Shown here one piece after another: positions 1 to 64,000 of a DNA stretch of 64,000 nucleotides. Location: positions 476 to 64,475 of the forward strand of contig VENA01000016.1 in assembly GCA_009711785.1 (NCBI GenBank), written 5' to 3'. A program made the position numbers and the translations under genes. The stretch is from Bacillota bacterium. Lineage in GTDB: Bacteria > Bacillota > Clostridia > Tissierellales > MES13. The notes under the pieces were generated by a model. The model saw only the letters and a program-made list of their open reading frames with translations. It was not told the origin of the DNA and ran no database searches. How positions within the stretch are numbered: the first letter of the stretch is position 1; each line of letters opens with the position of its first letter.

Positions 1-16
1 GATATCAAAATTAATT

Positions 17-283
17 TCACTGGTTTTGCCTCCTTTTTATAGTACTAGAAATAACTATTGAAGCTATAAAACTTATTAATGCATATACTAAAACCACATC
101 TAAAAAGTAAGTTTCTCTTAATATAAAAGAAACTATAGATATTATTACAATTGTTTTAGTTCCTATTACGTTTATAGAAATTAATCTATCTGCTTGACTA
201 GGACCTTTAATGGCTCTGTACATGCATAAAATAATAGTTATTGATAGAAATATTATTGAACCTATTAATACCTTTGTTATCAT
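17..283 (-). CDS. mrpF: Mrp/Mnh-type multisubunit cation:proton antiporter subunit F
   Basis: 88-aa small polytopic membrane protein. The motif YRAIKGPSQADRLISINVIGTK is typical of the MrpF/PhaF family. It directly follows the mrpE-like gene. Confidence 0.8.
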   Translation of the reverse strand: MITKVLIGSIIFLSITIILCMYRAIKGPSQADRLISINVIGTKTIVIISIVSFILRETYFLDVVLVYALISFIASIVISSTIKRRQNQ

Positions 284-286
284 AAA

Positions 287-748
287 CTATCTCTCCATTT
301 TAAGTAATATTTTTTCAAACTTAGAATCTATTACATCTTCTATATATTCCTTTTTTAAACAATGTACCCTTAATTTATTATCCTTTAATGTTACAGTAAG
401 GGTTCCTGGTGTTAATGTTATTGAATTTGCAAGTATTGCTTTATTAATATCTGATTTAAGCTTTGTCTCATATACAATCATCTCTGGTGATATGTCCATT
501 TTAGGACTTAAAACCACTTTAGCTACTAAAAAATTTGCTGTAATTATTTCTTTTATTAATAAAGTTAAATACTTTAACATATTTTTTATCTTTTCAGTAT
601 CAAATTTTTTTAAATTGAAACTAAAGGAATCTTTATTTAATATAAAAACTATAATAGATACAACAAATCCTAAAATAAAGACCTCTAGATTAAGTTTTTC
701 CGCTAAGAATATCCAAAAAACTAGAAATGATAATAAGTATTTTTTCAT
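287..748 (-). CDS. mrpE: Mrp/Mnh-type cation:proton antiporter subunit E
   Basis: MnhE-like membrane protein (N-terminal TM pair, ITLTPGTLTV motif). The ORF track starts at 790, but the ATG at 748 (MKKYLLSF...) has a GGAGG Shine-Dalgarno 8 nt upstream. A sigma-54 promoter occupies 786-801, so I call the shorter start. Confidence 0.75.
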   Translation of the reverse strand: MKKYLLSFLVFWIFLAEKLNLEVFILGFVVSIIVFILNKDSFSFNLKKFDTEKIKNMLKYLTLLIKEIITANFLVAKVVLSPKMDISPEMIVYETKLKSDINKAILANSITLTPGTLTVTLKDNKLRVHCLKKEYIEDVIDSKFEKILLKMER

Positions 749-785
749 AGTCAAACCTCCAAATAAGTATTCACCCATATATAGT

Positions 786-801
786 TGCAATTATTATGCC
801 A
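786..801 (-). promoter_or_regulatory. sigma-54 (RpoN) -24/-12 promoter: TGGCAT-AATAA-TTGCA
   Basis: The minus strand reads TGGCATAATAATTGCA, giving the canonical GG-N10-GC spacing of TGGCAC-N5-TTGCA. It lies about 25-40 nt upstream of the mrpE SD and ATG(748). Confidence 0.7.
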
Positions 802-882
802 TGTTATTTTAAATATATAATTATTTTCTCTTTATTTAGGTTAATCACTGCTCTTTAGAAATATCCCTTTTTTCAAAAAAAT

Positions 883-913
883 AAAAAAGGAATCGAAATT
901 TATTCGATTCCCG
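883..913 (-). terminator. Rho-independent terminator after the sigma-54 activator gene
   Basis: The minus strand reads GGGAATCGAA-taaat-TTCGATTCC followed by TTTTTTATTTTTTT. Confidence 0.7.
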
Positions 914-921
914 TAAATAAA

Positions 922-1000
922 GTTTCATTTTGATACACTTTTTAAAATCATCAGCTTCTGAATGTGTTGCATTTTGATACATGTGTTTCATTTTAGAACA
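922..1000 (-). promoter_or_regulatory. Three direct copies of a 16-nt motif GTT(T/G)CATTTT(G/A)(A/G)(T/A)ACA; candidate upstream activator sites
   Basis: Copies at 922-937, 966-981 and 985-1000. Two sit in a TGT-N13-ACA context. They lie 120-215 bp upstream of the sigma-54 promoter and next to, or overlapping, the 3' end of the activator gene. Confidence 0.4.
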
Positions 1001-2988
1001 TATCTCAAATCATATTTATCTATTTTCCTATATAAAGTACTTCTACCTATTCCTAAAATCTTTGCTGCTAAGGCCATATTACCATCTACCTTTTGTATCG
1101 TTTTTAATATAGAAATCTTTTCTATCTCATCTAAGGATAATAAATCATCTGTAATATTTAAATCCTTTGCATTTGGGTTTGATTTCATATGTTTAGGTAA
1201 ATGTTCATAATTAAGGGATTCATTTTCATTAGCTAAATTTATAACAAGTTGCATTACATTTTGAAGTTCCCTTACATTTCCTGGCCAGTTATAACTCATC
1301 ATACCTCTATAAAAACTTCTATCTATGCCTTTAACTTTTTTACCCATTTTTATTTGAAACTTTTCTAAAAAATAATCTATTAAAATTTTTATATCTTCTT
1401 TTCTTTCATTTAAAGATGGAGTATGAATAGGCATAACATTTAATCTATAAAATAAGTCACTTCTAAAGTTTCCTTTATCAACTTCTTCTTTTATATCCTT
1501 ATGGGTAGCAGCTATTACCCTAACATCTACAGGTATTACATCATGGCCACCTATTCTGACTATTTCCTTTGTCTCTAAAACCCTTAAAAGATTTGATTGG
1601 GTATCAAGGGGCATATCTCCAATTTCATCTAAAAATATGGTCCCTCCATCGGCTAATTCAAATTTTCCGGGATGTCCCCCGCGTTTAGCTCCAGTAAAGG
1701 CACCTTCAACATATCCAAATAATTCACTTGCTACTAACTCTCTAGGTATAGCACCACAATTTAAAAATACAAAGGGTTTTGATTTTCTTTTGCTTTCATT
1801 ATGAATGGCCTGTGCAAACATTTCCTTTCCTGTTCCACTTTCTCCTAATAATAAAACTGTAGTATTGGTTTTAGCAGCCTGAGCTGCTATTTTTTTTGCC
1901 TTGTTTATTTCTATACTTTCTCCTAAAATATCATCAAAATTAAATCTTGCTTCAGCACCTACTATTTTATTAACTAAATTGTGTACAACCTTTGCTTCTC
2001 TAAAGGTAAATACAGCTCCTTCAACATTATCATTACAATTATCTTTAATAGGTGTTATATTTATAATACAAGTAATCTTTCTACCCTTTTTAGTTTTAAA
2101 ATAAACTTCCTCTTCTTCATACTTTTTACCATTTTTTATTACATTCATTATTTTATCACTATGTTCTTTGTGTAGAACACATTTAATATTATTTTCTTGA
2201 ATTTCTTCTTCTTCATAGTTTAATATCCTACAAGCAAATTCATTTATTCCTCTTATAATACCCTTTTTATCAACTGAAACTAATCCTTCTGTTATCGATT
2301 CAACTATGGCATGATAATGCTGATTAGCCATTTTAAGTCTTCTATTCATAAATCCTAATTTCATTTCGTTTTCTATAGCCTCAGCAGACGCATGGACCAT
2401 TCCAAGGGTATGGGGATGAACCTTTTTACAAGGTCCTGACATACTTAAAACACCAATTGTTTTTCCTTTCTTATCCTTAATTGGACAAGCAGAAGTAGTC
2501 CAATCATGGTATTCTTTACAGTAATGTTCTCCTCCTAAAACCTGTATTGGTTTCTTTGTTATTAAAGCTGTACCTATGGCATTTGTTCCGATAATTTCTT
2601 CCCGTACATTACATCCTTTATGCATATTATGGTGTGCTTGATGTTTTATAAGTTTCTTATCACCACTTAATTCTAATACATATCCTTCACTATCTGTAAG
2701 TCTAACTATTAACCCAGTATTTCCTACAATCTTATATAATGTATTCATAAAGGGTTTTGCAGTTGTTAATAAAAAGTTATACTTCCCATATTTTTCTTCT
2801 AATTCTTTCTTAGTTAGTTCTTTACCTTTGTTTGGTTTATAAGGGTCTACCCCTTTTCTTTCACATCTTAACCAGGAATCAGCTATAATATCTCTTAAAA
2901 GCTCTCTTTTTAATATTCCCTCTGATGTATATAACTCCCAAGCTTTAATAAAGCCTTCGTTTTTACTTAAAAGCTTTTTAGCTGGCAT
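988..2988 (-). CDS. sigma-54-dependent transcriptional activator (AcoR-like N-terminal sensor with GAF/PAS, AAA+ domain, C-terminal Fis-type HTH)
   Basis: Walker A GESGTGKE, sigma-54 contact loop GAFTGA, Walker B FLDEIGDM, C-terminal HTH (LGIGRSTLYRKI). The N-terminal ADSWLRCERKGVDP motif is typical of AcoR-family sensors. Confidence 0.9.
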   Translation of the reverse strand: MPAKKLLSKNEGFIKAWELYTSEGILKRELLRDIIADSWLRCERKGVDPYKPNKGKELTKKELEEKYGKYNFLLTTAKPFMNTLYKIVGNTGLIVRLTDSEGYVLELSGDKKLIKHQAHHNMHKGCNVREEIIGTNAIGTALITKKPIQVLGGEHYCKEYHDWTTSACPIKDKKGKTIGVLSMSGPCKKVHPHTLGMVHASAEAIENEMKLGFMNRRLKMANQHYHAIVESITEGLVSVDKKGIIRGINEFACRILNYEEEEIQENNIKCVLHKEHSDKIMNVIKNGKKYEEEEVYFKTKKGRKITCIINITPIKDNCNDNVEGAVFTFREAKVVHNLVNKIVGAEARFNFDDILGESIEINKAKKIAAQAAKTNTTVLLLGESGTGKEMFAQAIHNESKRKSKPFVFLNCGAIPRELVASELFGYVEGAFTGAKRGGHPGKFELADGGTIFLDEIGDMPLDTQSNLLRVLETKEIVRIGGHDVIPVDVRVIAATHKDIKEEVDKGNFRSDLFYRLNVMPIHTPSLNERKEDIKILIDYFLEKFQIKMGKKVKGIDRSFYRGMMSYNWPGNVRELQNVMQLVINLANENESLNYEHLPKHMKSNPNAKDLNITDDLLSLDEIEKISILKTIQKVDGNMALAAKILGIGRSTLYRKIDKYDLRYVLK

Positions 2989-2998
2989 TTATCTCATC

Positions 2999-3772
2999 CT
3001 ATCTTTTTATATTATTTATCATATTCCACATTTCATCAGCAGAACGTATACTTCTTGTATTAATTTGATAAGCCCTTTGTGTTATAAGCATATCTGTCAT
3101 TTCTTTAGCTATATCTACATTTGATTTTTCTAAATATCCTTGTTTAATGGCTGATTTATTATTAGTAATTTTACTCTCATTAATACTAAAATCATTAACT
3201 GAAAAATAATTTCCATTTTCATTTATTAATGAATCACTGTCTGTAACTTTAAATAATGGAATTTCTCCTACTAATTCTTTTTCTCCATCAACTAAAGAAT
3301 ATATTTCACCATTTTCTTTTATTTTTATATTATCATTTAATTTTTCTCTCTGATTTTCAACATAAACTAAATTTCCGTTAGTATCTACTAAGTTCCCTTC
3401 AGTGTTTACACTAAAACTTCCATCCCTAGTAAGAAGGATTTTTCCAGAATTTTTTTCAGTTACACCAAAGAAACCTTCTCCTTTTATGGCTAAATGACTA
3501 CCTTTATAAGACTTTTCTAATATACCTTGGGTATAATCTCTATCCATATTTTTAGTTTTAACTCCAACTCCTGATAATATCCCATCTTCACTAATATTTT
3601 CTGAAAAAGGTGTTCCATTATCATCAAGTGAATCATATACTAAATCCTCAAATTTAACTTCCGCCTTTTTATATCCTGTTGTCTGTACGTTAGATATATT
3701 ATTAGATACAATATCCATTTTTCTTTGAAATGCCTTTAATCCTGATTTTGAAACATTTAAAGCTTTAAACAT
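2999..3772 (-). CDS. flgG: flagellar basal-body rod protein (FlgG family)
   Basis: N-terminal rod motif SNNISNVQTTGYK and C-terminal motif GYLEKSNVD...MLITQRAYQ. Confidence 0.85.
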   Translation of the reverse strand: MFKALNVSKSGLKAFQRKMDIVSNNISNVQTTGYKKAEVKFEDLVYDSLDDNGTPFSENISEDGILSGVGVKTKNMDRDYTQGILEKSYKGSHLAIKGEGFFGVTEKNSGKILLTRDGSFSVNTEGNLVDTNGNLVYVENQREKLNDNIKIKENGEIYSLVDGEKELVGEIPLFKVTDSDSLINENGNYFSVNDFSINESKITNNKSAIKQGYLEKSNVDIAKEMTDMLITQRAYQINTRSIRSADEMWNMINNIKR

Positions 3773-3781
3773 AGTATCCCC

Positions 3782-4540
3782 CTATCGTATTCTTCCCACT
3801 TCATTAACAGCTTTTCCTAAGGTCTCATCTATTGATTGTAGCGTTTTATAATTAGATTCAAAGTTTCTTGTAATCTCTATCATTCTTACCATTTCTTCTA
3901 ATGGATCTATATTAGATTTTTCTAAATACCCTTGTTTAACTTTAGTATCTAAATTAAAAGCCGTGGGATTTTCTTCACTACTATATATATTTTCCCCTCT
4001 TTTTTCAAGTAAAGCTTTATCATTAAAATCTACAATCATAAATCTTCTTTCATTTCCATCTAATTTAAACTCTCCATTTTCATTAACAGATATATCCTTA
4101 TCTTTCACATATATATATCCATCGTCGCCCTTTGATAAGCCTTCAGCTAATACAGGATATCCTTGCTTTGTTGTAAGTCTACCTGAAGAGTCCACTTTAA
4201 AGTTTCCATCTCTAGTATAAAGTAATTCACCATCTCCTTCAATGGTAAAAAATCCATTACCATCTATTGCAAAATCCTTATTCTTATTAGTCTGATTTAA
4301 TAATCCTTGGGTGAAATCTGTATAAACTTCATCTATCTCTGTACCTAACTCTAAAGTACCTATGGTATCTAATCCACCATTTTCTCTATTTTTTACATAC
4401 ATTTCGTTGAAGGATTTATTTATTATTTGTTGTTTTTTATATGAATTAGTATTTAGATTAGCTAAGTTTTCTGAAACATTTTCTTGTTTTCTCTTTTGTA
4501 CAAGCATTCCTGTTGTTGCAGAATAAAGTCCCCTTATCAT
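3782..4540 (-). CDS. flgF: flagellar basal-body rod protein (FlgF/FlgG family)
   Basis: N-terminal MIRGLYSATTGM...LANLNTNSYKK and C-terminal GYLEKSNID...ITRNFE motifs. Confidence 0.8.
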   Translation of the reverse strand: MIRGLYSATTGMLVQKRKQENVSENLANLNTNSYKKQQIINKSFNEMYVKNRENGGLDTIGTLELGTEIDEVYTDFTQGLLNQTNKNKDFAIDGNGFFTIEGDGELLYTRDGNFKVDSSGRLTTKQGYPVLAEGLSKGDDGYIYVKDKDISVNENGEFKLDGNERRFMIVDFNDKALLEKRGENIYSSEENPTAFNLDTKVKQGYLEKSNIDPLEEMVRMIEITRNFESNYKTLQSIDETLGKAVNEVGRIR

Positions 4541-4683
4541 TACTTTTCTCCTCCCTCGTTAAAGGCTTTTATTTCATCGGGATAAACCATACCCATAGCC
4601 CTAGCTTTTTTTTCAAGTTCTAATTTAGTATAATCTTTCTGATAAAAAGGAAGTAATAATAAACAAGCTATTACTAAACCCAT
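4540..4683 (-). CDS. small membrane protein, 47 aa (MGLVIACLLLLPFYQKDYTKLELEKKARAMGMVYPDEIKAFNEGGEK); not in the ORF track
   Basis: ATG at 4683. Its TAA stop overlaps the flgF ATG in a TAATG junction, which suggests translational coupling. One hydrophobic helix. It fills an otherwise unexplained 170-nt gap inside the operon. Confidence 0.4.
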   Translation of the reverse strand: MGLVIACLLLLPFYQKDYTKLELEKKARAMGMVYPDEIKAFNEGGEK

Positions 4684-4709
4684 ACCAAAACCTAAAATGA
4701 ATTTAGAAT

Positions 4710-5144
4710 CTAGTTTAGTGATTTTTTTTCTAATCTTCGTAAAAATAATACTTCCCCCTTTCCCATATTTAACTCCTTAGCTATATCATCTAATGTATAA
4801 TCTTTTTCTTTTAAAGAATTAATCTTTTTTATCAATTTATTAGTATCATCTGATAATTTACTTTCATCACTAGCTTTCTTTTCTTCTTTTATATCCTCTT
4901 TAAAAGTATTATTATCTTTACTTTCTAACTTTTCTATTACATAATCTAATTTATTTTTTATATCATTAAAATCATCATCATAATCTATTTCATTATCTAA
5001 AGAATTATTAAACTCTAAATCCGATACATCCTGATTATTTAAAATTTCATCAAAATCAAGGGTGTCTTCTTTATTACTTAAAATAAATCCATAAATAGTT
5101 ATTATTATTCCAATTACTAAACATAAATATATCATTTTAAACAT
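4710..5144 (-). CDS. single-pass membrane protein with acidic linker and C-terminal HTH-like motif; occupies the swrB position downstream of sigD
   Basis: N-terminal TM (IYLCLVIGIIITIYGFIL), D/E/N-rich middle, C-terminal DIAKELNMGKGEVLFLRRL. The function is called from position only. Confidence 0.45.
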   Translation of the reverse strand: MFKMIYLCLVIGIIITIYGFILSNKEDTLDFDEILNNQDVSDLEFNNSLDNEIDYDDDFNDIKNKLDYVIEKLESKDNNTFKEDIKEEKKASDESKLSDDTNKLIKKINSLKEKDYTLDDIAKELNMGKGEVLFLRRLEKKSLN

Positions 5145-5147
5145 CCT

Positions 5148-5864
5148 TTATAAATTAGTAAGTAATTCCCTTAATTTCATTAATATCTTACCATGTATCT
5201 GGGAAACTCTAGATACCGATACCTCTAAAACATCTCCTATTTCTCTTAGGGTAAGTTCTTCCTGATAATAAAGGTTTAATACTATTTTATCCCTTTTAGA
5301 TAGGTTATCTATAGCATTAATAAGCTTTTCTTTCCTTTCTTCAACTAATAGTGCTTCCTCAGGATTTTTAGAGTCCTTATCATCTATTATATCAAGTAAA
5401 TTAAAATCTGAACTATCTCCACCAAAGATAGTCTCTTCTAAGGATATATTAGATAAATTATGCATTGTTTCATATATCTTATGTAGATCCCTTTGACTTA
5501 TATCCATCTCTTTCATTATCTCTTCATCTTTAGGGTCTCTATCTAATCTTTGTTGTAGTTTTCTTTTTACATCATATAATTTATTTAATTTACTCATCTT
5601 ATCCCTTGATACTCTACCAAACTTTCTTAATTCATCTATTATTGTTCCCTTTATTCTTAATCTTGCATAGGCTTCAAATGGTACTTTTTTACTTTCATCA
5701 AATTTCTCTATAGCATCCATCAAACCTATTACACCAATACTTACTAAGTCTTCTTTTTCCATCTCATGACCATCTTTAAGATCCATTTTATCTGCAATTT
5801 GTTTAACAAGGGGTAAGTATTTAGTTACAGTATCTTCCTTTTGATAGGCATTAGAATATCCCAT
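5148..5864 (-). CDS. fliA: flagellar sigma factor sigma-28 (FliA/SigD)
   Basis: Sigma-70 regions 2-4 are recognisable. Region 4 reads ELTLREIGDVLEVSVSRVSQIHGKILMKLR. It lies at the distal end of the fla operon, as in Bacillus. Confidence 0.9.
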   Translation of the reverse strand: MGYSNAYQKEDTVTKYLPLVKQIADKMDLKDGHEMEKEDLVSIGVIGLMDAIEKFDESKKVPFEAYARLRIKGTIIDELRKFGRVSRDKMSKLNKLYDVKRKLQQRLDRDPKDEEIMKEMDISQRDLHKIYETMHNLSNISLEETIFGGDSSDFNLLDIIDDKDSKNPEEALLVEERKEKLINAIDNLSKRDKIVLNLYYQEELTLREIGDVLEVSVSRVSQIHGKILMKLRELLTNL

Positions 5865-5876
5865 AATATCACCCCT

Positions 5877-6563
5877 TTAAATTAATTTATTCTTTCGCTT
5901 TTCTCTCATTTTAACGAATATAAACTGAATAACCTTCTCTCTTATTCTTTCTGGAATATTTATAAACTTAATACCTGTGTGATAAATTACCTTTTCGTTT
6001 CTTATTAATTTTTTTGTTCTACAAATTTCTCCTTTGATTGCTATTTGTATATTAGAATTTTTAAATCCAACTACAATGTTTTTATCTCTATTTAGCTTAT
6101 CAACAGTACTTACCTTCATACCTCCGCCACTTATATCTACAGAATAAGCCCTAATAAACTCATTTTTGTTTTTATCATTTAACATATAATTATTTAAATC
6201 ATTATAATCTAAATTTATATATTCATCATTCTGACTATAAAATATTTCTTGATTATGTTCTATTCTTACATAATTTCTTCTTTGGATTCTCTTAACTTCA
6301 GTTGGCTTTTTTATTTTATATAAAGGTATATTTTCAACTATTTTATCTAAAACCTTAGTTTTGAAACTATAGGCTTGATTTTCATAATAATAAATACATT
6401 CAATATCTATGTCATTATTAAGTGTAATACGCTTTTTATTATCCCAAGGAATAGTTACTAATAAATAATTTTTACCTTCTCCTTGTATTAAACTTGTAGC
6501 TTTCTTTTCATTTTCTAGTGAAAAATCTATTTTACTATTAGTCTTAAATTTAATCTCATTCAT
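5877..6563 (-). CDS. PilZ-domain c-di-GMP receptor, YcgR/MotI-like flagellar brake
   Basis: PilZ motifs RRNYVR (RxxxR) and DISGGG (D/NxSxxG). The ATG at 6563 is preceded by GGGGGA; the ORF-track TTG start at 6578 is less likely. Confidence 0.8.
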   Translation of the reverse strand: MNEIKFKTNSKIDFSLENEKKATSLIQGEGKNYLLVTIPWDNKKRITLNNDIDIECIYYYENQAYSFKTKVLDKIVENIPLYKIKKPTEVKRIQRRNYVRIEHNQEIFYSQNDEYINLDYNDLNNYMLNDKNKNEFIRAYSVDISGGGMKVSTVDKLNRDKNIVVGFKNSNIQIAIKGEICRTKKLIRNEKVIYHTGIKFINIPERIREKVIQFIFVKMREKRKNKLI

Positions 6564-6578
6564 TGTAAATTCCCCCAA

Positions 6579-7448
6579 TTAACCAAAGACTTTTATTAAT
6601 CTGTTGTAAACTTCCTGTATAGAATTTATCTTTTTTAAAGACTTTTTCCCATTTAAAAGTTTATCTGTAATCGAATAGATACACTTACTTGCAAGACATC
6701 TGGGATATCCTAAAACAAAGGGTTGTTGTTTCATTACAGAATTCATAACCCTAACATCATCTAATATATACCCTAAATTATCTAAATTAATATTTAAAAA
6801 ATTTTTAGCAGTTTTTTTCAATGTATTAAACGTTGATTTAGCCATTTTTTCGTTTGGTACCCTATTTATAATTATTTTTATATCCTTTTTTAAATTATAT
6901 TTAGATATTACCTTCATAACACTATAGGCATCTGTTAATGAAGTTGGCTCTGGAGTTGTTACTATTATAAGTTCCTGTGAGAAAGTAACAAAGGATAATA
7001 AATTTTTTGATATTCCAGCACCTGTATCTATCAAAATAGTATCAATATCCTTAAGTTTTAAAAACTCCTTTGCTAACTCTTCTTGTTTATCAACACTTAA
7101 AGTTGTCATTTCTAAAACCCCTGAACCACCTGGTATAATTTTTATTCCCTTAGGTCCTCTAAGTAAAGCATCATTTAAGTCTATATCTTTAAATAATACA
7201 TCATACAGGGTATATTTAGGTGATACTCCTAATATAACATCAATATTTGCAAGTCCTAAATCCGCATCTATTATAAGTACATTTTTCCCTTTTTTTTGTA
7301 GTGTAATTGCAGTGTTTACAACAACATTTGTCTTTCCTACACCGCCTTTACCGCTTGCTATAGTATATATTTTTATATCTTTATTATCATTATCTTTATT
7401 TACTTTAACTAAGTTTCTAAGTTTCTGAGCTTGATCCATCTTCCACAT
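6579..7448 (-). CDS. flhG: flagellar number/placement regulator FlhG (MinD-type ATPase)
   Basis: Deviant Walker A SGKGGVGKTN, located downstream of flhF. Confidence 0.9.
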   Translation of the reverse strand: MWKMDQAQKLRNLVKVNKDNDNKDIKIYTIASGKGGVGKTNVVVNTAITLQKKGKNVLIIDADLGLANIDVILGVSPKYTLYDVLFKDIDLNDALLRGPKGIKIIPGGSGVLEMTTLSVDKQEELAKEFLKLKDIDTILIDTGAGISKNLLSFVTFSQELIIVTTPEPTSLTDAYSVMKVISKYNLKKDIKIIINRVPNEKMAKSTFNTLKKTAKNFLNINLDNLGYILDDVRVMNSVMKQQPFVLGYPRCLASKCIYSITDKLLNGKKSLKKINSIQEVYNRLIKVFG

Positions 7449-8586
7449 CTCCCCATATATACTTAAAAAGATTCTGCTTATTAGCTATCTCGATGTCATC
7501 GGGGACATTTTGTCCTGTACATATATAACTTATTGGTTTATCTGTATAAGAACTAATATTTAATATATTACCATGGTTTTCAGATTCGTCTAATTTCGTC
7601 AAAATAATATTATTATACCCTATTTTTTTATAATTCTCTATAATAGACGACAAATCCTTCTTATTTGTAGTAATACTTAAAACTAAATAGGTATTTTTCT
7701 CATCTATAGAAGTGAAATAATCATTTACCTCATTTAATTTATCTTTATCTCTATGACTTCTTCCTGTTGAGTCTATTAAAATTTTATCATAGTCTTTAAA
7801 TTTATCTATGGCATTAATAAGCTCATCTTTTGTAACTACAACCTCTAATGGAGTATCTAATATATTAGCATAGGTTTTTAATTGTTCAACTGCTCCTATT
7901 CTATAGGTATCTATAGTAATTAATGCAACATTTTTTTTCTTAGTTAAGGTTTCATTAGCAGCTAATTTTGCTATAGTTGTTGTTTTTCCAACCCCTGTTG
8001 GTCCTATAAATATTTGAATTCTTTCTTCGTTTTCTATATCTGTATTTAAAAATTCAGTTAGATTATCCTTTAAAAATTTATATAAGTTAAGTTTATTTGC
8101 ATCATTAAAATCAATATTACTTTCAGTTAAGTAATTAAAAAATTTTTCTCTTACATTTCTATCTAAATCATAATCATCTAATATATCCTCTATGGGATAT
8201 CTTTTATACTCAACTTTAGTTATCTCTTCAGTTTCTTTTTCTCCACCTTTAAGCTCAGATACTATTTTTTTAAGCTCTTTCATTTCCTTTATAAGGTTTT
8301 TATCATCCGTATTTGTTTTTTCTTTATTTGCATTATTCATTTGATTATTTATTATATCCTTTTTTACATCTATATCATTAACTTTTTTTACATCCTCAGG
8401 TTTTATATTTTCCTCCCCTTCATCAACTGCTGCCGTTACTTCTATCATTTTCTTTTTAAAATATTTAAATATCCCCTTCTGTCTTACAAATCTCTTACTT
8501 ACAATAATAGCATCGTTTCCTAATTCATATCTAATCCGAACCATAGCCTCATTCATATCATTAACTAGGTACTTGCGAATTTTCAT
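7417..8586 (-). CDS. flhF: flagellar biosynthesis SRP-type GTPase FlhF
   Basis: N-terminal MKIRKYLVNDMNEAMVRIRYELGNDAIIVS and G1 motif GPTGVGKTTT. Confidence 0.9.
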   Translation of the reverse strand: MKIRKYLVNDMNEAMVRIRYELGNDAIIVSKRFVRQKGIFKYFKKKMIEVTAAVDEGEENIKPEDVKKVNDIDVKKDIINNQMNNANKEKTNTDDKNLIKEMKELKKIVSELKGGEKETEEITKVEYKRYPIEDILDDYDLDRNVREKFFNYLTESNIDFNDANKLNLYKFLKDNLTEFLNTDIENEERIQIFIGPTGVGKTTTIAKLAANETLTKKKNVALITIDTYRIGAVEQLKTYANILDTPLEVVVTKDELINAIDKFKDYDKILIDSTGRSHRDKDKLNEVNDYFTSIDEKNTYLVLSITTNKKDLSSIIENYKKIGYNNIILTKLDESENHGNILNISSYTDKPISYICTGQNVPDDIEIANKQNLFKYIWGDVEDGSSSET

Positions 8587-10666
8587 TTAATCTCACCATC
8601 CCTACTGCTTCAATTTCTACATTATTAGGTATTTCATTTAATGATAATACCGCTAAGTTAGGAAATGCCATTTCTATCATTCTTTTAAATGGACTCCTTA
8701 TCCTAGGTGCTGCAAGTATTACTGGATTCATTTGTTTAATACTAGCAGCTTCAATAAGTTCATGAATTGTTTCAAGTATCTTTGTATTAACATTAGGATC
8801 TATAGCTGGAAAGGAACCTTGAAATGATTTTTGAATATTATTATGTATCATTTCTTCTAATTCAGGATGTATTGTTAGAACTTGTAATACATTTTCTTCA
8901 TTAACATAATCCTTTACTATAGTCCTACTTAATGCATGTCTTACATACTCTGTTAAAATTTCTGTATCCTTAGTATTAACAGCATGGTCTGCTAAGGTTT
9001 CTAATATTGTTACTAAATCCTTAATAGCCACATTCTCTCTTAGTAAATTCCTTAATACCTTTTGAAGTTCTCCTATTGATAATAAATCAGGAATAAGTTC
9101 CTCTATAACAGCGTTATATCTTTCTTTTAAAGTATCTAGTAATGTTTTTATTTCCTGTCTTCCAAGTAACTCATGACTATGATTATTAATAACTTCCTTT
9201 AAATGTGTTATTAAAACCGTTGTAGGGTCTACTATTGTATATCCTTTCATTTCTGCCTTTTCCTTTAAATCTTCCTCTATCCATTTAGCAGGTAGATTAA
9301 AGGCAGGTTCCTTAGTATCTATACCCTTAATATCTATATTTCCATTCCCAGGATCCATAACCATTAAATGATCATGAAGTATTTCTCCTCTAGCTACTTC
9401 ATTTCCCTTTATTTTTATTACATATTCATTTGGTTCTAGTTGTAAATTATCCCTTATTCTTATCGGTTGAACAATTATACCTATATCAGAAGCAGCTTGT
9501 CTTCTTACGGCTGCTATCCTTTCAAGTAAATCTCCCCCCGATGATTCATCAACTAAGGGTATTAATCCATAGGCAATTTCAACCTCAAAGGGTTCTACTT
9601 GAATATAATTTGTTACTTCTTCAGGTTCTTTAGTTGCACTTTCTTCTATCTCTAATTCTTGATTTTCTTTTTCTATTTCTTCTTGTTTATTATATTCATT
9701 TAATATATAAGCAATTGTACCTGCAACTATGGAAAGTCCTATAAAGGGTGGCGCAGGTAAAGCTGGTATAAGTCCCATTACAAATATTACTACAGCAGCT
9801 ATAAAAATTACCTTTGGAAAGGAAAATAGCTGATGGGATAAATCAGTACCAAAGTTTTCATTAGTAGCTGATCTTGTAACTAATATACCACTTGCTATTG
9901 ATATTAATAAAGCAGGTATCTGACTTACTAGACCATCACCTATAGTTAATATACCAAACCTTTGTAAAGCTTCTACTAAGCTTAAACCTTCTTGCCAGGA
10001 AAATATTGCTATTCCTCCGATAAAGTTTATAATAACTATAACTATTCCTGCTATAGCATCACCCTTAACAAACTTACTAGCACCATCCATAGCTCCATAA
10101 AAATCTGCTTCATTTTGAAGCTTTTGTCTTTGACGTCTCGCCTGTTCATCTGTTATTATACCTGCATTTAAATCAGCATCTATACTCATTTGCTTACCAG
10201 GCATTCCATCAAGTGTAAATCTTGCTGCAACTTCTGCTACCCTTCCAGCACCATTAGTAATAACTACAAACTGAACTACTACTATAATAATAAATATAAT
10301 TGCTCCAACTATATAATTATTTCCAGTAACAAAACCTCCAAAGGCCTCTATAACTTGTCCTGCTTGACCTTTACTTAATATAAGTCTAGTTGATGAAATA
10401 TTAAGTCCTAATCTAAATAGTGTAGTGATTAATAATAATGTTGGAAATATGGAAAATTGTAATATTTCTGTTGTAAACATAGTTAAAAGTATAATTACTA
10501 AAGCAAATGTTAAATTAAATGTAAGCAATAAATCAAGCATCACAGGAGGTAATGGAAGTACTATCATTGCTACTATACCAATAACTCCAAATGCAGCTAT
10601 AGCGTCCATATTATTACTTAATCTTGATAAAAATCCTGTAGTTGGTTTTTCCATATGTATCTTCAC
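8561..10666 (-). CDS. flhA: flagellar type III export gate protein FlhA
   Basis: About 700 aa. Conserved FHIPEP region (GAMDGASKFVKGDAIAG) and C-terminal cytoplasmic domain. Confidence 0.95.
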   Translation of the reverse strand: MKIHMEKPTTGFLSRLSNNMDAIAAFGVIGIVAMIVLPLPPVMLDLLLTFNLTFALVIILLTMFTTEILQFSIFPTLLLITTLFRLGLNISSTRLILSKGQAGQVIEAFGGFVTGNNYIVGAIIFIIIVVVQFVVITNGAGRVAEVAARFTLDGMPGKQMSIDADLNAGIITDEQARRQRQKLQNEADFYGAMDGASKFVKGDAIAGIVIVIINFIGGIAIFSWQEGLSLVEALQRFGILTIGDGLVSQIPALLISIASGILVTRSATNENFGTDLSHQLFSFPKVIFIAAVVIFVMGLIPALPAPPFIGLSIVAGTIAYILNEYNKQEEIEKENQELEIEESATKEPEEVTNYIQVEPFEVEIAYGLIPLVDESSGGDLLERIAAVRRQAASDIGIIVQPIRIRDNLQLEPNEYVIKIKGNEVARGEILHDHLMVMDPGNGNIDIKGIDTKEPAFNLPAKWIEEDLKEKAEMKGYTIVDPTTVLITHLKEVINNHSHELLGRQEIKTLLDTLKERYNAVIEELIPDLLSIGELQKVLRNLLRENVAIKDLVTILETLADHAVNTKDTEILTEYVRHALSRTIVKDYVNEENVLQVLTIHPELEEMIHNNIQKSFQGSFPAIDPNVNTKILETIHELIEAASIKQMNPVILAAPRIRSPFKRMIEMAFPNLAVLSLNEIPNNVEIEAVGMVRLNENSQVPS

Positions 10667-10685
10667 CCTTTTCTAAGTTAAAATT

Positions 10686-11885
10686 CTAAAAATATTTCTT
10701 TTTTCTTTCCATTTCATATACTAATGCTAGTATCTCTGCTACAGCTTGATAAAGCTCCATAGGTATTTCTTCATTTATTTCAACCTGTTTATAAAGTGTC
10801 CTTGCTAAGGGTTTATTTTCTATTATCGGAACCTCAGATTCATTAGCAGCTTCCCTTATTTTTTTAGCTATAAAATCTGCTCCCTTTGCTACAACTTTAG
10901 GTGCATCAGATTCGTTAGTATCATATTTAATCGCTATTGCTAAATGTGTTGGGTTTGTTATAACTACATCTGAACTTGGTATTTCAGATATCATTCTATT
11001 CATAGCCATTTCTCTTTGTTTTTGTTTTCTTTGGGATTTTATCTGAGGATCTCCCTCCATTTGTTTTGTTTCTTCTTTAATTTCATGTTTTGTCATTCTT
11101 AAATTCTTTTTAAAATCATACTTTTGATATATAAAATCTATAATTGCAAGTATTCCTAAAATAACTGCTATTCTTAGCATTAAACTTAAAACAAATTCTT
11201 TAAAAAATGGAAAAATCCCCATTAACCCAATATGGGTTACTGAAAATATCTTATCCATATTATCTTTAATAAAATCATAAGCAATATATCCTACTGTTAA
11301 CATTTTAAAAAAAGTTTTTGCAAAATCAAATATAGCTTTTTTTGAAAAAATCTTTTTAAAACCTTCTATTGGATTTAATTTTTTTATATCTGGCTTTAAT
11401 GGTTCAGTTGCTTTTATAAATCCAGATTGAAATAAATTTGCAAGCACTCCTCCGATTATAATAACTATAAACATATAAGAAGTTATCTTTACATATCTAA
11501 GTACTAAATGACTAAATAACTTTGTAAGATTTCCCATTGTAAATAACATATTATAATTATTGTGAAGTGAATACTTTAATAAATCATATATGCTATAAAA
11601 TATTTCATCTCCAAAGGAAGTTAATAAAATAATAACTATAATAAGTATTATAATAGAGTTTAAATCCTGACTTTTAGCAACTTGTCCCTTTTTTTTAGCA
11701 TCTGCTAACTTCTTTGGCGTAGGATCTTCTGTTTTTTCTGAATCTGCTAATAAAAAATTGCTTGGGAAATATCTTTTATTAAACAAAGTAGTCCCACAAA
11801 AGCTAAAATGTATAGCTAATGTTTTTTTGTTTATTAAATTAATAATAAATATAAGTCCTATTAAAAAATAAAATTCATTAGTCAA
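10686..11885 (-). CDS. flhB: flagellar export switch protein FlhB (start uncertain)
   Basis: EKTEDPTPKKLADAKKKGQVAKS motif and NPTH autocleavage site (ITNPTHLAIAI). The family-typical N-terminus would begin near the TTG at 11786. The ORF extends 33 further hydrophobic codons to 11885. Confidence 0.9.
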   Translation of the reverse strand: MTNEFYFLIGLIFIINLINKKTLAIHFSFCGTTLFNKRYFPSNFLLADSEKTEDPTPKKLADAKKKGQVAKSQDLNSIIILIIVIILLTSFGDEIFYSIYDLLKYSLHNNYNMLFTMGNLTKLFSHLVLRYVKITSYMFIVIIIGGVLANLFQSGFIKATEPLKPDIKKLNPIEGFKKIFSKKAIFDFAKTFFKMLTVGYIAYDFIKDNMDKIFSVTHIGLMGIFPFFKEFVLSLMLRIAVILGILAIIDFIYQKYDFKKNLRMTKHEIKEETKQMEGDPQIKSQRKQKQREMAMNRMISEIPSSDVVITNPTHLAIAIKYDTNESDAPKVVAKGADFIAKKIREAANESEVPIIENKPLARTLYKQVEINEEIPMELYQAVAEILALVYEMERKKKYF

Positions 11886-11890
11886 AATTA

Positions 11891-12658
11891 TTATCCCCCA
11901 AAAAGTGTTAATATCCTATCCATTTTATATGGTAAAGTTTCTATTAAATTAATCATCTGATTACCTATAGCCGGTAATAAAACTAGCATAGTTAATATTC
12001 CAACTAAAACCTTTAATGGTAATCCTAAAATAAATATATTTATCTGTGGTACTGTTCTTGCTAATAATCCAACAACAATAGTTGATAATAATAATATAAA
12101 TATTAATGGAACAGCTATTTGAAAAGCTATTACAAAACTTTCTGTAAAAAACTTTCCTATTGTATCAGCTCCTAAATTCCCTAAATCAAATTTAGTTAAT
12201 GAAACTAATTCAAAACTTTTAGCTAGAGAATATAATAAATAGTGATGTCCATCAATCACAAAAAAAAGTATAAGTCCTAACCAATAATAAATCTTACCAT
12301 ATAAAGATATTCTATTTCCTGTAACAGGATCAAAGGAACTTGCTATTGCAAAACCTGATTGAAAATCTATCATCTGACCTGCCATTTGAAGACTTACAAA
12401 TATTATGTTAGTAAGATATCCTAATATAAGTCCAAATATTGTTTCTTTTATAATTAACATAAAATAAGATAACATATTATTATTTATTATTCCTTCATCT
12501 AAGGGTATAACATTAAAAAGTAAAAATGAAAATATAAACACAAAACCTATTTTAAGAAGTTTTGGCATTGATTTCATAGAAAAAATCGGAGAACTAACCA
12601 TAAAACTTCCGATTCTTACAGATATTAAAAAAAATAATTGAAAACCAACTATAGACAT
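11891..12658 (-). CDS. fliR: flagellar export apparatus protein FliR
   Basis: 255-aa polytopic membrane protein between fliQ and flhB. Confidence 0.9.
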   Translation of the reverse strand: MSIVGFQLFFLISVRIGSFMVSSPIFSMKSMPKLLKIGFVFIFSFLLFNVIPLDEGIINNNMLSYFMLIIKETIFGLILGYLTNIIFVSLQMAGQMIDFQSGFAIASSFDPVTGNRISLYGKIYYWLGLILFFVIDGHHYLLYSLAKSFELVSLTKFDLGNLGADTIGKFFTESFVIAFQIAVPLIFILLLSTIVVGLLARTVPQINIFILGLPLKVLVGILTMLVLLPAIGNQMINLIETLPYKMDRILTLFGG

Positions 12659-12667
12659 CTATACCAC

Positions 12668-12934
12668 CTAAACCACATTAGTTATTTTATCAAATATACG
12701 ATTTGCAAATCCGATAAGGGTATTTAACATAAAGGTACCAAATATTAAAAGGGATATAAAAACTGCTAATATCTTAGGTACAAATGTCAAAGTTTGCTCT
12801 TGTACTTGAGTTGTGGCCTGTAAAATACTTATTAAAAGTCCCATACCTAGAGCTACTAATAATATTGGCCCTGCTATTAGCATAATCGTTGTAAAAGCGT
12901 CTTTCATTATATCTAAAACCATTGCTTGACTCAT
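12668..12934 (-). CDS. fliQ: flagellar export apparatus protein FliQ
   Basis: 88-aa two-TM protein with the typical AGPILLVALGMGLLISILQATTQVQEQTL. Confidence 0.95.
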   Translation of the reverse strand: MSQAMVLDIMKDAFTTIMLIAGPILLVALGMGLLISILQATTQVQEQTLTFVPKILAVFISLLIFGTFMLNTLIGFANRIFDKITNVV

Positions 12935-12944
12935 TTTTTCACCT

Positions 12945-13709
12945 CTAATGAAAACTTTCTATTAAGGATTTGATTACTATAAACCACCCATCAACCATTA
13001 CAAATAATAATAATTTAAATGGTAATGAAATCATTACAGGTGGTAACATAAACATACCCATTGACATTAATATACTAGCAACTATTAAATCTATTACTAT
13101 AAAGGGTATAAATAGTAAAAACCCTATTTGAAAAGCTGTTTTTAATTCACTTATTACAAAGGCAGGAACTAATACTCTAAATGGTGTATCTAATCTTTCA
13201 TTAGGCAAGTCCATCTTTGACATATTTATAAAAAGTGCTAAATCCTTTTCTCTAGTTTGTTTTAACATAAATTCCTTAATAGGCTCAGAACCTACTTCTA
13301 TAGCTTCCTCTTGACTTATGGTTCCATCTAAGTATGGATTAATAGCATCATCTATAACCTCTCCATATACAGGAGACATTATAAAAAGTGTCATAAAAAG
13401 TGCTAAAGCTATTAGTATCTGATTAGGTGGAGTTTGTTGAGTTCCTACTGCATTTCTAAGTAAAGATAATACTACAATTATTCTTGTAAAGGAAGTCATA
13501 AGTATTATAAAAGAAGGTGCTAATGTTAAAAAGGTAAAAAGTATTAATAATTTTAATGAACTTACAACTTCTTCAGGCTCTCCATCTTGATTAAAACCTA
13601 TATCAAGACCAGGCACTTCTATCTCTAATGGCTCTGCAGAAACATTACTTGTAAAGGCAAATAATATTAAAATTATTGTTAGGATTATAAAAATTCTCTT
13701 CTTTTTCAT
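12945..13709 (-). CDS. fliP: flagellar export apparatus protein FliP
   Basis: Signal peptide plus conserved TSFTRIIVVLSLLRNAVGTQQTPPNQ. Confidence 0.95.
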   Translation of the reverse strand: MKKKRIFIILTIILILFAFTSNVSAEPLEIEVPGLDIGFNQDGEPEEVVSSLKLLILFTFLTLAPSFIILMTSFTRIIVVLSLLRNAVGTQQTPPNQILIALALFMTLFIMSPVYGEVIDDAINPYLDGTISQEEAIEVGSEPIKEFMLKQTREKDLALFINMSKMDLPNERLDTPFRVLVPAFVISELKTAFQIGFLLFIPFIVIDLIVASILMSMGMFMLPPVMISLPFKLLLFVMVDGWFIVIKSLIESFH

Positions 13710-14062
13710 CTGTTTTTCATACCTTTTCTTAGTTTTTTATAATTTTTTAGTAGTGCTTCTTTAAAATTATATTCTCCATCATCTTTAACACATTCTTTAA
13801 TTTCATTCTCTGAAAGTTCAGTTAAAACTTGAATATTATTTTCAGATACCCCTAAAACAACATACTTTTCTCCTAACTTAGCAATACATAAAGAAGATTT
13901 ATTATGTAAAGGTATTTTTTCAATAATTTTCATATTTTTTCCCTTATTATACTTCATTAAGTATTTATTACTTAATCTTAAACTAATGTATGCAAGTATT
14001 ACTACTATAGGAAGTGCTATTAATAATTTTATAAAGCTTAAAAAAAACGAATTGTCATTCAT
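13706..14062 (-). CDS. fliO: flagellar biosynthesis protein FliO/FliZ
   Basis: 118-aa single-TM protein immediately upstream of fliP and overlapping it. Confidence 0.6.
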   Translation of the reverse strand: MNDNSFFLSFIKLLIALPIVVILAYISLRLSNKYLMKYNKGKNMKIIEKIPLHNKSSLCIAKLGEKYVVLGVSENNIQVLTELSENEIKECVKDDGEYNFKEALLKNYKKLRKGMKNR

Positions 14063-14075
14063 CTTATCACTCTTT

Positions 14076-14513
14076 CTATTGAACCATAAAATCAGTTATA
14101 TAAACATCTTTTATAATATTTTTATCAAATATTACATTTACCTTTTCTCGTATTTCTGTTTTTAAAGCATCTGTCTTCTCTACAGTTTTAATATCATCTA
14201 TTTCTTTATCTCTTAAAATCTTTATAATTATATCCTTTATCTGAAATTTCCTTTTTTCTAATACTTTTTCATCGTCTTCATTACTATATGATAAAACTAT
14301 CTTTGTTTTTAAATATCTATTTATTCTATCATTTTTAAGATTTACAACAATTTGTCCAACTTCATAATTATAGCTTGTTTCCTTTTTTTCAAATAAGTTA
14401 ATATTTTCAAATGTATTTGTAGCTATGTATAAATATCCTGCTACTGCTGCTAATATTACTACAACAATAAGTGGTATAATTATTTTTAATTTACTATTTT
14501 TATTCTCTGCCAT
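14076..14513 (-). CDS. fliL: flagellar basal body-associated protein FliL
   Basis: 145 aa with an N-terminal TM. Lies downstream of motB. FliL-like C-terminal region. Confidence 0.8.
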   Translation of the reverse strand: MAENKNSKLKIIIPLIVVVILAAVAGYLYIATNTFENINLFEKKETSYNYEVGQIVVNLKNDRINRYLKTKIVLSYSNEDDEKVLEKRKFQIKDIIIKILRDKEIDDIKTVEKTDALKTEIREKVNVIFDKNIIKDVYITDFMVQ

Positions 14514-15273
14514 CTAATATCACATCCCCATCTTGATTAATAACTATCAGGATATTTACCCTCCTATTAAGACTTTTATGCTCAGGGGTATCATTAGGTG
14601 CTATCGGCCTATATTCACCACACCCTGCCGCTGTAAGTCTTTTAGGGTCAATATTTTTTTCTTCTGCGAAATATCTAACAACAGATGTAGCTCTGTCTAC
14701 AGAAAGTTCCCAGTTACTAGGATATCTCTTTGAATATATCGGTGTATTATCAGTGTGTCCTTCAACTACAATTTCATTTGGAAACTGTTTTATAAGTCTT
14801 GAAACTGTATTTAATATTTCTTTACTGTCATATTTAAGATTAGCCTCAGCAGGTTCAAATAATATATTTTCGTTTATATCAACTATAACGCCTCTTTTAT
14901 CAGCCCTTATTTTAACTTCAGCATCTAATCCTTCTTCTTTTATAAAATCGCTTACTTTATTATACATTTGTCTAACTTTATCAAAATTAGTTATATCTTC
15001 CATATTGCTATCTTCATCATTTGGTATAGGAAGGAGCTGATCTACTGGTGTATCCCCAGGTGCTGTATCATTTTCAAATATAGTTACTTTCCCTTGTCCT
15101 ATTAATACACTTTGAAGTGCACTTGCAACTTGTTTAAATTTCATAGCATCTAAAGTAGAAAATGAATATAAAAGTATAAAAAATGTTAAAAGTAAAGTCA
15201 TTAAATCTGAATATGTAGTTAACCAACCTTGAGATGAATTTTCTTCACTTTTTCTTCTTTTTTTTCTACCCAT
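14500..15273 (-). CDS. motB: flagellar stator protein MotB (OmpA-like peptidoglycan-binding domain)
   Basis: Conserved WLTTYSDLMTLLLTFF plug/TM with the invariant Asp, and a C-terminal OmpA-like motif NRRVNILI. The likely start, MGRKKRRK at 15273, overlaps the end of motA. Confidence 0.9.
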   Translation of the reverse strand: MGRKKRRKSEENSSQGWLTTYSDLMTLLLTFFILLYSFSTLDAMKFKQVASALQSVLIGQGKVTIFENDTAPGDTPVDQLLPIPNDEDSNMEDITNFDKVRQMYNKVSDFIKEEGLDAEVKIRADKRGVIVDINENILFEPAEANLKYDSKEILNTVSRLIKQFPNEIVVEGHTDNTPIYSKRYPSNWELSVDRATSVVRYFAEEKNIDPKRLTAAGCGEYRPIAPNDTPEHKSLNRRVNILIVINQDGDVILDGRE

Positions 15274-16072
15274 TTTCAGACACCGTCTCCATATTTTCAT
15301 TTACATTTCTATTTTCTTTTCTTTCACTAGGTGATAGATAAGTTGTTAATCTTTCTTCTACAATCCTTGGGTTATTACCAGCTTGAATTGCTAATATACC
15401 CTCTATCATCATTTCCCTTGTAAAAAGTTCTTCCTCTGTTTGTACCTTTAAATTATTAGCTATGGGAAGTAATATTAAATTTGCAAATAATGCTCCATAA
15501 AATGTTGTAATTAAAGCTGTCGCCATACCTATACCTATAGCTGATGAATCATTTAAGTCACTAAGCATAACTATAAGCCCTATAAGTGTACCTATCATAC
15601 CAAAAGCAGGAGCATAATCTCCCCAACTTTTAAATATTTTTTGACCTGATGAATGTCTTTTTTCAGTAGCTTCCATTTCTAGTTGTAAAATATCTTCTAT
15701 AGTTTCAGGTTCTATACCATCTATTACCATCTGAATTCCTCTTTCAAGGAAATCATCATTTACCTCTCTTATATCATCTTCTAGTGATAAAATACCTTCT
15801 CTTCTTGATTTTTTAGAAAGTTTTGCAAAAAGGTTTATCATTTCTTTTCTATTATCCATTGGTGCTTCAAAAATTTGTTTTATAATTATTGGTACCGCCA
15901 TTAAATCTTTTAAAGGATAACTAACCATTAAAGCAGCAAAAGATCCTACAATAACAATTACAAAGGCTGAAATACTTAAAAAACTACCTAATTCCCCTTG
16001 CATACTTATAGCTACTAATATTAAAGTTATACCTCCAAAAATAGCTATCAATGGCACTAAATTTCTTCTCAT
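15266..16072 (-). CDS. motA: flagellar stator protein MotA
   Basis: Four-TM MotA/TolQ/ExbB family (APAFGMIGTLIGLI). The likely start MRRNLVPL at 16072 follows GGAGGTGAAGAA. Confidence 0.9.
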   Translation of the reverse strand: MRRNLVPLIAIFGGITLILVAISMQGELGSFLSISAFVIVIVGSFAALMVSYPLKDLMAVPIIIKQIFEAPMDNRKEMINLFAKLSKKSRREGILSLEDDIREVNDDFLERGIQMVIDGIEPETIEDILQLEMEATEKRHSSGQKIFKSWGDYAPAFGMIGTLIGLIVMLSDLNDSSAIGIGMATALITTFYGALFANLILLPIANNLKVQTEEELFTREMMIEGILAIQAGNNPRIVEERLTTYLSPSERKENRNVNENMETVSENG

Positions 16073-16272
16073 TTCTTCACCTCCAGATTGCATGAATGGA
16101 TTTTTCTTTTGTATTTTATTATCTTTTCAACTACTTCTTCAGAAGTCTCTCTAACTCTTACCTTTTTATCCCCAGTTAAAGAAATAATTGTATCTGAGTA
16201 AGCTTCAATACTTTCTATTAACTCAGCATTTAAATAAAATGTATCTCCCCTTAACTTAGTTAACTTAATCAT
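16069..16272 (-). CDS. flbD: flagellar protein FlbD
   Basis: 67 aa. MIKLTKLRGDTFYLNAELIESIE is typical of FlbD. Lies upstream of motA. Confidence 0.85.
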   Translation of the reverse strand: MIKLTKLRGDTFYLNAELIESIEAYSDTIISLTGDKKVRVRETSEEVVEKIIKYKRKIHSCNLEVKK

Positions 16273-16297
16273 ATTTTATTCCCCTTTATAAGGTTAT

Positions 16298-16321
16298 TAG
16301 GAGAAGTTTAAACTTCTCCTA
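16298..16321 (-). other. perfect 10-bp-stem hairpin (TAGGAGAAGT-ttaa-ACTTCTCCTA) directly after the flgE stop, no U-tract
   Basis: Palindrome read directly. It sits in the 53-nt flgE-flbD gap. Confidence 0.6.
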
Positions 16322-16325
16322 TTAA

Positions 16326-17261
16326 TTATCTTTTTAAATTTATAAGCTCTTGTAACATTTCATCTGAAGTTGTTATAGTTCTTGAATTAGCTTGAAATGC
16401 TCTACTTGTTGTAATCATATCAGTAAATTCATTAGCTAAATCAACATTAGACATCTCTAATGCTCCCTGTCTTATTGTACCAAAACCATTTTGGGCTGCT
16501 TTTCCCGATTGAGGAGTTCCTGAGTTACTACTATCAGTATAAAGATTTCCTCCCATTTTTTCTAATCCTTCAGGATTTTCAAATTTAGCTAAAGCAACCC
16601 TTCCTAAAATATAAGGCTTACCATCACTATAAACTGCCTTAACAAGGCCTGTCCCGTCTATAGAGAAGCTTTGAAGTTCCTCATCATCCCCACCTTCTCC
16701 TGTTATCATATTAGGAATAACTAAAGCTTTTAAATCAATACTATCATCTGCAAAAACATCTTCTCCATCATCTTCTATATCCCCTACATCAACAGATGGT
16801 TCTTCTGGATCATCTACTCCATAACCCATTATTCTTAGTCCATCTGAATTGACTAAATTACCATTAAAATCAGTAAAAAATGCTCCATCTCTGGTATATC
16901 TTTTTATATTTCCATCAGTATCCTCAGAAACTACAAAGAAACCTTCATTTTCAATAGCAAAATCTAAATCTCTACCGGTAGGTTGTAGTGCTCCACCTTC
17001 CATCATAGTATCTATAGCTGCAACTGTAGAACCTAAACCAACTTGCTTTGGATTAACTCCACCTCTTCCTCCTGGCTCTGTTCCATCGCCATCATTAGGT
17101 CCTTGGGCATTTGATATAGTCTGACTTAACATATCCTTAAAACGTACTCTACCACTTTTAAAAGCAGTTGTATTTACATTGGCAATATTATTACCTATAA
17201 CATCCATCTTTGTTTGGTTACCTCTCATTCCACTAACACCTGAATAAAGTGATCTTAACAT
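16326..17261 (-). CDS. flgE: flagellar hook protein FlgE
   Basis: MLRSLYSGVSGM...IANVNTTAFK at the N-terminus and GALEMSNVDLANEFTDMITTSRAFQAN at the C-terminus. The ATG at 17261 is preceded by GGGGAGG; the ORF-track start at 17297 is less likely. Confidence 0.9.
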   Translation of the reverse strand: MLRSLYSGVSGMRGNQTKMDVIGNNIANVNTTAFKSGRVRFKDMLSQTISNAQGPNDGDGTEPGGRGGVNPKQVGLGSTVAAIDTMMEGGALQPTGRDLDFAIENEGFFVVSEDTDGNIKRYTRDGAFFTDFNGNLVNSDGLRIMGYGVDDPEEPSVDVGDIEDDGEDVFADDSIDLKALVIPNMITGEGGDDEELQSFSIDGTGLVKAVYSDGKPYILGRVALAKFENPEGLEKMGGNLYTDSSNSGTPQSGKAAQNGFGTIRQGALEMSNVDLANEFTDMITTSRAFQANSRTITTSDEMLQELINLKR

Positions 17262-17338
17262 TAATATTCCTCCCCTTTTATGTTTGTGCCATATCAATCA
17301 ATCAATGGCATCTTGGCTTCCTTAAAAGGTCCAGCCAA

Positions 17339-17728
17339 TTAATCTATTATTACTGCACTATCTATATTAGTAAAAACATCACTCTTTGAACTTTCTTTAT
17401 CCATAGCAGTTATTATCGTCTTATTTTTTATACTTGTAATAAAAGCCATATCCTTATATAACAAAAGTGATTCCCTTGCACCCTTTTTTTTAGCCTTATC
17501 CATAGCTTTTTCTAGTTTAAGCATATCATCATTATTAAGTTTCATATTTCTTTGATTTAACCTTCTCTGGGCATGGGCTGATATTTTTACATTTGTTTTA
17601 TTTATTTTCTCATTAAGTATGTTTTTAAAATCATTTTTATTATTATTTACGTTTTTTCTTTCGATGTTTTTATTATTACTTAATTGATTTAATCTTTTTA
17701 AATAATTACTATTTATCCTGCTGTTCAT
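17339..17728 (-). CDS. conserved 'flagellar operon protein' of unknown function (the type usually found between flgD and flgE in Clostridia and Bacilli)
   Basis: 129 aa. The ISAHAQRRLNQRNMKL motif and its position between flgD and flgE support the call. Confidence 0.55.
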   Translation of the reverse strand: MNSRINSNYLKRLNQLSNNKNIERKNVNNNKNDFKNILNEKINKTNVKISAHAQRRLNQRNMKLNNDDMLKLEKAMDKAKKKGARESLLLYKDMAFITSIKNKTIITAMDKESSKSDVFTNIDSAVIID

Positions 17729-18155
17729 CTACTTCACTTCCTGCTTCTAAAGTGGGTTTAATATTTTCTATTTCTAATACATTTTCTACTGGATATTCTT
17801 TATTATCTATTACAATACTAACATTACTTCCATTTAATCTTACCTTTTCTACTTCTCCATTAACTATATTTTCGCCATTTAATACATTTACTTTTTTTCC
17901 AACTAAAGAAGTTCCATATTGAGCATTTTGTGAATACATCAGTTTTTCAAAGGACTGATTTAAATTTTGCATTTGTTCAAGTGATGAAAACTGTGCCATC
18001 TGTGCAACAAATTCAGTATTATCCCCACCCTTCATAGGGTCTTGATATTGTAATTGTGCAGATAATATCTTAAAAAACTCATTTTTTCCTAAATTTTTAT
18101 CCCTTTGTATAGGATTAGTTCTTTCTAATTGGGAATAATCAGTATTTATATTCAT
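17709..18155 (-). CDS. flgD: flagellar hook capping/assembly protein FlgD
   Basis: [36 protein letters not shown] is the FlgD signature. Confidence 0.9.
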   Translation of the reverse strand: [148 protein letters not shown]

Positions 18156-18165
18156 TCAGCACCTC

Positions 18166-19506
18166 CTATGCTAATAAATTTAGTGAATTGTTTTTATTTA
18201 TCCTTTTATAGCCTGGTTTATAACTTATATCACTTACAGTTTCTAAATTTATTTCATCATCTTTAATTTTGCTTTTTTTACTTCCTTTAAAGGATTTTCC
18301 TTGTTGATATGTTTGATTATCTTTTTTTCCTTTACTAAATTCTGAAAAATCTTTATTAACATCCACTTCAATATTTTGTAAATCTACATTTTGTGTTTTT
18401 AAATTGTTTTTTAATAATTGAAGTTGCTTATCTAATGCATATTTTGCTTCCTCATTACTAACCATTATTTTCCCTTCAAGCAAACCATTTTTCATATTTA
18501 GCTTTATTTCTATATCCCCTAATTCTTTAGGTCTTAAAGACACCTTTAAAGTTGATTCTTTTCCTTCACTTAAACTCTTAGCTTGTTGAGTCATTTTCAT
18601 TGATACTTCATCTAGATTTTGAAGTTTAGTATGTTTAGTATTACCAGTTTTAGTGCTTGTATTTTTCACTGTTTTTTCAAACTCAAAATTTTTATTAAGC
18701 ATTTCTTTAGAATCTGTATTAGTATTATCTTTGGTCTTATCTATTACTTTTATCTTTTCACCTAATATATCTTTAGTTTTGGCATTTTTATTTTTAAATA
18801 CCTTTTCATTTTTATTTAACTTATTTCTATTTAAATTATTAAATTTACTAATCTCTTTATCTATATCTTTAATTTCATTTGTTTTAATATTTTTTTTGCT
18901 TATTTTTTTATCTGTTTTTTCTACTATATGTTTAATGTCTAAATCCTTTGATTTATCATTAGTATTTATTTTTTCATCTAAACTGTTTCCATTTTTTATT
19001 TTCTTTGAGTTTGATAATAGATTTAATTCATTCATTAAATTTCTTTCTTTGTTTTCATTATTTTTACTTACTTTAATTAATAACTCTTTTATATCCTTTA
19101 GATTTAAAGTTTTATCATTTAAAGCTTTATTATCTAATTTAGATATTATATTCTTTATTTCATTATCATTTAAATTTGTAGTTTCAATATTTTTAAATAA
19201 ATTATTTAATTCACTGGTTTTTAGATTTTTAAATAGATTCATTTTATCACTATTTTTATCAAGAAAAGTCAATAGACTCTCTTTATCTAAATCTCCATTT
19301 AGCATGTCAAAATTCTTAGATAAATGTTTTAAAACATCATTTCTCCCTTTACTAGATAAATCAGCTAATTTTCCTTCATTGTTAAGTAAATTTGAAAATA
19401 GCTCATTAAATAAAATATCAATCTGACTACCTTCTAAGCTTTTTTTATCCTTTGATTTTACTTTTGAATTTTCTAATGCTACAGCACCTATTTCTATTTT
19501 TTTCAC
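18166..19506 (-). CDS. fliK: flagellar hook-length control protein FliK (K/N-rich, low complexity)
   Basis: Position between fliJ and flgD. C-terminal FliK-like domain (LKVSLRPKELGDIEIKLNMKNGLLEGKIMV). Confidence 0.75.
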   Translation of the reverse strand: MKKIEIGAVALENSKVKSKDKKSLEGSQIDILFNELFSNLLNNEGKLADLSSKGRNDVLKHLSKNFDMLNGDLDKESLLTFLDKNSDKMNLFKNLKTSELNNLFKNIETTNLNDNEIKNIISKLDNKALNDKTLNLKDIKELLIKVSKNNENKERNLMNELNLLSNSKKIKNGNSLDEKINTNDKSKDLDIKHIVEKTDKKISKKNIKTNEIKDIDKEISKFNNLNRNKLNKNEKVFKNKNAKTKDILGEKIKVIDKTKDNTNTDSKEMLNKNFEFEKTVKNTSTKTGNTKHTKLQNLDEVSMKMTQQAKSLSEGKESTLKVSLRPKELGDIEIKLNMKNGLLEGKIMVSNEEAKYALDKQLQLLKNNLKTQNVDLQNIEVDVNKDFSEFSKGKKDNQTYQQGKSFKGSKKSKIKDDEINLETVSDISYKPGYKRINKNNSLNLLA

Positions 19507-19528
19507 CCCCTTTTAGTAAATTCTATTT

Positions 19529-19966
19529 TTAAGAATTCCTTAAATAGGAAAACATGGCAAGCTCGTCATTTAATTTCTGTTCCTGACGGTTAAGTTCTAC
19601 TTTATATTTTGTATAAGCTTTTTCTTTAAGTTTCTCTATTGTTTTTCTTTCCTTTTGTGCAGAAACTAATTCACTTCTCTTTTGTTCTAATTCATCCTTA
19701 TAATTTAGAGTTAATTCCCGTTGAAGTACTATTTTTTCCCTTAGAAATTGTATATAGTTATATACATTTTTTCTATAAGTAACCTCTCTAGAGGTATTTT
19801 TAGCATTAGAGTTAACTGCACTATCTAATTTTCTTTCTAATTCCTCTAACTTTTCTTTTTCTATTAAATAATTTCTTTCTACATTAGAATATTCTTGTTT
19901 TAGTGTTTCTTCCTTATCTTTTCTATATTTTAAAACATTTTCTAAGGAATACTTGAAATTTTTCAT
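19529..19966 (-). CDS. fliJ: flagellar export chaperone/stalk protein FliJ
   Basis: 145-aa coiled-coil protein downstream of fliI, with N-terminal FKYSLENVLKYRK. Confidence 0.8.
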   Translation of the reverse strand: MKNFKYSLENVLKYRKDKEETLKQEYSNVERNYLIEKEKLEELERKLDSAVNSNAKNTSREVTYRKNVYNYIQFLREKIVLQRELTLNYKDELEQKRSELVSAQKERKTIEKLKEKAYTKYKVELNRQEQKLNDELAMFSYLRNS

Positions 19967-19979
19967 ATAATCACTTCCC

Positions 19980-21302
19980 TTACTCTAATATTTCCTTCAT
20001 TTTTTCAAATGTCTCATCAAACTTTAAGTGATCATTTGTATCCTGTATTAGAAAATTATTAATAGGTTCAATTAAATCAACTGCTTCATCTACCTTAGGA
20101 TTAGTCCCTTTTACGTAAGCTCCAACATTTATAAGATCTTCTGATTTTTCATACGTTGCTAATACATCTCTCATTTTTCCAGACATTGAATACTGCTTAT
20201 CAGTTACAATCTCTTTCATTAAACGGCTTATACTTTCCTGAACGTCTATGGCTGGAAAATGATTTTGTGAAGCTAATTTACGAGATAGTACTATATGTCC
20301 ATCTAATATACCTCTAACTGCATCAGCTATAGGCTCATTCATATCATCACCATCGACTAATACAGTATAAAATGCTGTTATAGATCCTTTCTCAGATGTT
20401 CCAGATCTTTCTAATAACTTTGGTAAAAGTGCAAATACTGAAGGTGTATATCCTTTAGTTGTAGGAGGCTCTCCTATGGCTAGTCCTACTTCTCTTTGGG
20501 CCATTGCAAATCTTGTTACTGAATCCATCATAAGCATAACTTTTTTTCCTTGGTCTCTAAAATATTCAGCTACTGCTGTTGCAACAAATGCAGCTTTTAG
20601 TCTTACAAGTGCCGGTTGATCAGATGTAGCACAGATTACTACACTTTTTTTAAAACCATCTTTTCCTAAGTCTTTTTCTATAAAATCTAAAACTTCTCTT
20701 CCCCTTTCCCCGATAAGGGCAATTACATTTACATCAGATTCAGAATATCTACTTATCATTCCTAAAAGAGTACTTTTACCAACACCACTTCCAGCAAATA
20801 TACCTACCCTTTGTCCCTCACCACAAGTAAGCATACCATCTATTGCTTTTACGCCTGTACTCATTACTTTATCTATTCTTTTCCTTTTAAGAGGATTAGG
20901 TGGCTCTCTATGTACACTATACTTTTTATTTATTAATAACTCATCATCATCTATAGGGTTTCCTAAACCATCTAAAGTTTTTCCTAATAAATCATCACCA
21001 ACTTTAACCTTTAGTGATTTATTCTTAGGTATAACTACACACTCTGGACCAACACCTTCTAAATTTCCCAAAGCCATTAATAATACTTTATCTTCCTTAA
21101 ACCCAACTACTTCAGCTGATACTTTGTTTTCTCCATCTCTAAGTATAATCTCACATAACTCTCCAACAAAGGCTTTTATTCCTTCAACTTCTATAGTTAG
21201 TCCTATTACCTGACTTACTTTACCCATTTTTTTATAAAAACTTTCTTTGTTTAAAGTTTCTTTAAATTCTTTAAATGGAAGTTTATCCATCATCTTCAAC
21301 AC
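19980..21302 (-). CDS. fliI: flagellum-specific ATPase FliI
   Basis: Walker A GSGVGKSTLL and F1/T3SS ATPase-like core. Confidence 0.95.
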   Translation of the reverse strand: MLKMMDKLPFKEFKETLNKESFYKKMGKVSQVIGLTIEVEGIKAFVGELCEIILRDGENKVSAEVVGFKEDKVLLMALGNLEGVGPECVVIPKNKSLKVKVGDDLLGKTLDGLGNPIDDDELLINKKYSVHREPPNPLKRKRIDKVMSTGVKAIDGMLTCGEGQRVGIFAGSGVGKSTLLGMISRYSESDVNVIALIGERGREVLDFIEKDLGKDGFKKSVVICATSDQPALVRLKAAFVATAVAEYFRDQGKKVMLMMDSVTRFAMAQREVGLAIGEPPTTKGYTPSVFALLPKLLERSGTSEKGSITAFYTVLVDGDDMNEPIADAVRGILDGHIVLSRKLASQNHFPAIDVQESISRLMKEIVTDKQYSMSGKMRDVLATYEKSEDLINVGAYVKGTNPKVDEAVDLIEPINNFLIQDTNDHLKFDETFEKMKEILE

Positions 21303-22092
21303 TCATTTCTAAAAGCTTACTTTTAATGTTTTCTAATTGCTCTGAAATTTGAAGATCTATTATTTCTGATTCACTTTCTATCTTACATCCATTTTCTTCT
21401 AAATCCTTATCCTCTAATATAGTAAATTTAGCATTTGGACATATTTTATTAAACTGATGAAGATTACTTTCTAAATAAAGAGAACTTTCAGGATGAATCC
21501 TTAATATAATCTGTCTTTTTTCTCTAACTTCCTGCAAAGCTTTTTTTACCATCTCAACTATATTTTTTTCTGATTCATTAATAAGTAATCCCGTTACATT
21601 TTCTGATACATCAATAATTAAATCTATAATTTCTTTATTAGTACCCTCTATATAATCCCTTGATTTTTTATGGGCATCTTTTAAAACATCTTTAGCTTCT
21701 TTTCTTAAAGCGTTAGCTTCAACTTTTGCTTCATCATAAGCTTTATTAAAGCCTTCAGTCTTTCCTTTATTAAACCCTTCATCATAAGCTTCTTTATAAG
21801 CTTTATCTTTTAAAACATTTATTTCTTCTTTTGCTTTATTTAAAAGCTCTTTTTTTTGATCATTTGCATCATTTATAATTTCTTTAGCTTCTAATTTTGC
21901 ATTATTTAAAATTTCTTTTCTTAATACCTCAATATTTTCTAACTCTTCATCGTATGTATCTATTAGTTCTTCTTTTTCATTATCTTTATTTTTAATTTGT
22001 TTTGGAGTTGGAGTTTTTATAGGTATAGAGAATTTTTTTCCATCAACATTGCTTTTTTTATAAATCCTATAGGACAATTCCATCGTCCCCAC
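21283..22092 (-). CDS. fliH: flagellar assembly protein FliH
   Basis: Coiled-coil, E/K-rich protein between fliG and fliI, overlapping both. Confidence 0.75.
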   Translation of the reverse strand: MGTMELSYRIYKKSNVDGKKFSIPIKTPTPKQIKNKDNEKEELIDTYDEELENIEVLRKEILNNAKLEAKEIINDANDQKKELLNKAKEEINVLKDKAYKEAYDEGFNKGKTEGFNKAYDEAKVEANALRKEAKDVLKDAHKKSRDYIEGTNKEIIDLIIDVSENVTGLLINESEKNIVEMVKKALQEVREKRQIILRIHPESSLYLESNLHQFNKICPNAKFTILEDKDLEENGCKIESESEIIDLQISEQLENIKSKLLEMSVEDDG

Positions 22093-23095
22093 CTCTTGCT
22101 ACTATAATTTCTCCTGCTTCTTCTAACCTTCTTATAATGCCAACAATCTTTTGTTGTGCTTGTTCAACTTCAACAAGTCTAACTGGTCCCATAAACTCAA
22201 TATCATCTTTAAGATTTTCTCCTGCTCTTTTAGATACATTTTTAAATACAATATCTGATACATCTTCACTAGCTCCCTTTAATGCAAGGGCTAAGTCTGA
22301 ATTTTCTACCTCTCTTATTACCCTTTGTATTGAAGTATTATCAAGAAGTATAATATCTTCAAATACAAACATACTATTTCTAACTTCATCTGCAAGGTCT
22401 GGTTTATCTTTTTCAAGTTCTTCTAAAATAACCTTCTCTGTTCCTCTATCAACTTGATTTAATATATCAACTAACGAACTTACTCCACCAAGACTTGCTA
22501 GATCTTCTCCTACTACACTTGATAATTTCTTTTCAAGTATTTTTTCCACTTGTTCTATAACAAGTGGTGATGTTCGACTCATAGTAGCTATTCTATCTGC
22601 AACCTCTGTTTGAAGTTCTTCTGGAAGTCCTGATAATATACTAGCTGCTTTATCAGGTTGAAGGTAGCAAAGTATTAATGCAATCGTCTGGGGATGTTCA
22701 TTCATAATAGTATTTAATAATTGCTGAGCATCGGTTTTTCTTGCTATTTGAAAAGGTCTCCTTTGTTGAGTAACTTCAGAGACTGTATCTATTATTTCCT
22801 TTGCTCTCTTATTTCCTAAAGCTTTTGTTAATACATTCCTTGCATATTCTAATCCACCTTGGGATATGTAATTTCTAGCTTCATTCATATCCATAAATTC
22901 TTCTAATATTTTATTTCTTACCTCTGGTTTAACCTGATCTATATTAGCTATCTCATAAGTTATATTTCGTATTACTTTATCTGGTAATTTTTTAAGTATA
23001 GAAGATGATATATCAGGACCAAGGGTAATCATAATAATTGCTGCCTTTTGTACTCCTGTTATTTTCTTTCTAGATGCCACAAAATCACCTCTCAT
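22067..23095 (-). CDS. fliG: flagellar motor switch protein FliG
   Basis: About 340 aa. GVQKAAIIMITLG at the N-terminus and a conserved C-terminal torque helix region (FVFEDI). Confidence 0.95.
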   Translation of the reverse strand: MRGDFVASRKKITGVQKAAIIMITLGPDISSSILKKLPDKVIRNITYEIANIDQVKPEVRNKILEEFMDMNEARNYISQGGLEYARNVLTKALGNKRAKEIIDTVSEVTQQRRPFQIARKTDAQQLLNTIMNEHPQTIALILCYLQPDKAASILSGLPEELQTEVADRIATMSRTSPLVIEQVEKILEKKLSSVVGEDLASLGGVSSLVDILNQVDRGTEKVILEELEKDKPDLADEVRNSMFVFEDIILLDNTSIQRVIREVENSDLALALKGASEDVSDIVFKNVSKRAGENLKDDIEFMGPVRLVEVEQAQQKIVGIIRRLEEAGEIIVARGGDDGIVL

Positions 23096-24677
23096 CCTCT
23101 GCTATCCATGCTTTTATTAACTCTGCCATATTATCTGGATATTCTTTGGCAAATTCTTTAACTTGTTTTTCTATTCCATCTTCTTCTGCAGGTGTTAACC
23201 TTTCAAAGTCTTCACTATCAGCAGTTACTTCATCCATTAAATCATCACTCACAGTTACATCAATTCCTTCTTCTTTCACTTCTTTATTTTCTTTTTTCTT
23301 AGAGTTTCTTTTCATAAGTAAAACAATTATTAATCCTAATAATCCAAGTAAAGCTATCCCTGCATATACATATAATCTATATTTACTAAATAAACTTTCC
23401 TCTTCTACCTTTTCTGGTTCAAATTCCTTTGCAATTTGATCTTCTAATTCATTATTAAATTCCATACCTACAACTTTAATAATGTCTCCTCTTTCTTCTT
23501 TAAAACCTATAGAACCTATTACAATATCTCTAATTGCATTTTTCTTTTCCTCAGTTAAATTAGCTTCATTACATACAACAGAAGTTGACACACTTAATAC
23601 CTTTCCAGGTAGTGTCATAGTTTTAGTTGTAGTTTCACCTATTTCATAGTTAGTTACTGATTCATAATTTGAAATTCTTTCATCATTTTCTGCATTTTCT
23701 TCTGTTTCATCAACTACATTTTGCATATTGTTATCAATTGGACTTTGAGCCTCGCCATCAGCTAAATTTTCATTTCTTTGAATCCTTTTTTGTTCACTTC
23801 TAATTACACCATCATCAGCATATTTAATAACTGTTGTTTCTTTAGAATCAAAATCTAAATCAGCTGATACCTGAACTACTACATTCCCAAGACCTAAAGT
23901 CTTTCCTAAAAGAGTTTGTAAATCTGATTCTAAACTTTTTTCAAATTGTCTTTTTAAATCCATTCTTTCATTTACAGAACCTGTTGAGTTAAATCCTTCA
24001 TCCTTATCAAGTACTCCTCTTGATAATAAATTTGCTTTTGAATCTAGAACTCTTACATTTTCTTCAGGTAAATCCTTTATAGCTCCGCTTACTAAGGATA
24101 TAATTCCTCTTATTTGCTCATCATTTATCTTATTAAAATCCTTTAGTTTTAATATAACAGATGCAGATCCTAATTTAGTTTCCTTTGTAAATATCGTCTC
24201 TTCAGGCATTGCAATATGTACTCTTGCTGATTCAACTTCACTTAAACTCATTATAGACCTTTGAAGTTCTCCCTCCATTGCCCTTTGATACATTATCTTT
24301 CGATCTTCATCTGTTACAGCAAAACCAGCATCATCAAATATTTCATACCCTTTTCCATTATTAGGAATTACTCCATCTATGGCTAAGTCTAGTCTTAATT
24401 TCTCTACATCATTATCAGGAACTAAAATCTTTCTTCCACCATTTTCAACTTTATATTCGATGTTTTTTTCCTTAAGTTTATTTACTATTTGACTTGAATC
24501 TTGAATATCTAAATTAGTAAAGATAGGTGTATAAGTTACTTTGCCAAAAAGATAATAATAGGCGATAAAAGAAATAATTAAAGATACACCTACAAGTCCT
24601 ATTATTACTTTTTTACCCTTACTAAGCCCACTAAAGCCTTCTTTTATTTTATTAAGTATTTCCTTAACTCTTCCCAT
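23085..24677 (-). CDS. fliF: flagellar MS-ring protein FliF
   Basis: 530 aa. N-terminal TM, a YscJ/FliF ring domain, a second TM near the C-terminus, and the FliG-binding tail. Confidence 0.95.
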   Translation of the reverse strand: MGRVKEILNKIKEGFSGLSKGKKVIIGLVGVSLIISFIAYYYLFGKVTYTPIFTNLDIQDSSQIVNKLKEKNIEYKVENGGRKILVPDNDVEKLRLDLAIDGVIPNNGKGYEIFDDAGFAVTDEDRKIMYQRAMEGELQRSIMSLSEVESARVHIAMPEETIFTKETKLGSASVILKLKDFNKINDEQIRGIISLVSGAIKDLPEENVRVLDSKANLLSRGVLDKDEGFNSTGSVNERMDLKRQFEKSLESDLQTLLGKTLGLGNVVVQVSADLDFDSKETTVIKYADDGVIRSEQKRIQRNENLADGEAQSPIDNNMQNVVDETEENAENDERISNYESVTNYEIGETTTKTMTLPGKVLSVSTSVVCNEANLTEEKKNAIRDIVIGSIGFKEERGDIIKVVGMEFNNELEDQIAKEFEPEKVEEESLFSKYRLYVYAGIALLGLLGLIIVLLMKRNSKKKENKEVKEEGIDVTVSDDLMDEVTADSEDFERLTPAEEDGIEKQVKEFAKEYPDNMAELIKAWIAEDER

Positions 24678-24762
24678 CTATATTGTTCACCCCATAATCC
24701 GACATAGTTCTATATATTTAACCTAAAATAATTGCTATAAACATTTTTCTACTCCTCCACAG

Positions 24763-24792
24763 AAAAAAGGCCTTTAAACATTGGCCTTTTTT
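24763..24792 (-). terminator. terminator-like hairpin (AAAAAAGGCC-N10-GGCCTTTTTT) inside the flgB-flgC-fliE / fliF junction
   Basis: Read directly in the unusual 142-nt fliE-fliF spacer. Short GC core with A/U extensions and a U-tract on the minus strand. Confidence 0.4.
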
Positions 24793-24819
24793 AGCCATAA
24801 AAGTAATCTGCCTTTAAAA

Positions 24820-25113
24820 TTATATTTGCATCCTATTTATTTCTTTATATGCTTCTATAACTTTATTTCTAACTTGAACAGTCATCTCTAAGGCAAGTTT
24901 CGCTTCTTCTGTGGCTATCATTACAGAGTGAATATCTTGAGCTTCTCCTGTTATTAAATCCCTATTTGCTTTATCTGCTTTTATTTGAAGTTTATTTACA
25001 CCTTCTAATTTTTCTTTTAACACATCCCCGAAGGCTTTATCATTTTGAATATTTTCTTTTTTAGGTGACATCTGATTTATTAGATTCATCTTAACTGACG
25101 GATCTATTTTCAT
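24820..25113 (-). CDS. fliE: flagellar hook-basal body complex protein FliE
   Basis: 97 aa with C-terminal ALEMTVQVRNKVIEAYKEINRMQI. Confidence 0.9.
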   Translation of the reverse strand: MKIDPSVKMNLINQMSPKKENIQNDKAFGDVLKEKLEGVNKLQIKADKANRDLITGEAQDIHSVMIATEEAKLALEMTVQVRNKVIEAYKEINRMQI

Positions 25114-25128
25114 TATTTAACCTCCTAA

Positions 25129-25560
25129 TTATCTTCCTATTTGTAGAGCTTTCATATACATACTTTTAGTTGCATTCATTGCTGTTACATTAGCTTCATA
25201 AGACCTAGTAGCAGCCATCATATCTACCATTTCATTTAATATATTTACATTTGGCATTTTAACATAACCATTTTCATCTGCATCTGGATGCTTAGGATTA
25301 TATACCCTTTTAAAAGGACTTTTATCCTCTACTATTCCTGAAGCTTTAACTCCCTGACTAATCATTTCAGATTCTCCAGATACTTTATTAACTTCCCTTT
25401 TTAAACTTTCTTCAAATACAGCAACCTTTCTTCTATAAGGGCCTCCATTTTTAGTCCTTGTAGTAGTAGCATTTGCTATATTTGATGATATAGTATCCAT
25501 TCTAAGTCTTTCAGCAGAAAGACCACTAGCACTTATTCTCATTGCTTGGAAAGTATTCAT
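25129..25560 (-). CDS. flgC: flagellar basal-body rod protein FlgC
   Basis: [28 protein letters not shown] at the N-terminus and a YVKMPNVN...[15 protein letters not shown] tail. Confidence 0.95.
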
Positions 25561-25562
25561 AT

Positions 25563-25985
25563 TTATCTACCTCCATTAATTATATAACCAAATGTTCTAA
25601 GCTTTTTATTAGTTTGCTCTATAAGAGCATTATACTTAATTTGATTTGCAGCTAAATTAGTCATCTCTAAATCAACATCAACATTATTTCCATCACTATT
25701 CATCTGAGTTTTCTTATCTTTAACTGTTTTAGGTTTTATATTATCTATACTACTTATCCCAAAATGTCTTTTGTTAGTGGCATTTAACTTTATTTCATCC
25801 TTACCTAATGCCTTTTTTAACTCATCTTCAAATTTAACCCTATTAGCTTTATAATTTCTCGTATTCATATTTGAAATGTTATTACTAATTGCATTATGTC
25901 TTAAACTAGTTGCATCTAAGGATTTCTTTAATAACTTATATGTAACATCATTACTTCCAGGAAAATCCAAAATAATCACTCCCAA
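25563..25985 (-). CDS. flgB: flagellar basal-body rod protein FlgB (start codon uncertain: TTG 25985, GTG 25979 or TTG 25970)
   Basis: [25 protein letters not shown] rod motif. First gene of the large fla operon. Confidence 0.85.
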
Positions 25986-26174
25986 TACATTCTATCCTCT
26001 ATTTCATTATTCGACAAGTTTTTCATATTTCCTCCAATATATCTTTTATTCTAACATTAATGCACTTTTAAATACAATAATATTTTACAATAAAGTGGTT
26101 AAAAAAAGCAAATAAACTTTTTATTAACAAGTTAACCTATCTTTATTAATTTTTTTACTTAATTTTAACAATTT

Positions 26175-26203
26175 AAAACACCATCCCTTCAAGATGGTGT
26201 TTT
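26175..26203 (-). terminator. Rho-independent terminator downstream of fliS
   Basis: AAAACACCATC-N7-GATGGTGTTTT, a perfect 11-bp stem flanked by A and T runs (bidirectional shape). Confidence 0.7.
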
Positions 26204-26366
26204 AAAGCCATTTTAAATATTCTTTTTTTTCTTTATATCATTAAGTAAATGTAAAATGAAATTTATCATTTAGAATAAAGATACTATATACCCATTTATT
26301 TCAAGTGTTTTTTAAGATAATAAAACTATTTGTCTTAATAAAAATAGGACTTTTTACCTATGTATA

Positions 26367-26738
26367 TTATGCCTTATTCATAGCCTTAGCCCAAGTGTTT
26401 CTTAAATCCTCCATCATTTCTTTAACCATTTTAATCTTTTCTTTATCCTTTTTTATGTTAGCTTGAATAAGTTCATGATTCATATATTCATAAAGACTAT
26501 AAAGATTTTTAGCTACCTTTCCAGCATCGAAATTTAAAGTACTCATTAGTTCGTTAAGTATATCCTGTACCTTTATAAGATTTTTATTAGTATTTTCTAT
26601 ATCATTATCATCCATAGCTATTATTGAAAACTTTAAAAACTTTATTGCTCCATCATAAAGCATTAAAAGTAAATCTCCTTTACTAGCTGTTTCAAATTTA
26701 TTATTTTGATATGCGTTATATGCATTATTTTGATACAT
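26367..26738 (-). CDS. fliS: flagellin-specific export chaperone FliS
   Basis: 123 aa. GDLLLMLYDGAIKFLKFSIIAM is typical of the FliS four-helix bundle. Confidence 0.9.
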   Translation of the reverse strand: MYQNNAYNAYQNNKFETASKGDLLLMLYDGAIKFLKFSIIAMDDNDIENTNKNLIKVQDILNELMSTLNFDAGKVAKNLYSLYEYMNHELIQANIKKDKEKIKMVKEMMEDLRNTWAKAMNKA

Positions 26739-26749
26739 TTAAATCCCCC

Positions 26750-27115
26750 TTACACTAAGTAATCTACTATTATTCCAATCATATCATCTAATTTAGTTAA
26801 AACATCTGTAACTTCTTCTTCCTTATATTCTTTAATTACATCTTTTGTCTTTCTATCTAAAACCTTTAAAGATAAGTTTTCTTCCTTTTCAACGTCTAAA
26901 TATATATTTATATCCTCTTGTTTGAAAAACTTATTATATTTTTTTATCTTTTTATCTATCTGAAAAAAAGAATAAATAGGTTTTTCATCCTTCTCTTCTT
27001 TTCTTCTTGAAACCTCTGTTTCCCTTCCTGTATGTACTAATTCCTTGATAGTTTTATCTTTAACCTGTTTTAATATGTTTGGATCAAGATTTTCAAGCCT
27101 CAAAGCATCCACCAC
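26750..27115 (-). CDS. FlaG-like protein (second, divergent copy)
   Basis: The C-terminal LSLKVLDRKTKDVIKEYKEEEVTDVLTKLDDMIGIIVD aligns by eye with IMIKVIDSDTDEVIREVPPEKILDMVAEFMQMAGLLVD of the flaG product at 29318-29644. Confidence 0.45.
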   Translation of the reverse strand: MVDALRLENLDPNILKQVKDKTIKELVHTGRETEVSRRKEEKDEKPIYSFFQIDKKIKKYNKFFKQEDINIYLDVEKEENLSLKVLDRKTKDVIKEYKEEEVTDVLTKLDDMIGIIVDYLV

Positions 27116-27127
27116 CTATTACTCTTT

Positions 27128-27577
27128 TTAAAACCCTCTTCTGTTCATATTTTGATTATAGATATTAGTTACTCTTCTACTTTCTTTAATTCCCTTTACA
27201 TTAGATTTAAACTTTTTTAAAAGTTCTTTGCTTAATTTATTATTATAATCATCTATCTCTTTTATATCTAAAAGTACTTTTTCTATTTTCTTACTTATAT
27301 TTTTTAAATCCTTAGCATTTATATACTTATCTGAATCTATATCCTTAATAGATTGAACTTCATATTCCCTTAAACTTAACTTTAATTTTTTTAAAGATTT
27401 ATCTAATTCATTTATTCTTTCTATAGTCTCATCTTTTTTTTCTAGGATTTCACTTAAACTTTCTATATCCTTATCCTCTATAGAGACCCTTTGTTTCTTT
27501 GTTAAAGTAAGTATTTCTTTTAAAAGTTTAAGTTTCTTTTTACTTATAACTATCATATCTACAATCAATGATTTCAT
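27128..27577 (-). CDS. FlgN/FliT-like coiled-coil protein (putative FliD export chaperone)
   Basis: 149-aa all-helical K/E/L-rich protein immediately downstream of fliD. The call rests on position and composition only. Confidence 0.35.
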   Translation of the reverse strand: MKSLIVDMIVISKKKLKLLKEILTLTKKQRVSIEDKDIESLSEILEKKDETIERINELDKSLKKLKLSLREYEVQSIKDIDSDKYINAKDLKNISKKIEKVLLDIKEIDDYNNKLSKELLKKFKSNVKGIKESRRVTNIYNQNMNRRGF

Positions 27578-27602
27578 ATCCTACACCTCTTTAAATGCAT
27601 CT

Positions 27603-29306
27603 TTATCCCATTTGCTGTGATAACCAAGAACTTTGACTATTCATCTTATTTATAGCTTGCTCCATTGCTGTAAATTCACTATAGTATCTACTTTCAACTC
27701 TATTTAAACGATCATTCATATCAACTATTCTCTTTTCAACATTAAACATATCTTCAGTTAACATACTTATGCTATTAAAATCAGATACAAACTTAAGTAG
27801 CATCTCCGCTTTTACATCCCTATATAAATCAGCACTATCTCCAGGACCAGATTTAGCTATAATTTGCTGCATCCCCCCTGCTAAGTTATCATATAATCTA
27901 TTTATAAGTCCACTTTCTTCTCTCTTTTGTTTAATCTGATCTGAAGTTAAGTTCTTTTCAAAGCTTGTTCTTAATGTAACATCTTCTGGTTGTTTGAAAA
28001 AAAGTTCTAATACGCTATCAACATCTTCACTAATAGCTTCTTTTAATTGATCTGGATCTTTAATGGTTAATTTCCCATAGCTTGTACCACTAGACCAACT
28101 TTCAGTTGTTATACCTATCTCAGTTAACTGATCAAATTGACCATCAACTCCTTTAACTTCCTGATACATCCCACTTCTTACTGTATCCATAGTACCTTGT
28201 ATTATCATATCATTTTTTAGTAACCCACTTTTAGCTTTTTCTTCCCAAAGCTCTACATTATCATCAGACATTGCTTGTTTTTCTTCATCTGAAAGTGGTT
28301 TATAATCTCTATATCTTTTCTCTCCTAATATTTTTCTAGTATCAACAACTAGTTTATTATATTTTTCAATAAAGCCTTCTATCTTTTCATATACTGAATC
28401 CACATCAGTATCTACATTTACAGTTATATTATCAGCTGAAGTTCCTTTTAAGTTAAAGTTAATACCATTTATTTCAAAGTTATTTGATTGTTTCTCTATT
28501 CCTGTAGCTCCGTTAAAATTCATCTTAGCATTTTGACCCTCATAAAGATCTCCATCAGTAAGACCTAGTTTTAATTTATCTCCTGCTCCTGATAGAAAAT
28601 CAATATGATTTGCATCCTTAACATATACCCCTGCACCATCATCATAAATTCCTTGATGTATTTTAACATTATTTGATTTTCCTGTGTCATCTGTTTGCAA
28701 GAAAAATCTATCTATTTCACTTTCATATATTGCTGTTACACCTAAGTCTGCATTATTAATATCACTCACAACATCCTTTAAAGTAGTTTCATTTAATTTA
28801 GATTCGCTAGTGGAACTATAGGTAAATGTTTCACTTTTAGTTCCATCCTCTGTTTCTATAGTAAATTCTATAACATCATTATCTGAGTCTAAACTAAATT
28901 GTGTTGCTAAACTCGTCTTATCTCCACTTGATATATTACTATCACTTGCTGCTGAAAAGTTATCAGCAAGTTGTGTTACCTTAATATCATAACTACCATC
29001 TATAGCTGATGTATTACTACTTACACTAACTACACTTTCATCTGATGATGTTGCAGATTTAACCCAGTCTGATCTATCAAGTGCACTAGATACAGTAACT
29101 CCGTTATCTAATCCAAAATCTTCTCTTGTTTCTAGCACAAAATTAGCGAAATCTTTATTTAAGTCATTATATCTTTCTTGTTTCCATTCTATTATTTGTT
29201 TATCCTGTTCTAATTTAGTAAGCTTTGTTTTTTCAGCTTTCATAAGCTCACTAACCATACTATCAATATCCATTCCTGATGCTAATCCACTTATTTGTAA
29301 ACTCAT
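27603..29306 (-). CDS. fliD: flagellar filament cap protein FliD
   Basis: MSLQISGLASGMDIDSMVSELMKAEKTKL at the N-terminus and a conserved C-terminal coiled coil (RYYSEFTAMEQAINKMNSQSSWL). Confidence 0.95.
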   Translation of the reverse strand: MSLQISGLASGMDIDSMVSELMKAEKTKLTKLEQDKQIIEWKQERYNDLNKDFANFVLETREDFGLDNGVTVSSALDRSDWVKSATSSDESVVSVSSNTSAIDGSYDIKVTQLADNFSAASDSNISSGDKTSLATQFSLDSDNDVIEFTIETEDGTKSETFTYSSTSESKLNETTLKDVVSDINNADLGVTAIYESEIDRFFLQTDDTGKSNNVKIHQGIYDDGAGVYVKDANHIDFLSGAGDKLKLGLTDGDLYEGQNAKMNFNGATGIEKQSNNFEINGINFNLKGTSADNITVNVDTDVDSVYEKIEGFIEKYNKLVVDTRKILGEKRYRDYKPLSDEEKQAMSDDNVELWEEKAKSGLLKNDMIIQGTMDTVRSGMYQEVKGVDGQFDQLTEIGITTESWSSGTSYGKLTIKDPDQLKEAISEDVDSVLELFFKQPEDVTLRTSFEKNLTSDQIKQKREESGLINRLYDNLAGGMQQIIAKSGPGDSADLYRDVKAEMLLKFVSDFNSISMLTEDMFNVEKRIVDMNDRLNRVESRYYSEFTAMEQAINKMNSQSSWLSQQMG

Positions 29307-29317
29307 TTTCTACCTCC

Positions 29318-29644
29318 CTATGCTCTTTTGTCTACTAGAAGTCCTGCCATTTGCATAAACTCTGCAACCATATCTAAAATTTTCTCTGGTGGCACTTCTC
29401 TAATTACTTCATCTGTATCTGAATCTATAACCTTTATCATTATATCCTTAGTTTCTTTATGTATTGAAAATTCAAATCTTCTATTATCTATAGTTAAATT
29501 TTCATTAGAATCCTTTATTTCATCTATTACATTTCCTCTGCTGTTATCTTCCTTCACCTTTTCTTTTACATTTAAACCTTTATCTCTTTTAAACTCCTTA
29601 GTTTTACTTATGTTTTTACTTTCAGACATCCCAGTAATCTCCAT
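29318..29644 (-). CDS. flaG: flagellar protein FlaG
   Basis: 108 aa. FEFSIHKETKDIMIKVIDSDTDEVIREVPPEKILDM is the FlaG family signature. Lies upstream of fliD. Confidence 0.85.
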   Translation of the reverse strand: MEITGMSESKNISKTKEFKRDKGLNVKEKVKEDNSRGNVIDEIKDSNENLTIDNRRFEFSIHKETKDIMIKVIDSDTDEVIREVPPEKILDMVAEFMQMAGLLVDKRA

Positions 29645-29741
29645 ACCTTTCCCCCTTACTTAACATATCTTTAGTTTGTTACAGAACTCTACAACTCACT
29701 TATTTACTACTTTTCTTATATTAAAATGGCTTAGTTTACCC

Positions 29742-29788
29742 TATTTTTGGGTATATATACAATAGTAAATTGTATATAACCCAAAATA
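29742..29788. repeat. long imperfect palindrome (TATTTTTGGGTATATATACAAT / ATTGTATATAACCCAAAATA) at the junction of the flaG upstream region and the IS pseudogene
   Basis: Read directly. Its T-run precedes the stem and its A-run follows it, which is the opposite of a terminator. Confidence 0.5.
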
Positions 29789-29792
29789 AAAA

Positions 29793-30867
29793 ATGAAAAT
29801 GGAGAAACTTATGCCAATTTCAGCTAAACAAATAACTTTTTTAAATATTTCTACTAAATTTAATAAGTTTTTTAATCAAAATAATTTACACTCTCTACTT
29901 AACGAATTTATTGATATTAGTGACTTTATTCCTTTTTCTTTTTATCGAAAGTATTATTCTAAATTTGGCCGAAAAAGAAATTTTTCTCTTGTATCTATGA
30001 TTAATGCTTTTATTATTAAAAACATTTTTTCTATTCCTACTGTTGATCTTTTAATTATTTTTCTTCAGACTCCTTCTGAACTCCCTTGACTTTTGTGGTT
30101 TTTCAACTGTTCCTAATAAGTCACAGTTCTCTAAATTAAAATCATCTTATTTTGAGAATCTTAATGCTTTATTTCATAATCTTGTTAATATTGCTCAAAA
30201 TTTATCTAAAACTGTTAGTCCTTTTTTTGCTTCTATACTAATTTTTGATACTACTGATTTTGAAGCCTATGTTTAAGAAAATAATCCTAAATTTTATCAA
30301 TCATATATCCGGAACCCAAACCTTACGCTAAAAAACTTAATAAACATAACAAAGAATAATTCTTTGTTATTGAAAAATATACTCAAAGTTAAATGACTAA
30401 ATTTCCTTCTTCTAATAATGATGCTAAGTTAGCTTTTCTTAATGGACATTTCAATTATTATTTGAAATGTAATATTGCTACTAATGGTCTTAGCGTTGTA
30501 AGAGATATTAATTTCTATAATTTTGATAACAATATTGAGCTTGATTTAAGAACCAAGAAATCAAAGGTTATATGATTCTAAATCTTTGTTTCCTTCTCTT
30601 GAAACTTTTTTTCAATTGCACCCTAATTTTTATTTTAAATACTTTTTAAGTGATTCTGGTTTTGATGCTGATGATAACTATGCCTTTTTACATAGTAATC
30701 ACATCATGCCCATTAGCAACTTAAATCCCCGTAATGCTTCTTCTTTACCTCAACCTAATTTTAATGAAGTTGGCGTTCTTCTTTGTCCTAAGGATGATTC
30801 TAGGTTGTCAACCCTTTTTAGGACACTTTTTTCTCGGACATTAATATTCTATATTCCACAGATGTAA
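29793..30867 (+). pseudogene. IS1182/IS4-like DDE transposase pseudogene (multiple stops/frameshifts, 3'-truncated)
   Basis: Three ORF fragments (29793-30089, 30393-30575, 30586-30867) join into one reading of transposase-like sequence. It includes FDTTDFEAYV(stop)ENNPKF (first catalytic D region) and LSDSGFDADDNYAFL (second D region). In-frame stops fall at about 30088, 30274 and 30392. Confidence 0.7.
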
Positions 30868-30874
30868 GATAATT

Positions 30875-31100
30875 TTATGATCCATGTATTCTGTAATTAT
30901 TGTACCAATTTACATAATCAAATAATAGATATTCTAACTCCTCAAAACTTTCAAATATCTTATTAAAACCAACCTCTGTTTTAAATACTTTAAAAGTAGC
31001 TTCTACTACAGCATTATCATAGGGGCATCCTTTTTTACTCAATGAACATTCAATATTAAAGGCTGTTAATAATCCATCTATAGATTTATTTTTAAAATCG
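30875..31100 (-). pseudogene. IS3-family transposase (OrfB, integrase core) C-terminal fragment
   Basis: CSLSKKGCPYDNAVVEATFKVFKTE...YVNWYNNYRIHGS is the conserved end of IS3 DDE transposases. The N-terminal two thirds of the protein are absent. Confidence 0.75.
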
Positions 31101-31104
31101 ACTA

Positions 31105-31802
31105 AAGAAAAAGGATTGCTCCCTTTCCCTCGTCTAAGAACCGTATATGAGAGTTTCCCTCTCATACGGCTCAAGCATTTCTTCACCCTTTCAAGCAGCA
31201 TTTAGTGATTTTAATATCATCCTTCTTTTTGTAAAAGATTCTTTATTTAAGAAGAGGTTTTTAAAAATTTGTAATTTGGGATGACGGATGATTTTTATTT
31301 CTTTCATCTCTATAAGACTATATTCATCTGTCATGAATAACCATCTTTTCATATCCTTTTCATGCCAATATTTATTAAGTCTCCACTAGGTGCTTTTATT
31401 AGGCTATCTACTTTTGACCATTGTTTTAATAAGAGATATAGTGTGTTATTGATGGATGAAAATGCTTGACTTGCAACCACATGTTTATGGTAATTAGACC
31501 ATCCTCTTATCACTTGATTTAATCTAAAAATTAGTTGGGATTGAGTGAGTGCTTTTCCTTATTTAAGAATTATAGTAGAGCATTTTCTTATCAGAGTTTT
31601 TATTGAATTCTTTGATGGTTTAATGATTAATTTCCCTTTAAACTTACGAAATGTCTACCCCAGAAAATGGAATCCTTTATCTATATCAGTAATTATTGTT
31701 TTCTCTTCGGACAAAGTTAATCCTCTGCTTTGAAGAAATTCACTTACCAATATTTTAAGTTCTTCTGCTATTTCTTTTGTATTTGCTGTAATCACAAAGA
31801 GA
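31105..31802 (-). mobile_element. group II intron remnant B: decayed RT/maturase ORF (from just after YADD) plus intact-looking domain V/VI
   Basis: Minus-strand translation FVITANTKEIAEELK...GFHFLG(stop)TFRKFKGKLIIKPSK...LNQVIRGWSNYHKHVV...KYWHEK...IIRHPKL..NLFLNKESFTKRR, with stops and a frameshift. Domain V is GAGCCGTATGAGAGGGAAACTCTCATATACGGTTC at about 31141-31175. Confidence 0.75.
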
Positions 31803-32520
31803 GTAGACCTAGGGAACCTCCCCCTAAGTCTCTCGCAGAACTGTACGTGAACCTCTCAGCTCATACAGCTCCCATTATCCAGCCGCTGTTAAAATGCCTA
31901 ACTTCCAGTGTGCAAACAATTTCTTATCACGTTTTGCTATATTTCCAAGCCAATGTTCTGCTCTACGTCTCGATTTACGTTTCTTATATTTCCTACGAAC
32001 CCATTTAACGAAACATCCATTGATGTACCTTAGTACATCATATATTTCAGACTTGTAAAAGTGAGTGTAATAGTTTATCCAACCTTGTATCTTTCGGTTG
32101 AACATGTTTGCAATAACGTTCAGAGTCTTATCTGATTTTAGTTGCAACTTCCAACTTTTCACTTCTTTTCTTATGGCTTTCTTCGCTTTCCACTCATTGC
32201 TGGCAAGAAATTTGTAAAGAATTTACCAAATTTGTCCTTCGCATGTCTTGGTCTAAATGTATAGCCTAGAAAATCAAAAGATGTGTATTCATGATTACCT
32301 TTACGGTCTTCATCTTTACAATAAACAATTCTAGTTTTCTCTAGATTTAATTCTAGTCCCAATAATGCAAAGCGTTCTTTCAGTCTTCTCAACAGATACT
32401 TCGCTTGTTTTAGTGATACACAGTGCGTTACGCCATCATCAGCATATCTTACCCACTGTATTGTGTAAAATTCTTTTGTCATAAAATCATCAAAAGCATA
32501 ATGTGAAAATAGATTTACAA
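31803..32520 (-). mobile_element. group II intron remnant A: 5'-truncated, frameshifted RT/maturase ORF plus domain V/VI and a 3' end
   Basis: NLFSHYAFDDFM..IQWVRYADDGVTHC...LELNLEKTRIVYCKD...FDFLGYTFRPR (RT domains 4-7), then after one frameshift KAKKAIRKEVKSWKLQLKSDKTL..IQGWINYYTHFYKS (domain X). Domain V is GAGCTGTATGAGCTGAGAGGTTCACGTACAGTTC at about 31838-31871. A domain VI-like helix ends near 31803. Confidence 0.75.
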
Positions 32521-32606
32521 GAAAATGTTAAATTGTTTATTGTTAACAGTCTCCAAACATAGAATTTATGCTTTTTATTTATATGTTAAGTATTATTTTA
32601 CTAAGA

Positions 32607-34526
32607 TTATTCACTTGAATTATTAATTAATTTTAAAATTGATAAAACTTGAAATGTTGCTTCAAAATCATCCCATTGATTCACCTTTTCTTCGAACCAT
32701 TTAATTATTAGTATGCTACTACGACTAAGAGGTAAGTACTTATTACTATTTAAAATCTCTGAAATTTTACTTAAATCTTTTTTAGCCTCTTCATTTAGAT
32801 CATAAAAAGCCATCGTTTTAGCTCTCTTAAAATAAGCTTCAACTTTAAGACTAGTGTTTAAAGGTTTATCTTTTAATTCTTTAAATATATCATCTATCGG
32901 GAATTCATACATTTTCTTCAATACTTTTTTATGGTATTTTAATGTTTTGTTATGAACATCTGAAATAGATATCCGATCAGCACTAGAACCTCGTATTCCA
33001 TCATGTAACCTGTAGTATACAGTTGGAATTCTCAACTCTCCAACATTAAAAAAACGTGCAATTCTTACCCACATATCATAGTCTTGTGCTCTCACCAGAC
33101 TTTCATCCCAATCGCCTACCTTAGTATAGCATTTTCTCTTAGCTATTACAGTTGGAGAGTGAAAAAAAGATCCTCTAAGTTTTCTTTTTAATATATCTTT
33201 TTGTTTTATAGACTCTGCTTCCCAATAGTCCACAATCTTTTTGTAACCACTATCTTGTTTAAAAACTATAGCAGAAGTATGAATAATGTCTAGTCCAGGG
33301 TTTTCTTTAAACTTCTTAATTTGTAATTCTAACTTCATCGGTAATGCAATATCATCGTCATCAAATACCCATATATAATCTCCTTTTGCATACCTCATGG
33401 CATAGTTTATTGCACTAGATTTACCACCATTTTCTTTTTTTAAATAAATTATTTTATCCATATAAGGTTGTAACACCGTTTCTGTACTATCAGTCGAACC
33501 ATCATTAACTACAATAATCTCATAATTCTTATATGTTTGATTCAATACACTATCTAGAGCACTATTTATATAGTCTTCTCGATTAAATGTAGGTACAATC
33601 ACCGTCACCATTTCATCATATTCACAGACTTTTTCGGGCAAAGGTGGAATGAAATTTTGTGATCGTTTCCATATAACTTCCTTATTCATAGATACATCCT
33701 TTTTATGATTTATTATCCACCCCATTACCCATTCACTTGGTATATTATTAATCCATTTAACACTAGTATTTATATGCTTATTTATAAGACTATTCAAAAT
33801 ATCTTTATTAAAAATTCTTACATGTTCAGGATCAGGAATCCTATAACCATTTGGTACGCTAATGATTATCTTTCCTTTTGGTTTACAAACTCTGATTGCT
33901 TCTTTTATTGCCTTTTCAGGCGAATCAACATGTTCTAAAACTTCTGCTAGCAAAACAGTATCAAATGTATTATCATCTAAATCTAAATTCTCTCCATTAC
34001 TCAATTTAAATCTAGAATTAGTTAATCCTAACATTCTGCTTTTATACCTAGCTATTTCTATAGCAACTGGATCTATATCTATACCATAATGTTCAATACC
34101 ATGCGCTGCAATTACAGTAGACAAGTCTCCATTTGCACATCCAATTTCAAGAACTTTTCCTTCACATAGTGGTGCTGTTATAGCAATTCGAATTCTTTCA
34201 TTTTTATTTCGAGATCTTTTATAATTCCTCCATTTCTCATGCAGATCTTTATCATTAACAGTCCGAATATATTTAGTTATTTGATCTTTAAAAAAATTTT
34301 CAGTTAAATGTTTTTTTCCTTCAAGTGTATTCATATAGTTCTCTGCTACATCAGATAGCCCTAATGATGATGCAAATATACCAAGCTGACAAAATAATCT
34401 AGTATCTTTGGGATGTCTTCTTAATTCTACATAAACAATATTATATGCACTAAAATAATCTTTTTGATAAAATAATTTTATTGCTTCTCTTAACCTTTCT
34501 TTTTTTATACCATTATTATAAGTCAT
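32607..34526 (-). CDS. tripartite TPR-like / class I SAM-methyltransferase / family-2 glycosyltransferase protein (putative flagellin glycan modification enzyme)
   Basis: Methyltransferase motif I VLEIGCANGDLS and LLAEVLEHV. GT2 motif VTVIVPTFNREDYINSALDSVLNQTYKNYEIIVVNDGSTDST with a DDD acidic motif (VFDDDDI). Located two genes downstream of fliC. Confidence 0.75.
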   Translation of the reverse strand: MTYNNGIKKERLREAIKLFYQKDYFSAYNIVYVELRRHPKDTRLFCQLGIFASSLGLSDVAENYMNTLEGKKHLTENFFKDQITKYIRTVNDKDLHEKWRNYKRSRNKNERIRIAITAPLCEGKVLEIGCANGDLSTVIAAHGIEHYGIDIDPVAIEIARYKSRMLGLTNSRFKLSNGENLDLDDNTFDTVLLAEVLEHVDSPEKAIKEAIRVCKPKGKIIISVPNGYRIPDPEHVRIFNKDILNSLINKHINTSVKWINNIPSEWVMGWIINHKKDVSMNKEVIWKRSQNFIPPLPEKVCEYDEMVTVIVPTFNREDYINSALDSVLNQTYKNYEIIVVNDGSTDSTETVLQPYMDKIIYLKKENGGKSSAINYAMRYAKGDYIWVFDDDDIALPMKLELQIKKFKENPGLDIIHTSAIVFKQDSGYKKIVDYWEAESIKQKDILKRKLRGSFFHSPTVIAKRKCYTKVGDWDESLVRAQDYDMWVRIARFFNVGELRIPTVYYRLHDGIRGSSADRISISDVHNKTLKYHKKVLKKMYEFPIDDIFKELKDKPLNTSLKVEAYFKRAKTMAFYDLNEEAKKDLSKISEILNSNKYLPLSRSSILIIKWFEEKVNQWDDFEATFQVLSILKLINNSSE

Positions 34527-34542
34527 TTTATAATTATCTCCT

Positions 34543-36492
34543 TTAACTATTAATATACATTTTCTTAATCCAAAAGCTATCAGGATAATAATTTAACGCT
34601 AATTTAATTACTTCCTCTAGATCTTTAAATTCTTTTTTTCTATATAACAATTCCATAACAATTTTAAATATTCTAAAGTCATTATGTCCAGTTTCTAGTG
34701 AACGTAATGCTGTTACTAATGCATCATCATAAGCTTCTTTTTGATAAAGTACATTAACAATATTAAATACTGTTTCACTATCACATGTATGAATATTTTT
34801 AATTTCTTTATAAAATTCAATTGCTATTTCTATAAAGTCGTACTTAACAAGTAAATTTCCTATTTTACCATTGATATGTGAAATTCCTGTACAATATTTT
34901 TGAAAAGTTAACTTTTCAAAAATATCAAACTGTCTATATTGCAAGCATTTTTCTAACATATTTATAAAATATTTTTCTTCTATTTTTTCATACGAATTAT
35001 TATTTATTACAAAATCAATAAACTTATTCATTTGTAAATGTTCATCATGACTTTTAGAAATATTAATATCGAATTTAATATTCCTTACTAGCAATTTTAA
35101 TATGATAACATCATAAAAATCAAAATACCCTTTTTTAATTATATATATTAACTCCTTACTCCTCATTTTATCAATAATCTTTTCTATCTTATTTATGTTA
35201 TTTTCTAATATATATATTTTTAATAAATATGCATTCTTAATAACTTCTTTTCCATCAAAAGAACTTATAAAGATTTTAGCTAGTTTAAACTGTGCATTCT
35301 CTATTAATATCCTAACTAACTGTAGAATATCATTAGAACTTTTAATAAACCCCTGTGCGCTAATATAATCAGCCAGTTCTTCAGGCGAATTTGTTCTATT
35401 CAAAATGTATAATATTTTTTTTAATATTGCTAAGTTGTTTCGATTATAAGATAAAACTTTAGTAAATTTATTCATTGCATTCTTATATTCTGATTTTATA
35501 TAATAAATCTCCCCTAAAAGTTCATAAGGGTTTGAGTATAGATAATCTAAACTCATTAAAGGTTTATCATACCTCTCTTTATCTTGAGTAAGCTCTATTA
35601 ACTCCTTGATAGCATCATCATATCGATGTTGAAGATAATAAATATATCCTTTTAAAAACTTCAGCTCTGGAGATTTACACCATATATTCATAGCATCTTT
35701 AACTACTACCAAAGAGTCTCTAAAGCGTTCCAACTCATTTAAAGTATGAATAATCTGAATAACTGTATATGATACCCAAGATAAATGTATGTTACTTTTT
35801 AATTGAAAGGCTTTCTTATAATACCTCAATGCTTTTTCATACTCTTGAGTAGCAGAGTATTCATTGGCTAAATTGAAATAGTCAAATGGATTAGAAGTTT
35901 TTTTTATTTCTTCTTTTAATATATTCATATTTCTTTTTGACTTTTCTTTCTCTTTAAACGTCTGTGTTAAATATCCTGAATGATATATAATAAGTTTAGA
36001 TATGGATTCTATAAATTCTTTTCCTTTAGATTGATTTTTTATTAATTGTTCATGTATAGGTCTAGAATAACGAATATTTCCATCATTTTTATAGATTCTT
36101 TCATGATAGTGTTGGGATGTAAATTGCCCATTCCAACCCGAAAAGTTTAATATCTTAACTGAATATATATCATAAGCGTCTTCATCATTTTTTATTTGCT
36201 CTTTCATATCTTTCAAATTACTTCTATCAACATATTCATCTGCATCTAAAGCTAAAATCCATTCTCCACTAGCTTTTGAAGCAGCAAAGTTTCTAGCCTT
36301 CGAAAAATCATTTACCCACTGAAAATCATATACCTTATTAGTGTACTCCTTTGCAATTTTCTTACTGTTATCTCTAGATCCCGTATCTACAATGACAACT
36401 TCATCTACTATACCTTTAACTGAGTCTAAGCAACGTCTTAAAACTTTCTCTTCATCTTTTATTATCATGCATAATGTAATAAATGGTTTCAT
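34543..36492 (-). CDS. family-2 glycosyltransferase with long C-terminal TPR array (putative flagellin glycosyltransferase)
   Basis: GT2 N-terminus ITLCMIIKDEEKVLRRCLDSV...VIVDTGSRDNS...LALDADEY followed by about 450 aa of TPR-like repeats. The ATG at 36492 (MKPFITL) is preceded by GAGGTG. The ORF-track start at 36537 lies inside a palindrome. Confidence 0.8.
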   Translation of the reverse strand: MKPFITLCMIIKDEEKVLRRCLDSVKGIVDEVVIVDTGSRDNSKKIAKEYTNKVYDFQWVNDFSKARNFAASKASGEWILALDADEYVDRSNLKDMKEQIKNDEDAYDIYSVKILNFSGWNGQFTSQHYHERIYKNDGNIRYSRPIHEQLIKNQSKGKEFIESISKLIIYHSGYLTQTFKEKEKSKRNMNILKEEIKKTSNPFDYFNLANEYSATQEYEKALRYYKKAFQLKSNIHLSWVSYTVIQIIHTLNELERFRDSLVVVKDAMNIWCKSPELKFLKGYIYYLQHRYDDAIKELIELTQDKERYDKPLMSLDYLYSNPYELLGEIYYIKSEYKNAMNKFTKVLSYNRNNLAILKKILYILNRTNSPEELADYISAQGFIKSSNDILQLVRILIENAQFKLAKIFISSFDGKEVIKNAYLLKIYILENNINKIEKIIDKMRSKELIYIIKKGYFDFYDVIILKLLVRNIKFDINISKSHDEHLQMNKFIDFVINNNSYEKIEEKYFINMLEKCLQYRQFDIFEKLTFQKYCTGISHINGKIGNLLVKYDFIEIAIEFYKEIKNIHTCDSETVFNIVNVLYQKEAYDDALVTALRSLETGHNDFRIFKIVMELLYRKKEFKDLEEVIKLALNYYPDSFWIKKMYINS

Positions 36493-36523
36493 TTTTTTCA
36501 CCTCAAATTTTATTCTTTCGTTT

Positions 36524-36556
36524 ATAAGAATTACCATTTCAAATGGTAATTCTTAT
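36524..36556. repeat. perfect 33-nt palindrome ATAAGAATTACCATTT-C-AAATGGTAATTCTTAT between the fliC terminator and the glycosyltransferase gene
   Basis: Read directly: 16-bp arms with no mismatch and no U-tract after it on the minus strand. Confidence 0.8.
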
Positions 36557-36562
36557 AAACAA

Positions 36563-36585
36563 GCAACCCTCTAAATGAGGGTTGC
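36563..36585 (-). terminator. Rho-independent terminator of fliC
   Basis: GCAACCCTC-attta-GAGGGTTGC followed by TTGTTTAT on the minus strand, 13 nt after the fliC stop. Confidence 0.8.
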
Positions 36586-36597
36586 AAATAACATATA

Positions 36598-37410
36598 TTA
36601 TCTAAGAAGTTGTAGTACCCCTTGAGGTTGCTGATTAGCTTGAGCTAACATTGATTGTGCTGCTTGTGAAAGAATATTGTTTTTAGTGAATTCCATCATT
36701 TCTTTAGCCATATCTACGTCACGAACTCTAGACTCTGCTGCTGTAAGATTTTCTGAAGAAGTAGATAGGTTATTAATAGTATGTTCTAATCTATTTTGAC
36801 TTGCACCCAGTAAAGATCGTGCTTCAGACACATTTTTAATTGCCGCATCCACCTTAGATATTGCAGTTGTAGCAGAGCTCATTGATAAAGAATTTACAGT
36901 TAACGATGTTGCATCAGCTTTGAAATTACTAAGTGTTATAGTTAGCTGATCATAATTTTCTGCAGAATAACCAATTTGTAAATTTACAGTTGAACCACTG
37001 CTTAAAAGATTTTTCCCATTGAAATTTGTTGACTCTGCGATATGATCAATCTCTGATGATAGCTCATCAATTTCATTCTGAATAGCTGTTAAATCTTCAT
37101 CCTGATTAGTACCATTAGCTGCTTGAACCGATAATTCACGCATACGTTGTAAGATAGAATGTGTCTCATTCAGTCCACCTTCAGCTGTTTGAATCATTGA
37201 AATACCATCTTGAGCATTTCTAGTACCTTGCTCTAAACCTCTAATCTGTCCTCTCATTTTCTCTGAAATTGCAAGACCTGCTGCGTCATCCCCAGCTCTG
37301 TTAATCCTAAGTCCTGAAGATAATTTTGCTAAATTATTTTGTGTATGAGCTTTATTTGCACCTAGTTGTCTATAAGTATTAAGTGCAGCAATATTATGAT
37401 TAATTCTCAT
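36598..37410 (-). CDS. fliC: flagellin
   Basis: MRINHNIAALNTYRQL...LSSGLRINRAGDDAAGLAISEKMRGQIRGL at the N-terminus and ...MLAQANQQPQGVLQLLR at the C-terminus. The ATG at 37410 is preceded by AAGGAGGA; the ORF-track start at 37476 is upstream of the SD. Confidence 0.95.
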   Translation of the reverse strand: MRINHNIAALNTYRQLGANKAHTQNNLAKLSSGLRINRAGDDAAGLAISEKMRGQIRGLEQGTRNAQDGISMIQTAEGGLNETHSILQRMRELSVQAANGTNQDEDLTAIQNEIDELSSEIDHIAESTNFNGKNLLSSGSTVNLQIGYSAENYDQLTITLSNFKADATSLTVNSLSMSSATTAISKVDAAIKNVSEARSLLGASQNRLEHTINNLSTSSENLTAAESRVRDVDMAKEMMEFTKNNILSQAAQSMLAQANQQPQGVLQLLR

Positions 37411-37416
37411 TGTAAA

Positions 37417-37448
37417 TTCCTCCTTGAATTTTTTTAGGCATCCTTGCC
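37417..37448 (-). promoter_or_regulatory. two candidate CsrA binding sites in the fliC leader (GGCA-AGGA-TGCC hairpin and AAGGAGGA overlapping the SD)
   Basis: The minus strand reads ...GGGCAAGGATGCCTAAAAAAATTCAAGGAGGAATTTACA-ATG. It has a GGA in a hairpin loop and a second GGA in the SD, the same layout as the B. subtilis hag leader. Confidence 0.5.
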
Positions 37449-37502
37449 CTTTTTTATAATTGTCAGTGGCCACCAAACAAATCTTTTTCCTTTACAATAT
37501 AT

Positions 37503-37530
37503 ATATCGGCAGTATTTTATAATTTGTTTA
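37503..37530 (-). promoter_or_regulatory. sigma-28 (SigD/FliA) promoter of fliC: TAAA-N16-GCCGATAT
   Basis: The minus strand reads TAAACAAATTATAAAATACTGCCGATAT. The -10 is an exact match to the Bacillus SigD consensus GCCGATAT. Confidence 0.8.
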
Positions 37531-37548
37531 GTCTTATTCTAAAATTTT

Positions 37549-37758
37549 TTATAAATTATTTAAAAAATAATTATTAACTTTTGTAGCATTTTTATTTTCT
37601 CTTTTAATTTCTTCTAATACTTCTTTACGGTATATTTTTTTATTTTTCGGTGCATTTATGCCTAATTTAACCTTACCTTCTTCTATTCCTATAACAATTA
37701 TTTCTATATCTTCATCGATAATAAGACTTTCCTCTAATTTTCTACTTAGTACTAACAT
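37549..37758 (-). CDS. csrA: carbon storage regulator / translational repressor CsrA
   Basis: [20 protein letters not shown]...[15 protein letters not shown] is the CsrA signature. Lies downstream of fliW. Confidence 0.95.
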
Positions 37759-38209
37759 TTTTATTCACCTCTTTAGTCTCATTATAGATAAAATGTTTAG
37801 TTTTATAATTTGTATTTTCTAATACAATTTGTTTAGCTATTCGTTTATCTATATTTATAACTATCGGAGCAAGTAAATTAGCTGTCATCTTTTTAATATC
37901 CTTAGGTATAGTTACTATACTGTATAATAAAAGTTCTTTATTATTTGTTATTTTAATTTTCTTTAACTCTTCATCATCTATTTTAATATCATAATCTTTG
38001 AAGAAAAGGAAAGGATTTGTAATTATGAAAACAACTTTAGGATCTTTAATACTTTGTAAACACTGAAAAGCTTCGTTATTAGGAATATTTAATATTACAT
38101 ATTCCTTTAAGGTTTCAAAACCTAATAATCCTTTTTTAAAGTTAATTATTTTTTCTTTTTCTATCTCTACTTCTCCTAAATATTTGGTGTTTATCTTCAC
38201 TTTAATCAT
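37742..38209 (-). CDS. fliW: flagellar assembly factor FliW (CsrA antagonist)
   Basis: [17 protein letters not shown]...[16 protein letters not shown]...NLLAPIVIN is typical of FliW. Confidence 0.9.
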
Positions 38210-38226
38210 CCTTTTAAATATATTTT

Positions 38227-38248
38227 AAGCGGAGAATAATCTCCGCTT
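38227..38248 (-). other. 9-bp-stem hairpin AAGCGGAGA-ttat-TCTCCGCTT between flgL and fliW, no adjacent U-tract
   Basis: Read directly in the 58-nt intergenic gap. Confidence 0.5.
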
Positions 38249-38267
38249 AATCTTTATTAATATTTAA

Positions 38268-39185
38268 TTATCTTAAAAAATCTAGTAAACTTGGTTGTAA
38301 TATCTTAGCTCCTGTTTGTAATGACGATCTATAAACATTTTCCATATTCTTATACTGCATTACCTTTTCTGCAACATCAATGTCTTCTGTTTTTGATAAA
38401 AATTCGATTGTATTTAAAGTTTCAGCTTCATTTTTCTTATTAGCAGCCTTCAATCTATTAGATTTAGCTCCTACCTTTGCTCTTGCCCTTAAAATATTAT
38501 CTAAATGATTATCTATATCACCAAGCAATTCACCTGAAAGTTTTTCAGTGTCATTAGAATCTAATGCATCTACAATTTCCTTTAATGTAACTCCTAAAGA
38601 TGTATCTGTTCCATTTTCAGTATCAACTGATCCTTCTAAACCCATCATTTCAGCTCCTGTTAAATTCACTGCCATTGAAACGTTTGGGGAAAATTCCCTT
38701 TCTAATTCTCCCTTATCACCTTTATATTTAAGTACTCCTCCTTCTACTTTAAAGGGAGCTTCAGTAGTTTCTTGTCCACCAAATATATATCTTCCATCAA
38801 AATTAGTACTTCCAATTTGTCCTAATTGATCTGTTAACTGTTTAACCTCTTCACTTAGTGCTTGTCTATCTGTATCTGATAAACTACCATTTGCTCCATA
38901 AGTAGTTAACTCTTTCATTCTATGAATAATATCAGTTACATTTTGCATTGCAGAGTCAGTAGTATCTATCCACCCTATTGAATCTTCAATATTTCTTTTA
39001 TATTGTTCATTTTTATCTATTTCTGTGTGAAGTGCCATACTTCTAGTTACTAAAAAAGGATCATCTGAGGGTTTACTTATTTCTTTACCTGAAGATAACT
39101 GATTTTGGTATTTACTCATTTTATTTAAATTTTTATGTAAATTTCTCGTGTAGTTTTTAAGTAGCATACTATTTGTTACTCTCAT
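38268..39185 (-). CDS. flgL: flagellar hook-filament junction protein FlgL
   Basis: MRVTNSML...QNQLSSGKEISKPSDDP flagellin-like N-terminus. 305 aa, downstream of flgK. Confidence 0.9.
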   Translation of the reverse strand: MRVTNSMLLKNYTRNLHKNLNKMSKYQNQLSSGKEISKPSDDPFLVTRSMALHTEIDKNEQYKRNIEDSIGWIDTTDSAMQNVTDIIHRMKELTTYGANGSLSDTDRQALSEEVKQLTDQLGQIGSTNFDGRYIFGGQETTEAPFKVEGGVLKYKGDKGELEREFSPNVSMAVNLTGAEMMGLEGSVDTENGTDTSLGVTLKEIVDALDSNDTEKLSGELLGDIDNHLDNILRARAKVGAKSNRLKAANKKNEAETLNTIEFLSKTEDIDVAEKVMQYKNMENVYRSSLQTGAKILQPSLLDFLR

Positions 39186-39196
39186 TTAAAACCCTC

Positions 39197-40786
39197 CTAT
39201 ATTCCAGTTCTATTTATTAACGTATCAAGCATTTGTGATAATGTTGAAATAACCCTTGAGTTTGCTTCATATGAACGTTGAAATTGTACTAAATTTGCAA
39301 CTTCCTCATCTATTGATACCCCTGATATTGATTCCTTTCTAGTTTCTAATTGTCCTAATAAGGTTTCTTGATTAGTTGTCATTCTATTAGCTTCCTGGGT
39401 TGATATTCCAAGTTCTGCAACTATGTCTTTATAATATGCATCAAAAGTTGTATCATTAATTAATCTTTCATTTCTAAGTTCTGCTATCTCTAATGCTTTA
39501 CTTCCATCACCTGGGGTTCCTTCTCCACCATTATCTTCTATTAATTCTTTTCCTGTGTTTATTTTATTTACATCTTTTATAATTTCTTCATTAACCATAA
39601 TATTACTAGCATTAATTGGTGATCCATCTTCACTTTTAAAGAAATCTATCCAATCACCATCAGTTCCATCTCCATCTGTATCAACTGCCGAATCTGTTTT
39701 ACTATGTATTTCATTTATCTTTTCAGCTAAACCATTAGCAAAAGTATTTAAACTGTCTTGATAACCTTTAGTTTCATTAAGTACAGATTGATATCCTTTT
39801 AATGAACCTGTTTCTAGATTAACTGTTTCTAAATCTATATCCTTTATATCCGTTGTATTAGGATCCCACTTAGGATCATTAAATACAACATCTCCAGCTT
39901 TTAGTTTAGTAACATCAAAACTAGGACTATCAATAGATAAATCTATAGTTTCTTCAATTGTAGCATTTAATGAATCTCCACCCTTTACTAGGGTAATTTT
40001 ATATTTATCTGAATTTAATGGATCTTTTTCTACACTTCTAATAACCGACATTTCTTTATCAGTATCTGTTCCTAAAACATTAGTATCACCTATGGATATT
40101 TCTATCTGTCCATATTCTTTATTTTTAACATCAAAATTTGTTATTTCAGATAATTCATCTAAAAGTTTATCTCTTTTATCTAATAAATCATTCGGATGTT
40201 CACCTTTTATTTTCACATTGAAAATTTGTTCATTTAAAGTGTCTACTTGAGTAAGTATTGATTTTGCATCAAATGTTTTTTTCTCTATAAGTTCTACTGT
40301 ATTATTATTTAAATTATCCATTTGAGTATACATATGATTTAATGTATCTGTAACTGCTTGGGATTCCTGGGCTACTATTGTTTTTGCATTTGAGTTTTCA
40401 GGACTTTTACTCAATTCTTGCCAAGCATTCCACATCCTACCCATCATTGTATTCAAACCTGAATCACTTGGTTCCATAAATATAGATTCAATTTGTTCTA
40501 ATACATCTTCACGGGCAGCATATTCTTTACTTACTCCTTGTTCTCCTCTTATTTGTGTATCTAAAAATCTATCCCTAACTCTTCTTATTGACTCTATATC
40601 AACACCAGTTCCTATTTGGCCTACTCCTGGTTTACTAAAGGCTAAACTAGTCTCTAGGTGTACTCTTTGTCTTGAGTAGCCTTCAGTATTAGCATTTGAT
40701 ATATTATGACTTGTTGTTGTTATAGCTGCTTGCTGTGCAAACATTCCCCTTCTAGCTGTATTAAGGGTTGCAAATAAACCTGACAT
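39197..40786 (-). CDS. flgK: flagellar hook-filament junction protein FlgK
   Basis: MSGLFATLNTARRGMFAQQAAITTTSHNISNANTEGYSRQ at the N-terminus and VSIDEEVANLVQFQRSYEANSRVI at the C-terminus. Confidence 0.95.
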   Translation of the reverse strand: MSGLFATLNTARRGMFAQQAAITTTSHNISNANTEGYSRQRVHLETSLAFSKPGVGQIGTGVDIESIRRVRDRFLDTQIRGEQGVSKEYAAREDVLEQIESIFMEPSDSGLNTMMGRMWNAWQELSKSPENSNAKTIVAQESQAVTDTLNHMYTQMDNLNNNTVELIEKKTFDAKSILTQVDTLNEQIFNVKIKGEHPNDLLDKRDKLLDELSEITNFDVKNKEYGQIEISIGDTNVLGTDTDKEMSVIRSVEKDPLNSDKYKITLVKGGDSLNATIEETIDLSIDSPSFDVTKLKAGDVVFNDPKWDPNTTDIKDIDLETVNLETGSLKGYQSVLNETKGYQDSLNTFANGLAEKINEIHSKTDSAVDTDGDGTDGDWIDFFKSEDGSPINASNIMVNEEIIKDVNKINTGKELIEDNGGEGTPGDGSKALEIAELRNERLINDTTFDAYYKDIVAELGISTQEANRMTTNQETLLGQLETRKESISGVSIDEEVANLVQFQRSYEANSRVISTLSQMLDTLINRTGI

Positions 40787-40798
40787 TTTATCACCCCG

Positions 40799-41248
40799 TT
40801 ATTTATACTGATTTATCATTGAAGCTTTATTTCCTGAATTAACCTTACCATTTGCTTGATAAGTATTATTTACACCTTTTTTCTTGTTTTTCATAAATAT
40901 ATTAACCATACTATTTGCATAATCTAATGATTGTTTAGTAAGCATTTGATTAGTAAGTTGCATTTCATTAATCTTAACTATAGTTTCAGTATAACTTTCC
41001 TTTATATCTAATATTTCTTTCTTTTTTTCACTTTTAAGTGCCAAATCATCCATGGTTTTATCTCCACAAATAGAAACCCTATCTTTTTCTATTTCATCTA
41101 ACTTTTTCATTAAATCCATTTTTTTATCTACTATTATCTTTAAGGCATCTGCATCCTCTTTAATTAAAAGTTCTTTTTCCTCTTTAAGACAATCTAAAAG
41201 TTTTTTTAACACATCTAATTGTGTGTTTAATACATTTGTAATTTCCAT
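40799..41248 (-). CDS. flgN: flagellar export chaperone FlgN
   Basis: 149-aa helical protein between flgM and flgK (LDVLKKLLDCLKEEKELLIKEDADAL). Confidence 0.7.
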   Translation of the reverse strand: MEITNVLNTQLDVLKKLLDCLKEEKELLIKEDADALKIIVDKKMDLMKKLDEIEKDRVSICGDKTMDDLALKSEKKKEILDIKESYTETIVKINEMQLTNQMLTKQSLDYANSMVNIFMKNKKKGVNNTYQANGKVNSGNKASMINQYK

Positions 41249-41263
41249 ATATACCTCCTGAAA

Positions 41264-41545
41264 TTACTGCTTATTCATTTTTTCTATTATTTTTTTAGCC
41301 AATTTTTCTGAAGATACTTTATATGTTCCTGAACTAATCTCATTTTTTATCCTAGCTACAGTCTCAGCTTTCTTAGCTTTAGTATTTTTCATTTGATTTT
41401 TATAAGTATTAAGTGCTTTACTTGATGTAGATAATTCTATACGGTCTTTTGAAGTTTCTTTTTTCTTATCCTTATATTTTGTCTCAGCCTTTTGCTTGTT
41501 TAGTCTTTTAATAAGTTGTGAGTAACTTGAACTATTAATCTTCAT
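41264..41545 (-). CDS. flgM: anti-sigma-28 factor FlgM
   Basis: 93 aa. The C-terminal RIKNEISSGTYKVSSEKLAKKIIE matches the FlgM sigma-binding region. Confidence 0.85.
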   Translation of the reverse strand: MKINSSSYSQLIKRLNKQKAETKYKDKKKETSKDRIELSTSSKALNTYKNQMKNTKAKKAETVARIKNEISSGTYKVSSEKLAKKIIEKMNKQ

Positions 41546-41581
41546 AAATTCACCTTCTTTTTAATCTCTTTATACATTTAC

Positions 41582-41607
41582 TATCGGAGTATAAAAATAA
41601 AAGTTTA
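41582..41607 (-). promoter_or_regulatory. sigma-28 (SigD/FliA)-type promoter of the flgM-flgN-flgK-flgL-fliW-csrA operon: TAAA-N16-CCGATAG
   Basis: The minus strand reads CTAAACTTTTATTTTTATACTCCGATAG, ending about 35 nt upstream of the flgM ATG. Confidence 0.65.
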
Positions 41608-41616
41608 GTTTATTAT

Positions 41617-41646
41617 AAAAAAAAGCAGAAGATAAAAATCTTCTAC
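41617..41646 (-). terminator. Rho-independent terminator after fliY
   Basis: GTAGAAGAT-tttt-ATCTTCTGC followed by TTTTTTTT on the minus strand. Confidence 0.7.
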
Positions 41647-41654
41647 TGTAATTT

Positions 41655-42797
41655 CTATTTAAGCTTTTGTACCCTTTCAGCGGCACTTAGTATATTAGTA
41701 ATCCTTATTCCAAAGTTTTCATTTATTACTACTACCTCTCCTTGGGCTATAAGTTTACCATTTGCATATATCTCTAAGGGTTCTTCTGCAAATTTATTTA
41801 ATTCAACTATAGACCCTGGACTTAATGCAAGTACCTCTTTAATAGATTTTTTAGATCTACCTAATATAACACTTAATTCTAAGGGTACATCTAATATAAG
41901 ATCTAGATTTGACTTTTCATCATTTTTACTTTCTTTTAAAGGAGCAAATTGTGGCTTTTGCACTGTTACATTTTCTTCTTTTATATTACTTGAAGCACTA
42001 CTTAAAGCTACCTCTTCTTTAACCTCTTTTACTTCAGTTTTTACTTCCTCTTTGACTGGTTCTTTTTTAGGTTCTTCTTTTACTTCTTTTACTTCTTTTT
42101 TAGGCTCCTCTTTAGGTTCTTCTTTAGGTTCTTCCTTTTTAGAGCCTCCAGTCATTTTATCTACTATTTCATCTACTGTATCCATTGTAAATAACTGCAT
42201 TATTTCACTATCTATAAGACCTTCAACCGTTAGGTTAAATGAAGTTTTAACCATCTCAGTATCCTTACTAAACTCATCTGGTATACTATCTTCATTACTA
42301 TCCCAAATATTAACATTTGGTGGAGTTATATTTACATCACTTCTAATCATGGTGCTCATAGCAGTTGATGCAGAACCTATCATTTGATTCATAGCTTCAG
42401 ATATTGCACTCATTTCTATCTCTGATAGTTCTTCATTAGGATTAGTTCCATCTCCACCCATCATAAGATTTGCAATTATTGAAGCGTCCCTTATTTTAAG
42501 AGCTAATATATTATTTCCCTTTAATCCTTCACTAAATTCAACTTGTAAAACCACAACCGGTACATTTAAATCATCAGTTACAGATTTTATATCTGTAACT
42601 TCAACCTTAGGTGTATTTATCATAACCTGTTTACCTAATATTGTAGATAAAGCAGTGGCGGCTGTAGCCATTGAAATATTTCCAACTTCTCCTAAGAGGT
42701 CCTTAACTTCATCATCGATATCATTATTTCCATTAACTTCTTCATTTTTATTCAGTAGGGAATCTATTTCTTCCTGTGATAGAAAGTTATCATTCAT
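41655..42797 (-). CDS. fliY: flagellar motor switch protein FliY (CheC-like plus FliN domain)
   Basis: N-terminal MNDNFLSQEEIDSLL, a CheC-like middle (EVGNISMATAATALS), a K/E/P-rich linker, and a C-terminal FliN domain (LDVPLELSVILGRSKKSIKEVLAL..GSIVEL). Confidence 0.9.
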   Translation of the reverse strand: MNDNFLSQEEIDSLLNKNEEVNGNNDIDDEVKDLLGEVGNISMATAATALSTILGKQVMINTPKVEVTDIKSVTDDLNVPVVVLQVEFSEGLKGNNILALKIRDASIIANLMMGGDGTNPNEELSEIEMSAISEAMNQMIGSASTAMSTMIRSDVNITPPNVNIWDSNEDSIPDEFSKDTEMVKTSFNLTVEGLIDSEIMQLFTMDTVDEIVDKMTGGSKKEEPKEEPKEEPKKEVKEVKEEPKKEPVKEEVKTEVKEVKEEVALSSASSNIKEENVTVQKPQFAPLKESKNDEKSNLDLILDVPLELSVILGRSKKSIKEVLALSPGSIVELNKFAEEPLEIYANGKLIAQGEVVVINENFGIRITNILSAAERVQKLK

Positions 42798-43794
42798 CGT
42801 TATCCACATCCTTTTCTACAATATCAACTACTTGTACAGATAATTTATTATTATAAATTCCTGGTTGTACATGAAAATGTAATTGATCTTCTACATACAT
42901 TCTAAGGGGCTTATCAGCACTTTTATCTAATTCTATTACATCACCTAAACTTAAATCTAAAAAGTCATTTACCGTTATCTTTGTTTTACCTAATAATACA
43001 TTTAAATCTACCTTAGATGGCATTATATTACCAGTCAGTGTATTATAATATTCTCCATACTCATCCCGTTCTTCATTTTCAAACCAATGCTGAATGTATA
43101 ATTTATCAATTATATTTTCAACAGCCAAATAAGGTATACAAAGATTCATATAACTTTTACTTTCAGATATTTCAGCTGAAAAGGTAACTAAAGCAACAGG
43201 TTCATTAGGTGACATTATTTGATTTACTTGGGGGTTAGTTTCTATATCATCAAGCTTTGGATCAACCTCTAAAACATCCTCCCAAGCAAGTTTCATATTC
43301 CCTATCATTTCCCCTACTACTTCTTTAATTATATTAGTTTCTATATCTGTAAATCCCCTTATATTTTGTTTATGTTCAGCTGAACCTCCACATAATAAAT
43401 CAATCATTTGAAATCCAAACTGTGGGTTAATCTCTAGAAGTAGAGCCCCTTGTAGTGGGGGCATTTGAAATATAGAAAGCAAAGTGGGATTAGGTATAGA
43501 TTTCATAAATTCTTCATAGGTAACCTGTTCTACTGATATAACATCAACTTTAACATTAGACCTAATTTGTGCTGATAAATAATTAGCAACGATCCTTGAA
43601 TAATTATCATAAATCATCTCTATAGTACTTATATGATCTTTAGATAATTTATTAGGCCTTCTAAAGTCATAATTTTTTATCCTTTGTCGCTCTTCATTTT
43701 CCTGTTCTTTTTCTATTTCCTCTTCATCTATTTCTCCTGAGGAGATGGCGTTTAGTAATTGATCAATTTCCTGTTGCGAAAGTACTTCTCCCAC
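42790..43794 (-). CDS. fliM: flagellar motor switch protein FliM
   Basis: MGEVLSQQEIDQLL CheY-P binding N-terminus, 334 aa. Confidence 0.95.
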   Translation of the reverse strand: MGEVLSQQEIDQLLNAISSGEIDEEEIEKEQENEERQRIKNYDFRRPNKLSKDHISTIEMIYDNYSRIVANYLSAQIRSNVKVDVISVEQVTYEEFMKSIPNPTLLSIFQMPPLQGALLLEINPQFGFQMIDLLCGGSAEHKQNIRGFTDIETNIIKEVVGEMIGNMKLAWEDVLEVDPKLDDIETNPQVNQIMSPNEPVALVTFSAEISESKSYMNLCIPYLAVENIIDKLYIQHWFENEERDEYGEYYNTLTGNIMPSKVDLNVLLGKTKITVNDFLDLSLGDVIELDKSADKPLRMYVEDQLHFHVQPGIYNNKLSVQVVDIVEKDVDNDE

Positions 43795-43806
43795 TGTACC
43801 ACCTCA

Positions 43807-44214
43807 TTATACTTTTTCTAAAATACATTTCTCTAAATTAAGGAAATTTACAATACCATAATCTAATTTTATTATTCCTTCTATTGCTCCTTCATGTTCT
43901 TTTCTTCTTAACTTATCTATTTCATCTTCTTCTATATCTATTACTTCTTTAACTTGATTTACAGAAATACCTATTAATTCTTCTTCCATATTCACAATAA
44001 TAATATGACTATATTCCTCTTCTTTTTTCTCTAATTTAAGTAAACTTCCTAAATCCATTAAAGATATTATATTTCCCCTTAAATTAACTAAACCAACAAT
44101 ATGATCTGGAGATTTAGGTACATTTCTTACTTCTAAGGGCTTACTTATTTCACTTACAAACTCTGTATTTATAGCATAGTACTGATTATTTAATTCAAAT
44201 ACTAAAACTTGCAT
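43807..44214 (-). CDS. cheW: chemotaxis coupling protein CheW
   Basis: 135-aa CheW-like domain (VFELNNQYYAINTEFVSEI...VNLRGNIISLMDL). Confidence 0.85.
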   Translation of the reverse strand: MQVLVFELNNQYYAINTEFVSEISKPLEVRNVPKSPDHIVGLVNLRGNIISLMDLGSLLKLEKKEEEYSHIIIVNMEEELIGISVNQVKEVIDIEEDEIDKLRRKEHEGAIEGIIKLDYGIVNFLNLEKCILEKV

Positions 44215-44228
44215 AAAACCACCCTTTC

Positions 44229-44591
44229 TTAGCCTAAAGCTTTATTTAATGCTTCTAATACCCTATCTGCTTGAAATGGTTTAACAACAAAGTCTGAAGC
44301 CCCTTCTTTTATAGCTTCCATAACCATTGCTTGCTGTCCCATTGCGCTACACATAATAACTTTAGCATCTCCATTTAACTTTTTTATCTCTTTTAAAGCT
44401 TCTATACCATCCATCTCTGGCATTGTTATATCTAATGTAACTATATCAGGATTAGTTTGTTTAAAACTTTCTACAGCTTCCTTACCATTTGCAGCTTCAC
44501 CTACAACTTCATATCCATTGTTTGTTAATATATCTTTAACCATCATTCGCATAAATGCAGCATCATCAACAACTAGTACCTTCTTTGACAT
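44229..44591 (-). CDS. cheY: chemotaxis response regulator CheY
   Basis: MSKKVLVVDDAAFMR...DITMPEMDG...VVKPF. The ATG at 44591 is preceded by AAGGAG. Confidence 0.95.
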   Translation of the reverse strand: MSKKVLVVDDAAFMRMMVKDILTNNGYEVVGEAANGKEAVESFKQTNPDIVTLDITMPEMDGIEALKEIKKLNGDAKVIMCSAMGQQAMVMEAIKEGASDFVVKPFQADRVLEALNKALG

Positions 44592-44604
44592 TAAAATCAC
44601 TCCT

Positions 44605-45207
44605 TTAAATGTTTATGCTTGAAATTATTGTATCTAAAGAATTTGGACTCGGTATAAAAAATAAGTATCCATTTATTTTTTTATTATCTTCTATAAATAT
44701 ATTTTCAATAATTAATTGTTTATCATCTATATATCCAGATTCTATATATGCTGTTGTTAATATAGCTCCAAACATGTCCTTAGAAAACTGAGGAACACTT
44801 GAAACCATATTTAAATTAAGCATCCTTGTTAAAGCATTTATATATGAGGAAGCTATAATATTTACAACTTCCTTTAATGCTGATACTACCATATCATCAA
44901 GCTCTTTTAAATCTTCTTTTCCTAAAAGTAATTTAGCTAAATGTAGTGCATATTTTTCTTCTAATACAAATAAAAATATACCCGGTGCATCCCCTAATAC
45001 TTTTAGTGAGATTGCTATAACAGGACTTTCCTCTTCCTTAATATTAGTGAAAATCTCGTCATATGACAATAGTCTTACGGTAGGAACTTCCATATCTATT
45101 CTTTTATTTAAAAGCTGCGCTAAGGAAGTAGCAGCATTTCCTCCGCCAATATTTGTTACCTCTTTTAAAAAATCATAATGTATTGGTGTTAACTCTGAAA
45201 AACTCAA
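44605..45207 (-). CDS. cheC: CheY-P phosphatase CheC
   Basis: LKEVTNIGGGNAATSLAQLL and the second repeat ALKEVVNIIASSY are typical of CheC. Confidence 0.85.
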   Translation of the reverse strand: MSFSELTPIHYDFLKEVTNIGGGNAATSLAQLLNKRIDMEVPTVRLLSYDEIFTNIKEEESPVIAISLKVLGDAPGIFLFVLEEKYALHLAKLLLGKEDLKELDDMVVSALKEVVNIIASSYINALTRMLNLNMVSSVPQFSKDMFGAILTTAYIESGYIDDKQLIIENIFIEDNKKINGYLFFIPSPNSLDTIISSINI

Positions 45208-45224
45208 TCTATTACCACCTCACG

Positions 45225-47195
45225 TTAAGTAGTTAATTTAGGTACATCTAATATAAGTGTTACATTACCATCACCTAAAATAGTTGCTCCGATATAATAT
45301 CCAGCACCCTTTAATGAAGCACCTAAATCCTTAATAACTATTTCTTTTTCTCCTTCAATCTTATCAACCATTAAGGCAAATATTCCTTGTCCAACCTTTA
45401 AGATTACCATTACCTTTTCCTTTGTATCATCTTCTTTAATATCTAGTTTTTCATTTAATCTAATAACAGGTACTGCTTCATTATTATACATATATACTTC
45501 ATCATTATAAGACATCTTAATGTCTTCTTCTTTAACATCAATTATCTTTTCAATAAATTCAAGTGGTATAGCAAAGTTTTCATTATCAACACATACAAGT
45601 ATAGATTTAATTATTGAAAGTGTCAATGGAAGTTCTATAGTAAATGTCGAGCCCTTTCCTACTTCACTTTTAACATCTATATTACCACCAAGATTTGATA
45701 TCTTTCTTTTTACTACATCCATACCTACTCCACGGCCTGAAAGGTTTGTAACCTCTTCATTAGTTGAAAAACCTTGATTAAATATCATTCTAACTATTTG
45801 ATCATCATCTAATCCTTCAACGTCTATATTCTTTTCTATACATTTTTCTTTTATTTTATCAGGGTCTATTCCCTTACCATCATCTTCTATTTTAATTATA
45901 CCTTTATTACCCTCTTGATAGGCAATCATTTTTACAGTTCCAGCAGGGTCTTTTCCATCAGCTATTCTTTCTTCTTCGGTTTCTATACCATGGTCTATGG
46001 CATTTCTTATTAAGTGTACCATAGGATCTCCTAGTTCAGTTATAACTGTCCTATCTAGTTCTGTTTCTTGACCCTTTATTACTAACTCAACCTTTTTACC
46101 TAACTGATTAGATACATCACGAACCATACGTGGGAATCTATTAAATACTGTATCTATAGGTACCATTCTCATTTGTAAAACTAAGTCTTGTAAATTAGTA
46201 GTTATCCTATTAACTTGTTCTAATGTTTCATTTAAATCATTTATTTTATAAGCACTACTTATATCTTCTATTCTAGTTCTATGAATAACTAATTCTGAAA
46301 CTAAGTTCATAAAGTTATCTAATTTATCTAAACTTACCCTTATAGACTGATTAATTTTAACTTTATCTGAGACTTGTTTTTCATTTTTCTTTTTAGGCTT
46401 TTTCTTACCCTTATTTTTCTTTTTATTATCTGTTTTAACGTTTTTAGGTTTATCTTTTACTTTTATTTGTTCAACTGAAACCTTCTCTATTTCAGATATT
46501 TTATCTATTAAACTCTCTACCTCTTCTGTATCTAATTTAGAGACATAGAAAAGTTCAATATCATAATCAAATTCCTCATCTTCAATTTCTTCAATTGAAG
46601 GTATAGATTTTATTATTTCACCGTTTTCTTCTAATCTTTTTATAATCATATATGCCCTTGCTGATTTTATTAAACAACTTGAGGCTATAGTTATATCAAT
46701 TTTATATGTATTATAATCCATGCCCTTTGCCCTTTGGGCTACGCTAAGTTCATATTGATCTAAAACTTCAGTGGCAGCTACTTCATCTTCTACTTTTTTA
46801 GAAACGTCTTCTTTTTTCTCTACATTACCTTCAGCTATTTTATCTAGCTTGTCCATTAAAGAATCATTTCTAAAGTCTCCTTCACCTTCAATGATATTAT
46901 CTACCATATCAGATAATGTATCTAGACATTCAAATAACATATCTACTGTATCTGAATTAACTTTTAACTGTTCACTTCTAAATAATTCTAAGATGTTTTC
47001 CATTCTATGGGTTAACTCTTCCATATTAGGAAATCCCATAGTTCCAGACATCCCCTTTAAGGTATGAGCAACTCTAAAAATTTCATTCATAGTGTCTATA
47101 TCTTCTGGGTCTTGTTCTACTTTTAATATTTCATCATTAAGCTTTTGTAAATTTTCTTTAGATTCTTCTATAAACAAAGTTAAATATTTTTCCAT
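45225..47195 (-). CDS. cheA: chemotaxis histidine kinase CheA
   Basis: HPt motif RVAHTLKGMSGTMGF, an HATPase domain (DDGKGID, GRGVGMDVV) and a C-terminal CheW-like domain. Confidence 0.95.
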   Translation of the reverse strand: MEKYLTLFIEESKENLQKLNDEILKVEQDPEDIDTMNEIFRVAHTLKGMSGTMGFPNMEELTHRMENILELFRSEQLKVNSDTVDMLFECLDTLSDMVDNIIEGEGDFRNDSLMDKLDKIAEGNVEKKEDVSKKVEDEVAATEVLDQYELSVAQRAKGMDYNTYKIDITIASSCLIKSARAYMIIKRLEENGEIIKSIPSIEEIEDEEFDYDIELFYVSKLDTEEVESLIDKISEIEKVSVEQIKVKDKPKNVKTDNKKKNKGKKKPKKKNEKQVSDKVKINQSIRVSLDKLDNFMNLVSELVIHRTRIEDISSAYKINDLNETLEQVNRITTNLQDLVLQMRMVPIDTVFNRFPRMVRDVSNQLGKKVELVIKGQETELDRTVITELGDPMVHLIRNAIDHGIETEEERIADGKDPAGTVKMIAYQEGNKGIIKIEDDGKGIDPDKIKEKCIEKNIDVEGLDDDQIVRMIFNQGFSTNEEVTNLSGRGVGMDVVKRKISNLGGNIDVKSEVGKGSTFTIELPLTLSIIKSILVCVDNENFAIPLEFIEKIIDVKEEDIKMSYNDEVYMYNNEAVPVIRLNEKLDIKEDDTKEKVMVILKVGQGIFALMVDKIEGEKEIVIKDLGASLKGAGYYIGATILGDGNVTLILDVPKLTT

Positions 47196-47219
47196 AACAC
47201 TACCTCCACCCCCATCTAT

Positions 47220-48002
47220 TTACTTCTTACGATATAGAAAAGCATTAATTTTTTCAAAGTTTAATTCTCTATAGTTAATTATATTCTCAGTAGCACCTAC
47301 AAACAATAAACCACCGGGTACTAAAGCATCATAAAACTTTTTATATATTTTATTTTTCGTTTCCATTTTAAAATATATAAGTACATTTCTACATACTATA
47401 AGATGGAAATTATTTTCGTATCTATCTAATATTAAATCATGTTTTTTAAAGGTAACTTTTCTTTTAATATCATTATCTAAATGATATTTGCTACCCTTTT
47501 TTAAAAAGTATTTATCAATATCCTTATTATCTAAATTTTTTATTTCATTTTTAGAATACACACCTTCTTTAGCCCTATTTATTATACTATTATCTATATC
47601 TGTTGCTAGTATATAATCCTTATTTTTTCTATTTAATCTATCAAGTATAATACTTATAGAATAGGGTTCTGCTCCTATTGAACAGGCTGCACTCCAAATA
47701 TTTAATTTATTATATTTAGGTATCAATATATCTTCTATCTTTTTTTCAAGTTCATCAAACATAGCTTTATTTCTAAAAAATTCTGATACATTTATCGTTA
47801 TATAATCTAAAAATTTAAGTCTTTCTTTTGGGTTATTACTTATCATTTTAGAATATTCCCTTAAATTATTAGCTCCACTTCTATTCATAACAGAGAGTAT
47901 CCTTCTATGAAGTTGCTTAGAATTATAAGCTGTTAAATCAATATTTAGGTTTTCAAAAACCCATTTTTCAAAAAAATCAAAATCATTATTCAAACTTATC
48001 AC
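47220..48002 (-). CDS. cheR: chemotaxis protein methyltransferase CheR
   Basis: ITINVSEFFRN and IWSAACSIGAEPYS motifs. Confidence 0.9.
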   Translation of the reverse strand: MISLNNDFDFFEKWVFENLNIDLTAYNSKQLHRRILSVMNRSGANNLREYSKMISNNPKERLKFLDYITINVSEFFRNKAMFDELEKKIEDILIPKYNKLNIWSAACSIGAEPYSISIILDRLNRKNKDYILATDIDNSIINRAKEGVYSKNEIKNLDNKDIDKYFLKKGSKYHLDNDIKRKVTFKKHDLILDRYENNFHLIVCRNVLIYFKMETKNKIYKKFYDALVPGGLLFVGATENIINYRELNFEKINAFLYRKK

Positions 48003-48030
48003 CTTCTATAACTTTGTCTATTAGTAAAAC

Positions 48031-48519
48031 CTAAATATTTTTAATACCTTTACCTATTTGTTTAATAGAAACCTCAAATTTCTCCAAATCCACAATCATC
48101 GTTCTTCCTAATGTTCCCCCTACATCTTCAGCTTTTATAGGTATTTTCATATCCTTTAGTATTTCCTTTACTGCTTCTATATTTCTTTGTCCAATATTTA
48201 ATTTAGGGTTTTTATCTGAAAATTGGAACATGCTTGCTCCTCCTGCTATTTTTGCCACTAGCCTATTTTTTCTAGCACCATTTTTAACTAGCTTTTCTAT
48301 CATTTCAGGCAGTGCCAAATCAGCATACTTTGCAACCTTATTAACCTTTCTATATTGAGAGCTATAAGGAAGCATAATATGGGATAAACCTCCCACTTCA
48401 CTTTTTTTATCATATACTGCTATGCCAACACAGGAGCCCAAACCAAGAGTAATGAGATTGTTTGGAGACTTAGTTATTTTATAATCAGCTATACCAACCT
48501 TTATATCCTCTTTCATCAT
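48031..48519 (-). CDS. cheD: chemoreceptor glutamine deamidase CheD
   Basis: 162 aa. LGSCVGIAVYD and GLSHIMLP motifs are typical of CheD. Confidence 0.9.
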   Translation of the reverse strand: MMKEDIKVGIADYKITKSPNNLITLGLGSCVGIAVYDKKSEVGGLSHIMLPYSSQYRKVNKVAKYADLALPEMIEKLVKNGARKNRLVAKIAGGASMFQFSDKNPKLNIGQRNIEAVKEILKDMKIPIKAEDVGGTLGRTMIVDLEKFEVSIKQIGKGIKNI

Positions 48520-48534
48520 TTCCTCCTGATTTTT

Positions 48535-48999
48535 TTATGAATCTTTTATAACACCCTTTAGCTCTTCTTTTTGTGAGCTTGAAAATATTTTATTAGGATT
48601 TAAATAAATAATTATGTCTTCTTCCTCTTTTATAAAACCCTTTAAGTATTCCTTTTTTATTTCAGTATTTACTGAATCTTTTTTATGTATTTTGTCTTCT
48701 TCTATATCCTTAATTTCTAATACATCATCAACCATAAGACCTAATCTATGATCTTCCCATATAATAACAACTATTTTATTATCTCCTGTATCTAAATAAC
48801 CTTCTTTATAAAGTCTTTTATTTAAATCTATTACTGGTAATATTGACTCTTCATAAGACATAATGCCTATAATATGTTCTGATGTTTCTGGTAATGCCTT
48901 TGGCTTTGTATATTCTAAAATTCTTTCAACATTATAAACATCGATAGCATATTTTCTATCCTGAGTTTTTAATATAACAACTTTATTATGTTTTTGCAT
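48535..48999 (-). CDS. cheW: chemotaxis coupling protein CheW (second copy, first gene of the operon)
   Basis: 154-aa CheW-like domain (KYAIDVYNVERILEY...). Confidence 0.8.
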   Translation of the reverse strand: MQKHNKVVILKTQDRKYAIDVYNVERILEYTKPKALPETSEHIIGIMSYEESILPVIDLNKRLYKEGYLDTGDNKIVVIIWEDHRLGLMVDDVLEIKDIEEDKIHKKDSVNTEIKKEYLKGFIKEEEDIIIYLNPNKIFSSSQKEELKGVIKDS

Positions 49000-49028
49000 A
49001 GTGACACCCCCTATTATCTTTATATATT

Positions 49029-49061
49029 AAAAAAACATAGCAGATTTCCATAAATGCTATG
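49029..49061 (-). terminator. intrinsic terminator forming the expression platform of the c-di-GMP riboswitch
   Basis: CATAGCA-N12-TGCTATG followed by TTTTTTT on the minus strand, about 30 nt upstream of the cheW SD and ATG. Confidence 0.7.
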
Positions 49062-49160
49062 GTAATCATTACAGCAACCAGGCTATCATAGTATAAATAC
49101 CTTAGACCCTAGGCTTTGCGTCCTAACTTTTCAATTAGTTTGCTTATTAAATTGGACCTT
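49060..49160 (-). promoter_or_regulatory. c-di-GMP-I (GEMM-I) riboswitch aptamer
   Basis: Minus-strand RNA: GGUCCAAUUUAAUAAGCAAAC-UAAUU-GAAA-AGUUA-GGACGCAAAGCC-UAGGGUCUAAG-GUAUUUAUAC-UAUGAUAGCC-UGGUUGCUGUAAUGAUUACC. It contains the GEMM-I cores GCAAAC and GGACGCAAAGCC, a GAAA tetraloop, and a tetraloop-receptor-like UCUAAG/UAUGA pair. Confidence 0.8.
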
Positions 49161-49181
49161 TAAAATAAGTAATCTTCTATT

Positions 49182-49209
49182 AATATATATTTTCTACATT
49201 TTTAGTCAA
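49182..49209 (-). promoter_or_regulatory. sigma-A-type promoter TTGACT-N16-TATATT for the riboswitch/che operon
   Basis: Read on the minus strand about 20 nt upstream of the first aptamer helix. Confidence 0.5.
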
Positions 49210-49502
49210 AATCCTTCAAAAAATACTAAGAATTAAGGCTACATAATACTATAATCGTCTTTCTTTTATAAATCTTTAGGGTTATATAGCATTTTCTTAA
49301 TATTAACAAAGATTATTATAGCATTTATTAAACTTAAAAGAAATACTATTAACAAATGTTAACAGTATTTTCAATAAAATAATACCCTTTGATATTAACC
49401 TAAATCAAATTTTTAATATTTACTCTCCTTTATTTAAGTTCACCCATTACTAATTTTACTAAATCTTTGTTAACTTAAAGAAAATTTTAAGTAAAATTTA
49501 AA

Positions 49503-49528
49503 TAAAAAAGATAGGGAATCCCCTATCT
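49503..49528 (-). terminator. Rho-independent terminator of argH
   Basis: AGATAGGGGA-TTCCCTATCT followed by TTTTTATT on the minus strand. It overlaps the argH stop codon. Confidence 0.8.
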
Positions 49529-50844
49529 TAAAGCATATCTTTTTTTATTCCCTTTTTTAAAACATTTTCATAATCTATAAAATCATATAAATCTTTCTCA
49601 AAATATGAACTTATATTTTTAAGGTCATCAAGTTTTAAATCTTCTATTGTACTATCTTTTTCTTCACAATATAAAACTACTTCTCCTACTATCTTGTGGG
49701 CATCTCTAAATGCTACACCTTTATTTACAAGATAATCAGCAACTTCAGTTGCATTTAAAAATCCCTTCTTAACTCCCTTTTTCATATTTTCTTTATTTAC
49801 CTTTAAAGTTTTAATCATTTTATCCATTATTTCTATACAGGGTATTACAGTATCTAATGCATTAAAAAAGTGAATTTTATCCTCTTGCATATCTTTATTA
49901 TAAGCAAGGGGCAATCCCTTCATAACTGTCAGTAATGAAAAAAGGTTGCCATATACACTACCAGTTTTACCCCTAATTAACTCAGCTGCATCTGGGTTTT
50001 TCTTTTGAGGCATTATACTACTACCGGTTGAGTATGAATCATCAATTGTTATAAAGTTAAACTCTTGACTACTCCATAATATTAACTCTTCACATAATCT
50101 AGATAAATGCATCATCATTATAGAGAATGAAGAAGTTATCTCTATTAAATAATCTCTATCACTTACACCATCTAAAAAGTTATCTACACTTTTTTTAAAT
50201 CCTAACTCTTTAGTTGTAATATCTCTATCTATATCATAGGTAGTTCCTGCTAAAGCACAACATCCTAAAGGATTTTCATCTAGGATTTCTAAAGCATTTA
50301 AAAGCCTTTTTTTATCCCTTAAAAACATATTATAATATGCTAAAAGATGATGTTTAAATGTTACAACCTGAGCTCTTTGTAGATGGGTATACCCTGGCAT
50401 AATATATTTATTTTTATCAGCTACATCCTTGATGGTTTTTAAAATACTTTCAATACTTTTTACAACAAGTTTTGTTTTTTCCTTAGTAAAAAGTTTCATA
50501 TCTAATGCTACTTGATCGTTTCTACTTCTTGAAGTATGAAGTTTCTTTCCGACTTTCCCTATTTTTTCTATTAGTTTAGCCTCTATAAAACTATGAATAT
50601 CTTCATAATTACCTTCAATTTTTAGTTTATCATTTTCTATATCCTTTAATATTTCCTTTAATCCATCAACAAGTAAGACTTTTTCATCTTCTTTAATGAT
50701 ATTTTTTTCCCCTAGCATATTAACATGGGCTATACTTCCTAAAATATCATACTTATATAATCTCTTATCAAAATGTAGAGAACTATTAAAGTCTTCCATT
50801 TGCTTATCTTCTTCCTTTTTAAATCTTCCACCCCATAACTTCAT
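49528..50844 (-). CDS. argH: argininosuccinate lyase
   Basis: MKLWGGRF start, fumarate-lyase signature GSSIMPQKKNPD, 438 aa. Confidence 0.95.
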   Translation of the reverse strand: MKLWGGRFKKEEDKQMEDFNSSLHFDKRLYKYDILGSIAHVNMLGEKNIIKEDEKVLLVDGLKEILKDIENDKLKIEGNYEDIHSFIEAKLIEKIGKVGKKLHTSRSRNDQVALDMKLFTKEKTKLVVKSIESILKTIKDVADKNKYIMPGYTHLQRAQVVTFKHHLLAYYNMFLRDKKRLLNALEILDENPLGCCALAGTTYDIDRDITTKELGFKKSVDNFLDGVSDRDYLIEITSSFSIMMMHLSRLCEELILWSSQEFNFITIDDSYSTGSSIMPQKKNPDAAELIRGKTGSVYGNLFSLLTVMKGLPLAYNKDMQEDKIHFFNALDTVIPCIEIMDKMIKTLKVNKENMKKGVKKGFLNATEVADYLVNKGVAFRDAHKIVGEVVLYCEEKDSTIEDLKLDDLKNISSYFEKDLYDFIDYENVLKKGIKKDML

Positions 50845-50855
50845 TTAATACCCTC

Positions 50856-52055
50856 CTATTTCTTTTTCATCATTGCATTAATCTTTAAGGGTAAATTATA
50901 GATATTTATAAACCCTTCAGCATCGGATTGATTGTAAAATTCACTATCTCCAAAGGAAGATATACTCTCTTCATATAATTTATTAGGTGAATCCATCCCT
51001 GCTATCATTATATTACCCTTATATAGTTTTAATTTTACCCATCCTGTAACATTTTTTTGCGTCTCTTCTATGAAACTATCTAAGGATGCTCTTAAAGTAG
51101 TATGCCACTTTCCATTATAAACTAATTCAGCATATTTAAGTGATATTCCCTGCTTGTATTGAAATGTTTCTTTATCTAGGGTTAATCTTTCTAATTCCTT
51201 ATGGGCTTCTAATAATATTGTTCCCCCAGGAGTTTCATATACTCCTCTAGATTTCATTCCTACTAATCTATTTTCTAATATATCTATTATACCCACTGCA
51301 TTCTCTCCAGCTATTAAGTTAGCCTTTTTTAATAAATCAACTCCATTTAATTCTTCATCATTTATTTTTTTAGGAATACCTTCTTCAAAATGTATCTTTA
51401 CATAAGTTGGCTCATCTTTAGCCTCTTCTAATGTTTTTGTCATTTGGTATAAAACATCTGGCTTATGCTCATTTTTAGGATCTTCTAAATCTCCACCTTC
51501 ATGACTTACATGTAGAAGGTTTTTATCCCTTGAATATATTTTTTCCTTTGTAACAGGAACCTCTATACCATTTTTATTTGCATAATCTATAGCATCTTCT
51601 CTTGATTTAATATCCCACATTCTCCATGGTGCTATAACTTTAATTTTTGGATCTAAAGCTGCTATGGCACTTTCAAATCTTACTTGGTCATTTCCCTTAC
51701 CAGTACACCCATGCACAATATACTCTGCATTTTCTTTATGGGCTAATTCAACAAGCTTTTCACCAATTATAGGTCTTGCTAGGGGTGTTCCTAATAAATA
51801 TTTATCTTCATATACTGCATTTGCTTTGATTGCTTTAAAAACATAATTTTCAACGAATTCATCTTCTACATTAACCACATATGCCTTTGATGCGCCTGAT
51901 TTAATTGCCTTTTCTTCTACCTTATCTAATTCATCATCTTGTCCTACATTTATACAAGCTGCTATTATATCAAAATCAAATTTTTCTTTAACCCAAGGGA
52001 TTATGATAGATGTATCTAATCCCCCGGAGTATGCTAATATTACCTTTGGTTTCAT
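50856..52055 (-). CDS. argG: argininosuccinate synthase
   Basis: [12 protein letters not shown]-binding motif and [13 protein letters not shown], 399 aa. Confidence 0.95.
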
Positions 52056-52068
52056 TTCTATATCCTCC

Positions 52069-52875
52069 TTAGTTATTCATTTCAGTAGCTTTAGTTACAA
52101 ATTCAGCAATTTTTCCGTTTTCTTTTAATTTATCTAAAGTTTCGTTTACAGCTTTTACTAAAGATTCATTACCCTTTTTAATAGCAACGGCTGAACCACT
52201 ATCTCCAGTATTTAAAGCTATATCTGAAAGTACTATACTATCATTTTTCTTTGCATAGGATTCAGCAACGGGTTTTTCTGCTATCACTGCATCTATCTTT
52301 TTCTGCATAACCTGTAGCATTATATCTGATATCTTACCAAGTCCTACTATTTTAGCCTCTTTAAAGTTTTCTTTAGCTATCTTTTCTTGAGTTGTTCCCT
52401 TTTGTACACCGATTTTTTTATCATTTAAATCATTCTTTGTTTTAATCTCATCAGCTTTTTCCTTACTTACTACAACACCTTGTTTTGCTGTATAATATAC
52501 CTTTGAAAAATCAACACTTTTCTTTCTATCCTCTGTTGGAGTCATACCTGCTATAACAATATCTATTTTCTTTGCATTTAGTGCTGCTAATAATCCTGCA
52601 AACTGCATATCCTTAATTTCAAGTTCCACACCAAGATCATTTGCTATCTCCTTAGCTATATCAATATCAAAACCAACAATAGTATCTTTACCATCTATTT
52701 CTTTATGGAATTCATATGGTGGATATGCTGCACTTGTTCCTATAACTAACTTACCCTTTTTCTTAATCTTTTCTACTTTAGTTAATTCTTTTTCTTCCCC
52801 ATTTTGACAAGCTACCATTGTAAATACTAAACATGTTATTAAAATTATCGATAATACCTTTTTCACATTAACCAC
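52069..52875 (-). CDS. amino-acid ABC transporter substrate-binding lipoprotein (family 3 SBP; polar/basic amino-acid type)
   Basis: Lipobox FTMVAC, then the typical [14 protein letters not shown]...[11 protein letters not shown] fold motif. The probable start is the GTG at 52866 or 52875, after GGGAGA. Confidence 0.85.
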
Positions 52876-52982
52876 TCTCCCTTTAAATTTTTTATATTTT
52901 TTAACATATTAATCAATTAAAACACTAAAGCGCGATTGTATATAATCACCACCTTTTTTACTTTTTCCCATATAGGGTAATA

Positions 52983-53205
52983 AAAAACGCCCCTTATATC
53001 TAAGAGACGAATAATATCCGCGTTACCACTCTAGTTAAAGCAATACTTTGCTTTCACTTAATTCATTAACGGCTGATACCGGATTCTTTTACTTATTTTC
53101 AAAGAATCTCTTCATGGACTCTTTTCATTATAGTCTTTGTTACTAGACTCACACCAACTCTAGCTCGCTTTAACTCATTCTATAACTACTCTTCCAATCG
53201 AAAGA
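52983..53205 (-). promoter_or_regulatory. T-box riboswitch leader, promoter-distal copy (2 of 2)
   Basis: The minus strand has Stem I elements (AGCGAGCTAGAGTTGGTGTGAGTCTAGT with AG bulge and distal-loop GGTG), the T-box sequence AACTAGAGTGGTAACGCGG (53018-53036), and the terminator CGTCTCTTAGATATAAGGGGCG plus a T-run. The candidate specifier AGA is at 53120-53122. Confidence 0.8.
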
Positions 53206-53226
53206 TTTGTTTATTAAATTGTATAA

Positions 53227-53450
53227 AAAAAACGTCCCCTATAAAAGAGACGAATAATATCCGCGTTACCACTCTAGTTAAAGCGATACTTTGCTTTCAC
53301 TCAATCCATTAACGGCTGATACCGGGTTCTCATACTTATACTTTCAAAGAACCTCTTCATGGACTCTCTTCATCATAGACTTTGTACTAGACTCACACCA
53401 ACTCTAGCTCGCTTTAACTCATTCTATAATTACTCTTCCAATCACTAGAT
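53227..53450 (-). promoter_or_regulatory. T-box riboswitch leader, promoter-proximal copy (1 of 2)
   Basis: Near-identical to copy 2. T-box AACTAGAGTGGTAACGCGG (53261-53279), terminator CGTCTCTTTTATAGGGGACG plus T8, candidate specifier AGA at 53365-53367. Confidence 0.8.
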
Positions 53451-53492
53451 TTTTTAATGTTTATTCAATATGTTTTATATTTATTAATTAAT

Positions 53493-53521
53493 AGTATATA
53501 GGTTTAGCCAGGTAAAGTCAA
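53493..53521 (-). promoter_or_regulatory. sigma-A-type promoter TTGACT-N17-TATACT upstream of the tandem T-boxes
   Basis: Read on the minus strand about 40 nt upstream of the first Stem I. Confidence 0.5.
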
Positions 53522-53621
53522 GAAGAAATTTTTGTATTTATAAATATTTTTACTCATTAATAAATTTACATATAAAAAAAGCACCAACTAAAAGAGTCAG
53601 TACCAATAATTTAAATATCAC

Positions 53622-55688
53622 TTATATATATTTTTTAGAAAGTAATTTCTCAAAGGTAGTCTCACTAACAGGTTTACTGAAAAAATAACCTTGTAACATG
53701 TCACACATCTTATCTTTAAGGAAATGTAAATGTTCATTTGTCTCTACACCCTCTGCAACAATATCAACACCTAAACTCTTAGCCATAGATATTATAGCAG
53801 TTATAATCTTTATATTTTCTATTTTTTTAATATCCATTATAAAGGATTTATCTATTTTTAGTTTATTTATATTAAGCTCCTTTAACTTATTTAATGAAGA
53901 ATACCCAGTCCCAAAATCATCCATGGATATTTTTATTCCAAGCTTTTTAAGTTTATTTAAATTTATAATTATTCTATCAAAGTTTTTAGCACAAACAGAT
54001 TCTGTTATTTCAAGTTCTAAAAACTCAGAAGAAAGTTTTGTTTCTTTTAAGATATTTATAACTATATCGGGAAAATCTAATTGCTCTAATTGTTTACTAG
54101 ATATATTTACAGCCATAAAAATAGGTTTAAATCCTTGATCTATCCATTTTCTATTTTGAATACATGCATTCTTTAAAACCCAATTTCCTATTTTATAAAT
54201 CATTCCACTGCTTTCAGCTATGGGTATAAACTTATCTGGCGGTATAAAACCCATTTCTTCACTTTCCCATCTAAGTAATGCCTCTGCCCCTATAACCTTT
54301 CCTGTTTTAGTACTTACCACTGGCTGATATTTAATATATAGCTCATCATTTTCTATTGAATTTCTTAATTTATTTTCTATAGTAAATTGTTCCCATAGTT
54401 CTGAGTTAAAATTCTTATCATATAGTTTGATTTTATCTTCTTTACAATCTTTAGCCTTATACATAGCAGTTTCAGCATTCTTTATAAGAAAACTAGAGTT
54501 TAATCCATGGTAGGGATATAAAGAAAGTCCTATACTAGCAGATAAATATATATGATGTGTATCTATTATAAAGGGCTTATTAAATAAATCTAATATCCTT
54601 TTAGATATTTCAAATATCTTCCTAATATTTGTACTTTCATATAATAAAATAAACTCATCTCCACCAAACCTAGATATAACATCAAACACATCGTCATATT
54701 CCTTAAGTCTAATTGAAATTTCTTTTAATATTAAATCCCCTACTATATGCCCTAAATTATCATTTATTTTACTAAATCCATCTATATCTATTAAAAGTAT
54801 TGATACTTTTTCATTCTTTTTTATTTTCTTATCAAGTTCGTTTATGAAAAAGTCTTTATTATATAGTTTAGTTAAACTATCATTATCTGTTAAAAACTTA
54901 TACTTTCTCTTTATGTCTAATTCCTCTGTTACATCATTAACAATTGTATGTAATAATACTTTATCATTTATTTTAATTGGTTCAATGAAAGCTTTAACAT
55001 CCCTAATTTCACCATTTGAAAGTTTAGTTTTTAAACCATAAGCTCTTTTTTTTCCTGATTTGACCTTTTTTATTTCTTTGTTTAAATTCTCTTTACTTAA
55101 CACATTTATATCTTCGGTTTTTAACTTCAAAAGTTCACTTTTACTATATCCATAGTATTTACAAGCTGATATATTTGCATCTACTATTTTATTATTTTGA
55201 GGGTCAATTAATAGCATGATTGCATTATTATGTCTAAAAAAGTTTATATATTCCTCTTCTTTTTGAGTTAGTAAATTAAACATCTCACTTTCTTTAGAAA
55301 CATCCCTAATAAAAACATTTAATAAATTACCACTTTCCTTTACAAAGGATATTTCAGCAAGAAAAGAATTTTCATTTGCTTTTTTTAGTAACCACCTAAA
55401 GTTTCTTTTATCCTTAATAATTTTTTCAAAGGCTTTAGTAGTACTTTCATCAATTTTCTCATCATAATATATAAGATCATAAAAGTTTTTACCCACTAAC
55501 TTATATTTGTTAGAATATTCAAACAAATTTAAAGCTAGTTTATTGCACTCTATGATTTTTTCTCTATCTAGTATAATCACCGCTTCAGGGAACTTATTAA
55601 AAACTTTTTTATAATAATCATCGTTTAATAAAAATCTATTATTTAATTGTGTCATCATACTTCCCCCTTTGTTGTAAAAACCTTTCAT
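53622..55688 (-). CDS. PAS-PAS-GGDEF-EAL protein (c-di-GMP synthase/phosphodiesterase)
   Basis: RFGGDEFILL (intact GGDEF), EALLRW (EAL), DDFGTGYSSL, and two N-terminal PAS-like segments. Confidence 0.9.
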   Translation of the reverse strand: MKGFYNKGGSMMTQLNNRFLLNDDYYKKVFNKFPEAVIILDREKIIECNKLALNLFEYSNKYKLVGKNFYDLIYYDEKIDESTTKAFEKIIKDKRNFRWLLKKANENSFLAEISFVKESGNLLNVFIRDVSKESEMFNLLTQKEEEYINFFRHNNAIMLLIDPQNNKIVDANISACKYYGYSKSELLKLKTEDINVLSKENLNKEIKKVKSGKKRAYGLKTKLSNGEIRDVKAFIEPIKINDKVLLHTIVNDVTEELDIKRKYKFLTDNDSLTKLYNKDFFINELDKKIKKNEKVSILLIDIDGFSKINDNLGHIVGDLILKEISIRLKEYDDVFDVISRFGGDEFILLYESTNIRKIFEISKRILDLFNKPFIIDTHHIYLSASIGLSLYPYHGLNSSFLIKNAETAMYKAKDCKEDKIKLYDKNFNSELWEQFTIENKLRNSIENDELYIKYQPVVSTKTGKVIGAEALLRWESEEMGFIPPDKFIPIAESSGMIYKIGNWVLKNACIQNRKWIDQGFKPIFMAVNISSKQLEQLDFPDIVINILKETKLSSEFLELEITESVCAKNFDRIIINLNKLKKLGIKISMDDFGTGYSSLNKLKELNINKLKIDKSFIMDIKKIENIKIITAIISMAKSLGVDIVAEGVETNEHLHFLKDKMCDMLQGYFFSKPVSETTFEKLLSKKYI

Positions 55689-55761
55689 TTAGAAAGTTAT
55701 CAAAGTGTAAATAGTCTGTTTAAGCTTACCATATATTTCTTTATAATTCAACAAATTCTGT

Positions 55762-55795
55762 AAAAAAATAAAGCCTTGATTAAAAAATCAAGACT
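55762..55795 (-). terminator. Rho-independent terminator after pyc
   Basis: AGTCTTGATT-tttt-AATCAAGGCT followed by TTATTTTTTT on the minus strand. Confidence 0.7.
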
Positions 55796-55841
55796 TTTAT
55801 ATAAGAGGTAAGTTAAGGGGGGCCAAAACTTACCGCCTTGC

Positions 55842-58800
55842 CTATTTAAGTTTTATTAGCAGTTCTCCAGATTCAACCTGTTCTCCTTCTTTTGCTACTA
55901 CAGTATCTACCTCTGCTGCTTGTGATGCTATTACATTAGTTTCCATTTTCATAGCCTCTATAACCGCTACAGTTTCATTTTCTTTCACTTTATCTCCCGG
56001 CTCAACTAATATTTTTAATACATTTCCTGGAATGCTTGCTCCAATTTCTAAAGGATTATTAGGATCAGCCATCTTTGTAAACTCTGCTTCCTGTTTTATA
56101 CCATTTGCTTTATCATATATTTTAATTTCTCTTCTACTATCATTTACTTCAAATATAATATTTCTTTTACCTTCTTCGTCTAATTTACCTACTTCAAGTA
56201 ATTTTATTACAAGTACCTTTCCTTCAGCTATTTCAATTTCACATGTTTCACCTTCATTTAAACCATGGAAGAATATATCACTACCCATATTACTAAAGTC
56301 TCCATATTCTTTTATATAGTCTAGATATTCTTCAAATACCTTTGGATATAAACCATAGCTTATTAACTGTTTAGTTGTAGGCTTAAAGTCATACTTTTCC
56401 TCAAGATATTTTCTTGTTTTATCAAAATCCATCGGTTCTAGTAACTCCCCTGGTCTGCAAGTTATAGGCTCTTCATCTTTAAGAACTAACTTTTGAAGTT
56501 TTTCAGGGAAACCTCCTTGAGGTTGACCCATCATACCTTTAAAGTATGATACTACTGAGTCTGGGAAAGATTTTCCTTTAGCCTTTTCATATATATTTTC
56601 AGAAGTTAAATCATTTTGAACCATAAATATAGCTAAATCTCCTACTACCTTTGATGATGGAGTAACTTTAATTATATCTCCTAGCATTAAATTAACTTCC
56701 TTATACATATTCTTAACTTCATTAAATCTATGTCCTAGACCAAAACTTTCTACCTGGGGTTTAAGGTTAGAATATTGACCTCCTGGAAGTTCATATTTAT
56801 ATATTTCAGCAGTTGCTGATTTTAAATCTGATTCAAATTCTTCATATACTGGTCTTACAGCTCTCCAGTAATCAGATATCTTTTGTATTTTATTAGTTTC
56901 AAAACCTGTTTCTCTACTAGTATTATTTAAAGCTGCAACTATTGAATTAAGTGCAGGTTGACTTGTTAAGCCTGACATAGAGTTTATAGCTGTATCAACT
57001 ATATCTACTCCTGCTTCTGAAGCCATTAATATTGTAGCTACACCATTTCCACTAGTATCATGGGTATGAAGGTGTATAGGAATACTTATTTCATTTTTTA
57101 AAGCTTTAATTAACTTATAAGCAGCGTGAGGTTTTAATAATGCTGACATATCCTTAATACCAAGAATATGAGCCCCTGTTTTTTCTATTTGTTTTGCCAT
57201 ATTAACATAGTAATTTAAACTATATTTATCTCTTTTTTCATCTAATATATCCCCTGTATAACATAAACAAGGTTCTGCAATTTTTCCTGTCTTTAATACT
57301 TCATCTATGGCAACTTCCATACCTTTTAACCAGTTTAAGGAGTCAAATATTCTAAATACATCTATTCCTCCCTTAGCTGATTGTTTTATAAGATTTCTTA
57401 TAATGTTATCTGGATAGTTCTTATATCCAACACCATTTGAACCTCTAATAAGCATTTGAAATAAAATATTTGGCATTCTTTTTCTTAATTTTTCTAATCT
57501 CTCCCAAGGTGATTCCTTTAAGAATCTATACGCAACATCAAAGGATGCTCCGCCCCACATTTCTAGAGAGAATAAATCTTTTTCTAAAACAGACATTGAC
57601 TTAGCTATTTTAATCATATCTTTAGTTCTTACCCTTGTAGCCATTAATGATTGTTGAGCATCTCTCATTGTAGTATCTGTAAGTAGTAATTTATTTTGCT
57701 TTTTTATCCACTCTACAACACCATCAGGACCATTTTTATCAAGGATTTGTTTAGTCCCTGATAAATTCTTAACTTCACCAACATCTGGCACAATAGGTAC
57801 ATCAAATTCTTTTTTATTACCCTTAGTTTCGTTTACAACCTTTTCACCGATATAATTTAATACTCTTAATTCAACATCGGCTTTAGGAGTAATATCAAAT
57901 AATTCAGGATTGTTTGATACAAATCCAGTATCACAAATTCCTTCTTTAAAAGCGTCGTGATTTAAAACATTTATTAAAAATGCAGTGTTAGTTTTAACAC
58001 CTCTTATTTTAGTTTCTCTAATAGATCTACTTGCCTTTCTAATAGCATCTTCAAAAGTTCTAGCCCAGGAAGTTGTCTTAACTAATAAACTATCATAATA
58101 AGGACTTATAACAGCACCTGTAAATCCATTACCTCCATCAAGTCTTATTCCAAATCCAGAGCCAGTTCTATAAATATCAATTTTACCAGTATCCGGTGCA
58201 AAATTATTAGAAGGGTCTTCTGTTGTTATTCTACATTGAATCGAATATCCCCGTACATTAATATCTTCTTGAGATTTTATACCTATTTCATTAGAATCTA
58301 GTGAATATCCTTCAGCTATTAAAATTTGACTTTGTACTATATCTATTCCAGTAACCAATTCAGTAACCGTATGTTCAACTTGTATTCTAGGATTTGTTTC
58401 TATAAAGTAATGATCTCCATAGGCATCAACTAAAAACTCTACAGTACCGGCACTTCTATAATCAACAGCCCTAGCTATCTTAAGAGCATCTTCACATATT
58501 TCTTTTCTTTTCTTTTCATTTAAACTTATTGCCGGTGTAAATTCAATTACCTTTTGGTGTCTTCTTTGTATTGAACAATCCCTTTCATATAGATGTACTA
58601 AATTACCTTTCTTATCTCCTAGTATTTGTACTTCTATATGCTTTGGTTTCTCTATATATTTCTCTACAAATATATCATCTATTCCAAAGGCTTTTTTTGC
58701 TTCATTCTTAGCACTTTGATATTCCTTTAAAAGGTCTTTTTCTTCTCTTACAATCCTCATACCTCTACCACCACCACCGGCAGCTGCTTTTAAAATAACT

Positions 58801-59270
58801 GGATATCCACAGTATTCAGCGTATTCTTTGACCTCTTCTTCATTCCTTGCAGCCTTTTCTATTCCTGGTATAGTCGGTACTCCGACATTGTTAGCAACTT
58901 TTTTAGATTTTATCTTATCTCCTAGTTTATCCATCATTTCATGGGTTGGTCCAATAAACTCAATACCTGCTTCTTCACATTTTCTCGCAAATTCAGTATT
59001 CTCAGATAAAAAACCATATCCAGGATGTATAGCATCTACACCTTTATTAACTGCTAATTTAATAATTTCTTCAATATTTAAATAAGCTTCTATTGGTCCT
59101 TTGTTTTTTCCTATTAAATATGATTCGTCAGCCTTTGTTCTAAATAAAGAATATTTATCTTCATCAGAATATATAGCAACAGACCTTATCCCGAGTTCAT
59201 TACAAGCTCTGAATATCCTTATGGCAATTTCCCCTCTATTAGCCACGAGAATTCTTTTGAATTTTTTCAT
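55842..59270 (-). CDS. pyc: pyruvate carboxylase
   Basis: 1142 aa. Biotin carboxylase N-terminus (ILVANRGEIAIRI), a carboxyltransferase TIM barrel (DTTMRDAQQS), and a C-terminal biotinyl motif EAMKME. Confidence 0.95.
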   Translation of the reverse strand: MKKFKRILVANRGEIAIRIFRACNELGIRSVAIYSDEDKYSLFRTKADESYLIGKNKGPIEAYLNIEEIIKLAVNKGVDAIHPGYGFLSENTEFARKCEEAGIEFIGPTHEMMDKLGDKIKSKKVANNVGVPTIPGIEKAARNEEEVKEYAEYCGYPVILKAAAGGGGRGMRIVREEKDLLKEYQSAKNEAKKAFGIDDIFVEKYIEKPKHIEVQILGDKKGNLVHLYERDCSIQRRHQKVIEFTPAISLNEKKRKEICEDALKIARAVDYRSAGTVEFLVDAYGDHYFIETNPRIQVEHTVTELVTGIDIVQSQILIAEGYSLDSNEIGIKSQEDINVRGYSIQCRITTEDPSNNFAPDTGKIDIYRTGSGFGIRLDGGNGFTGAVISPYYDSLLVKTTSWARTFEDAIRKASRSIRETKIRGVKTNTAFLINVLNHDAFKEGICDTGFVSNNPELFDITPKADVELRVLNYIGEKVVNETKGNKKEFDVPIVPDVGEVKNLSGTKQILDKNGPDGVVEWIKKQNKLLLTDTTMRDAQQSLMATRVRTKDMIKIAKSMSVLEKDLFSLEMWGGASFDVAYRFLKESPWERLEKLRKRMPNILFQMLIRGSNGVGYKNYPDNIIRNLIKQSAKGGIDVFRIFDSLNWLKGMEVAIDEVLKTGKIAEPCLCYTGDILDEKRDKYSLNYYVNMAKQIEKTGAHILGIKDMSALLKPHAAYKLIKALKNEISIPIHLHTHDTSGNGVATILMASEAGVDIVDTAINSMSGLTSQPALNSIVAALNNTSRETGFETNKIQKISDYWRAVRPVYEEFESDLKSATAEIYKYELPGGQYSNLKPQVESFGLGHRFNEVKNMYKEVNLMLGDIIKVTPSSKVVGDLAIFMVQNDLTSENIYEKAKGKSFPDSVVSYFKGMMGQPQGGFPEKLQKLVLKDEEPITCRPGELLEPMDFDKTRKYLEEKYDFKPTTKQLISYGLYPKVFEEYLDYIKEYGDFSNMGSDIFFHGLNEGETCEIEIAEGKVLVIKLLEVGKLDEEGKRNIIFEVNDSRREIKIYDKANGIKQEAEFTKMADPNNPLEIGASIPGNVLKILVEPGDKVKENETVAVIEAMKMETNVIASQAAEVDTVVAKEGEQVESGELLIKLK

Positions 59271-59301
59271 ATTATCGCCCCGCCTTATTTTATTTTTTTG
59301 T

Positions 59302-60303
59302 TTATTTTAAGATCTTTATTATTTCATCAGTAAATTCCTTAGTGCCTAATTTACCTCCAAGATCCTTTGTTAACTTATCCTTTTGTAAAAATATTTCACT
59401 CATTGCTTTTTCTATTTTACTAGCTGCTTCATATTCGTCTATGGATTTAAGCATCATAATACCAGAAAGAATTGTTGATGTTGGATTAGCAATATTTTTA
59501 CCTGCAATATCTGGTGCTGAACCATGAACTGATTCAAATACTGCTATATCATCACCAATATTAGCCCCGGGTGCTATACCTAACCCACCTATTAATCCTG
59601 CTGACATGTCAGATAAGATATCTCCATAAAGATTAGGTGCAACTATCACATCATATTCTTTAGGATTTTGAACAAGCTTCATACTCATAGCATCCACTAT
59701 TACATCTTCAAATTCAATATCTTTATAATTTTTAGCTACATCCTTAGCGCATTTTAAAAACAAACCATCGGAAAGTTTTAATATATTTGCTTTATGAACA
59801 GCAGTTACCTTTTTCTTTCCTTCCTTATAAGCAAGTTCAAAGGCAAATTTAGCTATTCTTTTACTGGCCTTCTTTGTAATAATTTTTATACTTTCTGCTG
59901 CTACATCGGATATATTATGTTCAATTCCTGCATATAAACCTTCAGTGTTTTCTCTTACAATTATAAAATCTATATCTTCAAAAAGGGATTTAACTCCTTT
60001 ATAACTTTTTATTGGTCTTACGTTAGCATAAAGGTTAAGCACTTGTCTTAAATAAACATTAACGCTTCTAAAACCGACACCAACAGGAGTGGTTATTGGT
60101 CCCTTTAATGCAACTTTATTTTTCTTTATACTTTCTATTACTTCATCAGGTAATGGAGTATCATATTTCTCTAAAGCTATAGTTCCTGCATCTACTATAT
60201 CCCACTTAATATCTACATCTGTTGCATCTATAATTCTTTTTGTAGCTTCTGTAACTTCAGGACCTATTCCATCACCAGGTATAAGTGTTATTTTCTTACT
60301 CAT
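59302..60303 (-). CDS. icd: isocitrate dehydrogenase, small homodimeric IDH/IPMDH-family type
   Basis: 333 aa. [13 protein letters not shown] and NLYGDILSD motifs. Clustered with aconitase and a citrate synthase analogue. Confidence 0.8.
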
Positions 60304-60324
60304 TCATATTTCCCCTTTCAAAAG

Positions 60325-62238
60325 TTAGTTAGATTTTATTAGATTTAATAATCCTCCTGCTAAAAGCATTTCTTTCTGTCTGTTAGTTATAGTTAATTTT
60401 AACTTATATTCCTTATCCTTAGATTTTAAAATAATAAAATCATTATCTATCTGAGTTAGTAAGTCTTTTATTACTAATCCATCTAAAAGATTTATATCAT
60501 CATAATCACTTTCATCAACAAAACATAAAGGAAGTATTCCATTATTAATTAAATTTTGTTTATGGATTCTTGAAAATGATTTAGCTATAACAGCTTTAAC
60601 TCCTAAATATAATGGAGCTAATGCAGCATGTTCACGACTTGAACCTTGACCATAATTTGTTCCAGCAACAATTATTCCACCATCATTTTCCTTAGCTCTT
60701 TTAGGAAAATCTTCATCACATGGTGTTAAACAATACTCAGATAAATATGGGATATTAGATCTATAAGGTAATAACTTAGCATTTGAAGGCATTATATGAT
60801 CCGTAGTAATATTATCCCCAACCTTAATTAAAACATTACCTTCTATTTCATTTTCTAAAGCTTTAGTCTCAGGGAATGGCTTAATATTTGGTCCCCTTAC
60901 AATTGAAACATCATTTTCAGCCTTAGCTGGAGCTTTTATTAAATTATCATTTATTAAAAACTTTTCTGGCATTTTAACATCTAAATCATAATCATAGTCT
61001 AAAGGATTAGTCATAACACCAGTAATCGCAGAAACAGCAGCTACTTCTGGACTTACTAAATAAATATCTGCTGAAGTTGTCCCTGAACGACCCTTAAAGT
61101 TTCTATTAAACGTTCTTAAAGACACACCATTAGTATTAGGTGCTTGCCCCATTCCTATACATGGTCCACAGGCACATTCTAATATTCTAGCTCCTGCTGA
61201 AACAAGTTTTGCTAATGCACCATTTTCTGCAAGCATATTTAAAACTTGCTTAGAACCTGGAGATATTACTAAGGAAACATCTTCTGATATTGTTTTTCCA
61301 TCTAATATATTACTAACCTTCATTAAGTCCATATATGATGAGTTTGTACAACTACCAATAGCTATTTGATTAACCTTTTTTCCTTCTAATTCCTTTACCT
61401 TTACAACATTATCAGGACTATGGGGACAAGCAATTAAAGGTTTAAGTTCATTTAGATTAATTTCTATCTCTTCATCATACTTAGCTTCTTTATCTGCCTT
61501 TAATTCAGTAAAATCTTCTTCTCTATTTTGAGCTTTTAAAAATTCATAAGTTACTTCATCAGAAGGGAATATACTAGTTGTAGCACCTAACTCTGCTCCC
61601 ATATTTGTAATAGTTGCCCTTTCAGGTACTGTTAAACTTTTTAAACCTTCTCCGCTATATTCAAATATTTTATTAACTCCACCTTTAACCGAACATATCT
61701 CTAAAACCTTTAATATAATATCCTTTGCCGATACTCCAGGCTTTAATTTTCCTGTTAATTTTACATTAACTATTTTAGGCATATCAATATAATACTCTCC
61801 ACCTGCCATAGCAACTGCAACATCTAATCCACCTGCACCGATAGCAAGCATACCTATACCTCCAGCTGTAGGAGTATGACTATCTGAACCAAGTATCGTC
61901 TCACCAGGAACTCCAAATCTTTCAAGATGAACCTGATGGCATATACCATTACCAGGCTTTGAAAAATAAATCCCATGTTTCTTTGCTATTGACTGTATAT
62001 AAAGATGATCATCTGCATTTTCTGGTCCTGCTTGTAATGTATTGTGATCAATATATGCTACAGATCTTTTCGTTTTTACTCTATCTATACCTAAGGCTTC
62101 AAATTGTAAATAAGCCATTGTTCCTGTTGAATCCTGGGTTAAAGTCTGATCTATTTTTAAACCTATACCTTCACCTTTTTTCATTTCACCTTTTACTAAA
62201 TGTTTCTTTATTATTTTTTCTGCTACTGTAAGTTTCAT
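60325..62238 (-). CDS. acn: aconitate hydratase
   Basis: 637 aa. Fe-S cluster ligand motifs (GSDSHT, IGSCTNSS, CGPCIG) and a swivel domain (GQGSSREHAA). Confidence 0.9.
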   Translation of the reverse strand: MKLTVAEKIIKKHLVKGEMKKGEGIGLKIDQTLTQDSTGTMAYLQFEALGIDRVKTKRSVAYIDHNTLQAGPENADDHLYIQSIAKKHGIYFSKPGNGICHQVHLERFGVPGETILGSDSHTPTAGGIGMLAIGAGGLDVAVAMAGGEYYIDMPKIVNVKLTGKLKPGVSAKDIILKVLEICSVKGGVNKIFEYSGEGLKSLTVPERATITNMGAELGATTSIFPSDEVTYEFLKAQNREEDFTELKADKEAKYDEEIEINLNELKPLIACPHSPDNVVKVKELEGKKVNQIAIGSCTNSSYMDLMKVSNILDGKTISEDVSLVISPGSKQVLNMLAENGALAKLVSAGARILECACGPCIGMGQAPNTNGVSLRTFNRNFKGRSGTTSADIYLVSPEVAAVSAITGVMTNPLDYDYDLDVKMPEKFLINDNLIKAPAKAENDVSIVRGPNIKPFPETKALENEIEGNVLIKVGDNITTDHIMPSNAKLLPYRSNIPYLSEYCLTPCDEDFPKRAKENDGGIIVAGTNYGQGSSREHAALAPLYLGVKAVIAKSFSRIHKQNLINNGILPLCFVDESDYDDINLLDGLVIKDLLTQIDNDFIILKSKDKEYKLKLTITNRQKEMLLAGGLLNLIKSN

Positions 62239-62257
62239 ACCCTGTCCTCCTTTTATT

Positions 62258-63655
62258 TTAAACTGCTTCTATATCATCATCTTTTAATAAATTTGGTAAA
62301 TGCAGTGAAACTATTCTTTTTAATTCTTTATTATGAATTACAGTTGTTCTTCCATTTTCATATTGTTCATCGATCCATATCTTTATAGGACGTAATCTAG
62401 GATCTTTCTTAGTTATTTTATTATCTCCCTTTAATCTAAAGAAAGTATTTACCCAGGCTGCAATACCTGCAAGTCCTGAATATTGATTAATTGCCACTAT
62501 AGCAGGTCTATCTAATATTTTTTCTGTATCAAATGCATTATAAATCTCTTCATTTTTTAACATTCCATCAGCATGTATTCCTGCCTTTGTTACATTAAAT
62601 TCACTACCTACAAAGGGTGTGTCAGAATGTATTTTATAATTAAGCTCTCTTTGGAAATACTCAGCCACTTCAGTAATTACCTTAAGATTTAAATCATCAA
62701 GTGATCCTTTTAATTGACCATATTGTACAAGCATTGCTTCTAGTGGACAATTTCCAGTTCTTTCACCTATACCAAAAAGAGTTGTATTTATTGAAGATGA
62801 TCCATATAACCAAGCTGCTAAAGAATTATCTACAACTGAGTAAAAATCATTGTGTCCATGCCATTCTATTTGTTCTGATTTAATATCTGTATTATATTTA
62901 AGTCCATGTATAATAGCAGGTATACTTCTTGGTAATTCAACTCCATCAAATGCTACTCCAAGACCTAAAGTATCACAAGCTCTTATTTTTATATCAAGCT
63001 CTGAACCTTTAGATAACTCTAATAAATTATTAACTAAAGGCACTACAAAACCATAAAAATCAGCCCTTGTTATATCCTCTAGGTGACATCTTGGTACTAT
63101 TCCATTTTCTAAAGCCTTTTCAGCTAAAGATAAGTACATATTCATAGCTTTACGTCTATCAACATTTAATTTTTTAAATATATGATAATCTGAACAAGAC
63201 ATTAACATACCAGTCTCTTTAATGTTCATTTTCTTTACTAATTCTAAATCCTCTTCCTTTGCTCTTATCCATGATGTGATTTCTGGAAAATCATAACCTT
63301 TATTCATACATTCTTTTACAGCTAATCTATCCTTTTCTGAATATAGAAAAAACTCAGTCTGTCTAATTATCCCAGAGCCATTATCTAGTTTATGAAGATA
63401 TTCATAAAGTTTAACAATCTGTTCTACCGTAAATGATGACATAGATTGCTGTCCATCTCTGAATGTTGTATCAGTAATCCATATATTCTCAGGTAAATTT
63501 TTAGGATAATGAATATTATTAAATTTTAATCTTGGTACCTCTGAATAAGGAAAAATACCTTTATATAAATTAGGTTTTTTCACATTATTTAAATTATAAT
63601 TGTAGGCATTTGATTTTTTCGTCGAGTTTTTTGTAAAAAGAAATTTATCTTTCAT
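62258..63655 (-). CDS. Re-face citrate synthase (isopropylmalate/homocitrate synthase family)
   Basis: 465 aa. ITDTTFRDGQQS HMGL-like barrel. Its size and its gene context with acn and icd match the clostridial Re-citrate synthase described in Clostridium kluyveri. Confidence 0.7.
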   Translation of the reverse strand: MKDKFLFTKNSTKKSNAYNYNLNNVKKPNLYKGIFPYSEVPRLKFNNIHYPKNLPENIWITDTTFRDGQQSMSSFTVEQIVKLYEYLHKLDNGSGIIRQTEFFLYSEKDRLAVKECMNKGYDFPEITSWIRAKEEDLELVKKMNIKETGMLMSCSDYHIFKKLNVDRRKAMNMYLSLAEKALENGIVPRCHLEDITRADFYGFVVPLVNNLLELSKGSELDIKIRACDTLGLGVAFDGVELPRSIPAIIHGLKYNTDIKSEQIEWHGHNDFYSVVDNSLAAWLYGSSSINTTLFGIGERTGNCPLEAMLVQYGQLKGSLDDLNLKVITEVAEYFQRELNYKIHSDTPFVGSEFNVTKAGIHADGMLKNEEIYNAFDTEKILDRPAIVAINQYSGLAGIAAWVNTFFRLKGDNKITKKDPRLRPIKIWIDEQYENGRTTVIHNKELKRIVSLHLPNLLKDDDIEAV

Positions 63656-64000
63656 TATATAACCCCCTTGTTTTGTTGTGAAGGATTCGTTTCATTTTCC
63701 TTCATTATTATATTTATTCATAATTTCTTAAAAATATAAAAAGTGTATTTTATAAACATATATTTATTTTGAAGTTCCTTTCATCATCGTTATCGTTATT
63801 ATTCCAGGCCTGCTTTTGATAAACGAAAGAAAAACTAATCTTTATAAATAATATAAAAATAGTTTCGTACTTTAGTGTCTAAAAGCATTTTAACATAAAA
63901 AAAGTCGTTTTACAAGAACTTTTTGCAAGAGGTTTTATTTTTCTTGCAAATAAAGTCTATTTCTTTAAATTATTTTAATATTTTAACGTTTTTGTTAAGA

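Follow-up and report, generated by a model that had tools for sequence, protein, structure and literature searches.

A predicted sigma-54 promoter and a putative activator in front of a group 3 Mrp antiporter operon in Clostridia

Genes and regulatory elements of the locus

The locus lies at the beginning of the window, that is, of the whole 64-kb stretch of DNA that was analysed, which has a G+C content of 28.6%. All of the relevant genes are on the minus strand. Read in that direction, the order is a flgG-like gene, an activator gene, a set of repeats, a hairpin, a promoter, mrpE and mrpF. The flgG-like flagellar gene (3772-2999) is the upstream neighbour of the activator gene (988-2988). 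Since the activator gene begins 10 nt past the flgG stop codon, a long transcript from the flagellar genes upstream probably includes it.

The first gene of the Mrp operon, mrpE (287-748), encodes 153 amino acids with a Pfam MNHE match (E = 1.3e-33), and its homologs carry the name 'Na+/H+ antiporter subunit E'. It is followed by mrpF (17-283), which encodes 88 amino acids (Pfam MrpF_PhaF, E = 1.6e-13); 16 nt remain between its stop codon and the edge of the window. Two other open reading frames were treated as spurious. One of 48 amino acids (845-991) has no Pfam match and overlies the enhancer sites and the terminator described below. The other, of 200 amino acids on the plus strand (210-812), was set aside because it is antisense to mrpE. 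An Rfam scan of positions 1-3100 returned no RNA family in the leader or the spacer.

The predicted sigma-54 (-24/-12) promoter, TGGCATAATAATTGCA, lies at 801-786 on the minus strand. It is intergenic, points toward mrpE and is separated from the ATG at 748 by 38 nt. The spacing between its GG and GC elements is exactly 10 bp, and it agrees with the Clostridiales consensus TTGGCATNNNNNTTGCT. On both strands of the 64-kb window, the pattern TGGCA-N6-TTGCW has a single match, which is this one. Shuffling the window gives a chance expectation of 0.10 matches, and at least one match appears in 7 of 100 shuffles. Taken in isolation, such a figure would allow a coincidental match in AT-rich intergenic DNA, an explanation to which the comparison with other genomes returns. 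Between 990 and 760 the minus strand gave no scoring sigma-70-like promoter. A search for rpoN itself, with an RpoN-box regular expression and with tblastn using B. subtilis SigL and the C-terminus of E. coli RpoN, found no copy in the window or in the 167 loci compared.

The start of mrpE bears directly on this promoter. The longer open reading frame opens at a TTG at 790, and this start is rejected on three grounds: it falls within the promoter itself, the MNHE domain of Pfam aligns only from residue 20 of the longer product onward, and the mrpE genes of orthologous loci start at the equivalent of position 748. A Shine-Dalgarno sequence, GGAGG (759-755, minus strand), lies 6 nt ahead of the ATG at 748, and the same GGAGG-ATG arrangement is present in the orthologs. 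On this sequence evidence ATG 748 is assigned as the start codon. An exact-sequence look-up of the 153-residue protein gave no match because gene callers had used the longer start. Transcription would then begin near position 775. An earlier note on this DNA had proposed both the exact -24/-12 geometry and the internal ATG, and both proposals hold; the promoter is moreover conserved together with the activator across loci.

The activator gene encodes a putative enhancer-binding protein of 666 amino acids. Its Pfam domains are GAF, PAS, Sigma54_activat (PF00158, E = 5.4e-70), AAA_lid and HTH_8 (E = 2.3e-13). The Walker A motif, GESGTGKE at residue 382, and the GAFTGA motif at residue 429 are both intact, in keeping with the GAF/PAS-AAA+(GAFTGA)-HTH activator described in the earlier note. 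The N-terminal sensor is a GAF domain of the DhaR/AcoR type, and the helix-turn-helix is of the Fis type. For a full-length AF2 model (mean pLDDT 79), the top Foldseek matches, FleQ, ZraR and NtrC1, are to AAA+ domains.

The N-terminal 215 residues are modelled with a pLDDT of 86.5. The sensor is homologous to that of E. coli DhaR (phmmer E = 1.5e-15), and in the AF2 model it resembles the structure of E. coli DhaR(N) (PDB 4lrx) with a TM score of 0.82 and an rmsd of 1.3 A. The best NCBIfam match is the DhaR model NF008485, which aligns end to end and scores 430 bits against a cut-off of 551; the protein reaches the cut-off of no NCBIfam equivalog model. Its identity as DhaR is therefore rejected, and it is better called DhaR-like in architecture and sensor fold. 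The conserved histidines and cysteines of the sensor are H155, H161, C168, H191 and H193, and a VHPHTLGM motif that is conserved in this group of activators is absent from DhaR.

Three candidate enhancer sites lie between the activator gene and the promoter, all on the minus strand. Their offsets are given as the start of the site relative to the T of TGGCA. Site 1, TGTTCTAAAATGAAACA, is at 1000-984 (offset -199, PWM score 20.3) and overlaps the TGA stop codon of the activator gene at 990-988. Site 2, TGTATCAAAATGCAACA, at 981-965 (offset -180, PWM score 21.5), begins 19 bp past site 1. Site 3, TGTATCAAAATGAAACT, at 937-921 (offset -136, PWM score 18.2), follows 44 bp past site 2 and has one mismatch in its ACA arm, which ends in ACT. 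The three copies and their coordinates had been reported before, with two copies placed in a TGT-N13-ACA context. The copies and coordinates stand, while the spacing does not: when counted, the arrangement is TGT-N11-ACA, with ACT in the third copy.

A hairpin that was absent from the earlier note is placed between site 3 and the promoter. This element, GGGAATCGAA-TAAAT-TTCGATTCCT followed by a T-run (912-875, minus strand), was found by a terminator scan and by RNA folding, and resembles an intrinsic terminator. The hairpin itself (912-888) has a 10-bp stem and a 5-nt loop, with a folding energy of -13.5 kcal/mol and a z-score of -3.56. It probably terminates the activator transcript and shields the mrp genes from read-through.

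Recurrence of the arrangement in other Clostridia

The case for this promoter and its activator is decided by comparison with other genomes. A scan with the conserved N-terminal sensor of the activator as query, using one genome per species, returned 80 loci from many genera of Clostridia. Orthologs with 50-69% identity are found in about 70 genomes. Carriers include Crassaminicella, Petroclostridium, Anaerosolibacter, Maledivibacter, Marinisporobacter and Wukongibacter, as well as Tepidibacter, Brassicibacter, Acidaminobacter, Fusibacter and several species of Clostridium. The module is present in complete genomes such as those of Crassaminicella thermophila (CP042243), Petroclostridium sp. 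X23, Clostridiaceae bacterium 35-E11 and Fusibacter sp. JL216-2, and Tepidibacter formicigenes is among the cultivable carriers. The ortholog directly precedes mrpE-mrpF in 67 of the 80 loci. The genes upstream of the module differ between genomes; for instance, flagellar genes are found here and an amidase gene in Crassaminicella.

A -24/-12 element is present in all 67 activator-mrpE loci, which are related by descent and so do not represent independent events. In 65 of them it fits the strict pattern TGG[CT]A[CT]-N5-T[TC]GC[ATG], and the remaining two carry one-base variants (GGGCAT-N5-TTGCA and TGGCTT-N5-TTGCA) that keep GG-N10-GC. Across the loci TGG, A, TT and GC are invariant, and the flanking columns are near background composition. 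Between the 3' end of the promoter and the start codon there are typically 24-62 nt (median about 43). A few genomes have long leaders of 100-285 nt, and nothing recognisable was seen in the two that were inspected (L006 and L014).

These counts bear on the explanation that both the -24/-12 match and the repeats arose by chance in AT-rich DNA. In the 25.4 kb of orthologous spacers, 0.24 strict matches would be expected by chance, as opposed to the 65 observed. The background rate is 27 matches in 2.89 Mb, and several of these 27 lie about 190 nt past activator orthologs that precede other genes. Since the motif is also missing wherever the activator is missing, as described below, a chance origin is refuted by the comparative data, and its probability is negligible.

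The enhancer sites recur in the same way. The 105 exact TGT-N11-ACA sites upstream of orthologous promoters give a family consensus, TGTATCAAAATGAAACA, which is a 17-bp near-palindrome of the form TGTATCA-N3-TGATACA. Sites 1, 2 and 3 are the top three matches to this consensus in the window, and no comparable cluster is found elsewhere within it. In orthologous loci the sites cluster at about -196, -177 and -133, positions to which sites 1, 2 and 3 correspond in turn. Two or three PWM sites lie in the zone from -235 to -95 at 62 of the 67 activator-mrpE loci. The density in this zone is 19.1 sites per kb against 0.019 per kb elsewhere, an enrichment of about 1000-fold that is somewhat inflated because the PWM was trained in the same zone; this too argues against chance.

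The spacing of the sites helps to decide what they are for. The repeats could serve another role, such as autoregulation of the activator gene or binding of another regulator, with the true target of the activator located elsewhere. The overlap of site 1 with the activator stop codon fits such a role, as do the few genomes in which the ortholog stands before other genes. Across the loci, however, the distance from the stop codon to the promoter ranges from 152 to 390 nt, and the offsets of the sites stay constant relative to the promoter, not to the stop codon. Genomes in which the ortholog precedes a pair of MrpD-like genes or a PsiE/CorC membrane protein also have a sigma-54 promoter directly past the activator gene, and the window holds no similar site cluster elsewhere. 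Another role for the repeats is very unlikely. Sites that serve the promoter in front of mrpE are the preferred interpretation.

Five loci with other downstream genes can be described individually. An MrpD-like gene follows the ortholog and a sigma-54 promoter in a Clostridium sp. MAG (L060) and in two Peptoclostridium loci (L066 and L069); L066 has two of these genes. The gene that follows ortholog and promoter in Geosporobacter subterraneus (L037) and in a Thermotaleaceae MAG (L031) encodes a 207-residue PsiE/CorC_HlyC membrane protein.

Loci that lack the activator provide the complementary observation. A metagenome search with an MrpE alignment yielded 80 further loci, and the counts given here are limited to those with enough upstream DNA. 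The promoter is present in all four activator-linked mrpE loci (three strict, one with the GGGCAT variant). In none of the 59 mrpE loci without the activator is a -24/-12 motif found within 400 nt, and mrpE is the first gene in 39 of these 59. The full module is present in C. homopropionicum and Ca. Petromonas. The same operon occurs in C. tetani, Sporosalibacterium faouarense and a C. lundense-like genome, in which no activator, sites or -24/-12 element were found, and there it is preceded by sigma-A-like -10 elements.

In the loci compared, the anatomy described for the window is conserved and strictly co-occurs with the activator gene. The change of promoter type according to whether the activator gene is there argues most strongly for a joint action of activator and promoter. 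Along with the fixed offsets of the sites, this pattern supports the claim made in the earlier note that mrpE is driven by a sigma-54 promoter served by the adjacent activator. Predicted sigma-54 control is limited to loci that bear the activator, and is not a general property of this type of Mrp operon.

The hairpin is less regular. Of 65 orthologous loci, roughly 20-25 have a clear hairpin and T-run in the corresponding interval (-110 to -80), often with GATTG...CAATC in the stem. Transcription that enters from the activator gene or the flagellar genes may to some extent pass the terminator. One alternative is that the sigma-54 promoter is real but secondary, with mrp expressed mainly by read-through or from an unrecognised sigma-A promoter and sigma-54 adding a conditional boost. 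A clear terminator at about one third of the loci, the probable long transcript that enters through the activator gene, and the sigma-A-like promoters of the activator-less operons all point this way. Against it, the hairpin in the window is strong and has a U-run, no sigma-70-like site scores between 990 and 760, and the retention of the -24/-12 element in 67 of 67 loci, two of them as variants, implies that it matters for fitness. On balance a secondary role is unlikely, and a sigma-54 promoter that acts as the main control of mrp is preferred.

The genes past mrpF can be read from orthologous loci, an inspection that the earlier note had suggested. A MAG contig that is 98% identical (L001) is arranged in the same way, and mrpG and mbhD come next on it. 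In Crassaminicella thermophila (L002), which has an activator of 66% identity and other upstream neighbours, the operon runs mrpE-F-G-mbhD-mbhE-mnhB-mnhC and then several Proton_antipo_M (MrpD/A-like) genes. This locus and two others (L083 and L084) contain G, MbhD, MbhE, MnhB and MnhC together with three to six Proton_antipo_M genes. A 10-gene version is found in C. tetani and C. homopropionicum. The subunit order in orthologous operons is E-F-G-MbhD-MbhE-B-C-D-D(N-terminal domain)-D.

A redox complex of the Mbh/Mbx type was considered and rejected: in L002, L083 and L084 the operon ends past the antiporter-like subunits, and unrelated genes come next. On the gene content of these operons, the complex is classified as a redox-less, stand-alone Mrp of group 3. 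MrpE and MrpF of the window pass the Pfam cut-offs and fall below all NCBIfam equivalog cut-offs, with Na+/H+ antiporter subunit E models among the matches. The function is presumed to be Na+(K+)/H+ antiport.

Proposed mechanism and possible signal

Because the arrangement recurs in about 70 other Clostridia, it can be regarded as a real gene switch. With a probability of about 0.85, the locus would be a self-contained module made up of an activator gene, three enhancer sites, a terminator, a sigma-54 promoter and a group 3 Mrp operon. The steps that follow draw on established knowledge of sigma-54 systems and are worded as a proposal.

Cytoplasmic dimers of the activator would bind the three 17-bp inverted repeats, whose centres lie about 154, 198 and 217 bp ahead of the presumed start of transcription. 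An intracellular signal would convert the activator into an ATP-hydrolysing hexamer, with the three dimer sites supplying one hexamer. The DNA could then loop across the AT-rich spacer of about 100 bp, bringing the hexamer to sigma-54 RNA polymerase already bound at TGGCAT-N5-TTGCA. The hexamer would remodel this polymerase and use ATP to open the closed complex. Transcription would start near 775 and produce a leader of about 27 nt carrying GGAGG ahead of ATG 748. Meanwhile, the hairpin would stop the activator transcript that arrives from the flagellar operon, so that mrp would be expressed only when the activator fires.

In the absence of its activator, a sigma-54 promoter is silent. The module would therefore imply strictly conditional expression of a large and costly membrane complex by which Na+ and H+ gradients are interconverted.

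The nature of the signal can be approached through relatives of the sensor. E. coli DhaR, which has a GAF-PAS-AAA+-HTH architecture and regulates the dha operon, is not known to possess a functional GAFTGA loop; it works at a sigma-70 promoter, and the proteins that it senses are DhaK and DhaL. The activator described here, unlike DhaR, has GAFTGA and is paired with a predicted sigma-54 promoter. The sensor fold is uninformative about the cue, because its closest relative of solved structure, DhaR, responds to partner proteins and functions with sigma-70. Relatives of the AcoR/MimR type have been linked to small carbonyls or alcohols.

Several kinds of cue can be imagined. The preferred suggestion, a tentative one that may well prove wrong, is an intracellular cue tied to Na+ or pH load or to an energy metabolism that generates a Na+ gradient. 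The sensor might perceive its cue through a protein partner, by analogy with DhaR and its partners DhaK and DhaL. Direct reading of ion or energy status by the sensor is another possibility.

The existence of the regulon itself is very likely. A bolder and more doubtful reading is that of a widespread 'MrpR' regulon, in which a cytoplasmic activator of the DhaR/AcoR type exerts all-or-none control over group 3 Mrp in many Clostridia from marine, saline and sediment habitats. If this were true, Na+/H+ exchange in these anaerobes would be engaged only after an internal cue had been perceived, perhaps the Na+ or pH load or the condition of a Na+-coupled energy metabolism.

Comparison with known systems

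The transcriptional control of Mrp antiporters has barely been studied. In the main review of the family, regulation is not discussed, and the words promoter, transcription and sigma are absent. Literature searches found no link between sigma-54, RpoN or SigL and Mrp or Mnh antiporters.

The most relevant survey is that of Nie et al. (2019), in which 39 activator regulons were reconstructed in 57 Clostridiales genomes (PMC6615313). None of the 39 groups has an Mrp target, and the words mrp, mnh, antiporter and sodium are absent from the main text and one supplementary file. The repertoire described there consists mostly of pathways for amino acids, sugars and fermentation (PMC6615313). The earlier note's statement that sigma-54 control of an Mrp antiporter was undescribed thus agrees with both the literature searches and Table 1 of the survey. 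The present locus would add ion homeostasis and bioenergetics to the clostridial sigma-54 repertoire.

The module also makes the Mrp signal in anaerobes testable, since it provides a defined DNA target (three 17-bp sites) along with a sensor domain. Activator-less relatives such as C. tetani offer a natural comparison between sigma-54 and sigma-A control of one operon.

The gene order of the operon was held in the earlier note to differ from the classical mrpABCDEFG, which is correct. It is not new, however, as group 3 Mrp operons have an irregular order and no intact mrpA, and E-F-first operons have been described before, as in Pyrococcus furiosus mrpEFGBB'CD and mbhABC (PMC5703873, PMC8415708). 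In common with the Mrp, Mbh and Mbs systems of P. furiosus, the clostridial operons begin with E-F-G, contain multiple MrpD-like subunits, and have small subunits of the MbhD/MbhE type that replace the C-terminus of MrpA. Unlike P. furiosus Mrp and Mbh, they belong to bacterial hosts, the Clostridia, and the operon described here is under predicted sigma-54 control. Unlike Mbh, no hydrogenase or redox module is present in the operons of Crassaminicella, C. tetani and C. homopropionicum.

With the classical Mrp/Mnh/Sha systems, such as Bacillus mrpABCDEFG and Staphylococcus mnh, the operon shares homologous E and F subunits, and G, B, C and D in orthologous operons. The clostridial version differs in having another gene order, a split MrpA and one extra antiporter-like subunit.

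The regulatory half of the module is closest to clostridial sigma-54 systems. TGT-N10-12-ACA sites 100-250 bp upstream are usual for Clostridiales activators, and as in AcoR-acoABCL, AdhR-adhA and PrdR-prdABDEF the activator gene adjoins its putative target (PMC6615313). The AcoR, AdhR and PrdR regulons likewise have multiple sites of this kind upstream of a TTGGCAT-N5-TTGCT promoter. The GAF/PAS-AAA+-HTH_8 architecture is common to clostridial activators of the AcoR/DhaR type. Unlike in the AcoR, AdhR and PrdR systems, the predicted target here is a multi-subunit cation/proton antiporter and not a catabolic or fermentation pathway. The mechanism is standard; the target is new.

Genomic setting of the activator gene

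The gene for the sigma-54 activator (2988-988, minus strand) is directly preceded by a flgG-like gene (2999-3772). Only 10 nt separate the stop codon of the flgG-like gene from the activator ATG at 2988 (region 2986-3001), a junction that is too short for a promoter or a terminator. Because this gap leaves no space for either element, the activator is probably the last gene of a long flagellar/sigma-D operon, both in the window organism and in L001, the 98%-identical MAG contig. In Crassaminicella, an amidase gene is found upstream of the activator instead, at a distance of about 190 nt.

Minus-strand ORFs of at least 140 aa beyond 8 kb are all co-directional with the mrp module (window 3000-48000 and 53622-63655). 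Flagellar and chemotaxis genes among the scanned ORFs encode FlhF, a MinD-like ATPase, a PilZ protein, a sigma-28-type factor, FliD, FlgK, and CheA; glycosyltransferase and methyltransferase genes are present as well. Farther along the window lie genes for a PAS-GGDEF-EAL protein (53622-55688) and pyruvate carboxylase (55842-59270), and this distal part also carries genes for aconitase and an HMGL-like enzyme.

From the enhancer sites to mrpE

The enhancer sites are separated from the sigma-54 promoter by a strong intrinsic-terminator hairpin (875-912, minus strand). Roughly a third of the orthologous loci have a hairpin at the equivalent relative position. Many of these stems have a GATTG...CAATC core in common, while the remaining sequence is divergent. 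The core may reflect shared ancestry, or else it may be a second binding site.

Two mechanically called ORFs in this part of the window were treated as spurious. One, of 48 aa (845-991, minus strand), overlaps the enhancer/terminator region and gave no match in a Pfam scan. The other, of 200 aa (210-812, plus strand), is antisense to mrpE.

The leader between the sigma-54 promoter and mrpE is usually 24-62 nt long, but reaches 100-285 nt in a few genomes (comparison loci L006, at 12218-12502, L014, L017, L022, L053, and L055). Inspection of the long leaders of L006 and L014 revealed no recognisable feature.

Orthologs upstream of other genes

Activator orthologs with a sigma-54 promoter can also be followed by an MrpD-like (Proton_antipo_M) gene without mrpEFGBC. 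This arrangement is seen in a Clostridium sp. MAG (L060, 12178-13969) and in two Peptoclostridium loci (L066, 10543-14074; L069, from 9507 onward), of which L066 has two MrpD-like genes. In Peptoclostridium litorale, a MrpE homolog sits on a separate contig.

In Geosporobacter subterraneus (L037, 6474-7196) and a Thermotaleaceae MAG (L031, 6165-6880), the gene downstream of the ortholog and its sigma-54 promoter encodes a 207-aa membrane protein. Its N-terminus is PsiE-like, and its C-terminus is of the CorC_HlyC transporter-associated type.

Comparison with known regulators

Residues 154-197 of the activator (window about 2398-2529) belong to its GAF sensor and contain an invariant or nearly invariant His/Cys set. 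The conserved residues are E154, H155, H161, C168, H191, and H193, within EHYCKxYHxWTSSACPI...VHPHTLGM. This set could form a metal or ligand site. The E. coli regulator DhaR, which has a similar sensor, lacks the VHPHTLGM part.

In Crassaminicella thermophila, the mrp operon is closely followed by another sigma-54-type promoter, TTGGTATAAAATTTGCG (L002, 21827-21843), and its presence indicates that this genome makes use of sigma-54. The product of the gene that follows starts with MEKICVIGAGTMGSG and looks like a 3-hydroxybutyryl-CoA dehydrogenase. Together, this promoter and gene resemble the published butyrate regulons of the CrbR/AhcR type.

Follow-up and report, generated by a model that had tools for sequence, protein, structure and literature searches.

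A class-I cyclic-di-GMP riboswitch and its terminator ahead of a Clostridia-class chemotaxis and rotor-switch operon

Organization of the operon and its surroundings

The window (the whole 64-kb stretch of DNA that was analysed, to whose numbering all positions refer) carries on its minus strand a chemotaxis and rotor-switch operon extending from cheW to fliY. Its gene order, cheW-cheD-cheR-cheA-cheC-cheY-cheW-fliM-fliY, had been proposed by a model from the letters and translated reading frames (hereafter the sequence-only reading) and was found to be exact, with confirmation by Pfam. The operon and its boundaries comprise the following features.

48997-49012, minus strand: cheW ribosome-binding site AGGGGG (49012-49007) and ATG start codon (48999-48997)
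41655-48999, minus strand: regulated operon, cheW to fliY, from gene calls and Pfam
48535-48999, minus strand: cheW
48031-48519, minus strand: cheD
47220-48002, minus strand: cheR
45225-47195, minus strand: cheA
44605-45207, minus strand: cheC
44229-44600, minus strand: cheY
43807-44214, minus strand: second cheW
42790-43794, minus strand: fliM
41655-42809, minus strand: fliY, with CheC-like and FliN-C domains
41616-41647, minus strand: operon-end terminator after fliY, a 10-bp stem (41647-41624) with T8
41582-41607, minus strand: sigma-D-like promoter for flgM, TAAA (41607-41604), N16, CCGATA (41587-41582)

Neighboring genes in the operon overlap or are separated by no more than 28 nt, and no convincing internal terminator was found in the cheW-fliY unit. 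The terminator at its end is followed by the sigma-D-like promoter and then by flgM-flgN-flgK-flgL-fliW. A weak sigma-D-like motif, TAAA-N15-GACGATTA, is also seen at 49252-49278 (minus strand), upstream of the riboswitch promoter described below; both labels refer to the sigma-D consensus. The operon lacks fapA and cheB, of which cheB is present in all of the other homologous operons that were fetched and fapA in most of them. As the spacing between cheD and cheR is only 28 nt, no remnant of cheB is left there.

The interval between argH and cheW, which had been described as a gap of 530 nt devoid of ORFs, indeed holds no ORF longer than 29 aa, although its length is 528 nt. The argH gene has its own terminator at 49529-49508. 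Farther upstream, two complete T-box leaders lie in tandem at 53000-53210 and 53243-53454 (minus strand; 137 and 143 bits), preceding a gene for an SBP_bac_3 binding protein (52069-52875), argG and argH. In each, AGA followed by G is located just 5' of the UCC closing the specifier loop and is interpreted as an Arg specifier; the pair appears to be a tandem arginine T-box serving an operon for arginine biosynthesis.

Two proteins with a predicted link to c-di-GMP are encoded in the window. One is a PAS-PAS-GGDEF-EAL protein of 688 aa (53622-55688, minus strand), 4.5 kb upstream of the riboswitch, in which GGDEF (aa 342), EAL (aa 469) and the canonical Asp of GHIVGD (GHxxGD) are intact and GGDEF is not preceded by a nearby RxxD site; the protein is predicted to turn over c-di-GMP. 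Hypr enzymes reportedly carry Ser in place of this canonical Asp of GGDEF proteins. The other is a YcgR-type PilZNR-PilZ protein (5877-6578, minus strand), encoded between a FlhG-like ATPase (6579-7448) and a sigma-28-like factor (5148-5864), and is predicted to provide the same flagellar system with a further c-di-GMP input, acting at the level of protein. Two matches to domain V/VI of group II introns (31097-31174 and 31798-31873, minus strand; 52 and 56 bits) were identified 700 nt apart between flagellin-modification genes and fliD. Only short ORFs of 95-108 aa are found nearby, so these introns may be ORF-less or degenerate.

The riboswitch and its terminator

The leader of cheW contains the features listed here, in the direction of transcription.

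49182-49209, minus strand: candidate sigma-A promoter, TTGACT (49209-49204), N16, TATATT (49187-49182), with 10 of 12 consensus matches
49070-49154, minus strand: GEMM-I (c-di-GMP-I) aptamer, from the RF01051 match, the fold and compensatory pairs
within the aptamer, minus strand: P1a/P1b hairpin, with P1a GC/GC, P1b CUAAUU/AGUUAG and a GAAA loop (49132-49129)
within the aptamer, minus strand: P2 hairpin with the receptor motif UCUAAG (49106-49101) and UAUGA (49090-49086)
within the aptamer, minus strand: equivalents of the ligand-contacting bases, A20 at 49144 (consensus G), A47 at 49117 and C92 at 49074
49040-49072, minus strand: alternative hairpin predicted by folding, a putative antiterminator, with the core GAUUACCAUA/UAUGGAAAUC (49067-49043)
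49029-49061, minus strand: intrinsic terminator, CAUAGCA (49061-49055), 12-nt loop, UGCUAUG (49042-49036) and U7 (49035-49029)

The whole 64-kb window was searched with cmscan against Rfam 15, and a c-di-GMP-I (RF01051) match was obtained at 49154-49070 on the minus strand with 81.3 bits and an E value of 2e-14, against a gathering score of 35. The match spans model positions 1-87 of 87 with no non-canonical pairs. The sequence-only reading had recognized a GEMM-I aptamer on this strand and had named an RF01051 search as the check, which it has therefore passed. No second cyclic-dinucleotide match was detected in the window by the Rfam scan, even at E≤0.1. All of the motifs that had been picked out by eye, namely GCAAAC, the GAAA-capped hairpin, GGACGCAAAGCC and UCUAAG...UAUGA, were found and aligned to conserved consensus positions, with the two P2 motifs falling on consensus CUAAg and uAuGa (a predicted tetraloop receptor). 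The equivalent of A47 lies directly 3' of GGACGC and that of C92 within UUGC. When the aptamer core (49143-49076) was folded alone, the two GEMM hairpins were obtained. The aptamer is located 71 nt upstream of the cheW ATG on the same strand, a 5' regulatory position.

Stability of the leader was not in excess of that of shuffled sequences (z = +1.03), although this measure says little about a riboswitch rich in A and T. An extended P1 that would include GGU:ACC was considered and found to be unsupported; in the MES16 relative described below its 5' side has changed from U to A and from C to A without compensation. Folding predicts that the 5'-terminal AUUAC pairs with GUAAU, a small AU hairpin lying between the two strands.

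The terminator, which had been proposed as CATAGCA-N12-TGCTATG-T7, has exactly that sequence at 49061-49029. Its stem begins nine nt past the end of the RF01051 model and forms a 7-bp hairpin, which is weak by folding (-6.7 kcal/mol, 2 G-C pairs). A generic terminator scan did not pick up this hairpin because of the 12-nt loop and the presence of only 2 G-C pairs. Sites with a perfect stem of 7 bp or more and a run of 6 or more T behind it were counted on both strands of the real 64 kb and in shuffled windows. Five distinct sites were found (six matches, two being overlapping registers of one hairpin) compared with 0.93 per shuffled window, and one of the five is the hairpin nine nt past the aptamer. 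The occurrence of a terminator-type hairpin directly after the aptamer is not due to chance. Sixteen nt separate the end of the U7 tract from the cheW ribosome-binding site, and neither an ORF nor an internal promoter was found between the terminator and cheW. The element is thus a genuine class-I cyclic-di-GMP riboswitch with a transcription terminator.

The TTGACT-N16-TATATT promoter that had been suggested for the leader is present in the sequence with 10 of 12 matches, but sites of this kind occur in the window at chance density (13 vs. 10.4 expected, no enrichment). It is identical in the MES16 relative and lies ~20-30 nt upstream of the aptamer, similar to the TTGGAA-type promoters of other relatives, and transcription from it is predicted to start near 49176-49174. 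An extended -10 element, TGcTATAAT, is found farther upstream at 49323-49315 (minus strand). Directly upstream of the latter is a near-perfect palindrome with 14-nt arms, AAATACTGTTAACA-tt-TGTTAATAGTATTT (49370-49341, minus strand), the core of which is conserved in MES16; the two may represent an operator and a second, regulated promoter of the che leader. Transcripts from either candidate start would contain the riboswitch. Copies of AAAUGCUAU at 49326-49317 and 49294-49285, complementary to the 5' arm of the terminator, were set aside as chance occurrences in an AT-rich region or as -10-like sequences.

The flgB leader was described by the sequence-only reading as having no aptamer, and no RF01051 match precedes the flgB-like gene (25563-25985). 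This leader contains a 16-codon ORF (25976-26026, minus strand) with a strong GGAGG ribosome-binding site, which ends at the annotated flgB start, and upstream of it are the fliS terminator (about 26203-26170) and a TG-extended -10 element.

Distribution and conservation in relatives

Sampling around this organism is sparse. A homolog of the window CheW with 95% identity is encoded by the Bacillota bacterium MES16 metagenome-assembled genome, and the only other one is 43% identical. The MES16 genome was the only relative obtained by scanning genome contigs for CheW, and a protein search gave three matches. A scan of metagenomes with the CheW alignment gave 11 loci, with the riboswitch in only one (L019). 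The MES16 leader is 96% identical to that of the window, with no change over a 70-nt stretch from P2 to U7; the differences are located in the P2 loop, in one P1b pair (G-U to A-U) and in the 5' flank.

Homologous operons from eleven further distinct lineages were fetched by means of CheA homologs (50-58% identity). Their gene order is (fapA)-cheW-cheD-cheB-cheR-cheA-cheC-cheY-cheW-fliM-fliY followed by flgM. In three other uncultured lineages (L002; L008/L016/L019; L013) the operon is headed by an RF01051 match, always before fapA; the L016 leader is identical to that of L008, and the L019 match has the same score and position. No RF01051 match was present at the homologous operon of L003/L004, L005, L007, L012, L014 or L015, nor at that of Clostridium tetani (L010) and C. 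pasteurianum (L011). With the window included, the riboswitch is therefore found at 4 of 12 distinct homologous operons.

The aptamers of the relatives score 73-81.5 bits and each is directly followed by a hairpin and a U run. Among five distinct aptamers, 99% of the cells are paired and 6 pairs show compensatory changes, giving a covariation score of 0.41 vs. 0.24 in shuffles, of which 0 of 500 reached 0.41. With the pairing partners slid by 1-3 columns, the score was reduced to 0.04-0.07 and only 21-42% of the cells were paired. The covariation and conserved pairing indicate that the aptamer and its placement are under selection.

In the L002, L008 and L013 leaders the 5' arm of the terminator, GCUCUUUUUU, is complementary to the 5' strand of the aptamer, AAAAAAGGGC, which includes G20, G21 and C22. 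This helix has a predicted energy of -9.9 to -10.5 kcal/mol, vs. about -3 in shuffles, of which 0-5 in 500 reach such a value. For transcripts ending just before the 3' arm of the terminator it is the minimum-free-energy fold. As modeled, its formation would exclude both the binding pocket and the terminator, which is classical OFF logic and parallels the kinetic picture of Cd1 (PMC9262584). The terminators of these relatives are unusual U-run/A-run stems in which GCUCUUUUUU is paired with AAAAAGAGC (L002 4090-4160, L008 3565-3640, L013 3152-3250). Their 3' arm copies the conserved 5' strand of the aptamer, AAAAAGGGC, so that the aptamer consensus dictates the terminator sequence.

Position 20 and the identity of the ligand

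The base just 5' of GCAAAC, at 49144, is the equivalent of G20 in Vc2 and was found to be A, a point missed by the sequence-only reading. In the RF01051 alignment it is a mismatch to model position 11 (G), aligned at top posterior probability. Position 20 is also A in MES16, and is G in the che-operon leaders of L002, L008 and L013. On its sequence, the window element is assigned to the GEMM-I fold but lies outside the strictly c-di-GMP-selective subtype (e.g., Vc2), which is defined by G at position 20; it has the A that defines GEMM-Ib. G20 reads G-alpha of the ligand by its Watson-Crick edge, C92 pairs with G-beta and A47 is the intercalating base (PMC6140456). An A is found at position 20 in cGAMP riboswitches (PMC6140456, PMC6456294), and the A20G change switches a Geobacter cGAMP aptamer to c-di-GMP (PMC6456294). 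An A here marks variants that are bispecific or of the cGAMP type, although it is insufficient on its own for cGAMP selectivity, with both ligands being bound by Vc2 G20A (c-di-GMP 53 nM, cGAMP 120 nM) and by Cbe 1-2, a natural A20 aptamer of Clostridium beijerinckii (c-di-GMP 30 nM, cGAMP 463 nM) (PMC6140456).

Because 49144 is A, exclusive sensing of c-di-GMP by the window aptamer is not assured, and the G20-to-A change could loosen its ligand selectivity. The physiological ligand is nevertheless probably c-di-GMP, as this is preferred in the Clostridium precedent and as the window encodes both a GGDEF-EAL enzyme and a YcgR-type PilZ protein. Owing to the A at position 20, binding would probably be nanomolar rather than picomolar, with some cross-reactivity to 3',3'-cGAMP.

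There is a slim chance that the physiological ligand is 3',3'-cGAMP, in the manner of GEMM-Ib, or that both dinucleotides serve equally, in which case motility would be tied to a source of cGAMP such as a Hypr-GGDEF enzyme or a CD-NTase. The A at 49144 would fit such a ligand, as would the bispecificity of Vc2 G20A, the A of natural cGAMP riboswitches and the conversion of the Geobacter aptamer by A20G; however, the A20 aptamer from Clostridium prefers c-di-GMP ~15-fold, the sole GGDEF protein of the window has the canonical Asp (GHIVGD) and not the Hypr Ser, a PilZ flagellar brake is encoded in the window, and the leaders of the relatives at the same operon position have G20. It is similarly doubtful that the G20-to-A change was adaptive and turned the che-fliM-fliY leader of this lineage, its platform rebuilt, into a sensor that responds to both dinucleotides or prefers cGAMP. 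If it did, a second cyclic dinucleotide (from, e.g., a CBASS CD-NTase or a Hypr-GGDEF enzyme) would gate the synthesis of chemotaxis and rotor-switch proteins in a Firmicute.

Expression platform and direction of switching

Folding of the tail of the leader predicted, in addition to the terminator, the alternative hairpin at 49072-49040. Its outer pairs join GUA (49072-49070) with UGC (49042-49040), which are the first three bases of the 3' arm of the terminator, and the two structures are mutually exclusive with predicted energies of -7.0 to -7.2 kcal/mol for the alternative hairpin and -6.7 kcal/mol for the terminator. The alternative hairpin is the minimum-free-energy fold of the tail whether the aptamer is enforced or free, and it is transcribed before the terminator; read-through would therefore be the default, and ligand could regulate only by adding termination. 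The two differ by 0.3 kcal/mol irrespective of whether the aptamer or a 3-bp P1 is enforced, and constraining the aptamer, P1 or the terminator shifts the balance by only that amount. In view of this lack of energetic coupling, ON and OFF cannot be told apart by computing folds.

Overlap of the alternative hairpin with the aptamer is limited to the flank at 49072-49070, with none in the core, and no antiterminator overlapping the aptamer core was found in the window leader. The antiterminator of the relatives (aptamer 5' strand vs. terminator 5' arm) was tried in the window and rejected, as its -2.7 kcal/mol was equalled or beaten by 229 of 500 shuffles. The predicted platform of the window, with two mutually exclusive hairpins of near-equal energy, is thus neither Cd1-like nor like that of the relatives. 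It is known from two sequences only, which are 96% identical and hence provide no covariation evidence for it.

The nucleotides just 3' of C92 are shared by the GUA:UGC pairs and by any closing helix of the bound aptamer, for which the candidates are A17-U18-A19 with U93-G94-U95 or the 5'-terminal AUUAC with GUAAU. From this competition for the same nucleotides we infer an OFF direction, and with precedent taken together with the platform this direction is likely. In the proposed mechanism, the hairpin at 49072-49040 would form first in the absence of ligand, sequestering the 5' arm of the terminator and the UGC of its 3' arm, and RNA polymerase would proceed into the operon. Binding of ligand would shut the junction and pull UGUAAU (49073-49068), just 3' of C92, into the closing helix. 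The released UGC could then nucleate on GCA (49057-49055), which the alternative hairpin presents unpaired in its loop, the terminator would fold and transcription would halt at the U7 tract. High c-di-GMP would consequently lower the amounts of chemotaxis proteins and of C-ring FliM/FliY, adding to the post-translational brake exerted by the YcgR-type PilZ protein of the same flagellar region. Taken as a whole, a functional GEMM-I aptamer joined to a weak terminator as a c-di-GMP-driven OFF switch of the che operon is the reading we favor, with reasonable but not high confidence.

An ON switch built from the same aptamer and terminator appears unlikely. In that model, the tail UAAUGAUUACC (49070-49061) would invade P2 through its 5' strand when ligand is absent, leaving the terminator free, and ligand would lock P2 and release the tail into the alternative hairpin, allowing read-through. 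The tail does match the 3' strand of P2, CUAUGAUAGCC, at 7 of 10 positions and forms an imperfect duplex of -12.2 kcal/mol with the 5' strand, the alternative hairpin survives enforcement of the aptamer, and the characterized A20-type riboswitches of Geobacter, including those of pilM and pgcA, are ON switches (PMC9262584, PMC6456294). However, P2 is local, forms first and is retained in the minimum-free-energy fold of truncated transcripts, and the ligand-free leader is predicted to read through rather than to terminate. Moreover, clear OFF logic is seen in the leaders of relatives at the same operon, the class I riboswitches of C. difficile all act as OFF switches (PMC6200980), and induction of C-ring genes by c-di-GMP would oppose the known direction of this signal.

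It is highly improbable that the element is a relic, or that the hairpin and U7 form a constitutive partial terminator with no response to ligand. The thermodynamic uncoupling of the aptamer from the choice of hairpin, the weakness of the terminator and the absence of the riboswitch from 8 of 12 distinct homologous operons, by which it is dispensable, could all be expected of a relic, but the aptamer scores on par with those of the relatives (81.3 vs. 73-81.5 bits) with all pairs intact, and the stretch of 70 nt from P2 to U7 is 100% identical in MES16 although its flanks vary.

Comparison with known systems

The sequence-only reading held that the architecture matches that of Cd1, the riboswitch of the C. 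difficile flgB leader (Sudarsan 2008). This is correct in outline, as both consist of a GEMM-I aptamer with a terminator directly after it, placed in front of a motility operon in a member of the Clostridia class, but it does not extend to an antiterminator overlapping the aptamer core, which was not found in the window. The antiterminator of Cd1 uses the 3' strand of the aptamer (PMC9262584), compared with an overlap at 49072-49070 only in the window. A stable P1 was not detected in Cd1 (PMC9262584), and none is convincing in the window either. Cd1 is an OFF switch (PMC9262584), the direction expected for the window riboswitch. The targets differ, being the flgB operon in C. difficile and the che-fliM-fliY operon in the window, where flgB has no aptamer.

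A parallel is also provided by the fapA-che-fliM-fliY leaders of the relatives, in which the same aptamer family stands before the same operon with an immediate terminator and a sigma-A-like promoter about 35-45 nt upstream. In these leaders position 20 is G, the terminators are strong (-12 to -18 kcal/mol) and the antiterminator is formed from the aptamer 5' strand, whereas in the window position 20 is A, the terminator is weak, the alternative hairpin is local, and fapA and cheB are lacking. The A20-type GEMM-I riboswitches of Geobacter and Clostridium share with the window the fold and the A at the position that reads the alpha base of the bound dinucleotide. Those of Geobacter regulate genes for exoelectrogenesis and pili, the characterized ones being ON switches, and the Clostridium example prefers c-di-GMP. 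Bc1, of the class-I riboswitches that precede genes for methyl-accepting chemotaxis proteins in the Bacillus cereus group (PMC11218506, PMC6366702), likewise combines a c-di-GMP-I aptamer with a terminator platform before a chemotaxis gene in a Firmicute. It controls a single receptor gene through a long platform with two terminators (PMC11218506), compared with core signaling and C-ring genes in the window.

Biological significance

The GEMM motif was named for motility genes. Already in 2007, cheW, cheY, fliM, flgB and genes for methyl-accepting chemotaxis proteins were listed as being preceded more than once by GEMM (Weinberg 2007, Table 2; PMC1950547), and reviews place class I before motility and chemotaxis genes (PMC6366702). 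The association with cheW, cheY and fliM is therefore not new, and the window riboswitch, which can be found by standard Rfam-based annotation, leaves knowledge of the class unchanged. A literature search found no experimental study of a riboswitch preceding a clostridial che-fliM-fliY operon. Of modest interest are that position 20 varies (A20) between leaders of a single operon, that the platform has been rebuilt and that the riboswitch is patchily distributed.

In some Clostridia-class lineages, it is the chemotaxis and C-ring operon, and not the flgB operon as in C. difficile, to which RNA connects a cyclic-dinucleotide signal. The connection is patchy, being present at 4 of 12 distinct homologous operons, and the natural pairs that it provides at one operon (G20 vs. 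A20, and two platforms) form a comparative set for the tuning of threshold and selectivity.
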